From Nageia nagi (lineage: Eukaryota; Plantae; Pinophyta), in assembly GCA_050084985.1 (NCBI GenBank), contig JBITNC010000002.1, positions 434,001-498,000 on the forward strand: a stretch of 64,000 nt of DNA, written 5' to 3'. Numbering within the stretch: position 1 is the stretch's first letter; every line of letters starts with the position of its first letter. Below, piece by piece: positions 1 to 64,000 of the stretch. Made by a program: the position numbers and the translations under genes. Below the pieces are notes generated by a model. The model made no database searches and was not told where the DNA came from. It saw nothing but the letters and a program-made list of their open reading frames with translations.

Positions 1-643
1 GTATCCCGGATGGTGGTGGTTGAAACATTTGTGACCGTTGCACCTACTCTCTTGTCGTGGATATACAATCTTGCATGAATTTGTGACTATGAGTTGGGTG
101 CCCTTCCCATGGTTTCAGTTTGATCAACTAGAAGCCCAGGTTGTTCCCATGTTCCACTTTTCCTTTTCTTTCAATATTTTTTCATCTCTTTCCTGCATCG
201 CTTAATCTTCCTAAATGGCTCTCCATGCCTAATGGATAAGGCACCATCCTGACAAACCGGTGTGTGAAACCTTGGTCTTGAACGTGTCTATCTGCAGGAT
301 AGCGTTCTTGGAGGATTTATCTCTCTATCTATGGGACGATAATCTTTGGAACCATGGTTTCTTATTCGCTCAAGCTAAGGGATTTGCTCTCCTGTCTATG
401 ATATAGTGTTCCTACATGACCTATTGCCCTGTTTGTGGGAAGGAAGTTCTACAAGCAAATAGGCGACACTAGCAAGCACTGTCCTGTTTAAAAACCAAAG
501 GTTGGTATGGGTAAAACCAATCCATCCAAGTACTCGTTGGTTTGCTTAGTCTCCGATTAGCACATCTTGCACTATGTGGATCAAGAATTATGTTATGATT
601 ATTTTCTCTTGTCTATCTTGTGGAGTGAGTGGTTGGATCAACA
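1..643. mobile_element. Ty3/gypsy-like LTR/leader remnant, cut by the window edge
   Basis: GTGTGTGAAACCTTGGTCT(T)GAA at about 260-282 also occurs in the gypsy LTR at about 57024-57045; LTR-like end GGATCAACA at 635-643. Confidence 0.35.
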
Positions 644-660
644 CATTATCCCCTTCCTTT

Positions 661-742
661 GTGGACGAAAACCTGCAGGAGAAAGAGCCATAGGACGAAA
701 AAACCTTGGGGTTCTCGAGAGCTAGAGGACGAAAACCCTTTA
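661..742 (+). repeat. Three copies of a GGACGAAAA(A)CC motif
   Basis: Seen directly; the same triplet occurs inverted in the LTR at about 16736-16810. Confidence 0.7.
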
Positions 743-1276
743 GTTCTCCATAGGTGGATCCATGTAGGGTTCACATTGTGCATATTGGTTGAAGGTTTTT
801 GAAGAGTATTGATCAGATTTTGAAGATTGAGATCAGATCTGAATTGGAGATCAGATTTGTAGAGTTTAGAGTACAGATATGAAATTGGTGATTCACCTAG
901 GCATCCAATATTGTCATAAAAATTTTGGACGCCCATCATCAAGGAATAGATCAGGGTTTGAGGAGCATCTTATTGGCACCCATCATCAGGTTTACTTTTC
1001 AAATTCTAGACATCCAACCATTGGATGTGATCTGCATTGTTTTTAGAGGGATTGAGGAGCATATTTCAGGGGTTGATCTCAAGATTGAGTCTCTATACCC
1101 AGACGTCCAACATTTGGGAGCTCTTCATCAGAATTTTGCTTTCATAACTGGGACGTCAAGCCTTACAGGCTGATCCATAGTGTACTTGAGGGTTTGCATG
1201 ATTATTTCAGGTGCACCATTCTTATTTTAAAGTGATCTGCAGTATTTGTTGATTGTACTGGTGTTTTTCAGTAACT

Positions 1277-1530
1277 AAGTTAGGGTTTCAGCATTTATTG
1301 TGATCTGCATTTCCAAAGTTCAGATTTATTGGGATCTACATAATTAGGGTTTTGTTATATTATGATCTGAATATTTAGAGTTTGTTGAATTGTGATCTTT
1401 ACCCTGAGGTTTGAGTTGAATGTGATCTGTAGATCTAGAGCATATCTAAGGTTTGAATACTTTGTGATCTACATATATAAGGTTTTGGGGGTTTGTTAAT
1501 TTAAGTGTGAACCATATACTTAGGGTTTCT
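1277..1530 (+). repeat. Degenerate ~30-bp tandem repeat (TAGGGTTT...TGTGATCT), retroelement leader-like
   Basis: About 7 copies of the (T)AGGGTTT and TGTGATCT(G/A) motifs. Confidence 0.6.
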
Positions 1531-2299
1531 AAATCATTTCTAGCTAGGTATATTACAATTAAGACATTTGAATTACATGCAACTAGATTGAGGGATTGGG
1601 TCATTCTTCAAAGAGAACACATATCACCTGACAGACTTTGATAAAACACAATAAGCTCCAATTTCAATACATACCAAGCCAACTATGTTGAGGTTTTGGA
1701 GTGTTATATTGCAGTTTGCTGCTACCAAGTAATAAGCAGACATTTATGATACTTGAACAAGTATCCAAAGTATCAGTAACAATGTAGGGTTTTATTAACA
1801 TATTTTGCAGCAATTAATAATAATGCACATTTGTGTTCAAGTCATGGCCTATGCAGTCACTCTCACAAGAGGGCAAACACGGTCTGCTCCAAGCGTCTAG
1901 ACAAAATCCACTGCATGTTTATAAAAACCTGAATATTGCTCCTAATTTCATGTTTTTAAGCATAGCATACAAATTCTCAGAATAAATGCATATTTACCAT
2001 TTATTTGCCTTTTTTCCCCTCCCATTATTCCCATTTAAACGATGTATTTCTCTTTCTGTTTTTCCCCTTTTTCCTATTTTCAACCAAACCCGAATTTGTA
2101 TACACTCTAAATTTTAAGCATTTCCTTGTCTAAGCAGCTGAGTTCTATAATTGATTTGGAAAGCCATAACGTGTATGAGCACAAGAATTGTCATGGTCAA
2201 AGAATGGAAGTAAAAGAAAAAGTAGATTTTTGGATTAGAAATGCTCACTTCTGTCCCATTTAATTTTGATTTTTGGCTAAAATTGCTCACTCATACTGT

Positions 2300-4620
2300 C
2301 CCATTTAATCTTCTTCATGTGGAACATCAGCAAAAGAGTTATGGATGTGATGCTCACAATGAAGAAAAAAGACTTTCCAAACAAATCTAGAAATGGAATA
2401 TATACCTAAAGTAAGAAAAACCAAACTTTTGGTAAACTATCTGCGTATTCAGTATTTGGTCCTCCCAACCAGAAAGAACACGGATCTAGCACAAAATCAA
2501 AACCATCACCATCAACAACTTTATGGAATTCCTGATTATGAAGGAGCAACTTTATGTCCAGCTTTGGGCAGAAAGGGAAACAGGTAGGAGAAATGAAAAT
2601 TATTTGATACATGACGTAGGAGAAAAAGCTCCTAAACGATAGGATTAAGAAACAGGCTGGACATATCACAAAGATGTATAGGATCCATAAATAGATATTT
2701 GGACTGCAATTTTTCCTTTAATGCAATATATTCTCACAAGGTAAGCCTATTGTATGCATGTGACTTATAGACATAAAAGAAGCAGTGGAAATGGTTGGAA
2801 AAACAAAGAACTTGAAAGACCAAGAAAATAGATGGAGATCTGACATTCTCCCAGTCAACAATTGCCTATAAGTAAATATAAACTGGAAATGATACGAGGA
2901 ACCGACCCACAAAAAGTTTCATGTCAAGGATGTTGGACATAATGCCAATACTCATTGTCTCCCTTTAATTATTAGTTTATTGCAAATATTGATACAAATT
3001 TGCCTTACGCAGGAGTTGGCTAGAGTTCTGTCTTTTTATTGTTTACTTTACACTGATGAGGAAGGAGAAGAGGAAGAGGGAGATAGTGAGGCTAAAAGCT
3101 AAAAATCAGGAAGCTCCAGCAGTTCATCATCGAGTGTCAGCCAGAGCCAAAGCCAAGATCAAAGCGAGGAGGAGGAACAATATATAACTATCGAAGACTC
3201 TGATGAAGAAGGGAAAATACCTTCCAGTTCATCCAGTCATGCTGAGGAGACTACAGTGCTAATGCAAACCTTGGGAAGAGATTCCATATCCAATCATGGG
3301 TCAAAATCATCACAAAAAAACCCAAATCAAAAGAGCCAAAATGGAGCAAGAAAACCCAACATTTCTAATAGCGTGAAGAATATTGGCCAAGGGGGAGGAG
3401 AAGGATTTGATGATGGTGATGATAGTGATAGAGAGAATTTTGAAAGAAGAAAGAAAAGGAAACGAGATGAACACGACCAAGCATCCCAAGAAGAAGCTCG
3501 TTCCAGTAAACCCAACACCACCACCATAGCAAGTGAATGATGGAACATGGCTGAGAGTCGATTTGAATGTGTATTCTCAAAACTTGCAAGACATGAGTGG
3601 AAGTGGAGATGATGCAAATGAAGATGAGGATGAGGACGACAACAATGCAACACAAGTAAAGCCACCTAGATTACTCTAGAGCTTTCCCAGAATTGATGTT
3701 GACGGGCAAATTTTTGTCAGCAAGGTATATAGCAACCAGAGGAAACCAAAAGATGCAGTTTCCTTAAGAGTCCACAGAGCTAAGTTTGACATTGGAAAAA
3801 TTAATGATTATGGTACTACTTACATGGGTAAGTCTGCAATGGATTATATGCAAAAAATGGTAAAGAAACACAAGCAAAAGGCTAAAGAGTTGGAAGAGAA
3901 ACAGGCAAAGGGTAAAAGTTGGGAAGCTCTCACCAAAGATGAGAATATTTTGAAGTCAAATTATTACAGAGAGTGTTTCCTCAAAAAGGCGAAACGGCCC
4001 AAACTCTTGTAGCCCAGTTGCTTGATACATTTGATACTGATATGAGATGTTTGCTTGGTTTCTTTTTATCAGGAAAGAGTTAAAGGACATGGATAAAAAG
4101 ATATCGACCACCAAAGAAGTCTGGGAGGCAAATGTCAAATTTGATCAAGACACCAAAAAGCAATTGGCTACAACCTCCATGCGGCAGATAAATGTTTGTG
4201 ACAAGTTCTTTTTCTTCTAAGGATGGTTTCCAACAGCAGAAACAAAGTGTAGCTCCATCATCTCTAAATTTGGAGATATATATGAGAGGTTGAAGGTTAT
4301 ATTGCAAAAAACAAACATACAATTCTTTGATGGCGGAATACAATTGGAAAAGAATCGGTTGAAGAATAATGTAAAGAATATGGTGGAGGTTGAGTTGTTG
4401 ACTAATGATCTGAAAACCATACAAGATCAAAGCCTGTTGTGAGCATATAATGCTTTCATCATTTTAGAGTTCAGGTTGCGAGATTTGATGGATGAAATTC
4501 AAAAGTTGGATGAAGAAACTTCAATGGACACCAACAGTTTGAAATTGCAAATGAACAAGTTAATGAAGTTTGTAGGAAGGATTTACAGAAGAAACTAGAG
4601 GACTATTTGAAGGTTTGTTG
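2300..4620 (+). pseudogene. Decayed retrotransposon accessory ORF (acidic/Ser-rich linker, coiled-coil tail)
   Basis: Consecutive + strand ORF fragments (3256-3540, 3824-4012) with E/D/S-rich then K/E-rich composition, many stops and frameshifts; same architecture as 17600-20500. Confidence 0.45.
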
Positions 4621-6153
4621 ACCCACGCATCTCACCCCTTGGCTAGGGTTTACAGAATCAATTTGAAGGTGAAGAAGGATGTCTCGTGTCTGAAAGTCAC
4701 CCCTTGGATAGGATAAAAATGTAAATGTAACGGAAAAATGTATTTAGTTCCAAATACATGTGGCACTCGAGAAAAAAAAAAGAATTTTTATTGTGGAAAA
4801 ATAAAAAATTCATGTAATCGTAGTTAGTTAACTGTTAGAGTAGTAAGTTGTCTTTAGGTTTAAGGAAGTTGAAAAGTCACCAAAAGTTGAGGAGACATTT
4901 TGTAACTGAAATAGAGTAGATAAAGAGTCAAGCCTTTTCATCTCCATTGAGTCTTTATAAAAGGAAGGTGAAGACATTTTTGTATCTCTCTTACTATTGC
5001 AAGAAATTGTTGTATTTTTGAAGACTGAGATTAATAAGAAGACTCGATTGCTCTTATGTTGTCATTATGTTAATGTTACTATTATGTGTATGTTTTGTTT
5101 ACCAATTTATCAATAAACTAATATTGCATATGATTGTGATATCCTTTTATAAATTTTGCAAGTGTTGCAGCAAGATTTGTAAATGATGGTGAAGATCAAT
5201 ACCAGTGAATCAATATTGATTTTGATTGTTAGATTGATATAAGAACTTTCACTCAACTGGGAACATTTTAATTGTTTTAACTTAAGTGCTTAAGTATTAC
5301 AACTAAGTTATTTTAAGCATATCTTTTTATCAGTTAATTAATAAAAAGAAACTACTTTTCAGTTGAGATTTTTTGCAAAAAATTGTTAGTTTTGAGTCAG
5401 TTGAAGAAGAAGATTGAAGCCTATTGAGGACCACCTCATAAAAAAGGAGGATTGCATAATCCCTTCTTGTCTCATTTTTCTTCTGCAAGAAAAAGTTGTT
5501 AACAAGTTTCACTTCTTTGCCTCCAACAATCGTCATAACATTCTTCAAAGCGATAATATTGAGAACTTTGAATTTCTAAATAACATATTTTTTGCCATTT
5601 AATTTATGATAACCTAGTAAAATATAACCAAAAATATTCACATTAGACCTAATGGAATCAAGGACTAGAGATTTTAGAAGACAAAACTTAAACTAAGAAA
5701 ACTACATTTGCTTTACCCTAATAAAACGTTCTAGACTAGCATTGGCAAAGGTAGTTAGGGGCTCCAAACAAAGTCCAGTAAACATCCATAGAGGTCAGAA
5801 CACACAGAGAGGAATACATTGCATCTAGTAGTCTAGTACACAACAACACAATACATGATACACAACCAGAAGTCACATAATGCATTTAGCCAAGTAAATG
5901 CATTTAAAACATGTCAATGCATGATATTTATCACATGGAGTAAAATACATGTCATGCCCTATTCAAACATGTCCACGATTTTCAACAAGAGAACATGAAC
6001 ACATCGAACAATACGAACACATCTAGAAGGAAAGAAAACACGTGTCCAAAATCTTTAGAAGGAGATGTGTTCACTAAGGGAAATATGTCTTCAATTTGAG
6101 CAAGTAAACACATAGCCTAAGGTCCACAACCTAAGCAAGGAAACGTGCTCACT

Positions 6154-8262
6154 AGAAAGAAAGAAAGAAAGTATATTAATGTCCTCGGGTGACCAAAAGC
6201 GGTCAATGGGACTAGAAAGTACAATCATGTAAATGAAGCCAGCAAGCCTCTAGTGGCGCATCTAAAGAAAACATAAAAGAATAAACAACTACAACTATAA
6301 AAGAGAATCCTGACCCTAAAAGGAAGAAAGGAGGGATACAAAAACTAAGGCTCCCCAACGAATATCACTCTGGACCTCACTGGGGGAGCGTATGGCAGTA
6401 CTCTCTACTCTAGGGAGAGCTCAAGTGTGATCACCATGGGATGTGTTTGTGATACTGCTACTAGAGGAGAAGAAGGATGTGATCCAATGAATCAACGAAG
6501 GATCCTAGGCGCTTTGTGTATGTCCCATAGTCCAGCGTGGTGGATGCAGGTGCTCCTCCCAGTGTCTCCTGCGAGCTCACTCAGGAGAAGAGGCGCGGAA
6601 AAAGGACGTGATGAGTTGATCCCCAAGTGGCTGTTGAGCCCGAGCTAGAAGTCGTCTCCGTAAGAGGAGGGCCTCTCGAAAGTACTGAGCCAAACATCGT
6701 TGATCAAAATAACGAATGAATGTGCTCAGAGAGCTGTGTGAGTCTTGAAAAAGGCAATAATAGCATCCTCGAATCTCATAGTAAACCGAAAATTGAAAAA
6801 CAAAATGGGTCTCAGACTCAACCTCAAGGGAGCAAAAGCGACAAACTCGAAGGTCTCTGTCTATGTGGTGGTTTGTCTCAATCCTCAACTGGTGTGAACA
6901 TACTCAATACTGACCAAAGGCTAATCTCAAGCCGAGAGGAAGATGCAAGCTGATGTATCCAAGTGGTTGGATCAACCCCTTATCTAACTGGAGGTAATGA
7001 TGAGCATAATGGTCTAGTTTGGACATCAACGGCTGCAGGGGTGACACCCAAGTAAGCTAAATATAAGATCTTTAGATAGTCTCATGGATCGCTATGAGGG
7101 AGGCTGTTGTTGTCTGTGGTGAACCTGCAGGAGGTGAAGGCAGGCTATCTAATGAAAAACCAAATCTTGAAAGCATCTTGGAGACCTCAGCGAACTGGCA
7201 TCGAAGGTAACCTTGGGTGGATAAGTCGATCGAGGAAGCCAAGGCTCTAACTAGGAGTCTATCAGAACCACTCCCAAGAGAAGATAAACTCTGAATATGA
7301 CAACGAAAGAGGACTATGTAAGCGAAGGCCAAGACCAGAACAGGCTAGCATCCAAAATCCGCAAGGACAATAGGGTGTGGGACTGTCCTCTTACTCCTGA
7401 TGAAGCGTGACAGGAAGATGATCAAGATCCTCTCTATTGACATCCAGTCAACTACCAACAAGTTGGGTCCCCAAACCTCTACTCCATACAAGGCTGTAGG
7501 TATGACCAAGGTCTAAAATAACTCTAACTTGGACGGAACGTCCTGAAAGTGTAACTGGAAGCACTGCCTCTCCAAAGTGGACAAGGCCGCATACCCTCGA
7601 CGAACTCTGGGTGGCATTGTTGACCTCATGGAGGATCTAGGACCTGAAAAGAGCACTCCCAAGTATGTATAAGAGGAGGTAGTCTCTATACTACTATCGC
7701 GAAAGCTGAGCTATATTCGGTCCACCGTGGCCTTCGAAACATTAAAGGCCACAACCTTAGTCTTGCTAAGGTTCACTGCCAACTCCTACCTAGCACTGAA
7801 CCTATTGAGAGCATCAAGCAAAGCCTGCAAACCCTCAACCGAGTGAGACAGCAATACAATGTCATTAGCAAAAAGAAGTAAGGAAACTCTACTGCCATGA
7901 AGAAGGCATCCACACTCGGATCCTATGGTCTCAAGGATAAAGGACTCCAGCTCATCTATATATAACACAAACAAATTCAGAGATAGAGGGAAACCCTGTT
8001 TCACCCCTATGGTGCTAAGAACATTGTCGAAGAGTCCATCTAAGGTGCGCACTCGGCCTGAAAGTGTCTCATATAAAGTCAAGCCCGCCACTAAACCCTC
8101 CTCTGGTACTCCTAAACTCCTCAGCCGTTCCATGAGTCTGTGTCGAGAAACAGTGTCAAAGGCTTTCCTGATGTCTACAAAACATCAGAATACTGGAGAC
8201 TTCCGGAATCTAGCCTCCTCAATAATAGCCTTGAGTGCGAAAATACGATCAAAGGTACAGAA
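6154..8262 (-). mobile_element. 5'-truncated non-LTR retrotransposon (RTEX-like LINE): RT, C-terminal Zn-finger, (CTTT)n tail
   Basis: Minus-strand CFVDIRKAFDTVSR, STIGVKQGFPLS, LYIDELE, LLLFAND; C-terminal RIET...RVCRFC...VESETHFVF; GAAA repeat at about 6154-6171 marks the 3' tail. Clade assignment is inference. Confidence 0.85.
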
Positions 8263-8589
8263 GCACATGATGCATCTAACCAAAACCATTCACACATTGA
8301 GCAAAGGTAAAACACGGCCAACAACAACCAACAAACACGAAAACGCATCCACAACTTGTGCCTTTAATAAACAAGAACACCCAAGAAACACATCCACAGG
8401 TCAACAAACACATCCAACTGAATGTTTCACAATTTTAAGAAACACATCCACAATCACTTGTTGCTCTAATACTATGCCGAAAATCAAAAATGTAGAGCAA
8501 AAGGTGCAATAAACAAAGTAAAAGATCAAAATAATCAATAATAATATGCTTAACAAGCAAACACAAATATATAGATGAAACAGAGCATT

Positions 8590-9232
8590 GTTTCACCAAC
8601 AATCTAGGATGTAGTTGAAAGTAATAATTGTAACTACTTCACCTAATATCAAAGGAAGGTGATGTACATGTTTAAACTACCTCACCTTATTTTATAATTA
8701 AACATTATCTTAGCACCCCTTGATCACAAAGGAGGTCATGATCCTCCCATGCTATCTCGAGAATTGTTTCATCTTCATGACCTTGGTGAAGATATCAACA
8801 AGTTGATCAAAGGTAGAGTAAAACTCCAAATCCACATCCTGATGATGAATCAAGTCCCTCATGAAGTAGACCCAAAGGTCTATGTGCTTTTGCTTAGACA
8901 TTTCATGATGAATTGGATTCCATGCAATCTAAATTGCAATTTGATTGCCAATGAAGATGCATTGACATCGAATTGATCCTCTCCCAAGTCAAATAGCATA
9001 TTTTTCAACCAAAGCTTGTGCCATAGCTCTCGTAGTTGCAAAATACTCTACTTCTACACATGATAGAGACAAAATAGATTGTGTTTTCAAAATTCGCATG
9101 ATAAGCCATAAGCTGAAACAGAAACAATTGTTGCCATAGACTTCCAACCATACAAACTACCATCCCAATCAAAATCAATCCATCCAATCAGCCTAAATAC
9201 AATGGCATGTGAGTATTTGATCGCCATCTCCA
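8590..9232 (-). mobile_element. Ty1/copia RNase H remnant with PPT and short 3' LTR
   Basis: Minus-strand fragments DFDWDGS, EVEY and DQLVDIFTK, followed by AAGGGG-TG at about 8720. Confidence 0.75.
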
Positions 9233-9321
9233 AAGTGTTAAGAGTAATAATACATTAGGGGTTAATTATAGATTACATTAGTGGTTAATTACAAGATAGT
9301 GATTAATTATAGATATATGTT

Positions 9322-9737
9322 TTTTTTTATTATTATTATTATTATTGAATTGGAGGATCGATTTTTGAATGGAATCCTAATTGTTTTTACATTCAAATCG
9401 CTCACACATGTGTGACAAGTACTATAGAGGGTGATTTGAACATGAAACCTTCCAGTGGTGAGACATGCACTTAACCAATGCGGTGTCCTCTTGGGGACTT
9501 ACAACATTAGGGTAAAGTTCCAAGGATTCTATATCCATGTGCATGTAATGGGGAGTTCTATAACCTACTAGGTAGGAAACCCTGGTCAATCTCTACCAAC
9601 AACTCGGGTTTTACCACTTCCTTTATTACCACTCCACATGGGTATAGTTTCCTCTCTTTGGCTTGTGGGATTAGAACCCATGACCTCCCAAAGGGAGACC
9701 AAGAGACCTTACCACTACACCAATGCCTCACAGCTTG
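9322..9737 (-). mobile_element. tRNA-derived SINE, apparently dimeric, inserted in the copia LTR
   Basis: 19-bp TSD TTAATTATAGATATATGTT (9303-9321 and 9738-9756); minus-strand A box TGGTGTAGTGG and B box GGTTCTAATCC; (AAT)n(A)n tail. Confidence 0.85.
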
Positions 9738-11347
9738 TTAATTATAGATATATGTTATTTTTAGGAACCATTTTCTATTTTTAGGTTCTCTCTTGTATTT
9801 ATACTTGATTAAGGAATGTAATAAAGCAAGTCTCTTATCCTAATCTTTCATAGTATCAGAGCACTCTCATAGGATTTCCATCTCTAGCTACCAATAAGCT
9901 TGTAGAGGATTTTTATCCCTACAAAGATCTAGTGAGACCTGTTGACGAATGTTGTTTTGCTTCAAAGAAATGTAAGGAAAGGAGGCTACCATTCAGATTT
10001 GCTTATCCACAAGATCATTGTTCTGTGTTGATCCAATTATCATTGCAATCCATCAAACATATAGCAAAGTATGTGGTCATTTAGACCTGCCAGAATCCTG
10101 TAGAGGCATGGGTAGACCTGTTGTTGAAGGTTGATCAACGCATTTGAGACCAACACATTCTTTGGTCAAGGATTTTTCGAACCAGCATGTACACCATTCA
10201 TAGAGGAGAACATGGATTAGCAAACAACACGACTTGATCTGAATCAATATTAATCTGCATGTGTGGAAAATGTAGTAAAGAGATGTGCAATTTGTAAATT
10301 TTTACAAGTGTGCTGCGAAAGTAAGTGAAAATTTTGGTTGCCTTTGTTCATTGAAATTTGCTCGTATCTATCTCGAATCGGGCTCCATTTTGCAACTTTG
10401 GGCTTGCATCCCAAAAAATCATGTATAGGATCTGCATGAAGTGGACGATTTCTTCATTTTTTTTAGTAAACAATGGCACAAATTGCTCCAAAAAACCTCC
10501 TTTTTGACTCTCAAGTCTTGAAAGAAAACATTATGCAACGTGGAAGACAAAAATTCAAGCCAAGCTTGAATTTGAAGGCTTGTGGGACATTATTGATGGG
10601 ATTGACAAACACCCAAAAACTATTGGAGATCCACAAAAAGAGTTTTATCAACGCAATAAAAATGTGTGTATGATCCTCCTTGGAATCTTGAATGATGTCC
10701 AACCCCATGTTCGTGATTCCAAGGATGTTGTTGAAGCCTAGAAGAAATTGTAGCAAGTCTTTGCATATAAGAATCAAAATCAGATTCTTCATCTTCAAGG
10801 ATAGTTACACAATTTAAAGCTGAAAGGTGTGGAGAAGTTGGAATCCTTTCTTCGCCGAGTGGTGGAACTCGTTGCCTCCCTACAAGCATTAGAAGAGATA
10901 GTGGAAGATAAGCTTCTTGTACCCATTGTCTTAAGAGCACTCTTGGATCCATATCGCATCTTTGTGACATCCTTAAATGTCACCAAATATAAGCTACACT
11001 TTGAAGAGTTGGTGAATATTCTGAAATAAGAATAGGCCTTCCATGAGAATTTGAATGAAGAAGAGCATGCAATGATGTCCACTTAGAAAGGCAAGAAGCA
11101 ACAAAAGAGAAAAAGCAAGTCACAAGACACCAACACAATGAAAAAGAGTTGCTTGATTTGCGGAAAGGAGCATGAATATGAAACATAAATGACCACCTCC
11201 CAAGAACAAAAGAGAATGGAGAAACTGAAAACCATAAGGACAACAAGGGAATATTGCTAACACTAAAGACTAAGATGAGACAAAAGATTTTGCTCTTGCC
11301 CATCAGGAGCAACCATCCATAACCACCACTTGGTATGTGGTTTCTGG

Positions 11348-12500
11348 CACCAAGTTTGGCCGAACCTGAACATCTAGAAAAAATAGAACTGCATCAGCCC
11401 AGTTCGGCCATGATCTTTTGCAAGTTTTGTAGGAAAAGTTGCACAGAAAATTTACAAGGAAAACACGAGCCGAATGTCCCCTAAATCGCGACTTGCAGGA
11501 GGAGGAAGCGAAGTTTGAAATCGTGTAGAAATCTTGGAGCGGCCGCCACAATAAATCACGTTCTCACTTTCACCATTTTGTAGTGAGTGCACGAATGAAA
11601 TGAATCTTGTTTGGCTGAACCTCCATGTTCATCCCAAGTGAGCGAATTCATCGTTACATCCCTCTCGAATCTCAACATAAAAATTATGCATAGTTTCAAG
11701 TCGGGTTTTTTGACATATGCATTCACTGTAACTCCAAGTCCCTAGTAATTTATTAGAATTAAGCACAAATATCAGGTGGGTTTTACACCTAAATCCGGTG
11801 ATTTTCCATATCAATGGCAAGACAAAGCTTTTGGTGATGCATGATCATGCAGAAAGAGGTGCAAGTGGATGAATTAGAGTCTCTGCGAGTCTGCAATCAT
11901 ATCCACCTCAATCAAAAATGGTGGAATAAGCGGAGAAGATTTGGATTGTGACATCTCTGAGGCGAGGTTTCTAGCGGCAATTCACGAAATCATAAACATT
12001 AAACAAAGTCTCTGCCTTTGCCTTTGATTAATAGTAGAGGAAATAATTTAATAGAATATAACCTTAGAATAAATTATAACATTAGAATATGTTATAATAA
12101 TTTAACGAAGTCTATAATGTTACGAAATTATCAATTATGGAAGATTCAATTTATTTAAAATAAATATTTGTATATTAATTTTAACTTTTTAGATTTCAAT
12201 TTATATTTGTATATATAAAATTAACTAGATATCTAAACAGAATCAAACTTTTTTTAAATCTCGAACTCTTTCATCTTCTATTCAAACCTGACTTGTCAAA
12301 CCTTGTAACTATGGTTTATTGTTTATTTATAGTTTATTTAACATTTTCATTATGTTTAAATTATGAATCTCTCATGCCTTGAATCATATATTTAGTTGTT
12401 TATATTTTTTGTATATTTCTGAACCGAATCAAACCTTTTTCAAAATTTCGAACTTTTTTAGTCTTTCGTTTGAACCAACTAACCAAGCCTTGTAAATATG
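11348..12500. mobile_element. Non-autonomous hAT-type element inserted in the copia protease motif
   Basis: CA..TG ends; 8-bp TSD GTTTCTGG/GTTTTTGG; removing it restores in-frame WYVVSGATKHM; duplicated subterminal block (about 12237-12313 and 12421-12500). Confidence 0.8.
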
Positions 12501-15500
12501 GTTTTTGGTGCTACCAAGCACATGATTAGCCAAAAGGAATGGTTCATTTCTTTAGATGAGAAATCCTATTCATGTCGAGTATGATTGGGAGATGACACAC
12601 CATTTGCCATTGAGGGCAAAGATGTGCACATCCCTCTTGGGAAGAATAACTGTCAAATTAAGGAGGTCCTGTATGTGCTAGGACTCAAAAAGAATCTCTT
12701 GTCTATCGATCAAATGTTGGATCACAACCTTAGAGTAGAGTTTGATACTTTGGACAGGAAGAAACAATGACTAACGCGAGACAAATCCAAAGATTCTTGG
12801 ATTGTGGTTTGAGCAATAGGAGTTGGGAATATGTTCCTATTTGATGTTGTGGCTTCCAACAATCAGGCATTCATTGTTAATATTTTGGATGACACCACTC
12901 TTTGGCATCGCAAATATGGACACATGAATCCCAACTGCTTGATTGCCTTGTAGCAAATGAAGATGGTTCATTGTCTTCCATCTCTTACTTCTCCTACACC
13001 TATTTGTTCTTTGTGCATCACAGGAAAACAACATAGGGTACCTTTTGAGACTAGCACCCATTGTGCAAAGGGACTTCTTAAAGTGACTCATTTCAATCTA
13101 TACAACCCCATTAAAGCCAGCCACACTGGCTACCGATATTTCCTATTGTTTGTTAATGATTATTCCGGAAGATGTGGGTGTATTGCTTGAAAGCAAAGTC
13201 AGAGACCTTTGAGTGTTTCAAGGAGTTCAAGGCTCATGTGGAGAATGCCATTGGCCGTCAAATCCATGTACTTTGCTCAGATCGAGGGGGAGAGTACACA
13301 TCAAATGAGTTTTCTGCAACAATTGACCACATCATACACACCACAACAAAATAGAGTTATTAAATGATGGAATCGTACCATTGTAGAGATGGTGAAGAGC
13401 ATGTTGAAGGATGCAAAGTTGCATCCTGCTTTTTGGGCGGAAGCTATGAGGATTGTAGTATATTTGTTGCATAGAGCACCTACAAAATCTATTGGGAAAA
13501 TAACTCCTAAAGAAGCATGGTCAAGGGTGAAACCATCTATCTCTCATCTTTGAGTATTTGGTCGCACGGCCTACATGCACATTCCCAAAGAGAAATGGAC
13601 AAAGTTGGAAGACAAGTCCTTGAGGTGCATTCTTCTCAAGTATAGTAGCGAATCTAAAGGCTACATGCTCATTGGTCCTACTATTCAAGAGATATATGTG
13701 AGCAAAGATGTTATTTTTGATGAGATTGGTGATTCTCCAACCAATATTGAGAGAGGAGTAGGTTATGTTATATTTTTACCATCTACTCACTCTAGTTGAC
13801 CAACTTGGTATAAGAGGACACTATAGGATTCACATTTGAGTGTTTTACCAAACACTTCTATTTCTAGACCAAGGACACATTGCATGGCTCAAGAGGAAGT
13901 GAATCTAGTATTAATGAGCACGGTAGTGAATAGTCATGAACCTAAGAAGGTTTGTGAGGCCTTTGATTTATGCCATTGGAAATCAACCATGAAGGTTGAG
14001 TATGATGCCTTGATGAAAAACGGCACATGGGTGTTAGTAGATCTTCCACTAAGAAAAGAGGCTATTGGGTGCAAGTGGGTGTTCAAGATAAAGTACAAAG
14101 TTGATAGAACACTTAACAAACACAAGGCCCATCTAGTTGCAAAGGGATATGCCTAAGAGGAAGGCATAGATTATGAGACATTTTCTCCCACAGCCAAGAT
14201 GGATACCATCATGATTGATTTTGCAATGGTTGCACAATTTTGGCTGGAAAATGTGTCAAATGGATGTGAAGTGTCTTTATGAACGGAGACTTGGAGGAAG
14301 AAGTTTACATGCAACAACCTAAAGGATTTTTTGTTAATCCAAGCAAAGGAAAAGTGTGTAGATTGATAAAGTCTTAGTATGGCTTAAAACAATCTCCAAG
14401 AGCCTAGTACATCAAGATTGATGAGCACTTACTACAACATGGCTTTGTTAGGATTCTTTACGATCCTAATTTCTATAGTGAACAACATGTGGGAGGGGGG
14501 GGGGAGATAGCCATTATGGTGTATATGTCAATGATTTGTCATTATGCATATCTCAAGATGGCCGACACAACATAGAAAATATAAATGATCACATAGTATA
14601 TTTATATGGTCAATGGAAAGGGGATTATCCCATATTCCAAGATGGACCATATAATTTAACACCTATAATATGCATGTACCTAACATTTTATGAAAATTTG
14701 GTAGCATAAATTGAAAAAACTCAAAAATAACTTATAAATTTTTTGAAAAAATATTTATCACCATGAGTTGCCTTTCTACATTGTTCTTGGCTTAGTCACC
14801 CCGACAAGTTCAAAGAGGTATAGAGCACTTAACTCCTAGGGTTAACACTATCACTATGAAAAAAAACTAGACAAGTTGTTATCTTTGGAAACAAGTGCAA
14901 AAATCTAAAAATGGTAGTTCTTTCCTTATCACTACCAAATCATAAGATAGATGGAGTATCTATGTGATGCATAATTGTTGTTGTCAATGTTACATTTACA
15001 AATTGTTATTGTATCTTTTGTAGCGATCGTAAAAATCGAAAAAATCATTATGAAATTTGAAGAGATTCTAAGTGGTTACATCGTTGCTCACTATCGTTGC
15101 AAAAGATGATTATAGAGGTTACATCATTGCTCATGGTTAGAGTGATTTAGATTTAGATAATTATTGTTTGTCCTCATTTGTTTCTTACCGATTGTTTGTT
15201 GCTAGTAAAAGATAAGGTAAATTCGCCACAAATACTAAATGCAAGTATTTTGTTAAGTTTTGGTTATTTTTAATGTTTTATCTAGGAAAGTGCAAGTGAT
15301 AGAAGTGTTAGCTTGTCCTTGTGCTTTTCAAAGTGAAAGGCTCAAGCTTTATCAATTTTGCAACAGAAGAGTTGCATAGGTTTTTTGGTTTCTTATAGGG
15401 AACATACCTGTTTGGCTTTTCATTTTGCAACAAAGAACTATAGTTAAAGATTTTATTTGAAGAGGTCAATTGCTTATTGAACTATAAAGCCTAATTACAT

Positions 15501-16414
15501 TTAACTGATTGTGCATATAGGAAAAGCTAAAAGTTCAACTAGCAAACAAGTATCGTGCAAAGGGGCCACAAACTTTTGGAACTAAAAGATACACCTATAG
15601 AGGCCTCTTCTAGGGACCACTTAAGTGATATTAAAGAAATGGCATAGACATAAACAAATGCACTTCAAATCCTTGAAAGCTTACAACCTCTATCAAAGGC
15701 CAAAAACAAGCAAACTTAGCATATGTTATTGGATTAGTCAAGGCTATGGTGTTTCCTTTTACTCTTTCATTTCCAAAGTTGGTGTTAGAAGCAACTAACT
15801 ATTATGATGCTAATTCTAGGAAGATCCTAACCAAGATAGGTGTTGACACCTAATTTGGATACCTTTATCTTAAATTAGTTGTCATATTACTTATTTGACA
15901 TTATGATTTGTTTTAATGTTATATCTCATATTATTGTCATTTAAGCCGAGATATGTTTTCTTCTCATGTTGTTTCTCTGTGTATGGAAGGACCCTAGCGT
16001 CGACACTCTCCTGTAGGTGTGCATTATGGTGGTTCTTGTTCCTATAAAAGGAGGTAAGATAACATGAGAAGGCTATCAAATTCTCATCTCGATAGTCATA
16101 CTCAAATATTAAAAGAGCTTAGGTGCCTTTCGATACCGCCTATTGAGATTGGGATCTGTTATCACACGAGCATTTGTCATTCATCTTTCACAATATGCTA
16201 ATTTGTAGGAGCCATAGCGTCGATGCTAACTATAGTATATGTGCTACCCTAGCCTATAATATCATCTTCACTATTGAGTCTTGCATTCCAAGGTTGCATC
16301 TTCGGGACAAGTCAAATTTGAGAATACAATCAATCGTCTAGGTAAGGTGAAAGGTATATCTCTCATGATCCCTCTCTATTAGGTTCTAAGCATTATTGTC
16401 ACTAGTTCACATTT

Positions 16415-17155
16415 TGTAATGTTTTAATGTTCCCAATTACCAAGTAAAACCCAAATGACTTGTGCAATAATTAATTAAACAGGATCAGATATGTAATAAT
16501 GAAATAAATCAACGCAACAAGCCAAGAAATGAGAGATCCAAGATCAAACAATGAGATATATCAATAATGATCAAAGTACAACGCTCCAATGGCCCAATGG
16601 GCTAGACGCCTAGCTCACAAGACTAGATCTCACTACACCAATGCTAAAAATCCCAATAAGAACTCCTCTTCAAGTTGGATGCACAATCTTTGAAGCACCA
16701 AGTGAGCTCGAGATGGGTCTGCAACAAGAACTCAAGGGTTTTCGTCCTTGGTTCCTACACCTTGAGGGTTTTCGTCCCCAAGAAATCTCCCTATTGTGGG
16801 TTTTCGTCCACATGAAGCCTAGAGAAGTGGCGAGCTACTCACTCCAAAGATAGATGATCAAGATGCCTTCACAATGATGCGCTTCTCCATTTTATAGATG
16901 AACTTGTAATTACAAGTTTCATCATGAAATGGTTGGCCGACCCAACCCAAAAGGTTCTAATAAAATAAAAAATAATAAAATACTCCTAAATATCCCTAGA
17001 AGAGGGCCGCCCAATTCAAGATGCTCATTTACAACATTTTTGCATCTTAAATGGGATGGCCAACAAATAGAGATATTACAAATCATCCTAAATACATCAA
17101 AAGACACCTAAATTTCAAAAATATCATTATCTCCTCCTGGAAGAGGGACATCACA
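16415..17155 (-). mobile_element. Solo-LTR-like element
   Basis: Termini TGTAATGT(T)...GGGACATCACA; internal triple GGTTTTCGTCC; no clear TSD; orientation is inferred. Confidence 0.55.
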
Positions 17156-17599
17156 CTCCAAGAGGCAAAATTGCAACATTACAATAAATTAAATGAGTGA
17201 GACCCACACAAGTGATTGTAGAAATCTGGATTTGAAGGTGAATTTCAAAGTGTAATATCTCCTTCATTTCCTGATGAAACCATATCATGTAACCTGTCAA
17301 ACATTTGGCAGGAGATGCTCTATCCATTTTAGAAGACAAATCGGCAATTATTGGCTCGTGGAAAATGGAATCCCTAGAAAACAAAAAATGAATGGAACTC
17401 CGAAAATTGGGACATTACACATTCATATTATATTTCAGATTATTGCATCCTTCATTGTTTTGTACTTAGTGAATTCGCAAGATACGCAAGTTCATCCAAT
17501 AGTACCCTTCTATATTTATATCAGATGTTTATTTACAATTAGCTTAGAGAGTTAATTAAAAACATCTACAATAGAGTAAGTGATTGTCGATTTTTCTCT

Positions 17600-20500
17600 A
17601 GGAAGGATAGAAGCAACTTTTGCAATATCCAAAAGAGAGGTTAAATATGGAGAAGAGCAATCCTTTGAAGAATGCAAGACAAAGCTTGATTGAAGCCAAA
17701 GCATTACGACAAAACACCAACAAATCATGAAGACTTCTTGGAATATGTTTAAGGATGAACATGCTAAATGCATAAGTTTTATATCCGAAGTTTTAGGTAA
17801 ACCAAATGATGAAAAGTTTTGAAAGGAACTTCTAGCCTTCTTTTTACAGATTCGGAGGGGGGCTCCAACTCAAGTGGGGCAAAGTTATTAATAATACTCT
17901 GAAGGATTAATTGTCCACAATAAGGGGAACTAAGAAATTTCAAATGATGAGCTACTTTGTATAGATCATGATGAATGGGAAGGTGAGCCTAACTTACAAG
18001 GCATTCAAGATGGAATTGATAAATGGGAGAAGTATTAAGTTTGGTCTGCATATCCTGTGGTACAAAGCCAAAAAATGGGAGAAGTATGCCATGAGGAATG
18101 ATGTGTGGGAATACAAAATATATAAAGGTATAGCTAGAACTGACACTATTTAGAGGGTGTCAGTCAAATCTTAAATTACTCTCATCGATCATGCTGATTG
18201 ATTCATTGAGAATGAAAAATTTACTTAGCTTAAGAATACATGGTTCTAGGCAAGTTCCTAATCGGCTCCCAAGATATGCTAATGATTAGATAAATGATAT
18301 GTGAGTTTGTGAGACAATTGCTTTATTTGCATGACCATGTATATAACAAAAACGCAAGCACCATCAAAATGCATGTTTCAATTGGGTTTTATCAGTGTCA
18401 CTCCTGGTTAGGAGCTAGGCTTCTGGCACAAATATTGGACCCCTTTGCCTTTGATAAAGAATTAGTTTATGGTCAATATGATCCACAAGGAAAGATTAAA
18501 ACATTTAATAATTGTCTTTGATAAAAATTATTCTCACAGCTGTTATGGAGAGTTGGAGAAGTACAGAAACTTAAAGAGCAATGCTGATGGTGCCAATGTT
18601 AAGGCAAAAATTGAGAAACAAAAGGTAGTCAATTCTTCTATGCAAGTAGTGTCTTCCAGTACTTCAAACTCAACTTCCTCTTCTTCATCACAGGATTCTG
18701 CAAAAAATGATTCTCCTTCTCAGCTAGCCATGGGAGGCAGAATTCTGCAAGTAGCGGCAGTGATATAGATGGAAATACTCTAGACAAGGTGGAAGCAGTT
18801 CAATCATAAAAAGACGATTCTTCCCTAAGTCAAGGAGCAGTTGTGGCTCAAGACTTAGTGGTATCAGCTAATGCTAAACCTGCAAAGAATAATGGCACTA
18901 GAAGTCCAACTTCAACATGACACATCTACTATCACTACTGCTGCAGCATCTCTTTCTGATCCATTGATTGAAAAAGTCACAATTAAAAGATCTAAAAGAT
19001 TCAAAGAATTATTAAGAAGATAAAAACATCATCATCAGAAGATATAGGAGCTGTTCAAGAAACATCACAAGATGATGGAGTTAAAAAGGTTAAAAAAAGA
19101 AAATTAATCATTGAGAATGATGATTGAAGTGGATCATTTATTCCTACAAGGACTCAAGGGCCAACCCCTCTCAGTTTTCCTTCTCCCACAATCAGGATTA
19201 GACCTGTGGCCTCACCAAAGACAATGCCAGGGGACTCTCAACCAACGCAGCCTCCAATAAGCACGATTGTGCAAGTAGTGTCATCTCAACCAACCACATA
19301 TGTTATTTCACCCAAACAAATATCAACTAACATCAGCAACAACAGTATTGACATTGATATGCTTTTACAGGGGGTTAGAGACATTACAAGGGAAGAAAAC
19401 ATTCGAAATACTGTAAATATAAGGAGATCACCTCGATCTGTAGAAAGCTCACTACATCTGAACGATTCCTGTCAAGGCCTTCCCATTCATACTTTTTCTT
19501 CCAAAGTGCAACCCCCATTAGGAAAAGATGATTTGATTATTCATAGTCATGCTATTCAAATTGGTAAAATTGACATTGAGAGAGGCAAGACTTACAAGCG
19601 GTGTCTAAGCGATGAAAAATAAAGACTCAAAATACTGGAAGCTAAATGCTGATTTGAAGGCAGAATTGAAGAAATATAAGACAAAGTCTGGAGAAATAGA
19701 ACAGGTTCGTTTTTCCCAGTTTATTAGCTTCAATCAACTTAAATTATGTACAAGACAAGAATCGAATTTGAGGGAGGAAGAGAAACAAATTATCTCTTGT
19801 ATTCTTGATTCTTTTAAAACACTTTATGATTATTTTGTTCTTTTATTGAAATTAAAAAGAGAGGTCAAAGGATATATTGAAGAAGTGTCAATATTACAGG
19901 AGGTTTGGGATGCACATATGGATGATGTAGAAGATTCAATGATTGATGTTGTTAACAGAAAACCGCAACATGAAAACACCATCAATAGTTTTTCTGACAG
20001 ATCCCTATTCCACGTTAATAATTTTCAAGTCATAATTGGCTAGCATCAAGAAATTCATGGCGTGGCACATGCTTCATACAATAAGGTGAAGGCTATTTCG
20101 GTAGAGTCTCATATTAACATCCTCCTGCCAGATCAAACTCCTCAGGTCAAGAAGTACTGGTTGCTGAAATCAAGCAAATGCTAAAAGACTTTGTTGTCGG
20201 AGGATGTAAACGTATTAAAAGGCAAAACATATTTTCCCATTTATTAGAAAATAACAAAAATGGAATATAGAAAAGAGTCGATCGAGGAAGTTGAAGACAC
20301 GGTGAGAACATACAGAAAATGACTTCCAGTCAGTGCGTTTAGTTGTTTCATCAGCAACTGGAATGGGCGCCATAGTTGAAATACTTAAGAAACTTAGTAT
20401 ACTCAATTATCTAGTAATTGACACAGAAAATGAACAGCCACAATGCTTTTGTAATAGTTTTCTTTTGATATTACTCAGAAAATATAACAATTTTGATTCT
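17600..20500 (+). pseudogene. Decayed retrotransposon accessory ORF (conifer-type N-terminal domain, Ser-rich linker, coiled coil)
   Basis: Readable FKDEHAKCISFISEVLG...KWGKVINNTLKD*L...KKFQMMSY, then ORF fragments 18469-18768 and 19206-20043. Family assignment is from recollection of conifer LTR-element ORFs, not a search. Confidence 0.5.
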
Positions 20501-22080
20501 ACATGTATGAGTATGTAATTTGAGAGTTAGAAAAAGTTAATGTAGCGTTTTGCTGAAGAAAGACAATACAAGCTTGGAAAGCTATTTTGTAGTTTGCTAT
20601 ATTGCTTTTACAAAAATATAATCATATTCTGATTTGCTTAGTTTGAGAATGGCTAAATAGAGATCTTCATGCAATGCTTTTCTCTGCGTGATCAATGTTG
20701 ATTGTGGGTAATGTTTAAATACATCTTTATTCATTTTTCAGAACAAATATTTCTCATTTATAACTTGCAAGTAATCTTCACAGGGTACAGTTCATGCTTC
20801 AGTTACAGGATTGTTTCAACAGTCCATCTAGTTTAGTGTGTATTTTCAGCATTGTTCATTCGAGGGCCCTCATAAACTGAAAGAGATCACTATGAGGGTA
20901 GATGATCTAGTTGAACTACCATAAAGATTTTCTTGACGGAAAATCTTATCAACACATCCCATTCTTTCTATAACTCTTTTCTACAGATTTTATTATGATC
21001 TTCAGCATTCAAGCACCACTTTAAAAACTGAGTCACACTGTAGTCATCTTAGAATTATCACAACTCATTACTACAAATTTCGTCATGTTCTAGCATGAGT
21101 CGCAAAACGCCAACATTCTAGCACCCAATGCCGAGTGCAACAACATTTTGGGATCAAAATTCCATAAAAAAATGTTTTGATCCTAAACACCCAAAGCGCA
21201 AACATTCTAAGAACTAGCACTCAAAATCAGTATTTTAAAAATCAGCGATTAATCTCCATCATCGCCAATTATTGGCATTTTCCCCTTAAACGAATATTGG
21301 TATGAAAATCGCCAAAACTCGCATCTAGCAGAATATCCGCTTTCAGCCGATTTTGGCCGAGTTTTTGGCCGAATAATCTCCCGAATCACGAATCTCAAGG
21401 CAAAAACTCAGCAGGAAACCCAAGATGCAAAAAAAAAACAGAAAAATACTCCAAAATCTTCTTTAAATTCGTTGGGGGGCACTCACCAACACACAAAGTC
21501 TTCCAAGGGCACCAAGCTAGGAGAGGAGAGTGCAAGAGTCTTCAATAGTCCAAAACAGTCTGCTGTTAACAATCTTCAACCCAACCATCTCCAGCCAACT
21601 CCAGCTTAGTTTTTTTTTGCAGATCTTTACAAGAATGTTGTTGAAATATTAAAATGAATTAACCCTTTAACTTTTGCAGCCATTAAAGTTTGCTGAAGAG
21701 AGTAGGCTCTACATGTGCAACAAAAGTTGATATGGTGTATCAGAAATCTGAAGCATTTAAAGTTTGCTAACAACTAACAAATAAATTTTTGTCATTTATT
21801 TTTCTATTTTATTTCATTCCATAGAAAATGGGGCAAACTGGTAAGAGCGATGCTAGGGCAGCAGCAAGAGAGAGAGGGAAGGCCAGAAAGAAAGCACATT
21901 GTTTCAGTTTTTTATGTTGACAGTATGCTACTAAGCAGACTTTTTGGTATTTAGTAACATAGTAATATGTAATGCAATTGGCAAAATTTAATGCAATTTT
22001 TTATTAATGAAATTAGTTGTTTGCTACCCTATATCTGTTGTTTTAATCTCACTTCAGTCTGCTGTTGTTTTTGGGAATGA

Positions 22081-22289
22081 TGTTGGGTTATATAGATTCA
22101 AACAAAATATATATGCGGAATAAAAACTTGTAGAAATAAGTAAAACAGATAACCAAGAACAATCACACAAAAGATTAACACAGTATTTAACGAGGTTCAC
22201 CTAGTGTGGGCTACGTCCCCGGAGAAACTACCAATCGGATCTCCATCACAGTCCAAAATACAAAGGGATTATAATCTGCATCAACCCTG

Positions 22290-22339
<50 letters not shown>

Positions 22340-22380
22340 CAGGGTTGATGCAGATTATATATATATATATATATACTGAA
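22081..22380 (-). mobile_element. LTR fragment nested in the hAT element
   Basis: Starts TGTTGG; minus-strand GGACGTAGCCCACACTAGGTGAAC resembles the LTR motifs at about 47393 and 51923. Confidence 0.5.
22270..22359. repeat. Perfect 90-bp palindrome centred on (AT)n
   Basis: TATAATCTGCATCAACCCTGAAA-(TA)n-TTTCAGGGTTGATGCAGATTATA. Confidence 0.95.
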
Positions 22381-24024
22381 ATATAAATTTCTGTTACGGT
22401 TTCTTTTTGCCTTTTTTTGCTGATTTTAATTCGAGTTTTTGCCGAGTAAATGATTAATCTCCACACCAGGCCAAACGATTATTGGCACACCCTGTACTTT
22501 CAAACCTTGCTCATAATACTAACATTTTGGCTTCAGATGCATTTTGGAAGCCACTATGGCTCGATTTGCATGCCAAATATCAACAAAAAATCTTCATAAG
22601 TTTATCCCGTGCATGTTCATTTTCAGATTGTACTAGCAGTTCAAATTAACATCTCCTGTCAAAAAGTGCATTTTTGTTTCACACTTTTAGAATTATCAAT
22701 CAGAACACGATCTTTGATTGCTCGATACACGGGGCAGCTTAGAATTATTCATCAATTTTATCATCAGCATTATCATTTTCAGGATTAACTTTTATTTTAT
22801 TAAAAATCATGAATTATCCTCCTCAATGCCTCGGCATGAATAACGTCACTCATCAAGATAAAGGCAATTTTTCAACATTCCGTTAGTTTTTTTATCTCAC
22901 CTTTTGCTCCAATATGCTTATTCAGCAAAAACTTTCACAAGCAACCTAAAACAAAAGGGGAAATAAATACCATTTGCTTTGCTCTGAAATAATATGCTCA
23001 TCCATGCTTTTATCTACCCTTTTTATCTGTTAGGACAAGGACAGGACTCCAACCATATCACAATAGGTTCAATAATCATATGTTTTTCAAAATATATTTA
23101 ATTTTGCCTAATATCATCTTGCAGGATCATAGCAACAACAATTGCGCAAAGCTTCATCAAGCTTTATATCCCTTTATATTTTGGGGGATGTGGTCTCAAG
23201 TTCTCTCCCTCAACCACACCCCCAAAAGGGCACCCTATAGATACTCAAATTCGCAATTTAGCCTTCTAAAATGACTTTTATTTAAGCATTTATTTGATTT
23301 ATGTAAAAGAACAAATTTGAACTCAATTGAGATTATTTTTGGAAATTAACTTAAATAATATCTTCTAATTTCACATTCTCTCTCTAAACACCTTGGTTTA
23401 GGTGATCCAACCTAGGTGAATTCAAAATTAGATTTCTCTAAATATATGTAAGGCAAATAGCAAAAACTTATTTGAGAGGTGCAACATGTACAAAAATAGA
23501 TTCTAGAAAACATACATCATATATGATCGGAATATCAAAGGAACATCTTAGGAATAAATTGAATAATCCCTTTTGCATGCTTTAAAACTATCATCTTCTT
23601 CCAAGTTTTTCCTATAGTCATGTATTGTGGCAAAATTATGTAAGGTCACCAGATTAGGCTAAATGTCGCAAAAAACATCCACTACAAGTCACCACACCTT
23701 AAAACACCATCAAACTCAAAACGTGGACATTCTAGATCTTGCATCCTAGAACTCGAGTGATTTGGTCCTTGACCCAAAATGACCCTGAACCAATCTTAGA
23801 AGCTTAGTCCAAACCAATACAACGCAGATTTGTCATCCATTCACACCAAAAACACAAGGATTTATCATTTGAGAACACAAGCTGCTAGTCAACTAACCAC
23901 CAATTCCAAATAAATGTTCTAGTTCTAGTACTAGTTCAAGTTTTGGTGTTTTGGTTCGATTTGGGAATTCGACTAAAATGTTTTTAGGGTTTGGGTTCGT
24001 CCATACAAAAAACATGTAAAACTT

Positions 24025-24072
24025 ATATATATATATATATGTGTGTGTGTGGTGTGTGTGTGTGTGTGTGTA
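24025..24072. repeat. (TA)n(TG)n microsatellite
   Basis: Seen directly. Confidence 0.9.
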
Positions 24073-26110
24073 GCTTAAATTAAGATTAGAGTATCATATA
24101 GCATCATATAAACAACAAAATCACCATAAACTTGAATGTCATTTAAAACATGTATGATAAATATTAAATATTCATCGTTTAAACTTCAAGTTCAATATTA
24201 AAAATATCAAGTTCAACAATGAGTTCAATGATTAATCAGCAAAGTCATCATTATCATTGACATTAGATGATGTAGGAATATTATATGAACCACAAGCAGT
24301 GCCATTGTCACTTGCACTAATAGTGTGTTCATTTTGGCTATCGAATTCATCAAATGCAATATGGTGGGAATTGGATGCATCAAAGTCAATATGCTTTGGC
24401 TCTATATCACACAACTTCATCTCCCATTGCTTATAGTCATTTTGTTTGTGTGAAAGGAGACACAAGTTGGAATGCACATATACTAAATTCTCTTCTTTTT
24501 TTTAATGCAATTTATTGTGCTTTACTAAGTGGATCAAAGAATATGTGCTTCGATTCCTCTCCAATGCAGATGAACTAGCAACCAATGAAGATAAAATATT
24601 AAATAAACAATAAAAATTATACATTATAAAAATAAATTAAAAAGTTAAAAACTATAAATGAAACTTCAAAAACTAAAAAATAAAAATTTATTAAACTTAC
24701 TTGTGATAAAACTTTGATTACGAGGGGTTGCAAGTTTCAAAAGTATTGGCCATGGAAGTACCACCAGCTATGAGCATCCTTTTTGAACCTATCACAAAGA
24801 GCCTCAATACTTTGACCATTCAAATGCACGAAATCAATGAACTCATTCATGACTATATCTCGCAATTCAATTTTAGGGAATAGTCTAACAAATGTTTCCT
24901 TGTATCCTTCAAACACTTCAAACTATCTATGTGGGGCAACCCTTTCTGGCACATAAAGAAACTCACTACTATAGTATTTTGGAGACAATGCAAAGGCAAG
25001 GAGATGTAATGGAGTACTCATTTTGTTTCATCTTTCTTCAACAATTGCATGCACTTGTTTGAAGAAAGTCTCTTGAGGGTCTATCTCTTTCGCATTTATG
25101 ATGCACTTCATCTTCTCAATCATTGAGTCGATGCCATCATATATCTTGCCAATGCAAGGCCTATCCATGTCAGTATAGTGAATCATGCACAAAATAAGCT
25201 CGATGAAACTAAGGAGATACTCTACACGATCCCACCATGAGTCATCTAATATAATCTTCTTAATTTTTGTTTCCTTTTCAATGCTGCTTTGCCTCCATAT
25301 AGACCAATTTTGGCTAATCACCATGCTAGAAAGTGCCTCTCTAACTTTCACAAATCATCTCAAGACGATTGTGAGGCAAAACAGATCTTTGCAACCTATT
25401 ACAAATTATTAAAAAAATATTAAATAAAATTAAAAACAAACTTTAATGAAGAATTAGAATATACAACCAAATTATGAAAATGTAAAATTTTATACTACTT
25501 TACTTACCTTCAATACCTCCAATTTTGAAAATGATCTAAAAATTCCTTGAGACTGTTAGGTAGTTTTTCTTTCCTACCATGTTGATAGGCAAATGATTCG
25601 CAAAGCTCACAAAGAAACCAACACCTAGGTGAAAGGGCGTTACCCCTTCCCTCTATGAGGACTGGTTACCTCAAAGGTCTCTTGGATGGATATGCAAGAA
25701 CAAGACTTAAAGATTGGCTAGGATGTTTGAGGTTGCCACCAACTCAAATAAAATTTGTTAATCAAAGACTCGAATTGTCTGGGTGCCAAGACAAGGTTTG
25801 TTTCTCAAATACTATAAATAAAAGAGGTTGGGAAAGCCGTGGAAAAAAAGTAAAAAATAAAGAAAAAGTGTAAGAGGGAAAATTGGAAATGGCTCGAACC
25901 ATATAAATTCAGCTCTTTACATCAAGCTCCACCGATGAGTACAATGTCTGAATACCAAGTTCCTCTAGGTTTGTCCTGAGTTCCATGCATCCACCTACCC
26001 TTTCATACTAGTCAACAACACAAATGGGTCTAGAAGAAGGAATATCCTCTCACACTTGCCAACAACACGAATGGTCTAGCAAAGGGAGTGTCAACTATTT
26101 TAGCACACAA

Positions 26111-27129
26111 GTAACTATAATACCAGGCCTTCCTCTTGCAATGATCTTTCATCTCGATGCACTGCTTTACTTAGTGGTAATGCAATTTAGACACTATGAC
26201 CAATGCAATAATCGTACAATGGAACAATGATATAATATTATTGATGAAAGTGAAGATACAAATACAACAAGAGTTACAATGCAATGGTAAGAAACTCTCA
26301 CCATGATGATAGCTATGGACTTGGTTATCTCGTGAGGAGCACCATCACCTGCTCAACTCAACAACAAATCAAACACAACCATTATCACAACTTCACAAGG
26401 AGAGCCTTCTTACAACAAAACTCCAACCTTCTCTTCACTTGGATAATCACGAACACAATATAACACTTGACACACTTATGAAACTAAGACTCAAGACTCA
26501 TCACACATATATAAACTTCTTTACAACTTAACAACTCACTCACAGATTCAACTCAACTTGACTTGACTCCCACTAGACTTGCTCTAGACTTTGTACTCAA
26601 CTTGTGCTCAACTTGCACTAGACTTGTGCTTAACTTGCCTTACATGCCCATAGCACTTCTCTATTTATAGGCTAGAGAAGGTATCTAGATTTCTCTACAA
26701 CTTGAATTTTAAACTACATGATATCTTCATTTCTAGAAATATCCATGAGATACCACATGGATCTTTTGCCACATAACCCTTTTCTAGAAACTCCTTTTAA
26801 ATATCAACAACTACTTCCACATCATCACATATCCTTGTGCCACATAATCCTATGGATAATTCTAGAACATATATCTTCTAGATATTACCCATGGATATTT
26901 CCTACACTTACCATTACTTACTTTCACCATTAACCTTTCACCATCTATCATTTACCATTTACCTTTACCATTTACCTTTTACCGAACTTCACTGACATAG
27001 AGCCCCCATAATACATTTGTACTACTAATCATTTTTAAGACCTTATCTCTTTATTCTGGCTACGCCGTTATCTTGCACAACAAGCTAGTTCCTAGGCACT
27101 ATTACTGATTGTGATACATATCAGTTACA
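26111..27129. mobile_element. Solo LTR nested in solo LTR A
   Basis: (T)GTAACT...AGTTACA ends; flanks CACAA/TGCAA (both derivable from CGCAA by CpG decay); segment absent from copy B. Confidence 0.55.
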
Positions 27130-27545
27130 TGCAAATACTATATATTTATTGGAAAAATTTAACGACAACAAGAGCAAACATCTAAGGGAAGTAAAGGTGT
27201 TGGTTGTATCACAGATGGCACCCTCAACATGTGGATGAAGTTTTCATGCTAAATGTCATATGAAAACACACTTCAGAATTATACAAGTCTAGTTGTATAC
27301 CACGAGCAATCACTGACTACGCATTACATTCAACACTTCAAAAGAATAATCAACCACACTTTTACCCACCTATCAACAGGTTTACAAAATGTTCCAAGCA
27401 TCTAAGTAATAGACACCAATGATAGCATTACATGCCAAAGCTCATAGTAACAAAGAAATGGAGTTGTGCAATTTAACTTAAATCTCATGCCACATTCACT
27501 ATAGACAAGTGCCAAATGGAAAGAATTACTTTACTCATCTAATTG

Positions 27546-28062
27546 CAAATGTTTATGTCCAAAATCCAAAAATTCCATCCCCTACAAATGAACCTTAAGA
27601 GCTATAAATAGTTTTTTGTGGCAACTCCAAGTGTTGCCCTAACCCTAATGCTAATTTCGAGAAAATTAAGAGTGGTCCAATGAAAATTCGACACATGGCA
27701 TTACAAGATTTATTCTAGCACTTGTGGGAAAATCTTCATCTGTCTCAAGGTTATATCAACTTTAATAAATCTTTGAAATACAAATTCGAAATAAATAAAA
27801 TTCAAAATGTTTATGTCCAAAATTCAAAAATTCCATCCCCTACAAATGAACCTTTAAGAGCTATAAGTAGTTTTTCGTGGCAACTCCAAGTGTTGCCCTA
27901 ACCTTAATGCTAATTTCGAGAAAATTAAGAGTGGTCCAATGAAAATTCGACACATGGCATTACAAGATTTATTCTAGCACTTACAGGAGATAATCTTCAT
28001 CCGTCACAAGGTTATATCAACTTTAATAAATCTTTGAAATGCAAATTCAAAATAAAATTGCA
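27546..28062 (+). repeat. Tandem duplication, 2 x ~258 bp
   Basis: AAATGTTTATGTCCAAAAT...AAATAAAATT present twice at high identity; single copy in LTR B. Confidence 0.9.
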
Positions 28063-28344
28063 ATAAATAAAATATAATAAAATTGTTGCAACTGTGACAC
28101 CACACCTCTATGCTTCTCTAGTACCAACAAATTCCATCTTCCTCGATTCTACAACATTGGAGTTGACCTCTTCACTTTTGGCACCTGCAAGGGCGATCTA
28201 GTAGCTTGCATGCATCATTGGGACAGCCTGGAATCTTGTCTTTGAAATTTAGCCATCTTGGGTGCATGCCTCTGGAAGTCAAATTTCATAGTTTTCGTAC
28301 CTCATAGCTTGGCACGGGGTTAATAAGTGTCTTATGGGTTGATG

Positions 28345-29262
28345 CATGCAAGAAAAAGATAAGATTTTGTCTTTTTCTTTCATGTGCACTACTTGAGGTT
28401 GTCAGTCATCCTAGTGCAAGCTTCTCGAGTTCCACAACTTACTCTTCCATCCTTGCGCCACCCTTCTAGCCTCAAGTTGCTCATGATTTCATCTTTTCCT
28501 GAGCCTAGATTGTCAAAATCTCATCTCGAACTCCTCCAGATCCCCTCTTAGGCTAGGCGCATACTACAAAAAGTCAAGATTTTGTTTTTTTTTTCGGTGC
28601 ACCAGCCTTCCTAGTTGCTCCAGTTTTAGCGCATGCCAAAAAAAGTCAAGATTTTGTCTTTTTTCCAGTGCACCAGCCTTCCCAGTTGCTCCAATTTGAG
28701 CGCATGCCAAAAAAAGTTAAAATTTTGTCTTTTTTTCTAGTGCACTTACCTTCTTTTGCCCAAATTAGCTTGTTTTTGGGCCTTTGGGTGCAAGACTTAA
28801 CAAAAAAACTTCCTTTTTCTTCAACCTGAGCTCCCCCTTGCCTAGGCACATGCCACAAAAAGTCAAAATTTTGTCTTCTGGGAGCATGTGCAAGCCCTCC
28901 TAGGCCCTTCTGTGCTTGATGTTGGACTTGAATGTTCATGCCTTAGCCAGTTTTCAACTTAAGCTCAACCTTTGTGCTCCTGGCTAGTTGGAGCATGCCG
29001 AAAAAAGACAAGACTTTGTCTTCTAGAGGCATGCGTTGGGTCTCTGGGAGAACCAGTTTATCCTTTTTACCCCAAAACTTCATCTTGCTCCTCTTCCTGG
29101 TTGGGCACACGCCAAAAAAAGACAAGATTTTGTCTTTTTTTCTCATACGCTTGGCCTTAAGATGTCCGAGTTTGCTTTGTTTGACCCCAATCTCGACCTT
29201 GACTTCCTCTTCCAAGTACATGCCAAAAAAAGACAAAAACTTGTCTTTTTGAGTCATGCGCT
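28345..29262. repeat. Array of about 8 palindromic repeats with variable spacers
   Basis: GCATGCCAAAAAAAG(A/T)CAAGATTTTGTCTTTTT...; the last units are about 112 bp apart. Confidence 0.85.
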
Positions 29263-30038
29263 AGGCATGTTGGAGGATCCCTTACACTTGCCCGGATCCA
29301 AACTTGACCTGGGTACCCTTCTTTCACTTAAACTCGACCATTTTTTGGAATTTCGGACTTGGACTACCATGACTAAGGGTGGGGAAGACATGATGCTCAA
29401 TTCTTGACAAGATGATAAACATGATATCCAGGTAAATGAAGTTCTAAAATAGTTGTGACATTGCTCAAGAAAGGCGTTGACGGTCCCCAAAATCGCAAGA
29501 TTTTGAGGCATGTTGTGTTAGTCACAACAAAGACATGTGATGGTTGGTGATGAACACTTGGATGTCCTCAACCTCTGCATACAGCTCTTTGATCCAATCA
29601 ATGTTATTCTCAATATTTTTTAACATAAGATTGAGTGAGTGGACCACACAAGGTGTCCAAAAGATATGTGAATATCGTTCTTCAACCAACAACCCAACAA
29701 CTCTACAATTCTTGGCATTATCTGTTATGACTTGAACAACGTTGCACAGTCCGACTTGCTCAATGGCTTCGATGAGAATATCAGCAATAAATTGTCCATC
29801 ATTTACCTACCCTCACAATCCACAGCTTTCAAAAACATTGCCCCTTTAGGGAACATAGCTATGACATTGATCAAGGGCCGAATTTTTGAATCTTTCTAAC
29901 CATCTGAAACAATAGACACACCTGTCTCAATCCAATATGGAAAGACAACCCATTTGCATAAATACACCTTACTACATGCTGGTCAGCAATGTCTCTACTC
30001 TCATTTTGAAATGCCATCTCCAAACGTACCTTTAGTCT

Positions 30039-33000
30039 TTTGTTTGTAGTGGGATTGGGTAGTTGTTCACTTTTGAGCATGAGTGGCCAAAAATGGGTGG
30101 TTTTCTACCATGATATTGGGATTAGATGGGGGTGACATTCTCTTTAATATTTTTAAGGGCCGATTTGCTTTACGGGAGTCCTGTTCATCTGCTTGTTCTT
30201 GCTCCATAATATATCTTATCACTGTCTCTGATGGCACAGAGAAGAGTTTGAAGGTGTAAAATCAACTTAACAATTACAAAACTCCCATAATTCAAGCTCA
30301 CTGTTTTATGCTTTCAAATATAGACTGAGAGTCAGTGTCTTGCAGACAGGCTGTGTAACCAGCCAACCGATTAGACCATCAAAACCAGCCTACCAGCTAG
30401 TTAACAGGCCTATCGGCTGGTACTATGTAGTGCATTTTTTCCAAAATGTTGTCTCTTCGTTTTTCCCTCATTTTTTGCTTTGTATAGGAATATGAAATAA
30501 ACAGCAAGGTCGCCCACGGCCTGTAAACTATATTTATTCCTCGTTCTAAGTTGTAATGAATGTTGGAGTGTGTTCTCAAACTTTAATACAAGTTTTATGG
30601 TGTTCTACAAAATTCTAGTTTTGTGTGTTGCCATTAATGAATGCATTCTTGCCCATTTGAATTGCAAAATTGTTTTGCATCTACTTGGTTGTATAATTCA
30701 CTTATTTGTTTGTTCTAATTAACTTCATTTCGTATCAGAGCTTCATTGGATCAAATTGGGTTCAAGAAGTTGTCCAGGAAGAGAAGAGAAAACATGGCAA
30801 GCAATTAAAATGCAATTCCCATTCTAGAGTTTGATTGGAATGACTATGAGTACTAGAGTGTCCGGAAGAAGACTCTCCTAAAGGGAAGAGGCAACTGGGA
30901 TATTATAAAGGCTGGCTACAATGATCCTGCTGATTGGAGTGTCTTGAGCGCAAATGCAAAGAAGGATGCAAAGGAGAAAGAGAAGCAGAACTCCATGGCT
31001 CTCTCCTTCATCCAAGCAGCTCTGGACAAGAGAATCTTTCCAAAATCTCAGCTTGAGTCTCAACCCAAGAAGCATGGGCAACATTGAGAGAAGGCTAACA
31101 AACGAGCTTGAAGGTGAAAGAGGTGAAACTCCAAACATTGTGAAAGGAGTTTGAAAATTTGAAGCAAGAAGAGGAAATTGCTAGAGATTATTGTGTAAGA
31201 GTGAAAGCCATTGTCAATAAAATGGCCACTCTCGAAGAGAAGATAGAGAAGGAAGTTGTCATCAAGAAGATTTTGATGATACTACTGCACTCATTATTGA
31301 AGAAACAAAGGACCTCTCAACCATGGAGATTGACCATTTAATTGGCTCTCTTACATCTCATGAAGAGAGAGTTTTGAAGAGAGCAAATATAGTAATAAGC
31401 AACAGTGATGAGCAAGCATTCTCCATCAAAGAGAATGAAGGACAAGGAAAAGGACAAGGTAGAGGCTCAAGAGGAAGAGGTAGATCCAGAAGAGGATGAA
31501 GAATAGGCTCTTTTGGAAGAGGAAGACAAAGAGAACAGAGTACAAAAAATGAATCAACATATGCATCAAGGGGGAGACACTCCGTAAGAGGAAGAGGTAA
31601 AGATGAGAGAAATTTGCAATATTTTTATTGCAATAAATTTGGCCATTTTGAGCACAAGTGTAGATTGAAGCAAGCTAATGAAGGTAAATCAGCCCACTAT
31701 GGAGAAGAAGAGCATGTATATGGTGAAGAACAATTGTTTCTTTCAATTGCAAGCCCCCAAAAGCTTGAAGATGAGACTTGGCTCTTGGATAGTGGCTACA
31801 CAAACCACATGACCGGTTAATAGTCCCTACTCTCTTCAATGGATTACTCTAACAAGTCAAATGTGAGATTGGGAGATGAGAAGAGCTTGGAGATTGTTGG
31901 CAAAGGAGATATGCAAGTTCCAACCAAGAAGGGAACTATGAAGGTAAAAGACATGTATTATGCTCCAAATGCTCAACAAAGTCTGTTGAGCATTGGCCAA
32001 ATGCTAGAAAAGAACTACAAATTGGTGTTTGAGGACAAGCTGTGTAAAATTTATGATAAAAACCATAATGGGAGACTTGTTACTATTGTTCACATGATTG
32101 CAAATAAACTCTTTCCGATGAAGTTTCTTGAGAAGGATGGAGGCTTTGTATTTGTGGGAATTGAAGACAAAAATGCACTTTGTCATATCAGGCTTGGGCA
32201 TTTGAATTTTCAGAGCTTGAAAACTCCTACATCAACGGAGAGAGGGCTGCCACAAGTAGAAGATTGTAAAGATGTGTGTGAGGAATGTGCGCTTGGAAAG
32301 CAAGCAAAGAGCAAGTTTCCAAAGGAAGAAGCATGGAGAGCCAAACACCCTCTCCAATTTGTCCATACCAGCATTTGTGAGCCTATGCAAACTCAAAGCT
32401 TTGGTAAATCCTCTTACTTTATCACTTTCATTGATGATTTCAGTAGAATGTGTTGGGCTTACTTCATTAAGAGCAAGGATGAAGCATTTGACTGTTTTAA
32501 GGAGTTTAAAGCTTTTGTTGAGAAGCAAGGTGGGTATAACACTATAATGTGAAGTGTTTGAGAAGTGATAGAGGAGGAGAGTACTATAGCAATGAATTCT
32601 TTCATTGTTGCAAAGCGAATGGACTTAGGAGACACCTCACCTCTCCCTACACACCACAACAAAATGGTGTAGCAAAAAGAAAAAATAGAACATTGGTTGA
32701 GATGGCTAGAAGCATGATGCAAAGCAAGAAACTGTTGAATATTTATTAGGCTAAAGCAGTAAGAACAGTTGTGTACATTTTGAACAGGTCTCCTACAAGA
32801 AGTTTGGATAAAATTTTCCCCTATGAAGCTTGGTTTGAAAGAAACCCAAATTTGCAACACTTGAGAGTGTTTGGTTGTCTTGCATATGTGCATGTAAATG
32901 ATAAAAAGAGGAGAAAATTGGATGTCAAATCTGAAGCTTGTGTGTTTATAGGATATTGTGAGCCTTCAAAAGCTTATAAATTCTATAATCCCAAGACTCA

Positions 33001-35735
33001 CAAGACAATTGTTTCTAGAGATGCCATTTTTTATAAAGGGGGAGTATAGTAATCAAAAATTGCAACAAAAAGTGTTTGTAGATGAGAGCTTGGAGGAGAG
33101 AACGCCATCAAAAGTGCAGCCCAGCCATCTTGTGACTCAGAAAAAAAAAGGACAGCCATCAAGTGTGAATGTTCCAAGCTCACCAAGAACCTCTAGCTCC
33201 ATCACAACCCCAACAAGTATTAGTGCACCAAACTCACCCAATGCAAGGATGATGAATCAAGGCAACAAAGGCAAAAGATGGTTGAAGGATCACCCACCAA
33301 GTCAAATCATAGATGGTAACAACATGAGAAGAATTACAAGGAGCCAAACCCAAGAAATGTAAAATCTAGTCACAAGGCTAGAGAACATTCAGTTCTCTGG
33401 AGATGAAGATAGTGGAAAGAGATGAAGATAGTGGAGAGCCCAAAGGAGAAATGGTAAACTATGCACTTTACTCTTCTCTTTCAAATTTTGTCTCAAATGC
33501 AATTGTTGTTGAGTCATCTTGTTACGAAGAAGCTTGTTGTAATGTTGTTTGGGTGCAAGCTATGAGGAGATTGATGCTATTGAGAGGAATGATAATTAGG
33601 AACTTTGTGAGTTGCCCAAAGGTAAAAAGGTTGTTGCTTCCAAATGGGCGTATAAAACAAAATGCAAGAGTGATGGGAGCATTGAAAGGTACAAAGCAAG
33701 GCTAGTGGCAAAAGGATTCACACAGTAGTATGGTGTGGATTTCGAGGAGACATTTGCACCTGTTGCAAGAAAAGAAACAATAAGATTAGCGCTCTCTTTG
33801 GCTGCAACCAAAAATTGGACAATCCAACACATGGATGTAAAGAGTGTCTTTCTCAATGGGTACATCTATGAAGAGGTGTATGTAGCACAACCTCAAGGCT
33901 TTGAGGTTCAAGGAAAAGAAGACCAAGTGTACATACTTAAAAAGGTACTATATGGGCTGAAGCAAGCTTCAAGAGCTTAGTACACAAGAATTGATGGATG
34001 CTTCAAAAGTGTGGGATTTCAAAGAAGTGTAAGTGACCCTACTTTGTATTTTAAGTAAGATGGATCTGATATTTTGATTGTTTGTTTGTATGTAGATGAT
34101 TTGATCTTCATGGGCAGCAATAGCAAAATGAATGAAGATTTTCAAAACTCAAATGATGGTTGAGTTTGAAATGAAAGATCTTGGTTTGATGAGCTACTTC
34201 CTTGGCTTAAAGGTGCATCAAACAAAAGAAGAGATTTTTGTGTCCCAATCCAAATTTGCACATGATATGTTGAAGAAGTTCAAAATGGAGAATTGCATGC
34301 CTATTACAACACCTACAGCCCATGGAGAACATCTTTACAAAGAAGATGGAGCACCAAAAGTGAACAAGAAAGAGTATAGGAGTATTGTTGGAAGCCTCAT
34401 GTTTCTAACAAACACAAGGCCAGATTCGCAATTTAGTGTTTCATTGGTTGCAAGGTATATGAGTGATCCATCTATTATCCATGTCAAGGCAGCAAAGAGA
34501 ATCCTCAGATATGTGAAGGGGGCAGTCAATTTTGGAATACATTACACATGTAATTCCAAGTTCAAACTCATAGGGTTTAGTGACAGTGATTGGGGTAGTG
34601 ATTTGGATGATAGAAAGAGCACAAGTGGGAATTGCTTCTCTCTTGGATCAGGTCTAATATCATGAAGCTCAAGAAAACAATCCATTGTAGCTCTTTCAAG
34701 TACTAAGGTTGAGTATGTAGTTGTGACAAGTGCTTCAACACAAGCTTTGTGGTTGAGGAAGGTGTTGAAGGAGATTGGAGAGCAGCAAAAAGATGCACCT
34801 ACCATTTTTTGCGACAACCAAGGTGCCATTAAGTTGGCACAAAACCCTATCCATCATTCCAGAATAAAACATTTTGATTTGAAGACACATTTCATTCAAG
34901 ATTTAGTGCAGAAAGGGATAGTCAAATTGAGGTGTTGTCCAACACAAAATCAAGTGGCTCATATATTCACTAAATTCGTGGCAAAATCTCAATTTGTGCT
35001 ACTAAGAGACTTAATTGTTGGTCCTCTTATCAACAAAAGGGAGTATGAAGAGTTTGAAGGTGTAAAATCAACTTACCAATTACAAAACTCCCATAATTTG
35101 AGCTCATTGTTTTATGCTTTCACATACAAATTGAGAGTTGGTGTCTTGCAGACCGGCTATGTAACTAGACAACCAATTAGACCATCAAAACCGACCTATC
35201 AACTAGTTAACCAGCCTCTTGGCTGGTATTGAGTAGTGTGTTTTTTTAAATGTTGCTTCTTCGTTTTTGCCTCGTTTTTTGCTTTGTATAGGAATATGAA
35301 ATGAACAGCCAAGGTCACCCACAACCTGTAAATTGTATTTATTCCTTGTTCTAAGTTGTAATGATTGTTGGAGTGTGTTCTCAAACTTTAATATAAGTTT
35401 TATGGTGTTCTACAAAATTCTGGTTTTGTGTGTTGCCATTGATGAATGCATTCTTGCCCATTTGAATTGCAGAATAGTTTTGCCATCTACTTGGTTGTAT
35501 AATTCACTTATTTGTTTGTTCTAATTTGTTTGTAGTGGGATTGGGTTGTTTTTCACTTTGAGTTTGAGCATGAGTAGCCAAAAATGGGTGGTTTTCTACC
35601 ATGATATTGGGATTAGATGGGGGCAGCATTCTCTTTAATCTTTTTTAAGTAAGGGTTAATTTGCCTTACAGGAGTCCCAATCATTTGCTTGTTCTTGCTC
35701 CATAATATATCTTATCATTGTCTCTGATGGCACAG
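30039..35735 (+). repeat. ~200-bp direct duplication of hAT sequence flanking the copia (30039-30239 and 35525-35735)
   Basis: TTGTTTGTAGTGGGATTGGGT...TGTCTCTGATGGCACAG on both sides. Confidence 0.9.
30241..35526 (+). mobile_element. Near-full-length decayed Ty1/copia (LTRs 30241-30727 and 35044-35526; PBS 30730-30741; PPT 35035-35043)
   Basis: Paired LTRs; TCGTATCAGAGC; gag knuckle YCNKFGHFEHKC, WLLDSG, LRSDRGGEY, QHMDVKSVFLNG, LYVDD, FSDSDWG; many stops and frameshifts. Confidence 0.95.
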
Positions 35736-38104
35736 GTACACCATTCTTTCCAAAGCAAGCTTTGATGACTTTTCCAGGTATTCCAAACAAATGGACTTTC
35801 ACCCGAAAATATGAACTAGAATATTGAACATCACATCCATTGCATTTCCAAATGTAACCCCACACACTTGGAACCGGTTCTATCATTTCAACATATTTCC
35901 ATGGAGAAATCGGATTTGTTTTGAACTTAGGTTGGCTTGTACCAGTAGAACTAGTTGCCATTGTGATTCCTATGGCAAGAAAAAACCTAGATCTTTTGAA
36001 TCTTTCATATATTAATATAAGAATGGAAAAAACATAGATAAACAAACTCAAAGGAAAGAATTTGTTTCAAGTATCAACTTCAAGATTGAAAATAAAATGA
36101 AAGAAAAAATTGAAAAAAACTTACCTCTTTGCAAAAAAATCCTTCAATGGTCTTCTTGGCAAGCAATGAACACTTGCAAATGAGTAGGAATAGCAATACA
36201 ATCCTTATAGAAGCTTCAACAATCGCTATTAAAAACCAATGCTCAGCCTTGTGGAATAAAATTTGATGTTTACAAAAGAAATGAACAAAAATGAAGTAGT
36301 TTAGAGGTTTCATGTTCTTTAAGGGTAACTTTTAGAGTTTACAAGGTGGAATTGGTCAAAGTTTAATCAAAAAAACATTAAAAAATGCAAAATATCTGCC
36401 TCTAATCGTGGTTTCTATTTGGGTGTGTCCGAGTTCCTCTCGGGCAAACCGGGCGGGAATTGGCCGAACCCTACCAAAACTTGTAGGCAGGCCGAACCAG
36501 CACCCAAACTAGGCACGAGCCGGACCCACACTGGAGCCTCCAGCCAACAAACCCGATAGCTTAGGTTTTTTATATCTCCTCTTGTAACTATTACATGATC
36601 GTAGTTACTAGATCTCTAATACTACAATTAGCTATTAATCTATATTGTCATTCCATAGGCACAATTAATTGTACATTTTTAATATATATTCTCTATTTTT
36701 TATGTCTATAGATACCAAAACTTAGGTTCGTTGTTGTTGTTAACACTAATAGTGCCAAATTTATATGGGTAGCAAATCCAATCAAAACACTCATATAACA
36801 AAAAAATATAAGACAATAGACATGAATACCCAAAATAGATAGTAAAATGTACTAAATGCCAATATGAGAGTAGCAATGAAACATAAACAATTCACAATGC
36901 AATGCAGTATCGACAAATAATAGACAAATATGAATATATTACGTAAAACAAACTCTAGATAACATAACTAATATGAAATGATGGCAAGTTTAAAATAACA
37001 ATGTTGTAACCACCTCAAAGGTCTAACCTCCAATACGTAATCAACGACTAAGAAGGATGTTATGCATGATCCATACATCATCTACACCACTACTTCACCT
37101 TTTATTCATAGACACAAGCAATAACTAATAACTACTACTAATGCTCAACTATTGACTACCCAAGATAATCTCACCTAGACCCTATTCCATAGAAGTATGC
37201 TAGTGTATCACATAAGCATTTGGACTCTATCATAAGATTCATAACCATCTAGAATAGCATATATGATCATCCTCAATGTAGTAATTTAGCAAAGGAGGAA
37301 AGGAAATCAAAATTTTAATGATGATATAAGTTTGTATTACTTTGCTATGGAACGAAATGTAGCTTTTCCACCTAAATAGAATTCCTAAATCAATTCTCAA
37401 GACTAGCAGTGATGTATTACAAAATACTATAAAAATTTTGTAAAATATTTAAATAAATCACTGGCAACTTCCTTCAACAATCACAAAGAAAAAAAATTAC
37501 AAGATAACAAGATAAGAATTTCATAGTAACTAAAAACTTTCCATTGAGATGAAAAACTTACAGATTCTCAAAGTTTGGTTCAAGACTAGTTTCAAGGCAT
37601 TCCACCTATCATCAATTGAACTGTTTTTGAGAAAAAGTTACATGTTGAAATTCTTAAATAGGCAAAAGGTAACCCTAGAGGCAAGCATACAACTCCTTAG
37701 GATTAAAAATTCATTAAAATAATTTCTAAAATATAGAAATTAAGATTTAATTTCTACATAAGAAACTATAGGTAAAATTTTATGAGGGGTAATTTCAAAC
37801 AAAAAGAGAAATCTAAGCTTCTCAAACTCCCTAAAAGGTTGCTCCATAAAAACAAAGATCCATCTTAATCTTAAAAAAAGCTCCTCAATAAAGTCTGCTT
37901 CTAAATAAAAAGCTCCTTGCTCTTAATCTCTGAAAGAAGAAACTCCTTAGTCGAATAAAACTGGCCTTATCAGATTCTCTGAGAAGGTATCATTTAAGCT
38001 CAGACAAAATAAAAGACTTCTTTTGATGCAAAGGATGCCACGATCAAAGTGGGAAGTATTAAAAATGTTCGTTGGCTTCTTAAAGCAACGAGTGGAGAGG
38101 GTAT

Positions 38105-40478
38105 TGTTGGGGGCTTTTTCTTTCCTCCCCTTGTCAATTGGTAAATTGTATCACAAGGCTTGTAGAAAGACTCCAACACCTGAGTGGTAGGGCATGACCC
38201 CTACCCGCTATGAGGACTGTTTGCCCCAAAGGTTTGAAAGTGAAGGGTGCAAGGGTTCACTCAAGTGATATGGTAGAGATGTTTGAAGCTATTACCAACT
38301 CAAATGAAATTTGTTAATCAACAACTCGAAGGGTCCCTAATCCAGGCATAGTTGTTTCTCAAAGAAAAGGAAAAAGGTTTGTTGTGAAAGTCGTGTAAAG
38401 AAAATAGAAAATAAAAAAAGGGTTGTGAAAAGACGGTGATATATGAATTCAGCTCTAGGGCAATGTTCTCACTGACTAGTATGACCTTCTAAGACCGAAC
38501 TTGTGCTGGTTTGACATAGGTTCCACACACCCCAAATCCAACTCGACAGGCGACAACACGGACATCCCAACGAGAGGAGCTTGGCACTAAGGCAATGGAT
38601 AAGAAATGTATCGTATGGGTAGAACTCAATTGTGGAGTGAAGTTCCTATATTAAACGGCATACACAAGTCATCTTAGAACACACTAATCCCATGTGCAAA
38701 CTATGAAACTTTACAATCAAGCACTTCTTGAAATATTTCAAAGGATGTACAAGCATTCTTTTATCCACCAACAAGGTTTATAAAATGTCCCAAATACTCA
38801 AGATAGCATAAAAATGTAACATTCATTCACTTTCATAGTCCCAAATCAAAACAAGCTCACTTCAATTTCTTGGAATTGTATCACAATTGCGAAAAGGGAA
38901 AACTTGCAAAATTGAAAGTATTATGTAAGTGGTCCCAAATGCAAAAATGTTTGATCCCCTACAAATGATCCCAAATGGGCTATAAATAGTTTTTCCTGGC
39001 AACTCAAAGTGTTGTCCTAACCCTAATTGCAATTTCCAAGAAATAGAATATGGTCCAATCACAAATCGCCACATGGCGTTACAAGGTTTCTTCCAAACTT
39101 GTGGAAGCAAATCCTCATTCATCACAAGTTTAGGAATTAAATAATAATATAATAAAGCATTTTAGACAAAAATAGATATCATTTTCTTGGAAATAAAATA
39201 AACTGGAAAATTGTGACAAAGCTACCAATGGGCCCAAGCCCACAACACGTTCCTCAAATTCCTCATCTAGGAATTTTGTAGCATGAGAAAAGTTCCATCC
39301 TGGCCATCCATGTGTTTGTCCTCGAGATGTGCGCCTACTTGAAATTGCATACCTTGTTGGTCAAGACCAGACGTGGGGGTTCTGGGGCTCCTTCTGGCTT
39401 AGCGCATGGCTAGAAAAGACAAGATTTTGTCTTTTTGGATCATGCGGCAACCTTGGGGGTGAGTATGCTTCCCACATTGGCCATCCTTGCTCTCTTGCTT
39501 GCTCATCTTGACCCTGAACCTCATCTTGTGACTTGATCTTTCCTGATTTTTGGTCTTTCTAGTGCCTAGGCTTGTCAAATTTCATCTTTCATCTCAACCT
39601 GGGCACTCCCCAAGCCTAACGCATGGCTCAAAAAGTCAATTTTGACTTTTTGAACCATGCGACAACCTCTCCTGCTCTTCTAGCTTGGTTGCATGGTTCA
39701 AAAAGACAAGATTTTGTCTTTTTGAGGCATGCGCTAGCCTCCCTGATGCTTTTTGACTTTTGAAGCATGCGACAACCTCTCCTGCTCTTCTAGCTTGGTT
39801 GCATGGTTCAAAAAGACAAGATTTTGTCTTTTTGAGGCATGCGCTAGCCTCCCTTATGCTTGGGGTTCACTTCCTAATCCTCGAACTTGCCCAGTTACTC
39901 CTCCCAACTTGGTCACATGATTCAAAAAGACAAGATTTTATCTTTTGAAATCATGCGACAAACTTGTTGTGCTTTGTTCTTGTCTTTTCTCTGCTTTGTT
40001 TCGATCCAGACTGCTCCCTGACCTGGTCGCATGATTCAAAAAGACAAGATTTTGTCTTTTTGAGGCATGCACCAAGCCTCAAAGTGACCCAGATTGCTTT
40101 TCTAGGAATTAACTTCAGTCTAGACGACTCCCTAACCCAATCACATGTTTCAAAAAGACAAGATTTTGTCTTTTGAAATCATGCACCAGCCCTAGGAGTG
40201 GCCCAATTTGACTTGACTTTGTCCCGACTCATCCTGGACTTCCCTGGTTCACCTAAGATTGACTTTTGGTTTTCCAGACATAGCCATTTTTTGGAAATTT
40301 AGGATTTTGGCTCAACATGACTAAGACTAGGCAATTGATTAGACTTAGGCTTGGGACAACTTGACATAATATCCAAGCTCTTATTGAAGGAGACAAAAAC
40401 ATGACCCTATCTGTAGACGAGTTAGTGAGGGTCCCCAAAATCGTAGGATTTTGGGGCACGTTGTGTTTAGTCACAACA
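38105..40478. mobile_element. Solo LTR (hairpin-array family, copy B)
   Basis: TGTTGG...CACAACA; decayed TSD GGTAT/AGTAC (ancestral GGTAC restores the PLE frame I-G-T-L); homologous to 25554-29529. Confidence 0.85.
39402..40185. repeat. Array of about 7 palindromic ~44-bp repeats with variable spacers, period about 110-114 bp
   Basis: GCATG(G/A)TTCAAAAAGACAAGATTTTGTCTTTTTGA(G/A)NCATGC repeated. Confidence 0.9.
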
Positions 40479-40899
40479 AGTACCAATATGCCTAAAGTCA
40501 CCACCTTCAAAGAAAGTGATATCCAAAATGTCAACAGAGGAGTCTTAAACACAAGGAGTGATTCAGATTTCAGGATAGAAATTTTGGTAATGGTCGAAGA
40601 ATTGTTGCAAAGACTCCTACGAACCTGCCAAAATGCCAAAAGCATCATCTATATATCTTTTGAAAAACAAGAGCGGGGACAAGTCAACCACGTCTGCGAG
40701 TTGTTTTTCAAGATGACAAAGGAAAATGCAGGCATAGACAACCGTAAAATTACTTCCCATAGCCATGCCTCGGATTTGATGGTAAAAAGAACCATTAAAA
40801 TCCAAATAATGCTCAAAAAGCATAAATTCTGCTAAATTCATAATCAGTTCCATAATCCCTAGGTCAAGTTTATTGACAATGAGGAAATTCTGCTAAACT

Positions 40900-41960
40900 T
40901 GTTTATGATTGGATTTGTTGCAAAAACTTGTTTATGATGATCAACAAATTGGAAGAAACATCAAATTTCTTTGAGAATCAAACATTATCGCCTAATAAAA
41001 CATGTATTGGGTTAGAATTAATTTAAGGCCGAAGCCTTTGAAAAACTCCTTAGTGTCTTTGTCCCCAAATACAACTAGTGCAATTGTGCTTGAACTTGAG
41101 CTCGTCAAGCTTCATAATATTCTACAGTTGAAGTTTATGCTTAGTAAGAGCCATTTCTTACTATATAAGTTCACTAAAAGGATTTATATCTAGCTCTTGG
41201 GAGAGTTTAGCATGCTCTCGAGTCAAGGCCAAATTAGACCATTTTCAAAATTTGAACAAAGCACCATATGATTGCAAAAAATGGTAATTCTTTGAATGGC
41301 CTCCTCCCACCAAGAAATCCACTCTTCCTCTCAAACAAGTGGAGAAATTAGGTTCAAACTCATTGAATAATAGTAGGGTATACCAGAAAAAAAGAAGTAT
41401 TCATAATAAACTTAGACCTAGAAGATCATGGGGAATTAGGCTCCCATAGAGTTTCAAACCGGATGGCAATATGATCAAGAAAAAAATTGAGAACAACTGG
41501 AAAAGGTAATTGAGGATCAAAATGCAATGGGGATAGCTAGAAAGCATAGCTCTATCAAGTCTCTTTTGTAATCTTCCAACTCCCTATCGAAAATTTGACC
41601 ACATGTGCCAAATAGCAAAGTTGCATTGATATTTTGCATTTGAGGAATTAGAGTCAAAATGGCCAAGGGCTTGCTTGAAAAAAAGCTATGCCTTCCTCTC
41701 CCCTATACACCAATTTTGAGGAATACATTTAATCTTATCATTAGAGTATTCCACAATGTTGAAATCACATAGAAGGTTTCTTGCTAACCATCTCCAACAA
41801 TATTCTCCAGCAACATTGGGAATAAACATTAAACAACTCTAGGTAATGGTTATCGAATCAAAAAGGGTCCTTATAACATTGTTAGCTTGAGTAACTCCCA
41901 CGGAGATAAGTCTATTTTACCATGCAAAGGTGAAGAAGTTAAGACCACCACCTTTCTGTA
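40900..41960 (-). mobile_element. Heavily decayed L1/Tx1-type LINE fragment (endonuclease to linker)
   Basis: Minus-strand QKRLDRAML, LDH and GDKDTKEFFK motifs. Confidence 0.6.
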
Positions 41961-42769
41961 TTGTATGCAAAGCATGTACAAAATGCCTATGGGCCCATAT
42001 TCATATACTAACTACTTGCAAATAAAAATCCAATATTTAACTTTTTGTAAACACAAAAAATCAAGCTTGTCGAAACATTTTCAACACCTCTCTACCAATA
42101 TACTTACATGAGGCATCATATGTTGAAGTTACAACCCATTCCAAGCATGATATTCCAAAAACTTTGACTCCCCATTTCCAACTGGAGAAGACATGTTCGG
42201 TCAACTCAACCGATCAACCCAGCATAACCAGTCAATCGGTTTCATAGTCACAATCCTACTAGTTAGTCCAACTACTCTGTAACATGTTGATTCGTACTGC
42301 AAAATAACACATGTGTTTTCAAATTCTTTAACAAGATGCACGATAATATGGTATAGTAACAATGCCAAATTTGATCTCTAGGGGTTGCTGCAACAATACC
42401 AAATTTGATCTCTAGAGGTTGCTGCAACAGAAGTTGCAGCCTCCTCTGAAGAGGTCATGATTAAAAACCACCTTCAAGTAGAGTATACTATTAATGTAAA
42501 GATAAAACGTATTAACTCTGTTAATCCAAGATAAGAAGTATCACCTCTTCTCCTTCAGTTGAGCTCTACTTGTTGTCTCATTTTCTTTTATTTTAGAGCT
42601 GTCACTCTTATGTTTATTACAAGCCCCTCAACTTGAGATTCCTCAAATAGATCAGGATCTGATACTTCTCAAATCAAAGATCCATAAACCTAAAACAACT
42701 TACTAGCCTATAAAGCATAAAAGCCTAAACAAAGAAAAAACAAACCTAGAACAATATAATTTAACTATT

Positions 42770-43720
42770 GCTCCTGTCCTTTGCCTTAATCGACTCCCTT
42801 TTCTCCTCTTCATCAGTCTACCTCAAGAATTCAGCTAAGTCCCTGATGTGGACAGCCAACTCTGCTCCTAGAAAGTTCATGCAAGTCATGATGGTCCGCA
42901 AGGCGTGGGACAAGTCCGACAATAGTTTGTGGTTGATTCTGACCTCATTAACCGTGAGCTTCCAAAGTTATGCTACCGACTCTTCCTCCTTCCCCGCTAC
43001 AGCCCTTGGAGGGGTAGGGATTCCGTTTATGGATTTGCTGCCTCCTCAGACGATGTTGCCTCCATTACCTTTTCCACCTTCTGCACTTCGCCCTGCCTCC
43101 TTTTCCCTTACTGCCTTCTTAATCTCTTCCGTCCTCTTAGCAAAGGGTTTCGCTAACTCGGAATCCTCCTAGTCCGCTCCCTCACTGTATTTCACAATCT
43201 TCTTCTTAAACCCCTTATTAATTAGTGCTGACCTACAAAAGCCTTTAGTCAACCCTGCTCCTCCAAAATAGAAACTTTCTTTTTTATATTAAGAGGAACA
43301 TTATCCTCGTCATCCTCTGACTCTAGCACCTCTTCAACCACCACCTCCTTCCCTTTTGCTGGTTCAGTCCCTTTATTCCCAGCACCTAGCAGCAACTGCA
43401 TTTATGAAACCAGGAAACCACTTTTCTTAAGAGTTTCCCCTCCTTTCTTACCTCTCTCCTTCTCCAGCATATGACAGACAATCAGCTTGATGAATCCTTC
43501 GTGCAGCGGCAACTTCCGCTTAGCCATTTTCACCTTATTGATTGACTTCTCCAAGTCTTGAAACAAGAAGGCTGGGCAGTTAACCAGTTCATTATAGCGA
43601 ATAGAATTCAAAATAGTAGCCAAAAATTTGCAGATACTTACCTCATACGTCAGATACTTCATAACTACCTCTGCAACTCTGTCCCAAGGCTTGGGAAGGC
43701 TAAGATATTTTGGAAAGTAT
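42770..43720 (-). pseudogene. Decayed retrotransposon accessory ORF (conifer-type)
   Basis: LPKPWDRVAEVVMKYLTYE...LNSIRYNELVNCPAFL...PLHEGFIKLI followed by a charged low-complexity tail. Confidence 0.55.
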
Positions 43721-44306
43721 ACAAGTTAATACTCATTGCTCACCTGTATTGTGTGTGTGTCTAACTACACCGACAAGATAGATGTGCTTAAGGCCCATAA
43801 CCAATAAAATAAAATTAGTTTAATACAGTTCACATTAATTCTGAGATATGCCTTGACAAATCAGTCAAAGATCAACAGGAAGCACTAATGACTGCTAAAG
43901 AGACAATTTACGAACAAATAAACAGCACTGTTCAACAGTCTTGAATAAAAAACACATCCATTCATCTTTAAAATTGATCTTATGGTTCATTTGATGGGGA
44001 TGGTAACTCAGCAGATCAGCTCCCATGGTTCCAGACCACAATGTCAAAGGTTCAAATATGTAAACAATGGGAACTATGTTGCAACATCAATATCATGTTC
44101 AGAGGTCAACTGGTGGACAAACACGATACACGTTTTGGAGTTCCATTCTTGGTAATAGTGGGTATTTTAGATGTGCAAAGCAACACTAGAACTACTCAAA
44201 AACCATGCCCATTCTTACAGAAGAATTTCAGATCATCAATATTGAAATAAAAAAAGAAAAGCAAATTTGATAGGCATAAAAATACGGAAAGAATATTTGT
44301 TCTGAC

Positions 44307-45590
44307 CTGAGGCCATCTGCCACCACCATGGGACACAAACTCTGCACGAGGAAGTTGCTGAGCTATGAGATCTCCTTCTCTCTGCCAATCCTTGGACCAC
44401 TGACTTCCCCACACTATTTGGACAGGCACTTCTTTCATCTCATTAGAATTTGCCCAAGCCTGAGGATCAAAGCTAGAATTTGCCCGACCTGCAATCTCCA
44501 CAATAGCCCTAGCACCACTCTTAGTCCTCCAGAGAAACCCGTGGGCCTCTGCTGCATTCACATCGATGTTCTTTGAACAACACATTTTAAGTAGGCCAAG
44601 TTGAAAGAAGGTCAAACGGGTCACCAAATCCCTGACTCCCGGAACCTTCAGAATCCAAAGGGGCAAAGATGGACGATGTGGGGTAGCATCGATGAGAGTT
44701 ACGCTGCGAACTAGTGATGGATTGTTGGCAGCCCAAATAGCACCAGACTCGAACCCAGAATCATGCACAACCAAATGAACTGGCCCAAGAGCTAAGGATT
44801 CAATTACCTGCCCCAAACTCTCGGCCAATTCCTCTGCCCCACAGTCAAGTACTTGGTAGCTTTTCCTAACTCTAGGTTCAAGCGCAACATGAGGAAGCTC
44901 CCCTGTTTCAATGAGATGATCAAATCCCCAAAACAAGCCCTTCTCTCTGATTTCAAGATACACATCCCTTATCCTCCCAACAAAACCGGGCCATCTCCTC
45001 TCATTCCCCAAGGCAATTTTTTCCGAAAACCCAGAACCAGGCAAGTCCGGTGCAACAGCTCTTATTCCCCTTGAAGCCAACATTGATATAACATGCCGGA
45101 AAGCAAAAGAACTTCCCCCAAAACCATGAAGCAGAACTACGGTTTCAGCATTATCCCTGGGACCTTCTTCTCTCACAAACAATTGGATAGAATTCCTTTC
45201 TTCCCCAATCTGGACTTTGATCATTTTTCCCTTGTTGTAATGTGAACGCAAGTCTTGGGGCATGCTTAGGAACTCTGCTTTCTCGTCTTCTGGATTGATA
45301 AGAGAAGAAGCTATCACGAAGGCCAAAGTAACTACAGAAACCATGCCCAGAAAAAGTGCCCAGAAAATAAAGACATTTGGAGCAGATTTTTCATCTCCTG
45401 CTGTGGGGTTTTTGCTGATATCAGAATTTAAATTACGTTCATTCCTTAAATGCTTTCGGTTTCTAAGTCCCTGTTCTTTGCTTTCTGATTCTTTGTGGGT
45501 ATTTAGAATCGTCTGACTCTCTTCTTGTTCATGTTGTTTCTGTGGAGAGTGAGGTTGAATCTCAGTTATTCCACTGTTGTTGTCCTCCAT
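44307..45590 (-). CDS. AXR4: AUXIN RESISTANT 4-like ER membrane alpha/beta-hydrolase-fold protein, exon 1 (428 codons)
   Basis: Intact ORF with an N-terminal TM helix, then FLSMPQDLRSHY..G..IKVQ, ETVVLLHGFGGSSFAF, DLPGSGFS, EKGLFWGFDHLIETGELP, PVHLVVHDS, GGRWPQ, collinear with Arabidopsis AXR4 as recalled. First in-frame ATG is 45590 (45599 is GTG). Phase-0 donor CAG|GTCAGA at 44307/44306; the ORF-track tail after WPQ is intron read-through. Confidence 0.93.
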
Positions 45591-46485
45591 GTTTTCCACT
45601 CTGCTATTCCCTGGTACAGCTATAAGAAAAACCCATCGTCTGCCAAATATGATAGTTTTGTGAAGCCTCGTATGATACTTTTGTAAAGCCTATATGGCAG
45701 TTTCATATGTTCTGCTCAGGATATCTGACATGGCTAACTGGATTCCATCATTCCTAGCATTTGGAGCTCATGGACTTTGTTTTCTACACCAGTCTGAGTG
45801 CTCTCTTTTCGTTAAGGTCGATTTCTGTTAATGTGACGATTGTTGAGGCATGCACCGGATTACTTCTGAATTTGGCTTTCTTCCGTTGAATTAAAACTAA
45901 GTATATGTATTTTTATTTTTGTTAAAAATAATCATTTAAATATATACAAAATATATATTTATTTTTGGATAAATTTTGATAGATCTTATAAATTATTAGA
46001 TTTAAAAGATGATAAAAGATATCATTCATTCATCCAATAGTAATTTAATTGAAAAACATGATTAATTTTATAATGAATATTAGAAATTAATATTTTATAA
46101 ATTAGATATCAAAATTATATATATTGAGTATGGAGTTTGATTTGGTTAAGATTTAAGTCTTGTTCACTCTTATTTTTAACTAGTCAATTAATCAATATGT
46201 TATTCTAATTGGTATGTCGGTCATTCAATCGGTATGTCGATTAGGTCTTGATGGCAGTGGAGGCGTTACATGCATTATGATGGTAATCGAGCTTGATGTA
46301 GTCAATCCCTATTTCGGCAACCGATCTTATGCATGTCGGTTAGATAACAAAGAGATTAAACTCCAAGTTCAGAAGTCAAAATCATGTCTCATCAAGCCTT
46401 AATTTCATAGTTGGGGGTTACAATCATGGTAGAACATTACCCCACAAATTCTTTGACCATTTTTGGGTTAAATTGGGATGGTAGC

Positions 46486-49400
46486 TGATCTAAAAATTTG
46501 GATCCCTTCAACATTCAGTAATCTCCATTTCAGTGTGTTCAGTGTGATCGTCTTGTCTTCAGCTTTCTGACGCTTCTTTCGGATCGAAAATCTGAGTCCA
46601 TATGAGGAAGTTATGGCCCTAAGTCCAGTTTGTGTATATTTATAAAAAAAAATCAAAATCTGGTGGGACCCGCCCACCACCATGGCAACCCCGTGGGAGC
46701 CCAGGCAACCTACCAACGTCTGCCACCCGCCTGCCATCATGGCGTTGACCGGTTGACCATGACCAACCCACGCGCAAGCCGCCAGCCATCTACACACGTA
46801 ACCATGTCCGCTGCCTGTCCGCCATGTAAGACTGCCACACAGACCGCCTACCCAGTCAGCAAGCCGCTGACTATTTGACCTGTTGATCATTTGACTTTGT
46901 TCCAGAGCATGCCATGTGTCAGCACCACAGCGCATCCACCTAGTTTTGGAGTATTTTAACGTATTTTGGTGTTTCTAAGGTTTTTTGGTGATTTTTGATT
47001 CTTTTAAGGTCCTATTTTTGGGCTGAGTTTATCTAGTAAGCCTGTAACAGTCCAGAGAGCATGTTTTTCAATTTTAGAGCTCGTTTTTGGAAGATTTTGG
47101 TAACCATTTGAGCCCAAATTTGGCAAGAAGATCAAGGAGGTTAATGGGTATCTAAAAATTTTTTTTTTTTTCCAAACTTCTTAGTTGTAATTCTCTCCAA
47201 TTTTAGCTCCAAAAATTGTATAAAAGGGGAGCAAATTGGACAGAAGAGGGAAGAGGAAGGATTTCGGGAAGTGTTTCAATTTTGTTGTGATTTTCAGAGC
47301 TGAGAGTGTTTTGTGAATGTGAGAGGAGGTTTTGGAGGACCTTGGAGGCCTTGTCAAGTGATTCCCCCATTGATAGTAGAGAGCTTTTGAGCTGGATGTA
47401 GCCCGCATTGGGTGAACTAGGATAAATTTTGTTTGTCTCTTCTATGGTGAATGTTATTCTCTTCTCTGTGTTTACAAGTTTATTCCTAATTTTCCCTTAC
47501 AAGCACTTAATTATTTTAAGTGTGAAATGATCCATTTGGCAAGGTTAAATTGAAATTTTTAATCTTATGGTTTATGGATCAAGTTTGGTATCAGAGCAAG
47601 TTGAATCATTGGGCTAACCTCTATTTTTGAGATTGTTGTTGGTGTTTGGAAAGTGTTCTTGGATGCATACCAAGTCACAAAGTAAGAAGGGAGAAGGAGA
47701 ATTAGTGGAGGAGGATCCAAAAATTGGTTCTAGAGTTTGGCAAAAGAAGCAAAGAGAGCTTGAAGCCATGGCCAATGAATGAGGGTCTAATGTGGAGAAG
47801 CAAATTGTCGATCTCTCCACAATGTTCCAACAAATGTCTCTTCAATTCCAACACTTGCAAGAACAACAATACAAGAAAAATGAAGGTGAAACTAATGAAA
47901 GTAATAAAATTGACAATGATGTTACACATAGTGTTTTTCATAGTTCTCCTTTGAAATTTGAAGTTAAATTTGATTTGCCTACTTTTATTGGAGAAGTAAA
48001 TGCTGAGAAATTAGACCATTGGATTAAACAAATTGAAGTATATTGTAGAATACAAAGAATTGTAAGAGATGAGGATAAAATCCAATTGGCAACTCTTAAA
48101 ATGAGTGGTAATGCACTTGTTTGGTGGGAAAGTTATTTACAAAGTAAGAATGAATCTATTCAAGTTTGTAAAGCTTCTTGGACTCATTTTGTACAATTGC
48201 TTAGAAATCAATTTTATCCTTTGGGTTATCGGCAAAAGGAAATCATGGATCGGCAAACTTTTCATCAAGGCAAAGGGAAAAGTGTGCAAGAGTACACTAC
48301 AAAATTCCGAAGAAGAGCTACAATGCTAGGTATTCCTCTTGATTCCCAAGATACTCTTCTTAAGTATATTGGTGGTTTGCACAATTATTTAAGACATACC
48401 ATTTTGATGTTTGATCCAAATGATTTGGATAAAGTTTGTGTACAAGCTACTCACTTAGAAGAAAGGGGAAAATTTGTTAAGGATGGTAAAAAGAACAATG
48501 CTTCCAATAACAATAGTCATAATGATAAAGGAAAGGGGAAAAAGAAAACTATGTCCACTACACAAAAGTCTAAAGATGTATGTGCACATTGTCAAAAAGA
48601 AGGTCATTTAGAGGCTAAATGTTGGAAATTGCATTCTGAATTACGCCCTAAACCTAAAAGTCAAAGAAAGCAAATAAATATTGTTACTTGTGAAATTGAA
48701 GATGGTTCAAATGTAGATGAGAAAATGACATGTATGGCTTTGCATAATACACCTAATGAAGATGAGGAAAAGAAGAAAATTGAACTTTTTCACATCAAGG
48801 TGCAAGTTAAGAAGACTAGGATTGATACATTGTTTGATTTTAGATCTCAAGCTAACTTAATTGCAGAAAAGTATGTCAAATCACTTGCACTCACTACTCA
48901 ACCCCATCCAAACCCATATCCATTGGGATGGATTAATAACAATTCAAAGTTGAAAGTGACACAACAATGTAAGTTGTAATTTGGGATTAACAAGGATTAC
49001 ATTGATGAAGTTTTACTTGATGTTGTTCCTTTGGATATTTGTGGAATTGTGCTTGGTAGTCCTTATCTATGGGAAAGAGATGCTTTATTCTATAGAAAGG
49101 AAAATAAATATAGACTCATTAAAGATGGAATTGAATACATGGTTAGTGCTCATCAAAGCAAGAAAAAGGATATTCTTTGATTACTGCAGGACAAGAAAAG
49201 AAGCTAATCAATGGACAAATGTTTATACTTGCAATGGTGAAATCTCAAGATGAAGTGGAAAACATAAAGGCACTTAAAGATTGTGAACCACAATACAAAG
49301 AAGAAGTTAAAGAGGTAATTTCTGAATTTGAAGATTTATTTCAAGTACCTAAAGAACTTCCACCTAAAAGAGATATACAACATGAGATTCAATTACATCC

Positions 49401-51700
49401 TGATGTTGCACTTCCTAATATTGGCTTGTATAGAAATTCTATTTTAAAAATGAAAAAATTAAGAAACAAGTCAAGGAATTGTTAGATCAAGGAGTCATTA
49501 GACCTAGCACATCACCATGTGGATCTCCTATTGTTATAATTCCAAAGAAAGATGGAACTTGGCAAAGTGTTAAAAAATGGAGGCACTATTTGGTAGGTAA
49601 AGAGATAATAATACATATAGACCATCAACCCTTGCAATATCTTCGATCACAATCTAAGTTGCAACAATCTAGGCACTTTCGTTGGATGGGATTTTTGCAA
49701 CAATTTCATTTGGTGATTAAGTATAACAAGGGTACTCAAAATAAAATTACTGATATGTTGTCTAGGCTGCCAATAGTTGCTAATGCTATGATTCTACAAA
49801 ATAGTTCTTTGATGCATGACGGGTATAAAGAACAATATGTGGTTGATCCTGATTTCCAAAATGTCTATCAAAGATTGAGTCTTGGTAATGAGGTTGGAAA
49901 TTATGACTTTCATTTGCATGATGGATTACTTTTTCATTTGGGCAAACTTTGTATTCCTAATGGTGAGAGGAATGATTTGATTAGGGAAGCTCATACTTCT
50001 CGTATTTCAGGACACTTTGGTGTTGGTAAAACTCTTGCTAATCTACAAAGGTATTGTTATTGGCCTAAAATGTAAGAAAATGTATCCAGGTATAAAGAGA
50101 AGCATGATCATCATCATATGGATCATAATTTTCAGGTTGGGGATCAAGTATGGCTTCATCTCAGCAAGGAGAGACAGCATGGTAAGGGAAGGAAGTTGAA
50201 ACCCATAAGGTATGGTCCATTTACCATTATTGGTCAAGTTGGGGATAATGCATTTTGGTTAGACTTACCACCTTATATGCAAATATATTATGTTATTAAT
50301 GTTGAGAACTTGAAGTTGTATGAACCAACCTTAGTTGCAGAAGATACAGATGTCATGTTATCGTCAATTAAGGATTTAGCCCCCGAGCACATGAACGTGT
50401 TAGTTGAGGATGCAGTATTGGAAAAGAAGCAACAATCATCTCGTAGTGGCATACATGAGGTGTGGTGTATTGGAGTGAAGGACCAACATCCACATAAGGC
50501 CAAGTGGTATGTAGTTGATCGGGTGAGGGAGCTCTATCCTCACCTTATTCCATCATCCTAAATGCTTTTGGGGACAAAAGCTCTCTCTTAGTGGGGAGGA
50601 ATGATCTAAAAATTTAGATCTCTTCAACATTTAGTAATCTCCATTTCAATGTGTTTAGTGTGATCATCTTATCTTCAGCTTTTCGATGCTTCTTTCAGAT
50701 CGAAAATTCGAGTCCGTATGAGGAAGTTATGGCCCTAAGTCCAGTTTGTGTATATTTATAAAAAAAAAAAATTCAAAATCTAGTTGGACCCGCCCACCAT
50801 TGTGGCAACCATGTGGGAGCCTAGTCAACCTGCCAATGTCTGCCACCTACCTACCACCGTGGTGTTGACCAGTTGACCATGACCAACCCGCGTGCAAGCT
50901 GCCAACCGTCTGCATGCGCAACCACGTCTGTTGCCTATCCGCCATGCAAGACTACCACATAGACTGCCTACCCAATCAGCAAGCCGCTGACTATTTGACC
51001 TGTTGATTGTTTGACTTTGTTCCAGAGCATGCCATGTGTCAGCACCACAACGCATCCACCTAGTTTTGGAGTATTTTAACATATTTTGGCATTTCTAAGG
51101 TTTTTTGGTGATTTTTGATTCGTTTAAGGTCATATTTTTGGGCTAACTTTATCTAGTAAGCCTGTAACAGTCTAGAGAGCATGTTTTTCAGTTTTAGAGC
51201 TCGTTTTTGGAAGATTTTGGTAACCATTTGAGCCCAAATTTGGCAGGAAGATCAAGGAGGTTAATGGGTATCTAAAAATGTATTTTTTTTCCAAACTTAT
51301 TAGTTGTAATTCTCTCTAATTTTAGCTCCAAGAATTGTATAAAAGGGGAGCAAATTGGACAGAAGAGGGAAGAGGAAGGATTTCGAGAAGTGTTTCAGTT
51401 TTGTTGTGATTTTTAGAGCTGAGAGTGTTTTGTGAATGTGAGAGGAGGTTTTGGAGGACCTTGGAGGCCTTGTAAAGTGATTCCCCCATTGATAGTAGAG
51501 AGATTTTGAGCTGGATGTAGCCCACATTGGGTGAACCAGGATAAATTTTGCTTGTCTCTTCTATGGTGAATGCTTTTCTCTTCTCTGTGTTTACAAGTTT
51601 ATTCCTGATTTTCCCTTACAAGCACTTAATTATTTTAAGTGTGAAATGATCCACTTGGCAAGGTTAAATTGAAATTTTTAATCTTATGGTTTATGGATCA
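46486..51700 (+). mobile_element. Ty3/gypsy element with both LTRs and internal deletions (LTRs 46486-47581 and 50602-51700; PBS 47586-47597; PPT 50590-50601)
   Basis: Perfect TSD GTAGC; TGATC..GATCA ends; TGGTATCAGAGC; gag (CAHCQKEGHLEAKC), protease-like LFDFRSQAN, RT start, RNase H end, integrase zinc-finger region and GPF/Y tail. Confidence 0.97.
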
Positions 51701-51705
51701 GTAGC

Positions 51706-52366
51706 CCTCCTATAAATTGAGGGGTTTGGATTGAGGATATAATGTAGTTTTGAGAGCTTGTAGTTTATGGGTTTGATGTTGTTCTTGATTGAGAGTTTGA
51801 GAGATGTGTAGTGAGGTTATGCTTTGACTCTAAAGGAAGGGTTTGTAACAAGGTTATGTTATTGGTTTGTTTCTTAGAACACTTTGAAAGTTGATGAATA
51901 CAAGGGTTGAAAGCTTATCCATGGATGTAGCCTACAATAGGTGAACTACGTTAATCTCTTGTCTCTCTTAGTTGTATGTTTGCTTAGTGTTTTTAATCAG
52001 TATCTTGTTATTTATTTTGCCAAGAAGTATGATTAAATGCTCATGTTTATATGAAAATGTTAAAACCTAATAAGTGGTATCAAAGGTTGTTTTGTTGGGT
52101 TGCTTGGTGAATCTTGTCTGTAGATTTGGACCAAGAGGAGCAAATGGCATAAGAAGGAAAGCTAAAGGTGAAAAGATTTAATTGGAAAAGTTTTCAATTT
52201 TAGAAAATACAATTGGCATACTACCTCTATCAAAAGGACCCCTATCAACCTCTTAAAGAGAAATCAAAGAAACCCTCATCCATGAAAGATGAAGAGTGGG
52301 ATTTATTAAATTTAACGGACAAACTTTCCAAAATATATGAAAAGCCATTTGCATCAAATAAGGTAT
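51706..52366 (+). mobile_element. Ty1/copia 5' LTR part, PBS (52075-52086) and gag start; the LTR probably begins near 46200 and is split by the gypsy
   Basis: TGGTATCAAAGG; MA*EGKLKV...YLYQKD...KKPSSMKDEEWD...LSKIYEKPFASNKV (Tnt1-like gag). Confidence 0.75.
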
Positions 52367-53759
52367 TGTAGACACCTAAAAATGTCCCTTTTTAACTAGT
52401 AAACATTGAACTAATCATAACTCTTTGTGACAATATAGAATAGGTTTAAAAACCATATTATTGGATAGCTCTCATCGAGTACATGCAAAATGAGTGGTCA
52501 CATGACCCCTTTTCGGTAAAAATTGGCTATTTGGCGGTCATTTTAATATTGTTATAAAAATGGAAAACTAGTCGCCAGCGACCCAAAACAAACACCGACG
52601 TTTTAGGATGATCACCGGTGTTTGCCTAGTAATCGCTAGCGACTCTGTAACAGCCGAACAAAAACCAAAAATAATAAAAGAAAGTTGTAATGTCTCATTC
52701 TTCCAAGATGCGATGGACAGAGAGGGTTAGTTACAACCTACGGTGGCTTTTTGACTCCCTCTTACCAGCCTTGGAAAACCTCACCCAAAATCTATAAATA
52801 CAAGCCAAAACAAAGCAATAGGGGCCTAATTTTGAAGTAGGGTAATGCTGCCAAAATCTTGTGAGCTCATACCTTTTATTATTTTATGCTTGTTTCAATT
52901 TAATACATGTCATACGTAGATGCTTTGATGTTATTATCTTTTGCATGTGTGTACGATTTACAGGTTGTCCATATCAAGGAGAGAAGCAAGCAAATCAAAA
53001 ACAATGAAGATCTAATACTCTCATTTTGGTAAATGGCATTTGTAAAAGTCCCTTCCAAGGGCAAATTGTATTTTGAGTTGAAAATCAATATCAATTTACA
53101 ATTACAACATTTCTACCTATTTTACATAATTTGAAGTTCAGTGAAAATCTAAGAATAATTATATTTTATGTTATTCTACATTCCAACTTTATTTTCACTG
53201 TAACATTCTGGTGCTAGAAGGAGGGCTCCTCCATCATTGATAGGGAGGAAATCTGTTGTAGAAATGCCAATAATTTATGGTCGAATGCTAGTGATTAGAA
53301 TCGAACGCTGGTGACTCAAAAGAAATGCCAGCGATCTCTGTTTAAATGCCGACGACTCTTACTCCAGGTAGTCTTGTCTCCTTTTTGTTATTTCTATAAA
53401 AAAAATAATAATAATAAAATAAATAAATATATATATATATATATATAATATTGTTAAAATAAAAGGATACTTTTGACTGTGATTCCTTTGCCTAGAATGC
53501 ATATAGGAACAAATAGAAAAAGGTTAAATGTATTTTTTATTAATTTACTTTATGTAAAATGTTATGTATTTATTTTCATGTTTTGGGTGAAGGGTACGTA
53601 CACATTAATACTTTTTATCTTGTCTACTTATGCTCTCCCTCTACGCTTTGTGCGATCTAAGGTGACCAGAATAGACCTGATAAGAAGGAGTATTTAATTC
53701 TTCTTTTCTTTCACATTCACACTATCATTAATTTGGTTAATTTATCCACACATAATGAC

Positions 53760-54268
53760 CTCTTACCAAGTCTGCCCTTACCACTCCATTGGAGGTCGAA
53801 GGGATATGTGACTAGTAAGAGGAGGTAATTTACTACACATAATACTTCCACAATTAGAAGGAGTAAATGAATCACACTTAATTTGGAATGAACCTAAAGG
53901 AAATAAATCGGGTTTTTGGGTAGTATAAATCATATTAAAAGGTTAATGAATTGGATGGATTCGAATACACTAAGTACTTTCACTTAACAAAGTATGCTCT
54001 CACTTTTGCGCTTCAAGTGATCCTAAGTGATCAGAAATAAGTTAAGTGAAAGAGGTAAAATTTATTCACATCTTATTTGAAAATATACTTCACATTAACA
54101 CTCTTAAAGATGTCTGCCCTTACCACTCCATTGGAGGTTGAAGGGATATGTGACTCTTGGAGGAGTAATTGAACCTCACTTAATTAATTTATCTACACTT
54201 AATGGCTTTTTACTAAGTCTGCTCTTACCACTCCATTGGAGGTCAAAGAGATATGTGACTAGTAAGAA
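53760..54268 (+). repeat. Three copies of a ~60-nt hairpin-forming motif in the retroelement leader
   Basis: GTCTGCCCTTACCACTCCATTGGAGGTCGAAGGGATATGTGAC at about 53770, 54112 and 54217. Confidence 0.9.
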
Positions 54269-56728
54269 GAGAAAATTTATCACATATAAAACTTCCACAG
54301 CTGGAAGGAGTTAATGAACATCATTAAGAGGTTGGATAATGAATCACATTATAATTAAAAAAGAACAACGAGGTTTATTAAGGTCAAAGTCCACTTAAAA
54401 TAAACTTTTGATTGTATCACATTAAAATAAGATAAGTAAATGGACATGAATGTTGGGGAGGGTAATATGCATAAATGTATTTTATTTGTTTAAATGCATT
54501 TCATAAGGCCTTAAAGGAATTTTATCATTATGAGGTTTGTCTTGGTTGCACTTTTAACTTATGTTCCTTTTTCTATCAAAGTAAAACCAAAAATACAAAG
54601 ACTATGGTCACATCTTGCCAAGACAACCTTAGATACCTATTCTACTTCAAAGGTCATGAAGAGTGATTTTTATATCGACATTGAAAAGCTTTTAGCATAT
54701 TTAGCAAAGATAGAACAATGTACCATACCTCTTCTTCAATCCTCATAAAGCCTTATTAGATCCCATGAAGAGCTAGAGTATAGTTCTTCCATTCCTTTGC
54801 CCTCATCATGGGATGAGTTTGAAATTGAAAATAATGAGCCCATCATAAAGATTGAAAACTCATCGACACATCTCATCAAATTAAAATCTTGTTGTGCATC
54901 CCCTTTTGAGACTATCGAACCTAATAAGCCAATTTGCTAAGGGATGAATCGAGTATTAATGCTGAAGGCCTTGATGCAACATCCTATGCTATATCATATG
55001 ACCTCCTAGAGTTAGATACCTTGATGTCTTCACCCCAACCTTGGGATGAATATGATATTAAAGAAGAGGAGTTTGACAAGAATCTTGAGGATATTTCAGA
55101 GCATTCTTCAGAATTGCAATTTCATGCTCCTCCCCTTCTTGAGGTTACAAGACCTTTTATCGATTCCCATGAATCTCATAATATTCTTGAGTTCAAGGAT
55201 GAAACTTGTTCATTCTCATCACACGTAGAAATTGGAGAGCCTCACATAAGAATTAAAAAATCCATAGATTGTATTATTGAATCTCAAGAATTTCAATCAC
55301 AAAGAAATGAAAAATATAAAAATAAAATTTCCAAAGCTAGCACACATGAGCTTAGGAATGAACATCCATGTGGGGAAACAACACATCATGATAATGATAC
55401 AAAGTTTTATGAGGATGAATGTTGTTCAAACCCACTAAAAATACCTTCAAAATATCAAACCAACTTGATGAAAAATTGGGAATGTGATAAAGAAGATAGC
55501 CCTACAACAAATAAATTACTTAGGAATATTTTCTATGATGAAAAAGCTAAGAATAGTTTGCAAAGGGAATCCCATTAACAACAACAAGCATGTTCTTCTC
55601 ACGATCAACATGACAAAACCTTCAATGACTTTTTCGACAAAATGAGACAAGAAGAGATGAGGCAAAAGCATGATGTAAAAGCTTATGCAAACCAAAAGAG
55701 TCAAGCTTGGGTGCAATTATCATCACCACTTAATTACCAAGTATGAAGATATCAAGACTCCTACTCTAATCAACAAAGAGAATTGCCTCTTGAAATCTTA
55801 GATTATCAACCTCAAAGCTTCTCTTCACAAGCTAGGACAACTGACCCCACCTATCAAAAAACACTTCATAGGGCTAGGTCTTGTATGGAAGATTTTGATA
55901 GAATGACCTTGTATTTAGTAAGAACCTCGCAAACAACTCTTCAATGTAAGATCTCAAACAAATTCTTCTATGATCCTTATTCCTGTGAGAAACCCTCATC
56001 GCAAGAAAATTGTAGAAAAGCTTTAGCTAAACAATTCAAGGTAGGAGAGATACCCTCTTTTGCGGAGTTGGAGGCAAAGAGAAAATACATAGAGAGAGAT
56101 TGTGAAGAAACTATAAACTTTAGTAAAAGATATGAAGATGTTCAAAGTAAGTTAGAAGAGGAAGCCAAACTTAAAGAAAGAATATAGAACTCAAAGAAAA
56201 AGAAAAGCAAGAGCTTGACAAACAACGATAAATTTTTGATAAGGTAAAACAAGAAGTTCGAGATAGTTGGTTACTTCATGAGAAGTCTCAACAAAATAAA
56301 GTACAACAATCTACAACTCTTAGAAATCCAATGCAAGGGTATCATTTACCTTCTAATCTTCCATCATTATCATCTTCATCATTGTTATCAAGATCTCTTT
56401 CTGATGATGAATCTTATAATTCAGACCTGAAGTTAGAAAGAAACACCAATCATAGAAGATACTGAAAACTTCCTCAGGACAGTTGGACAAATAAAGAATT
56501 AGAAGATTTCATGAATAAAGAAATGAACATTTCAAGGTTCAAGAAGTTGACATATGATAATATTTGCAATGAACCCATTCATCCAAGTGTCCCTAAGAAG
56601 AAATTACCTTACAACTTTGAAATACCTAAGATAATTCCTTTTATAGGAAATAAGGATCCTAAGGAACATTTAAGGTGGTTTAAGTTTTCAAATTACCTAA
56701 TTTCTAACGATGAGGTCTTGATGATACG

Positions 56729-59700
56729 TGTTGATTAGGATTGTGTAATATATGCATCGCGAACAATCTTAACCAAAGTAAATCAAGAACAGACTATGGT
56801 GACAGTCTGATCTTTGGAGAAGGTCGGTTCCTTATACATTGGGTGTAGGAGAAGTAACAAGAAAGGAAATAAAAAGAGTAGAGTGCGAGGAATTTAAGCA
56901 AAAGGGTTAGGGTAGCAGGAAAGAAAATAAAAAGGAGTAGAGTGTGAGGAATTTAAGCAAAAAGGCTTAGGGTAACAAGAGAGAAAGCAAAGGTGGATCA
57001 CTAGTTCAACGCGAGCTTTCACAGTGTGTGAAACCTTGGTCTGAATCTAGTGTAGCAGCTACGGTACAAGCTCTCACTCTCTAATAGTTTCCCAGCTTTA
57101 CTCTACCATATAGCAGACACAGTTATACTAGCAGCTCACGATTATCATTTAGGAAACAAGCCAAAGCTACCACGATGTAACCAAATTAAGAATGACAATT
57201 ACAAGTGCTAGACAAGAAAGGTCAAGATGGTATCATATTACTGATAAAAACTACAGGTCTTCGAGAACAAATGTAAAGAGCAATACTAGGGCTTTCGACC
57301 CCTTTTCCATTTTATTTTCATATACTTATACTGCAGTAACAACAGTTACAAGAATTACAGAACATAAATGTTTACAAAAATGGCTTCAAGATTCTAGCCT
57401 TCTTTTAACTGATACTACCTACATACGCCACTTGGTAGAATATTACAAAAATGGGGCAAATTGTAGATGATACTATGATTTGACCTCTTGCTGGCATCGT
57501 CTTTACCGTGATGTTCTATTTACTAGCTCCAGCTATTTGATCCCCCTTTACTGACCTCATCTCTACATTCTGGAATGCTCTACTCATCGGCTCCAGCTAT
57601 TCGATCACTCCTCGCTGACCTCATCATTTTCGGGACCTAGTTTCATTAAAAAATGTGAACATCATTCTCCCCATGATGTCATCTCTTACCTTTAGAATGT
57701 TTTACTCACTGGCTCCAGCTATTTGATTACTCCTTACTGACCTCATCACTTTCGGGCTTCAGTTTTGGGTTAAGGCCTGAAATTGTTGATGTCATCTCTT
57801 TCGAAATGCTTTATTTACTGACCCCAGCTTCTCAATTCCCCTTGCTAACCTCATCATCTCTGGAACCTGATCTTTACCAAAATGTGACTATCTTATCCTC
57901 CGTGATGTCATCATTTTATTCCAGAATGCTTTACTTCTGGAACACTTAATTTACGGGCTTCGACTTCTTCGATTATCTCTTGCTGACCTCACCTCCTCTG
58001 GAACCCAAGCTTTTCCACAACTGAGCTTCATCCTTTCTTCTGTGATGTCATCATTTCATTTCGGAACACTTTATCTACTGACTTCGGCCTGTTTTGTTTG
58101 CTCCCAAAAAAACTCCTGGGGATCTTAAAATGAACTCATGATTGCAAGTAAGGTACATCGGGGCTTTAATAAAGAATTTATTATTATGAATGTACATTAT
58201 GGCGACCTCTGGGGGAAAATTTCACCTTTATCAAAGAGGAATTTAGAACCTAGTCTGAAAAAATAATACCAACGCATTTCACTACTACATAGGGTCCGGA
58301 CCACATGGATTCAAATTTTTTTTGTTTCCTCGGTTTAGCTCTGTCCTCATCCCATTTCAATACTAAATCTCCTTCTCTGAAAGTATCTGGAGTTGATTTT
58401 CGACCGTCGAACCACCTTTTACTATTTCATTTCTTCTCCGGAGGTCTTGATATGATTGATTTTGGAGCTCTTTTGGGATTCAACTTTTCTTTCCAGAATA
58501 CCGAAGACTAGGGGTTTTTCCTTGATCTTGTTTCCACAGCAAAACCTCCTATACCCGTTGGTGCAAAATTCCTCAGGTTCACATCTCGGCTTATGTCGTC
58601 AGCTACACCAGGCGGAGGAATGCCCCCACTTTTTGATAAATATTCTTGGTATTGATAAACAGGACATGTGGTTTGTTCATGAGCGTTATTACAGGCCAAA
58701 CACCAACTAGTGGCTGACCCTGAAGAGGAAGCTTGGCTCACATCCTCATTCAACACATTCTGAGCCTCTTCTACAGCAGGATAAGGATATCTTCTTGCAT
58801 TGCTTTGTCTACGTAGAATGGTAATCTAGTTTGCCATATTTCTACACAAGTTTCGGAGTTCCTGAATCTCTATCGATGAGGCTACCCCTTGATTCATATT
58901 AGGTTGATGAGGGGCTGGTAAGGCCAAGGGAGCTCTAGGGACTGGCAAGGTTGATGGCCACTGTTGGACAAGGGTGGGGATACTGGTTAGTGGTGGAGCC
59001 AAACTAATTGCTTAAGGTCTCAAAATTTACTGCTGGGTAGTTATTGGAAAATAAGGCATTGGCATGCGACTTGGCAATTTCCCAACTGTAATAAGATAGG
59101 ATTCAGCATATACTGCTTATCTATAGACCTCTGGGAAAGTATTTACTCCAAAATTTTGGATTTGCAGAGAGAGATCCGGAGGAAAGGCTCTCATGTAATA
59201 CATTAAGGTTTGAAATTGCTGAGGCCTGACTGGCATGGGGACTCTCACCCAAGTTTTTTGGAATCTAATATTGAAATCAGGGATATTTTCTTGCTCATAT
59301 CATTTGTTCTCAAAGACCTGTAGTTTTTATCAGTAATATGATACCATCTTGACCTTTCTTATCTAGCACTCGTAATTGTCATTCTTAATTTGGTTACATC
59401 ATGGCAGCTTGGCTTGTTTCCTGAATGATAATTATGAGTTGCTAGTATAACTATGTCTGCTACATGGTAGAGTAAAGCTGGGAAACTATTAGAGAGTGAG
59501 AGCTTGTACTGTAGCTACTACACTAGATTTAGACCAAGGTTTCACACACTGTGAAAGCCTGCGCTGAACTAGTGATCCACCTTTGCTTTCTCTCTTGTTA
59601 CCCTAAGCCTTTTTGCTTAAATTCCTCGCACTCTGCTCCTTTTTATTTCCTTTCCTGTTACTTTGCTTTCTCTCTTGTTACCCTAACCCTTTTGCTTAAA

Positions 59701-59865
59701 TTCCTCGCACTCTACTCCTTTTTATTTCCTTTCCTGTTACTTTTTCTACACCCAATAGATAAGGAACCGACCTTCTCCGGAGATCAGACTGTCACTATAG
59801 TCTGTTCTTGATTTACTTTGGTTAAGATTGTTCATGGCGCATATATTACACAATCCTAATCAACA
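56729..59865 (-). mobile_element. Gypsy-derived insertion with ~550-bp terminal inverted repeats (56729-57273 and 59301-59865), a gag fragment and an integrase C-terminus
   Basis: TGTTGATTAGG...CCTAATCAACA; TSD ATACG/ATATG; removing it restores host gag in frame; internal ENIPDFNIRFQKTW, WCLACNNAH and FREGDLVLKWD...SMWSGPY on the minus strand. Confidence 0.92.
57480..58085. repeat. Degenerate tandem repeat (about 120-bp units with ~60-bp subunits) inside the LTR
   Basis: Recurrent CTCCAGCTATT, CTGACCTCATC and TGATGTCATC blocks. Confidence 0.75.
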
Positions 59866-62800
59866 ATATGTTTATTCCCCATGACGCTTGTAGCCCAAGC
59901 CCTGGAATGGTATAATAATTTGCCACGACATAGTATTTATTCATTTTCCCAATTGGCAAACTTGTTCTTACAACATTTTAAGATTTATATCAAAGAGGAA
60001 TCTTCTATTATGGATCTTGTAGAACTAAAACAATCTCAGAATGAATCAATTGTTGACTTTGTTTCACGATGGAAGGATATACTCTATGGCATGCCCTATA
60101 CCTTACCTCAGGAGGAGTTAGTTAAATTATTAAGTCAAAATTGTTTAAGGCCTATAGCTAGTATATTACAAATCCAACAATATAATACTCTCGAAGAAGC
60201 TATTGCTCAAGCAGTTATAATTGAGAAGGTCAAAATTGAATATGGTGAAATAAAAATTACGAGGAAAGAAAAATATAACAAAAATGAGTATTATAATTAT
60301 CACCATCAAAGAGGTCATAGTACGAAAAATTGTCTAGCATTCAGAAATAGAACTCAAAATTCAATCAAAGATAATAACTTGGAAGTTGAACACCATACTT
60401 CTATTTCAGATCAAAATTTAAAAAATTATCAAGACTCACTTCCTTCATATCAAGTAAATACAGTATCTATTGTACCTAATTACAGTCAAGTGACACCCAC
60501 CTAGAATCCAAGTAATCAACCTATTATAAGAATAGTTGGAGTTGATACTGGAACTCAAAACATACAAGAAAAACAAATTGATATATCACATAAGCAAAAA
60601 TCCAAAATGCAAGTTCCTCCATTGATACATCAGCCTATAATTTCTTTTTATGACCATGAGAGACAACCAAACAAGGGACTTCAAGGGTTAGATCCACCTC
60701 TCCATGTCATTGGTAAAGTAAATGGTAAAATTGTTAAGAGGATGTTAATAGATGAAGGGTCAGATGTTAATATCATATCTACATTGGCATGTCACAAATT
60801 GAATCTTCCTTTCTCTCATATTTCTTTACCATCATTACAAATAAAAGCATTTAATAATGCCTTATGTTCAACAATAGGGTCGATAGTGTTACCCATCACC
60901 ATTGGATGTAAGACGATACAAACATCATTATATATCATTGAAGGGAACATTGAACAATATAATATTCTTTTAGGTAGACCATGGATTCAAGAAATGGAAT
61001 GTGTCCCATCTACATTTCATGGTTGTCTAAAATACATTCATGAGGGAGTACTCTATTGTGTACAAAGAGATGAAAATCCATACTCACATTATAATATTAC
61101 GAAATCATCGAAAATGAAACCTCCTATGCAAAATTCAAAGGGGAAATCATCATCCATCTTTGCTGGGCAAGGGCATAATCATAAAGATATGAGATGGAAA
61201 TCAAAATCCAAAGATGATTACAATGATGGAATGCAATCTTTGGAACAACCTAAGAGGGTGGTAGATCATATAATGAAAGAAAACCTAAAACCTAAGTCAA
61301 TAAAATATGATAAGTATGGACATCATGTTTATCATCATCACTTGGGGCATAATACTAAACATTGCCACCAATTAAATCATGCCCTTCATGATTTGATGGA
61401 TGATAGACGATTTGAAGTAGATATACCTTTATTGATAGATAACAATTTACATCATCTACAAAATACATATATGCATTCCACAGGATTAAACAATGATAAA
61501 TTATGTTATTTGCATAAGGATAGTCAATCTCCTTCACATCGTTCACATTGGGGCAGTCGTCTCCCATCTTACTTTTGATCTCCTCATGTTTTACATAGAT
61601 CACATTGGGGCAATTGCCCTCCATTATAAAAAAAAAAAATCATCAAAACATGATTTAGAAATCACACAAACATCAAAATATGATTAAAAACTAAAATGAT
61701 CATATCTGATTTTGAAATAGGTTATAATATGTTTATTGCATTTCCATGTCTTCTTCTTTTTCCACCTCATATTCATCCCCCATTATGTTGGAATATTTGA
61801 GTATCAGATTATATTCTAATGATTCATCAAGGCATATATACTATACATTATCCATGATCACTTCCATACCATTATACAAATATGTTTAATACTTATTGTA
61901 AAAGAAATAGTTTATGAAATTAATATTCTTATTGACTTTACCCACCTTCATCATGAAATTCTTGAAACTTTGGATGATAAACAAACATGACTATGATACA
62001 CTTAAGGTTATTACAGACTCATACACATCTTCACATTTAAATAATCTTAAAATAGTCAAGAATGAGGTGTTACAAGAGCATGATTTCGAGCGAAAGTATT
62101 ACATGTTCATCCTATTATTCGCTTCATCTCGAACCCAAGAATCATTTGATAGTTTTATATAAAAAAAAAAGAGGTGAAAAGAGATGACAAAAGTCAAAAC
62201 AAAAAAAATAAAAATTACTACATCATATCAATGATTCTTGGGTGATTACAATATCCTCTACTGGGGCTATAGACACCTGACTAGCAGTAGAGCAAGGTTG
62301 TAGTGAGATCGAGGGGTTAATCCTCATCGGGGCTATGGATGCCTATCTGGCAATGGGGCATACCTTACGAGTGGCGACATGTCCATATTGGTTAGTGACC
62401 TTTCCTATGGACCTCTGTACGTTTCATATGGATGAACTAGCTTATATATTTTATGCTCTTGTGACATTTAGTTTGAGATTATCTAAAGATGGAAATAAAC
62501 ATCATTGCGCAGACATGAGTCTATGATAATTTTGAGAACATCATGAATTTGTTTTATATCATCTAAAGAAGGAAAAATCTAATGGTGATTGGTTAATATG
62601 GTCAACTTGAATATTATGATCATTACATTTCTTCATCATCCCATGCCTCCATCCCATACTATTTATTATTACATAGTAATTAATATTACACTTATATTTA
62701 TCAATGCCTTGATGAGTTGATTAGTTTATCTCTCTAAATACTCAATACATCCTATGTCTATTCATTTGTTATACTATTTCATATTAACATCGACCACCCC

Positions 62801-62919
62801 ATATACATTATACTATACCAACTTTCATATTTTATTATCCAACATCCATATATTTTCTAATCTATCTTTATCGATTGTTAAATTGGAGGTGCTTCCATAT
62901 TATTTGAGAAAAAGAGCGA

Positions 62920-63255
62920 GTAATTTCTCTCCCCATTAATATGGGAGTCAACATTGTTGTTGTTAAAACCTTTTGCTTCTATTCTTATCTACAAGTTTAA
63001 GCAAGAAATTGCCCTTAGTAGATTGATAAAAGTCAACCCTAGAACATTGTTAAATTTTATAGCTTCCATTATTCTTTGAGATCGAGAATAAGAAATTATT
63101 CTCCCCATTGAATTGGAAGTCAATGTTCTTTTCCTATCATATCCCATCCATTTCAACCCTATAGAACATCGTTAAAAAGCTTCCATCATTCCTTGGGACC
63201 GAGAGTAAAAAATTGCTCTTCCCTTTGAATTGGAAGTCGATGTTCTTCTCCCCTT
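62920..63255 (+). repeat. Three degenerate repeats in the retroelement 3' region
   Basis: CTCCCCATT(G)AAT(A/T)TGG(G/A)AGTCAA and TTGTTAAAA..CTT repeated. Confidence 0.6.
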
Positions 63256-64000
63256 TCCATTCATTATCATCTACCCATAAATTGAATGTGTGTTACATCT
63301 TGTTCCATATCCTTTGTACATGTTATCATAAAATAAAAGTATTAGTAGCCAAATTTGGTAAATGATACAATCTAATACTGCAAATTTTCAAATCATTATC
63401 CTTAAATTTGAAGATATTTAATAATATCAAAATTAACATTTAAAAAATAAAAATACAATAATAATCACATACGTCTTTAATGGGATAATTGTTATCATCA
63501 TATTCCTCATCATGAATCTTTGATGATATCAAATTATAAACAATTCCATCCTGAAATCTTTGATAATGATTTTTGCAAGAAATGATAATGAAACCCATTC
63601 TGTTGGGGCAAATAGCAGAGTTATCAAACATTAAAATGTTATCTACTTTGAAAGGACTCCACGTCACATACATGCTAATGACATAGAGCCTATGGAATAA
63701 AGTGTTCCATTAAATAGCATTTGTAGACAAGCATGAGTACTTAGTAAAATGTAGAACTTATTTTCAAAATACTTTGATTGCGAAAATTCAAAAAGTTTAT
63801 GTTTGATCATAATTTGGGGCAACTATGATTGTCCATGACCCAAAGCAAATCATTTGCCTCTACCATCAACCAACAAAATCAAGATTTAAAATATTCGTAC
63901 ATAAGTTGATAAACTCAAGTGTACGAGTCTTGACTTAACCACTTACCAACCTTAAGTATATTATCACCTACTTATGAGTCTAGTGGTATTTGTATAATTC

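Follow-up and report, generated by a model that had tools for sequence, protein, structure and literature searches.

A probable fossil of an endonuclease-deficient Penelope-like element in a gymnosperm genome

To which lineage does a broken Penelope-like element (PLE) reverse transcriptase (RT) in an apparently gymnosperm genome belong, given that no endonuclease (EN) is visible beside it? The first-pass annotation of this 64-kb stretch of DNA (hereafter the window) saw a PLE that was not Dryad-like, proposed Naiad/Chlamys or Neptune affinity, and took the element for a second PLE lineage in gymnosperms, on the premise that known conifer PLEs are Dryads. Our analysis indicates that the locus is very probably the fossil of an endonuclease-deficient (EN-) PLE from a plant lineage found also in Selaginella, Ginkgo and conifers. 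Its features mark this lineage as Coprina-type, clade names here being drawn from features and the literature and not from a tree with named references.

A reverse transcriptase split by an insertion

The features of the locus are as follows.

37563-37635, minus strand: mutated hammerhead-ribozyme candidate, GTTCAA-tTGATGA-AGGT..GCCT-tGAAAC-TAG-tc-TTGAAC, with C3 changed to U in the core
37743-37908, minus strand: what is presumed to be the ORF's C-terminal tail, in decayed form ('PIVSY'), with no endonuclease domain and no significant similarity
37909-38102, minus strand: RT thumb (CFKKPTN, SWHP..HQKKSFI.SEL, RLRAR), from the family HMM and, for the KKPTN piece, alignment to P0170
38100-38104 and 40479-40483: left (GGTAT) and right (AGTAC) copies of a 5-bp target-site duplication, read directly
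38105-40478: insertion of 2374 bp with TGTTG...CAACA termini and internal tandem units of 110-114 bp containing palindromes, a probable solo LTR
40479-40904, minus strand: PLE RT core, beginning just past RT3 and reaching RT7 (QIRGMAMGS, RYIDD, ILDITFF), from the family HMM and tblastn
40895-40938: tandem duplication of 29 bp where recognisable homology ends on the 5' side, from a repeat search

About 200 residues of PLE RT, running from RT4 into the thumb, are encoded on the minus strand at 40479-40904 and 37909-38102. In minus-strand translation, 40620-40892 reads ...YHQIRGMAMGSNFTVVYACIFLCHLEKQ...FFKRYIDDAFGILAGS and 40481-40618 runs on to ...VDILDITFFEGGDFRHIGT; beyond the insertion, 38067-38102 gives TLSTRCFKKPTN and 37909-38067 gives HF*YFPL*SWHPLHQKKSFILSELK*YLLRESDKASFIRLRSFFFQRLRARSF. 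This translation agrees with the RT motifs listed in the first-pass annotation, and it contains PLE RT4/RT5 (Q..G.AMGS, RY[IV]DD) and, after them, the PLE thumb (KP.N.Y..(F/P).S.HP...K), which identify the element as a PLE. When a profile HMM built from 15 close relatives was run on all six frames of the whole window, only two stretches matched, 40479-40880 (profile positions 310-444, E 3.5e-53) and 37909-38067 (positions 456-508, E 2.1e-19). Eleven profile positions between the two matches are absent, and the gap falls exactly at the insertion. The KKPTN piece aligns with residues 465-482 of the Cryptomeria protein P0170. Pfam gave no match to the stop-free pieces because these are too short and too diverged.

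The first-pass annotation had the RT interrupted at 38105-40478 by a solo LTR. A count of bases shows that, once the insertion and 5 bp are taken out, the reading frame is kept. GGTAT and AGTAC share three of five bases, and both mismatches are transitions. A second, diverged copy, at 25554-29529, shares the termini of the insertion and is flanked by GAGAC and AAGAC. No primer-binding site follows that copy, so reading the insertion at 38105-40478 as a solo LTR is reasonable, and this is probably what it is.

Decay of the RT is extensive. There are six in-frame stops altogether, three within 40479-40892 and three within 37909-38067; a frameshift lies near 38067 and 40479-40904 is free of them, which gives at least one for the whole copy. 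Upstream of ∼40905, the HMM (run with --max) found no family match, and the copy is therefore 5'-truncated: roughly one third of the ORF persists and the N-terminal two thirds are gone. A possible RT3 vestige near 40942 (CFFQFVDHH) was dropped, as it was unseen by the profile and its spacing was wrong. At the other end, the last motif claimed for the element ('PIVSY', 37743-37922) failed to show significant similarity to the relatives (E 80). Reading this segment as the tail would need a second frameshift near 37915, and on the 3' side of the thumb decay has gone too far for the sequence to be read. Judged from its sequence, the locus at 37909-40904 (minus strand) is a long-dead, 5'-truncated PLE RT fragment, and the homology itself is clear.

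Relatives without an endonuclease

Among the closest proteins is P0003 (Logan, 604 aa), 59% identical in the RT core and 66% in the thumb. By tblastn, the RT core piece (40479-40904) is 59-61% identical to P0003 and to Cryptomeria P0170 and P0171; identity is 61% to Cryptomeria japonica LOC131042973, 62% to Ginkgo Gb_23740 and 53%, over the RT core, to Gb_11119. Selaginella XP_024523476 is also among the closest proteins. A word search with a 91-aa piece, within a length band, returned a single Ginkgo fragment, and a library search returned 7594 matches, GIY-YIG-bearing PLEs included.

The closest full-length relatives (from Cryptomeria, Ginkgo, Selaginella and Closterium) are ORFs of 580-660 aa without any GIY-YIG. 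A Pfam scan found this domain in none of 20 relatives, and EN+ PLE controls in the same set were positive; a purpose-built EN HMM recovered 22 EN+ controls, none of them in the clade of the window copy. The nearest full-length proteins stop 63-98 residues past RARGY. Absence of an endonuclease is thus a property of the full-length relatives, and in the window copy it can be judged on the C-terminal side only, where nothing is visible. These data uphold the view that this is a lineage without a C-terminal GIY-YIG.

Features of the N-terminal part and the IFD were read in the relatives, since the window copy has lost the corresponding part of the ORF. No N-terminal GIY-YIG, which the first-pass annotation had suggested seeking in full-length copies, was found in the full-length relatives. 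These proteins start at the N1/GxKF motif and have zero cysteines upstream of GxKF/Y, hence no CxC; none was seen in the N-termini of P0003 and P0170 or in the Closterium region before GLKFIP. The spacing from RT3 to RT4 is 54-60 aa in the clade versus 53-60 aa in canonical EN+ PLEs, and hence there is no IFD of 20-40 aa. Upstream of RT1, in the region missing from the window copy, the DKN motif is invariant in the family alignment (D175 K176 N177), and ADKN occurs in 98 of 131 EN- rows. In the metagenomic relatives the RT ORF is preceded by a large ORF1, of which no vestige was found in the window; the relatives from Cryptomeria and Logan consist of one ORF of ∼600 aa each.

To place the locus, we entered the two window pieces as separate, unjoined rows in a careful IQ-TREE analysis (41 rows, 215 columns). 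Both fall inside a nine-row clade of Ginkgo and Cryptomeria sequences (UFBoot 97, SH-aLRT 90). This clade is nested in one of 17 rows that includes Selaginella XP_024523476 (100/98) and then in one of 22 rows that includes Closterium (91/88). The EN+ rows lie across a split from the window pieces (97/81). FastTree and quick trees, built on 601 and 586 columns, give a concordant picture. An AU test rejects a clade of the window pieces with EN+ PLEs (delta lnL 67.5, p 0.0005), the EN+ rows in tree and test being metagenomic or Logan PLEs and not verified Dryads. The claim that the element is not Dryad/Poseidon-like is thereby sustained.

Hammerhead and telomere-type repeats

Among 65 metagenomic relatives, 32 carry CTGANGAGCTC..GAGCGAAAC, in 31 cases on the sense strand. 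These hammerheads lie 0.3-1.3 kb 3' of the RT ORF in 22 loci and upstream of it in nine; their helix I covaries, and Rfam scored two of them as HH9 (E 1.8e-4). Four relatives (L010, L011, L033 and L051) have sense-strand (CCCTAAA)n 3' of the ORF, at a contig end in the latter two. A hammerhead together with such repeats behind the ORF is the Coprina-type layout of elements that attach to telomeres.

The window offers a mutated candidate at 37563-37635, on the sense strand and 3' of the ORF remnant, ∼85 nt past the expected stop compared to 0.3-1.3 kb in the relatives. It is the sole match in 64 kb to TGATGA N8-22 GAAACNNG, with 0.21 expected. A covariance model made from the relatives' hammerheads ranks it second, with a window-wide E of 0.24, which is not significant. 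The segment folds into helices I and II with an energy no better than that of shuffles, and Rfam reported no hammerhead in the window either at the gathering threshold or at E<=10. Looking for ribozymes, as the first-pass annotation advised, thus succeeded in the relatives and yielded only this altered candidate in the window. We consider it a probable, mutated relic of a hammerhead. No telomere-type repeat was found adjoining the 3' side of the window copy; AACCCTAGA at 37683 was rejected as a 3' telomere tag, being in the wrong orientation. Lack of such a repeat in a decayed internal copy has no bearing on lineage.

Lineage and history of the element

Could the element nonetheless be a Dryad, that is, a Penelope/Poseidon-type PLE whose C-terminal GIY-YIG part decayed or was deleted? 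Dryads are the best-known conifer PLEs, they too place a PLE RT in gymnosperm genomes, and decay 3' of the window thumb leaves that region unreadable. However, Dryads have arthropod-like RTs along with their GIY-YIG, whereas the window copy shares ∼60% identity with relatives that lack the nuclease and end soon after RARGY; both of its pieces sit on the EN-less side of the split, and the AU test rejects the grouping with EN+ PLEs. We regard a decayed Dryad as the least probable of the alternatives, with very little likelihood. Membership of the Naiad/Chlamys clade or, in weaker form, of its endonuclease-less 'PLE-X' subgroup is improbable to a somewhat lesser degree. PLE-X elements are reported from Selaginella, Chara and perhaps mosses (Craig et al. 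2021); they are plant elements without an endonuclease and with canonical hammerheads, as here, and our RT tree was built without Naiad/Chlamys references for a copy whose N-terminal part is gone. Yet PLE-X is marked by CxC, an IFD, an extension of the N-terminus that lies behind an intron, and a 28S rDNA target, none of which is seen in the relatives of the window copy. These instead have an invariant DKN, not DKA/DK, lack an N-terminal GIY-YIG, and include hammerhead-bearing metagenomic kin linked to telomere repeats and not to 28S rDNA. The proposed Naiad/Chlamys affinity is therefore not supported. 'Neptune-like' is loosely compatible, since Coprina and Neptune come out together, weakly supported, in Craig et al. 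(2021).

Between these two in likelihood, and again low, is an Athena-type EN- PLE, of the rotifer clade with two ORFs and a Terminon-like structure, in place of a Coprina-type one. A language-model look-alike search put rotifer clusters nearest, in a ranking that comes with neither alignment nor E-value, and the large ORF1 of the metagenomic relatives recalls the two ORFs said to be typical of Athena. Against this, Athena is described as rotifer-specific, the Selaginella EN- elements Sm1 and Sm2 are filed as Coprina in Repbase, and the Cryptomeria and Logan relatives have one ORF only.

The reading as a Coprina-type EN- PLE of plants agrees with what is on record. Sm1 and Sm2 of Selaginella moellendorffii are said to have been placed in the Coprina group by Gladyshev and Arkhipova in 2007. 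Like the plant EN(-) PLEs (Sm1/Sm2 and those of Pinus taeda and Picea abies), our element combines RT and thumb with no endonuclease in a plant host; its relatives have DKN, it groups with Selaginella proteins, and in its kin the ORF is followed on the 3' side by a hammerhead and C-rich telomere repeats. This likeness is to published listings and descriptions and not a sequence match to the catalogued families. Unlike those elements, the window copy is internal, 5'-truncated, decayed and free of telomere repeats, and its host, whose best AXR4 match is 71% to Taxus, is apparently a gymnosperm that is not among the species mentioned. Coprina elements of fungi (such as Coprina-1_Alen, Cc1 and Pc1), compared by description and outside the tree, share the lack of an endonuclease, DKN, RT1-7, the thumb, a coiled-coil N-terminal part or ORF, and a location between telomere repeats; the plant members differ in using (CCCTAAA)n. 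DKN is named as the conserved motif of the Coprina element in PMC13159263. Selaginella, Pinus taeda and Picea abies have entries for EN(-) PLEs in Table 1 of a 2022 review (PMC9033089), which cites Lin et al. 2016. Thus the element does belong to a second PLE lineage in gymnosperms, as was proposed, but not a new one, and the premise that known conifer PLEs are Dryads was incomplete.

Intact members of this lineage encode one RT protein of ∼600 aa, with N1/GxKF, DKN, RT1-7 and thumb but no GIY-YIG nuclease, and in many cases with a coiled-coil ORF or extension ahead of it. By analogy with Athena and Coprina, we infer that they would replicate by target-primed reverse transcription that starts at a free DNA 3'-OH. 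The primer end would typically be a telomeric G-overhang, pairing with C-rich telomere-complement repeats that adjoin the hammerhead ribozyme at the RNA's 3' end. The window copy, which sits at an internal, transposon-rich site, was 5'-truncated, the usual outcome of target-primed reverse transcription. Later, in the likely order of events, it received an LTR retrotransposon, which was then reduced to a solo LTR, and stops and frameshifts have since accumulated; the copy is now inactive.

The order of branching in the tree runs from Closterium through Selaginella and possibly moss- or fern-like sequences to Ginkgo and conifers. We tentatively suggest, as a scenario that may well prove wrong, that the EN-less lineage was inherited vertically through streptophytes and lost in angiosperms. 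In the giant genomes of gymnosperms it might have spread internally without an endonuclease, with breaks or interstitial telomere tracts as possible sites of entry.

Elements of this kind are already on record for Selaginella and conifers, which makes this an ordinary find, and the locus alone, one more dead copy of an EN-less PLE in a gymnosperm, matters little. It does correct the idea that Dryads are the only conifer PLEs. As a data point, it fits a lineage that, in contrast to the Dryads with their horizontal acquisition, seems ancient within the green lineage and that has copies also at internal chromosomal sites. If the scenario of vertical inheritance and internal spread is true, gymnosperm genomes would be a place to study endonuclease-independent retrotransposition.

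Structure of the interrupted element

What remains at this locus is a dead copy, truncated at its 5' end and split by a probable solo LTR, from an already known plant lineage of Penelope-like elements (PLEs) without a GIY-YIG endonuclease, or EN(-) PLEs. Translation of the window shows two collinear stretches of reverse transcriptase (RT) on the minus strand at 37.7-40.9 kb, one on each side of an insertion.

Components of the interrupted PLE copy (window positions)
40479-40904, minus strand: right RT stretch, from just after RT3 through QIRGMAMGSNF (RT4) and RYIDD (RT5) to ILDITFFEG; three in-frame stops, no frameshifts
38105-40478: insertion of 2374 bp, termini TGTTG...CAACA
37909-38102, minus strand: left RT stretch, with CFKKPTN, SWHPLHQKKSFILSEL and FIRLRSFFFQRLRAR; three stops, one frameshift

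Pfam gave no match for the short stop-free RT pieces of the window. A family profile HMM built from 15 close relatives and searched against six frames of the whole 64-kb window matched these two stretches only, with E values of 3.5e-53 for the right stretch (profile positions 310-444) and 2.1e-19 for the left (positions 456-508). These scores, together with the motifs seen in translation, bear out the first-pass annotation in its reading of a PLE RT in two pieces; the last motif that it read, 'PIVSY' (37743-37922), proved unsupported. The 11 profile positions absent from the matches coincide with the insertion site, and a small piece there, TLSTRCFKKPTN, aligns at the correct place in a Cryptomeria relative. 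No family match was found upstream of ~40905, indicating that the copy is 5'-truncated, and ~200 of ~600 RT residues are left. The flanking DNA is unique within the window. A 29-bp tandem duplication (40895-40938), in which AAACTTGTTTATGAT recurs at 29-bp spacing, lies at the 5' edge of the fragment.

The insertion can reasonably be regarded as a solo LTR that splits the RT, as had been proposed. Its termini are of the TG..CA type, its 5-bp flanks (GGTAT and AGTAC) are identical at three of five positions, with both mismatches being transitions, and base counting shows an intact reading frame once the insertion and five bases are removed. Within the inserted LTR, six tandem units of 110-114 bp (39390-40185) each contain a ~44-bp palindrome (GCATG..AAAAAGACAAGATTTTGTCTTTTT..CATGC), for which Rfam returned only sub-threshold plant miRNA-precursor look-alikes, as hairpins would give. 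A second TG..CA copy, longer and diverged (about 70-77%), occupies 25554-29529 and shares the termini TGTT...CACAACA. Its flanks are GAGAC and AAGAC, no primer-binding site was found behind it, and a second solo LTR from the same family is the probable reading.

Elsewhere in the window, an intact, intronless ORF of 467 aa (44196-45599, minus strand) with an alpha/beta-hydrolase fold is a homologue of AUXIN RESPONSE 4 (AXR4). Its best named matches are from Taxus chinensis (71% identity), Araucaria (70%) and Ginkgo (66%), with angiosperms at 50% at most, and it could be the host AXR4 gene or a retrocopy. These identities show that the DNA comes from a gymnosperm, one with no close counterpart among named proteins.

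Relatives and phylogenetic placement

A word search with the 91-aa window piece returned a single match, Ginkgo Gb_23740 (62%). An exhaustive profile search matched 7594 proteins, the best full-length matches (555-660 aa) being Ginkgo Gb_11119, the Logan protein P0003 (604 aa) and Selaginella XP_024523476 (580 aa). A further word search, started from P0003, brought in several 'uncharacterized proteins' of Cryptomeria japonica, at ~63% to P0003, together with ~1000-aa proteins from Closterium. Identity of the window pieces is 59-66% to P0003 and ~60% to the Cryptomeria proteins. None of the 20 relatives scanned contains a GIY-YIG domain, and their ORFs stop 63-98 residues past the RARGY motif, consistent with the earlier suggestion of a lineage lacking a C-terminal endonuclease. 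Other PLEs in the profile match list do carry GIY-YIG, always C-terminally.

The window RT pieces were searched individually and entered as separate rows in trees built without Coprina, Athena or Naiad/Chlamys references, and in which 20 clade representatives carried no names. The larger piece fell in a Ginkgo plus Cryptomeria clade with support of 99 (FastTree, 145 rows) and 98 (IQ-TREE quick, 66 rows), which nests in a clade with Selaginella (99) and then in a wider one with Closterium. A careful IQ-TREE analysis (LG+C20+F+G4; 41 rows; 215 columns, those covered by the fragment) placed each piece independently in a 9-row gymnosperm clade (UFBoot 97 / SH-aLRT 90), inside a 17-row clade with Selaginella (100/98), with seven C-terminal-EN PLEs across a 97/81 branch from the window pieces. 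Constraining the pieces to group with these EN+ PLEs, which are unnamed sequences and not verified Dryads (the EN+ conifer PLEs), cost 67.5 log-likelihood units (AU p 0.0005). The copy groups with the EN-less clade, in line with the claim that it is not a Dryad.

The first-pass annotation had also proposed a Naiad/Chlamys- or Neptune-like element; the defining features of Naiad/Chlamys (Craig et al. 2021) served as tests. In full-length relatives, no cysteine lies upstream of the N1/GxKF motif and the proteins start right there, so both CxC and an N-terminal GIY-YIG are missing. RT3-to-RT4 spacing is 54-60 aa, versus 53-60 in canonical EN+ PLEs, and hence there is no IFD. The DK motif of the relatives is invariably DKN. 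These data argue against the Naiad/Chlamys assignment. DKN is also the conserved motif of the Coprina element described in PMC13159263, a likeness to the window copy's relatives, and Selaginella Sm1 and Sm2 are filed as Coprina in Repbase (PMC13159263).

Lineage architecture and a candidate ribozyme

A check for hammerhead ribozymes, proposed at the outset, was positive in the metagenomic relatives and gave a weak candidate in the window copy. A metagenome scan yielded 65 loci encoding relatives (36-53% identity). Of these 65 loci, 32 (L002-L054) carry the hammerhead core CTGANGAGCTC-loop-GAGCGAAAC, 31 of them on the sense strand. At 22 of those loci the core sits 3' of the RT ORF, at a distance of 0.3-1.3 kb; at nine it is upstream, an arrangement expected of terminal repeats or tandem copies. 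Helix I covaries among hammerhead subfamilies, and the palindromic helix III is minimal (CTAG or CATG). Rfam scored two hammerheads as HH9 (E 1.8e-4), under the gathering threshold (32.5 bits vs 52), and one example in L010 (5826-5884) has a fold z of -4.2. Plant-type (CCCTAAA)n repeats follow the ORF on the sense strand in L010, L011, L033 and L051; in the last two they run up to the edge of the contig. Many loci have a large ORF1 directly upstream of the RT ORF, Pfam-blank and coiled-coil-like.

Examples of ORF1 upstream of the RT ORF (652-928 aa; locus positions)
L010, 20-2806
L007, 2067-4025

Ginkgo model Gb_11119 has an N-terminal extension to which part of the metagenomic ORF1 is similar. 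A two-ORF layout is reported as typical of Athena rather than Coprina. With hammerhead, telomere repeats and ORF1, the metagenomic relatives match the design of telomere-attaching EN(-) PLEs as described.

A covariance model built from the relatives' hammerheads found its weak window match at 37563-37635, on the PLE sense strand (E 0.24 window-wide, rank second). The sequence, GTTCAA / tTGATGA / AGGT-loop-GCCT / tGAAAC / TAG / tc / TTGAAC, pairs perfectly over 6 bp in helix I, forms a helix II of 4 bp and keeps the relatives' GAAACTAGT box, but C3 is replaced by U. Nothing else in the window matches TGATGA-N8-22-GAAACNNG (0.21 expected), and the candidate lies where a ribozyme would be expected. 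Its fold does not exceed shuffled sequences in stability, it sits ~85 nt from the expected stop, nearer than in any relative, and no telomere-type repeat was found after it. On balance, we lean towards a mutated hammerhead relic.

Telomeric EN(-) PLEs are on record from Selaginella (Gladyshev & Arkhipova 2007, as cited), and conifer genomes have been found to hold both EN(+) Dryads and EN(-) PLEs (review PMC9033089). Given the latter, the second PLE lineage suggested for gymnosperms is not novel; the window copy belongs to a plant EN(-) PLE lineage that was already known.
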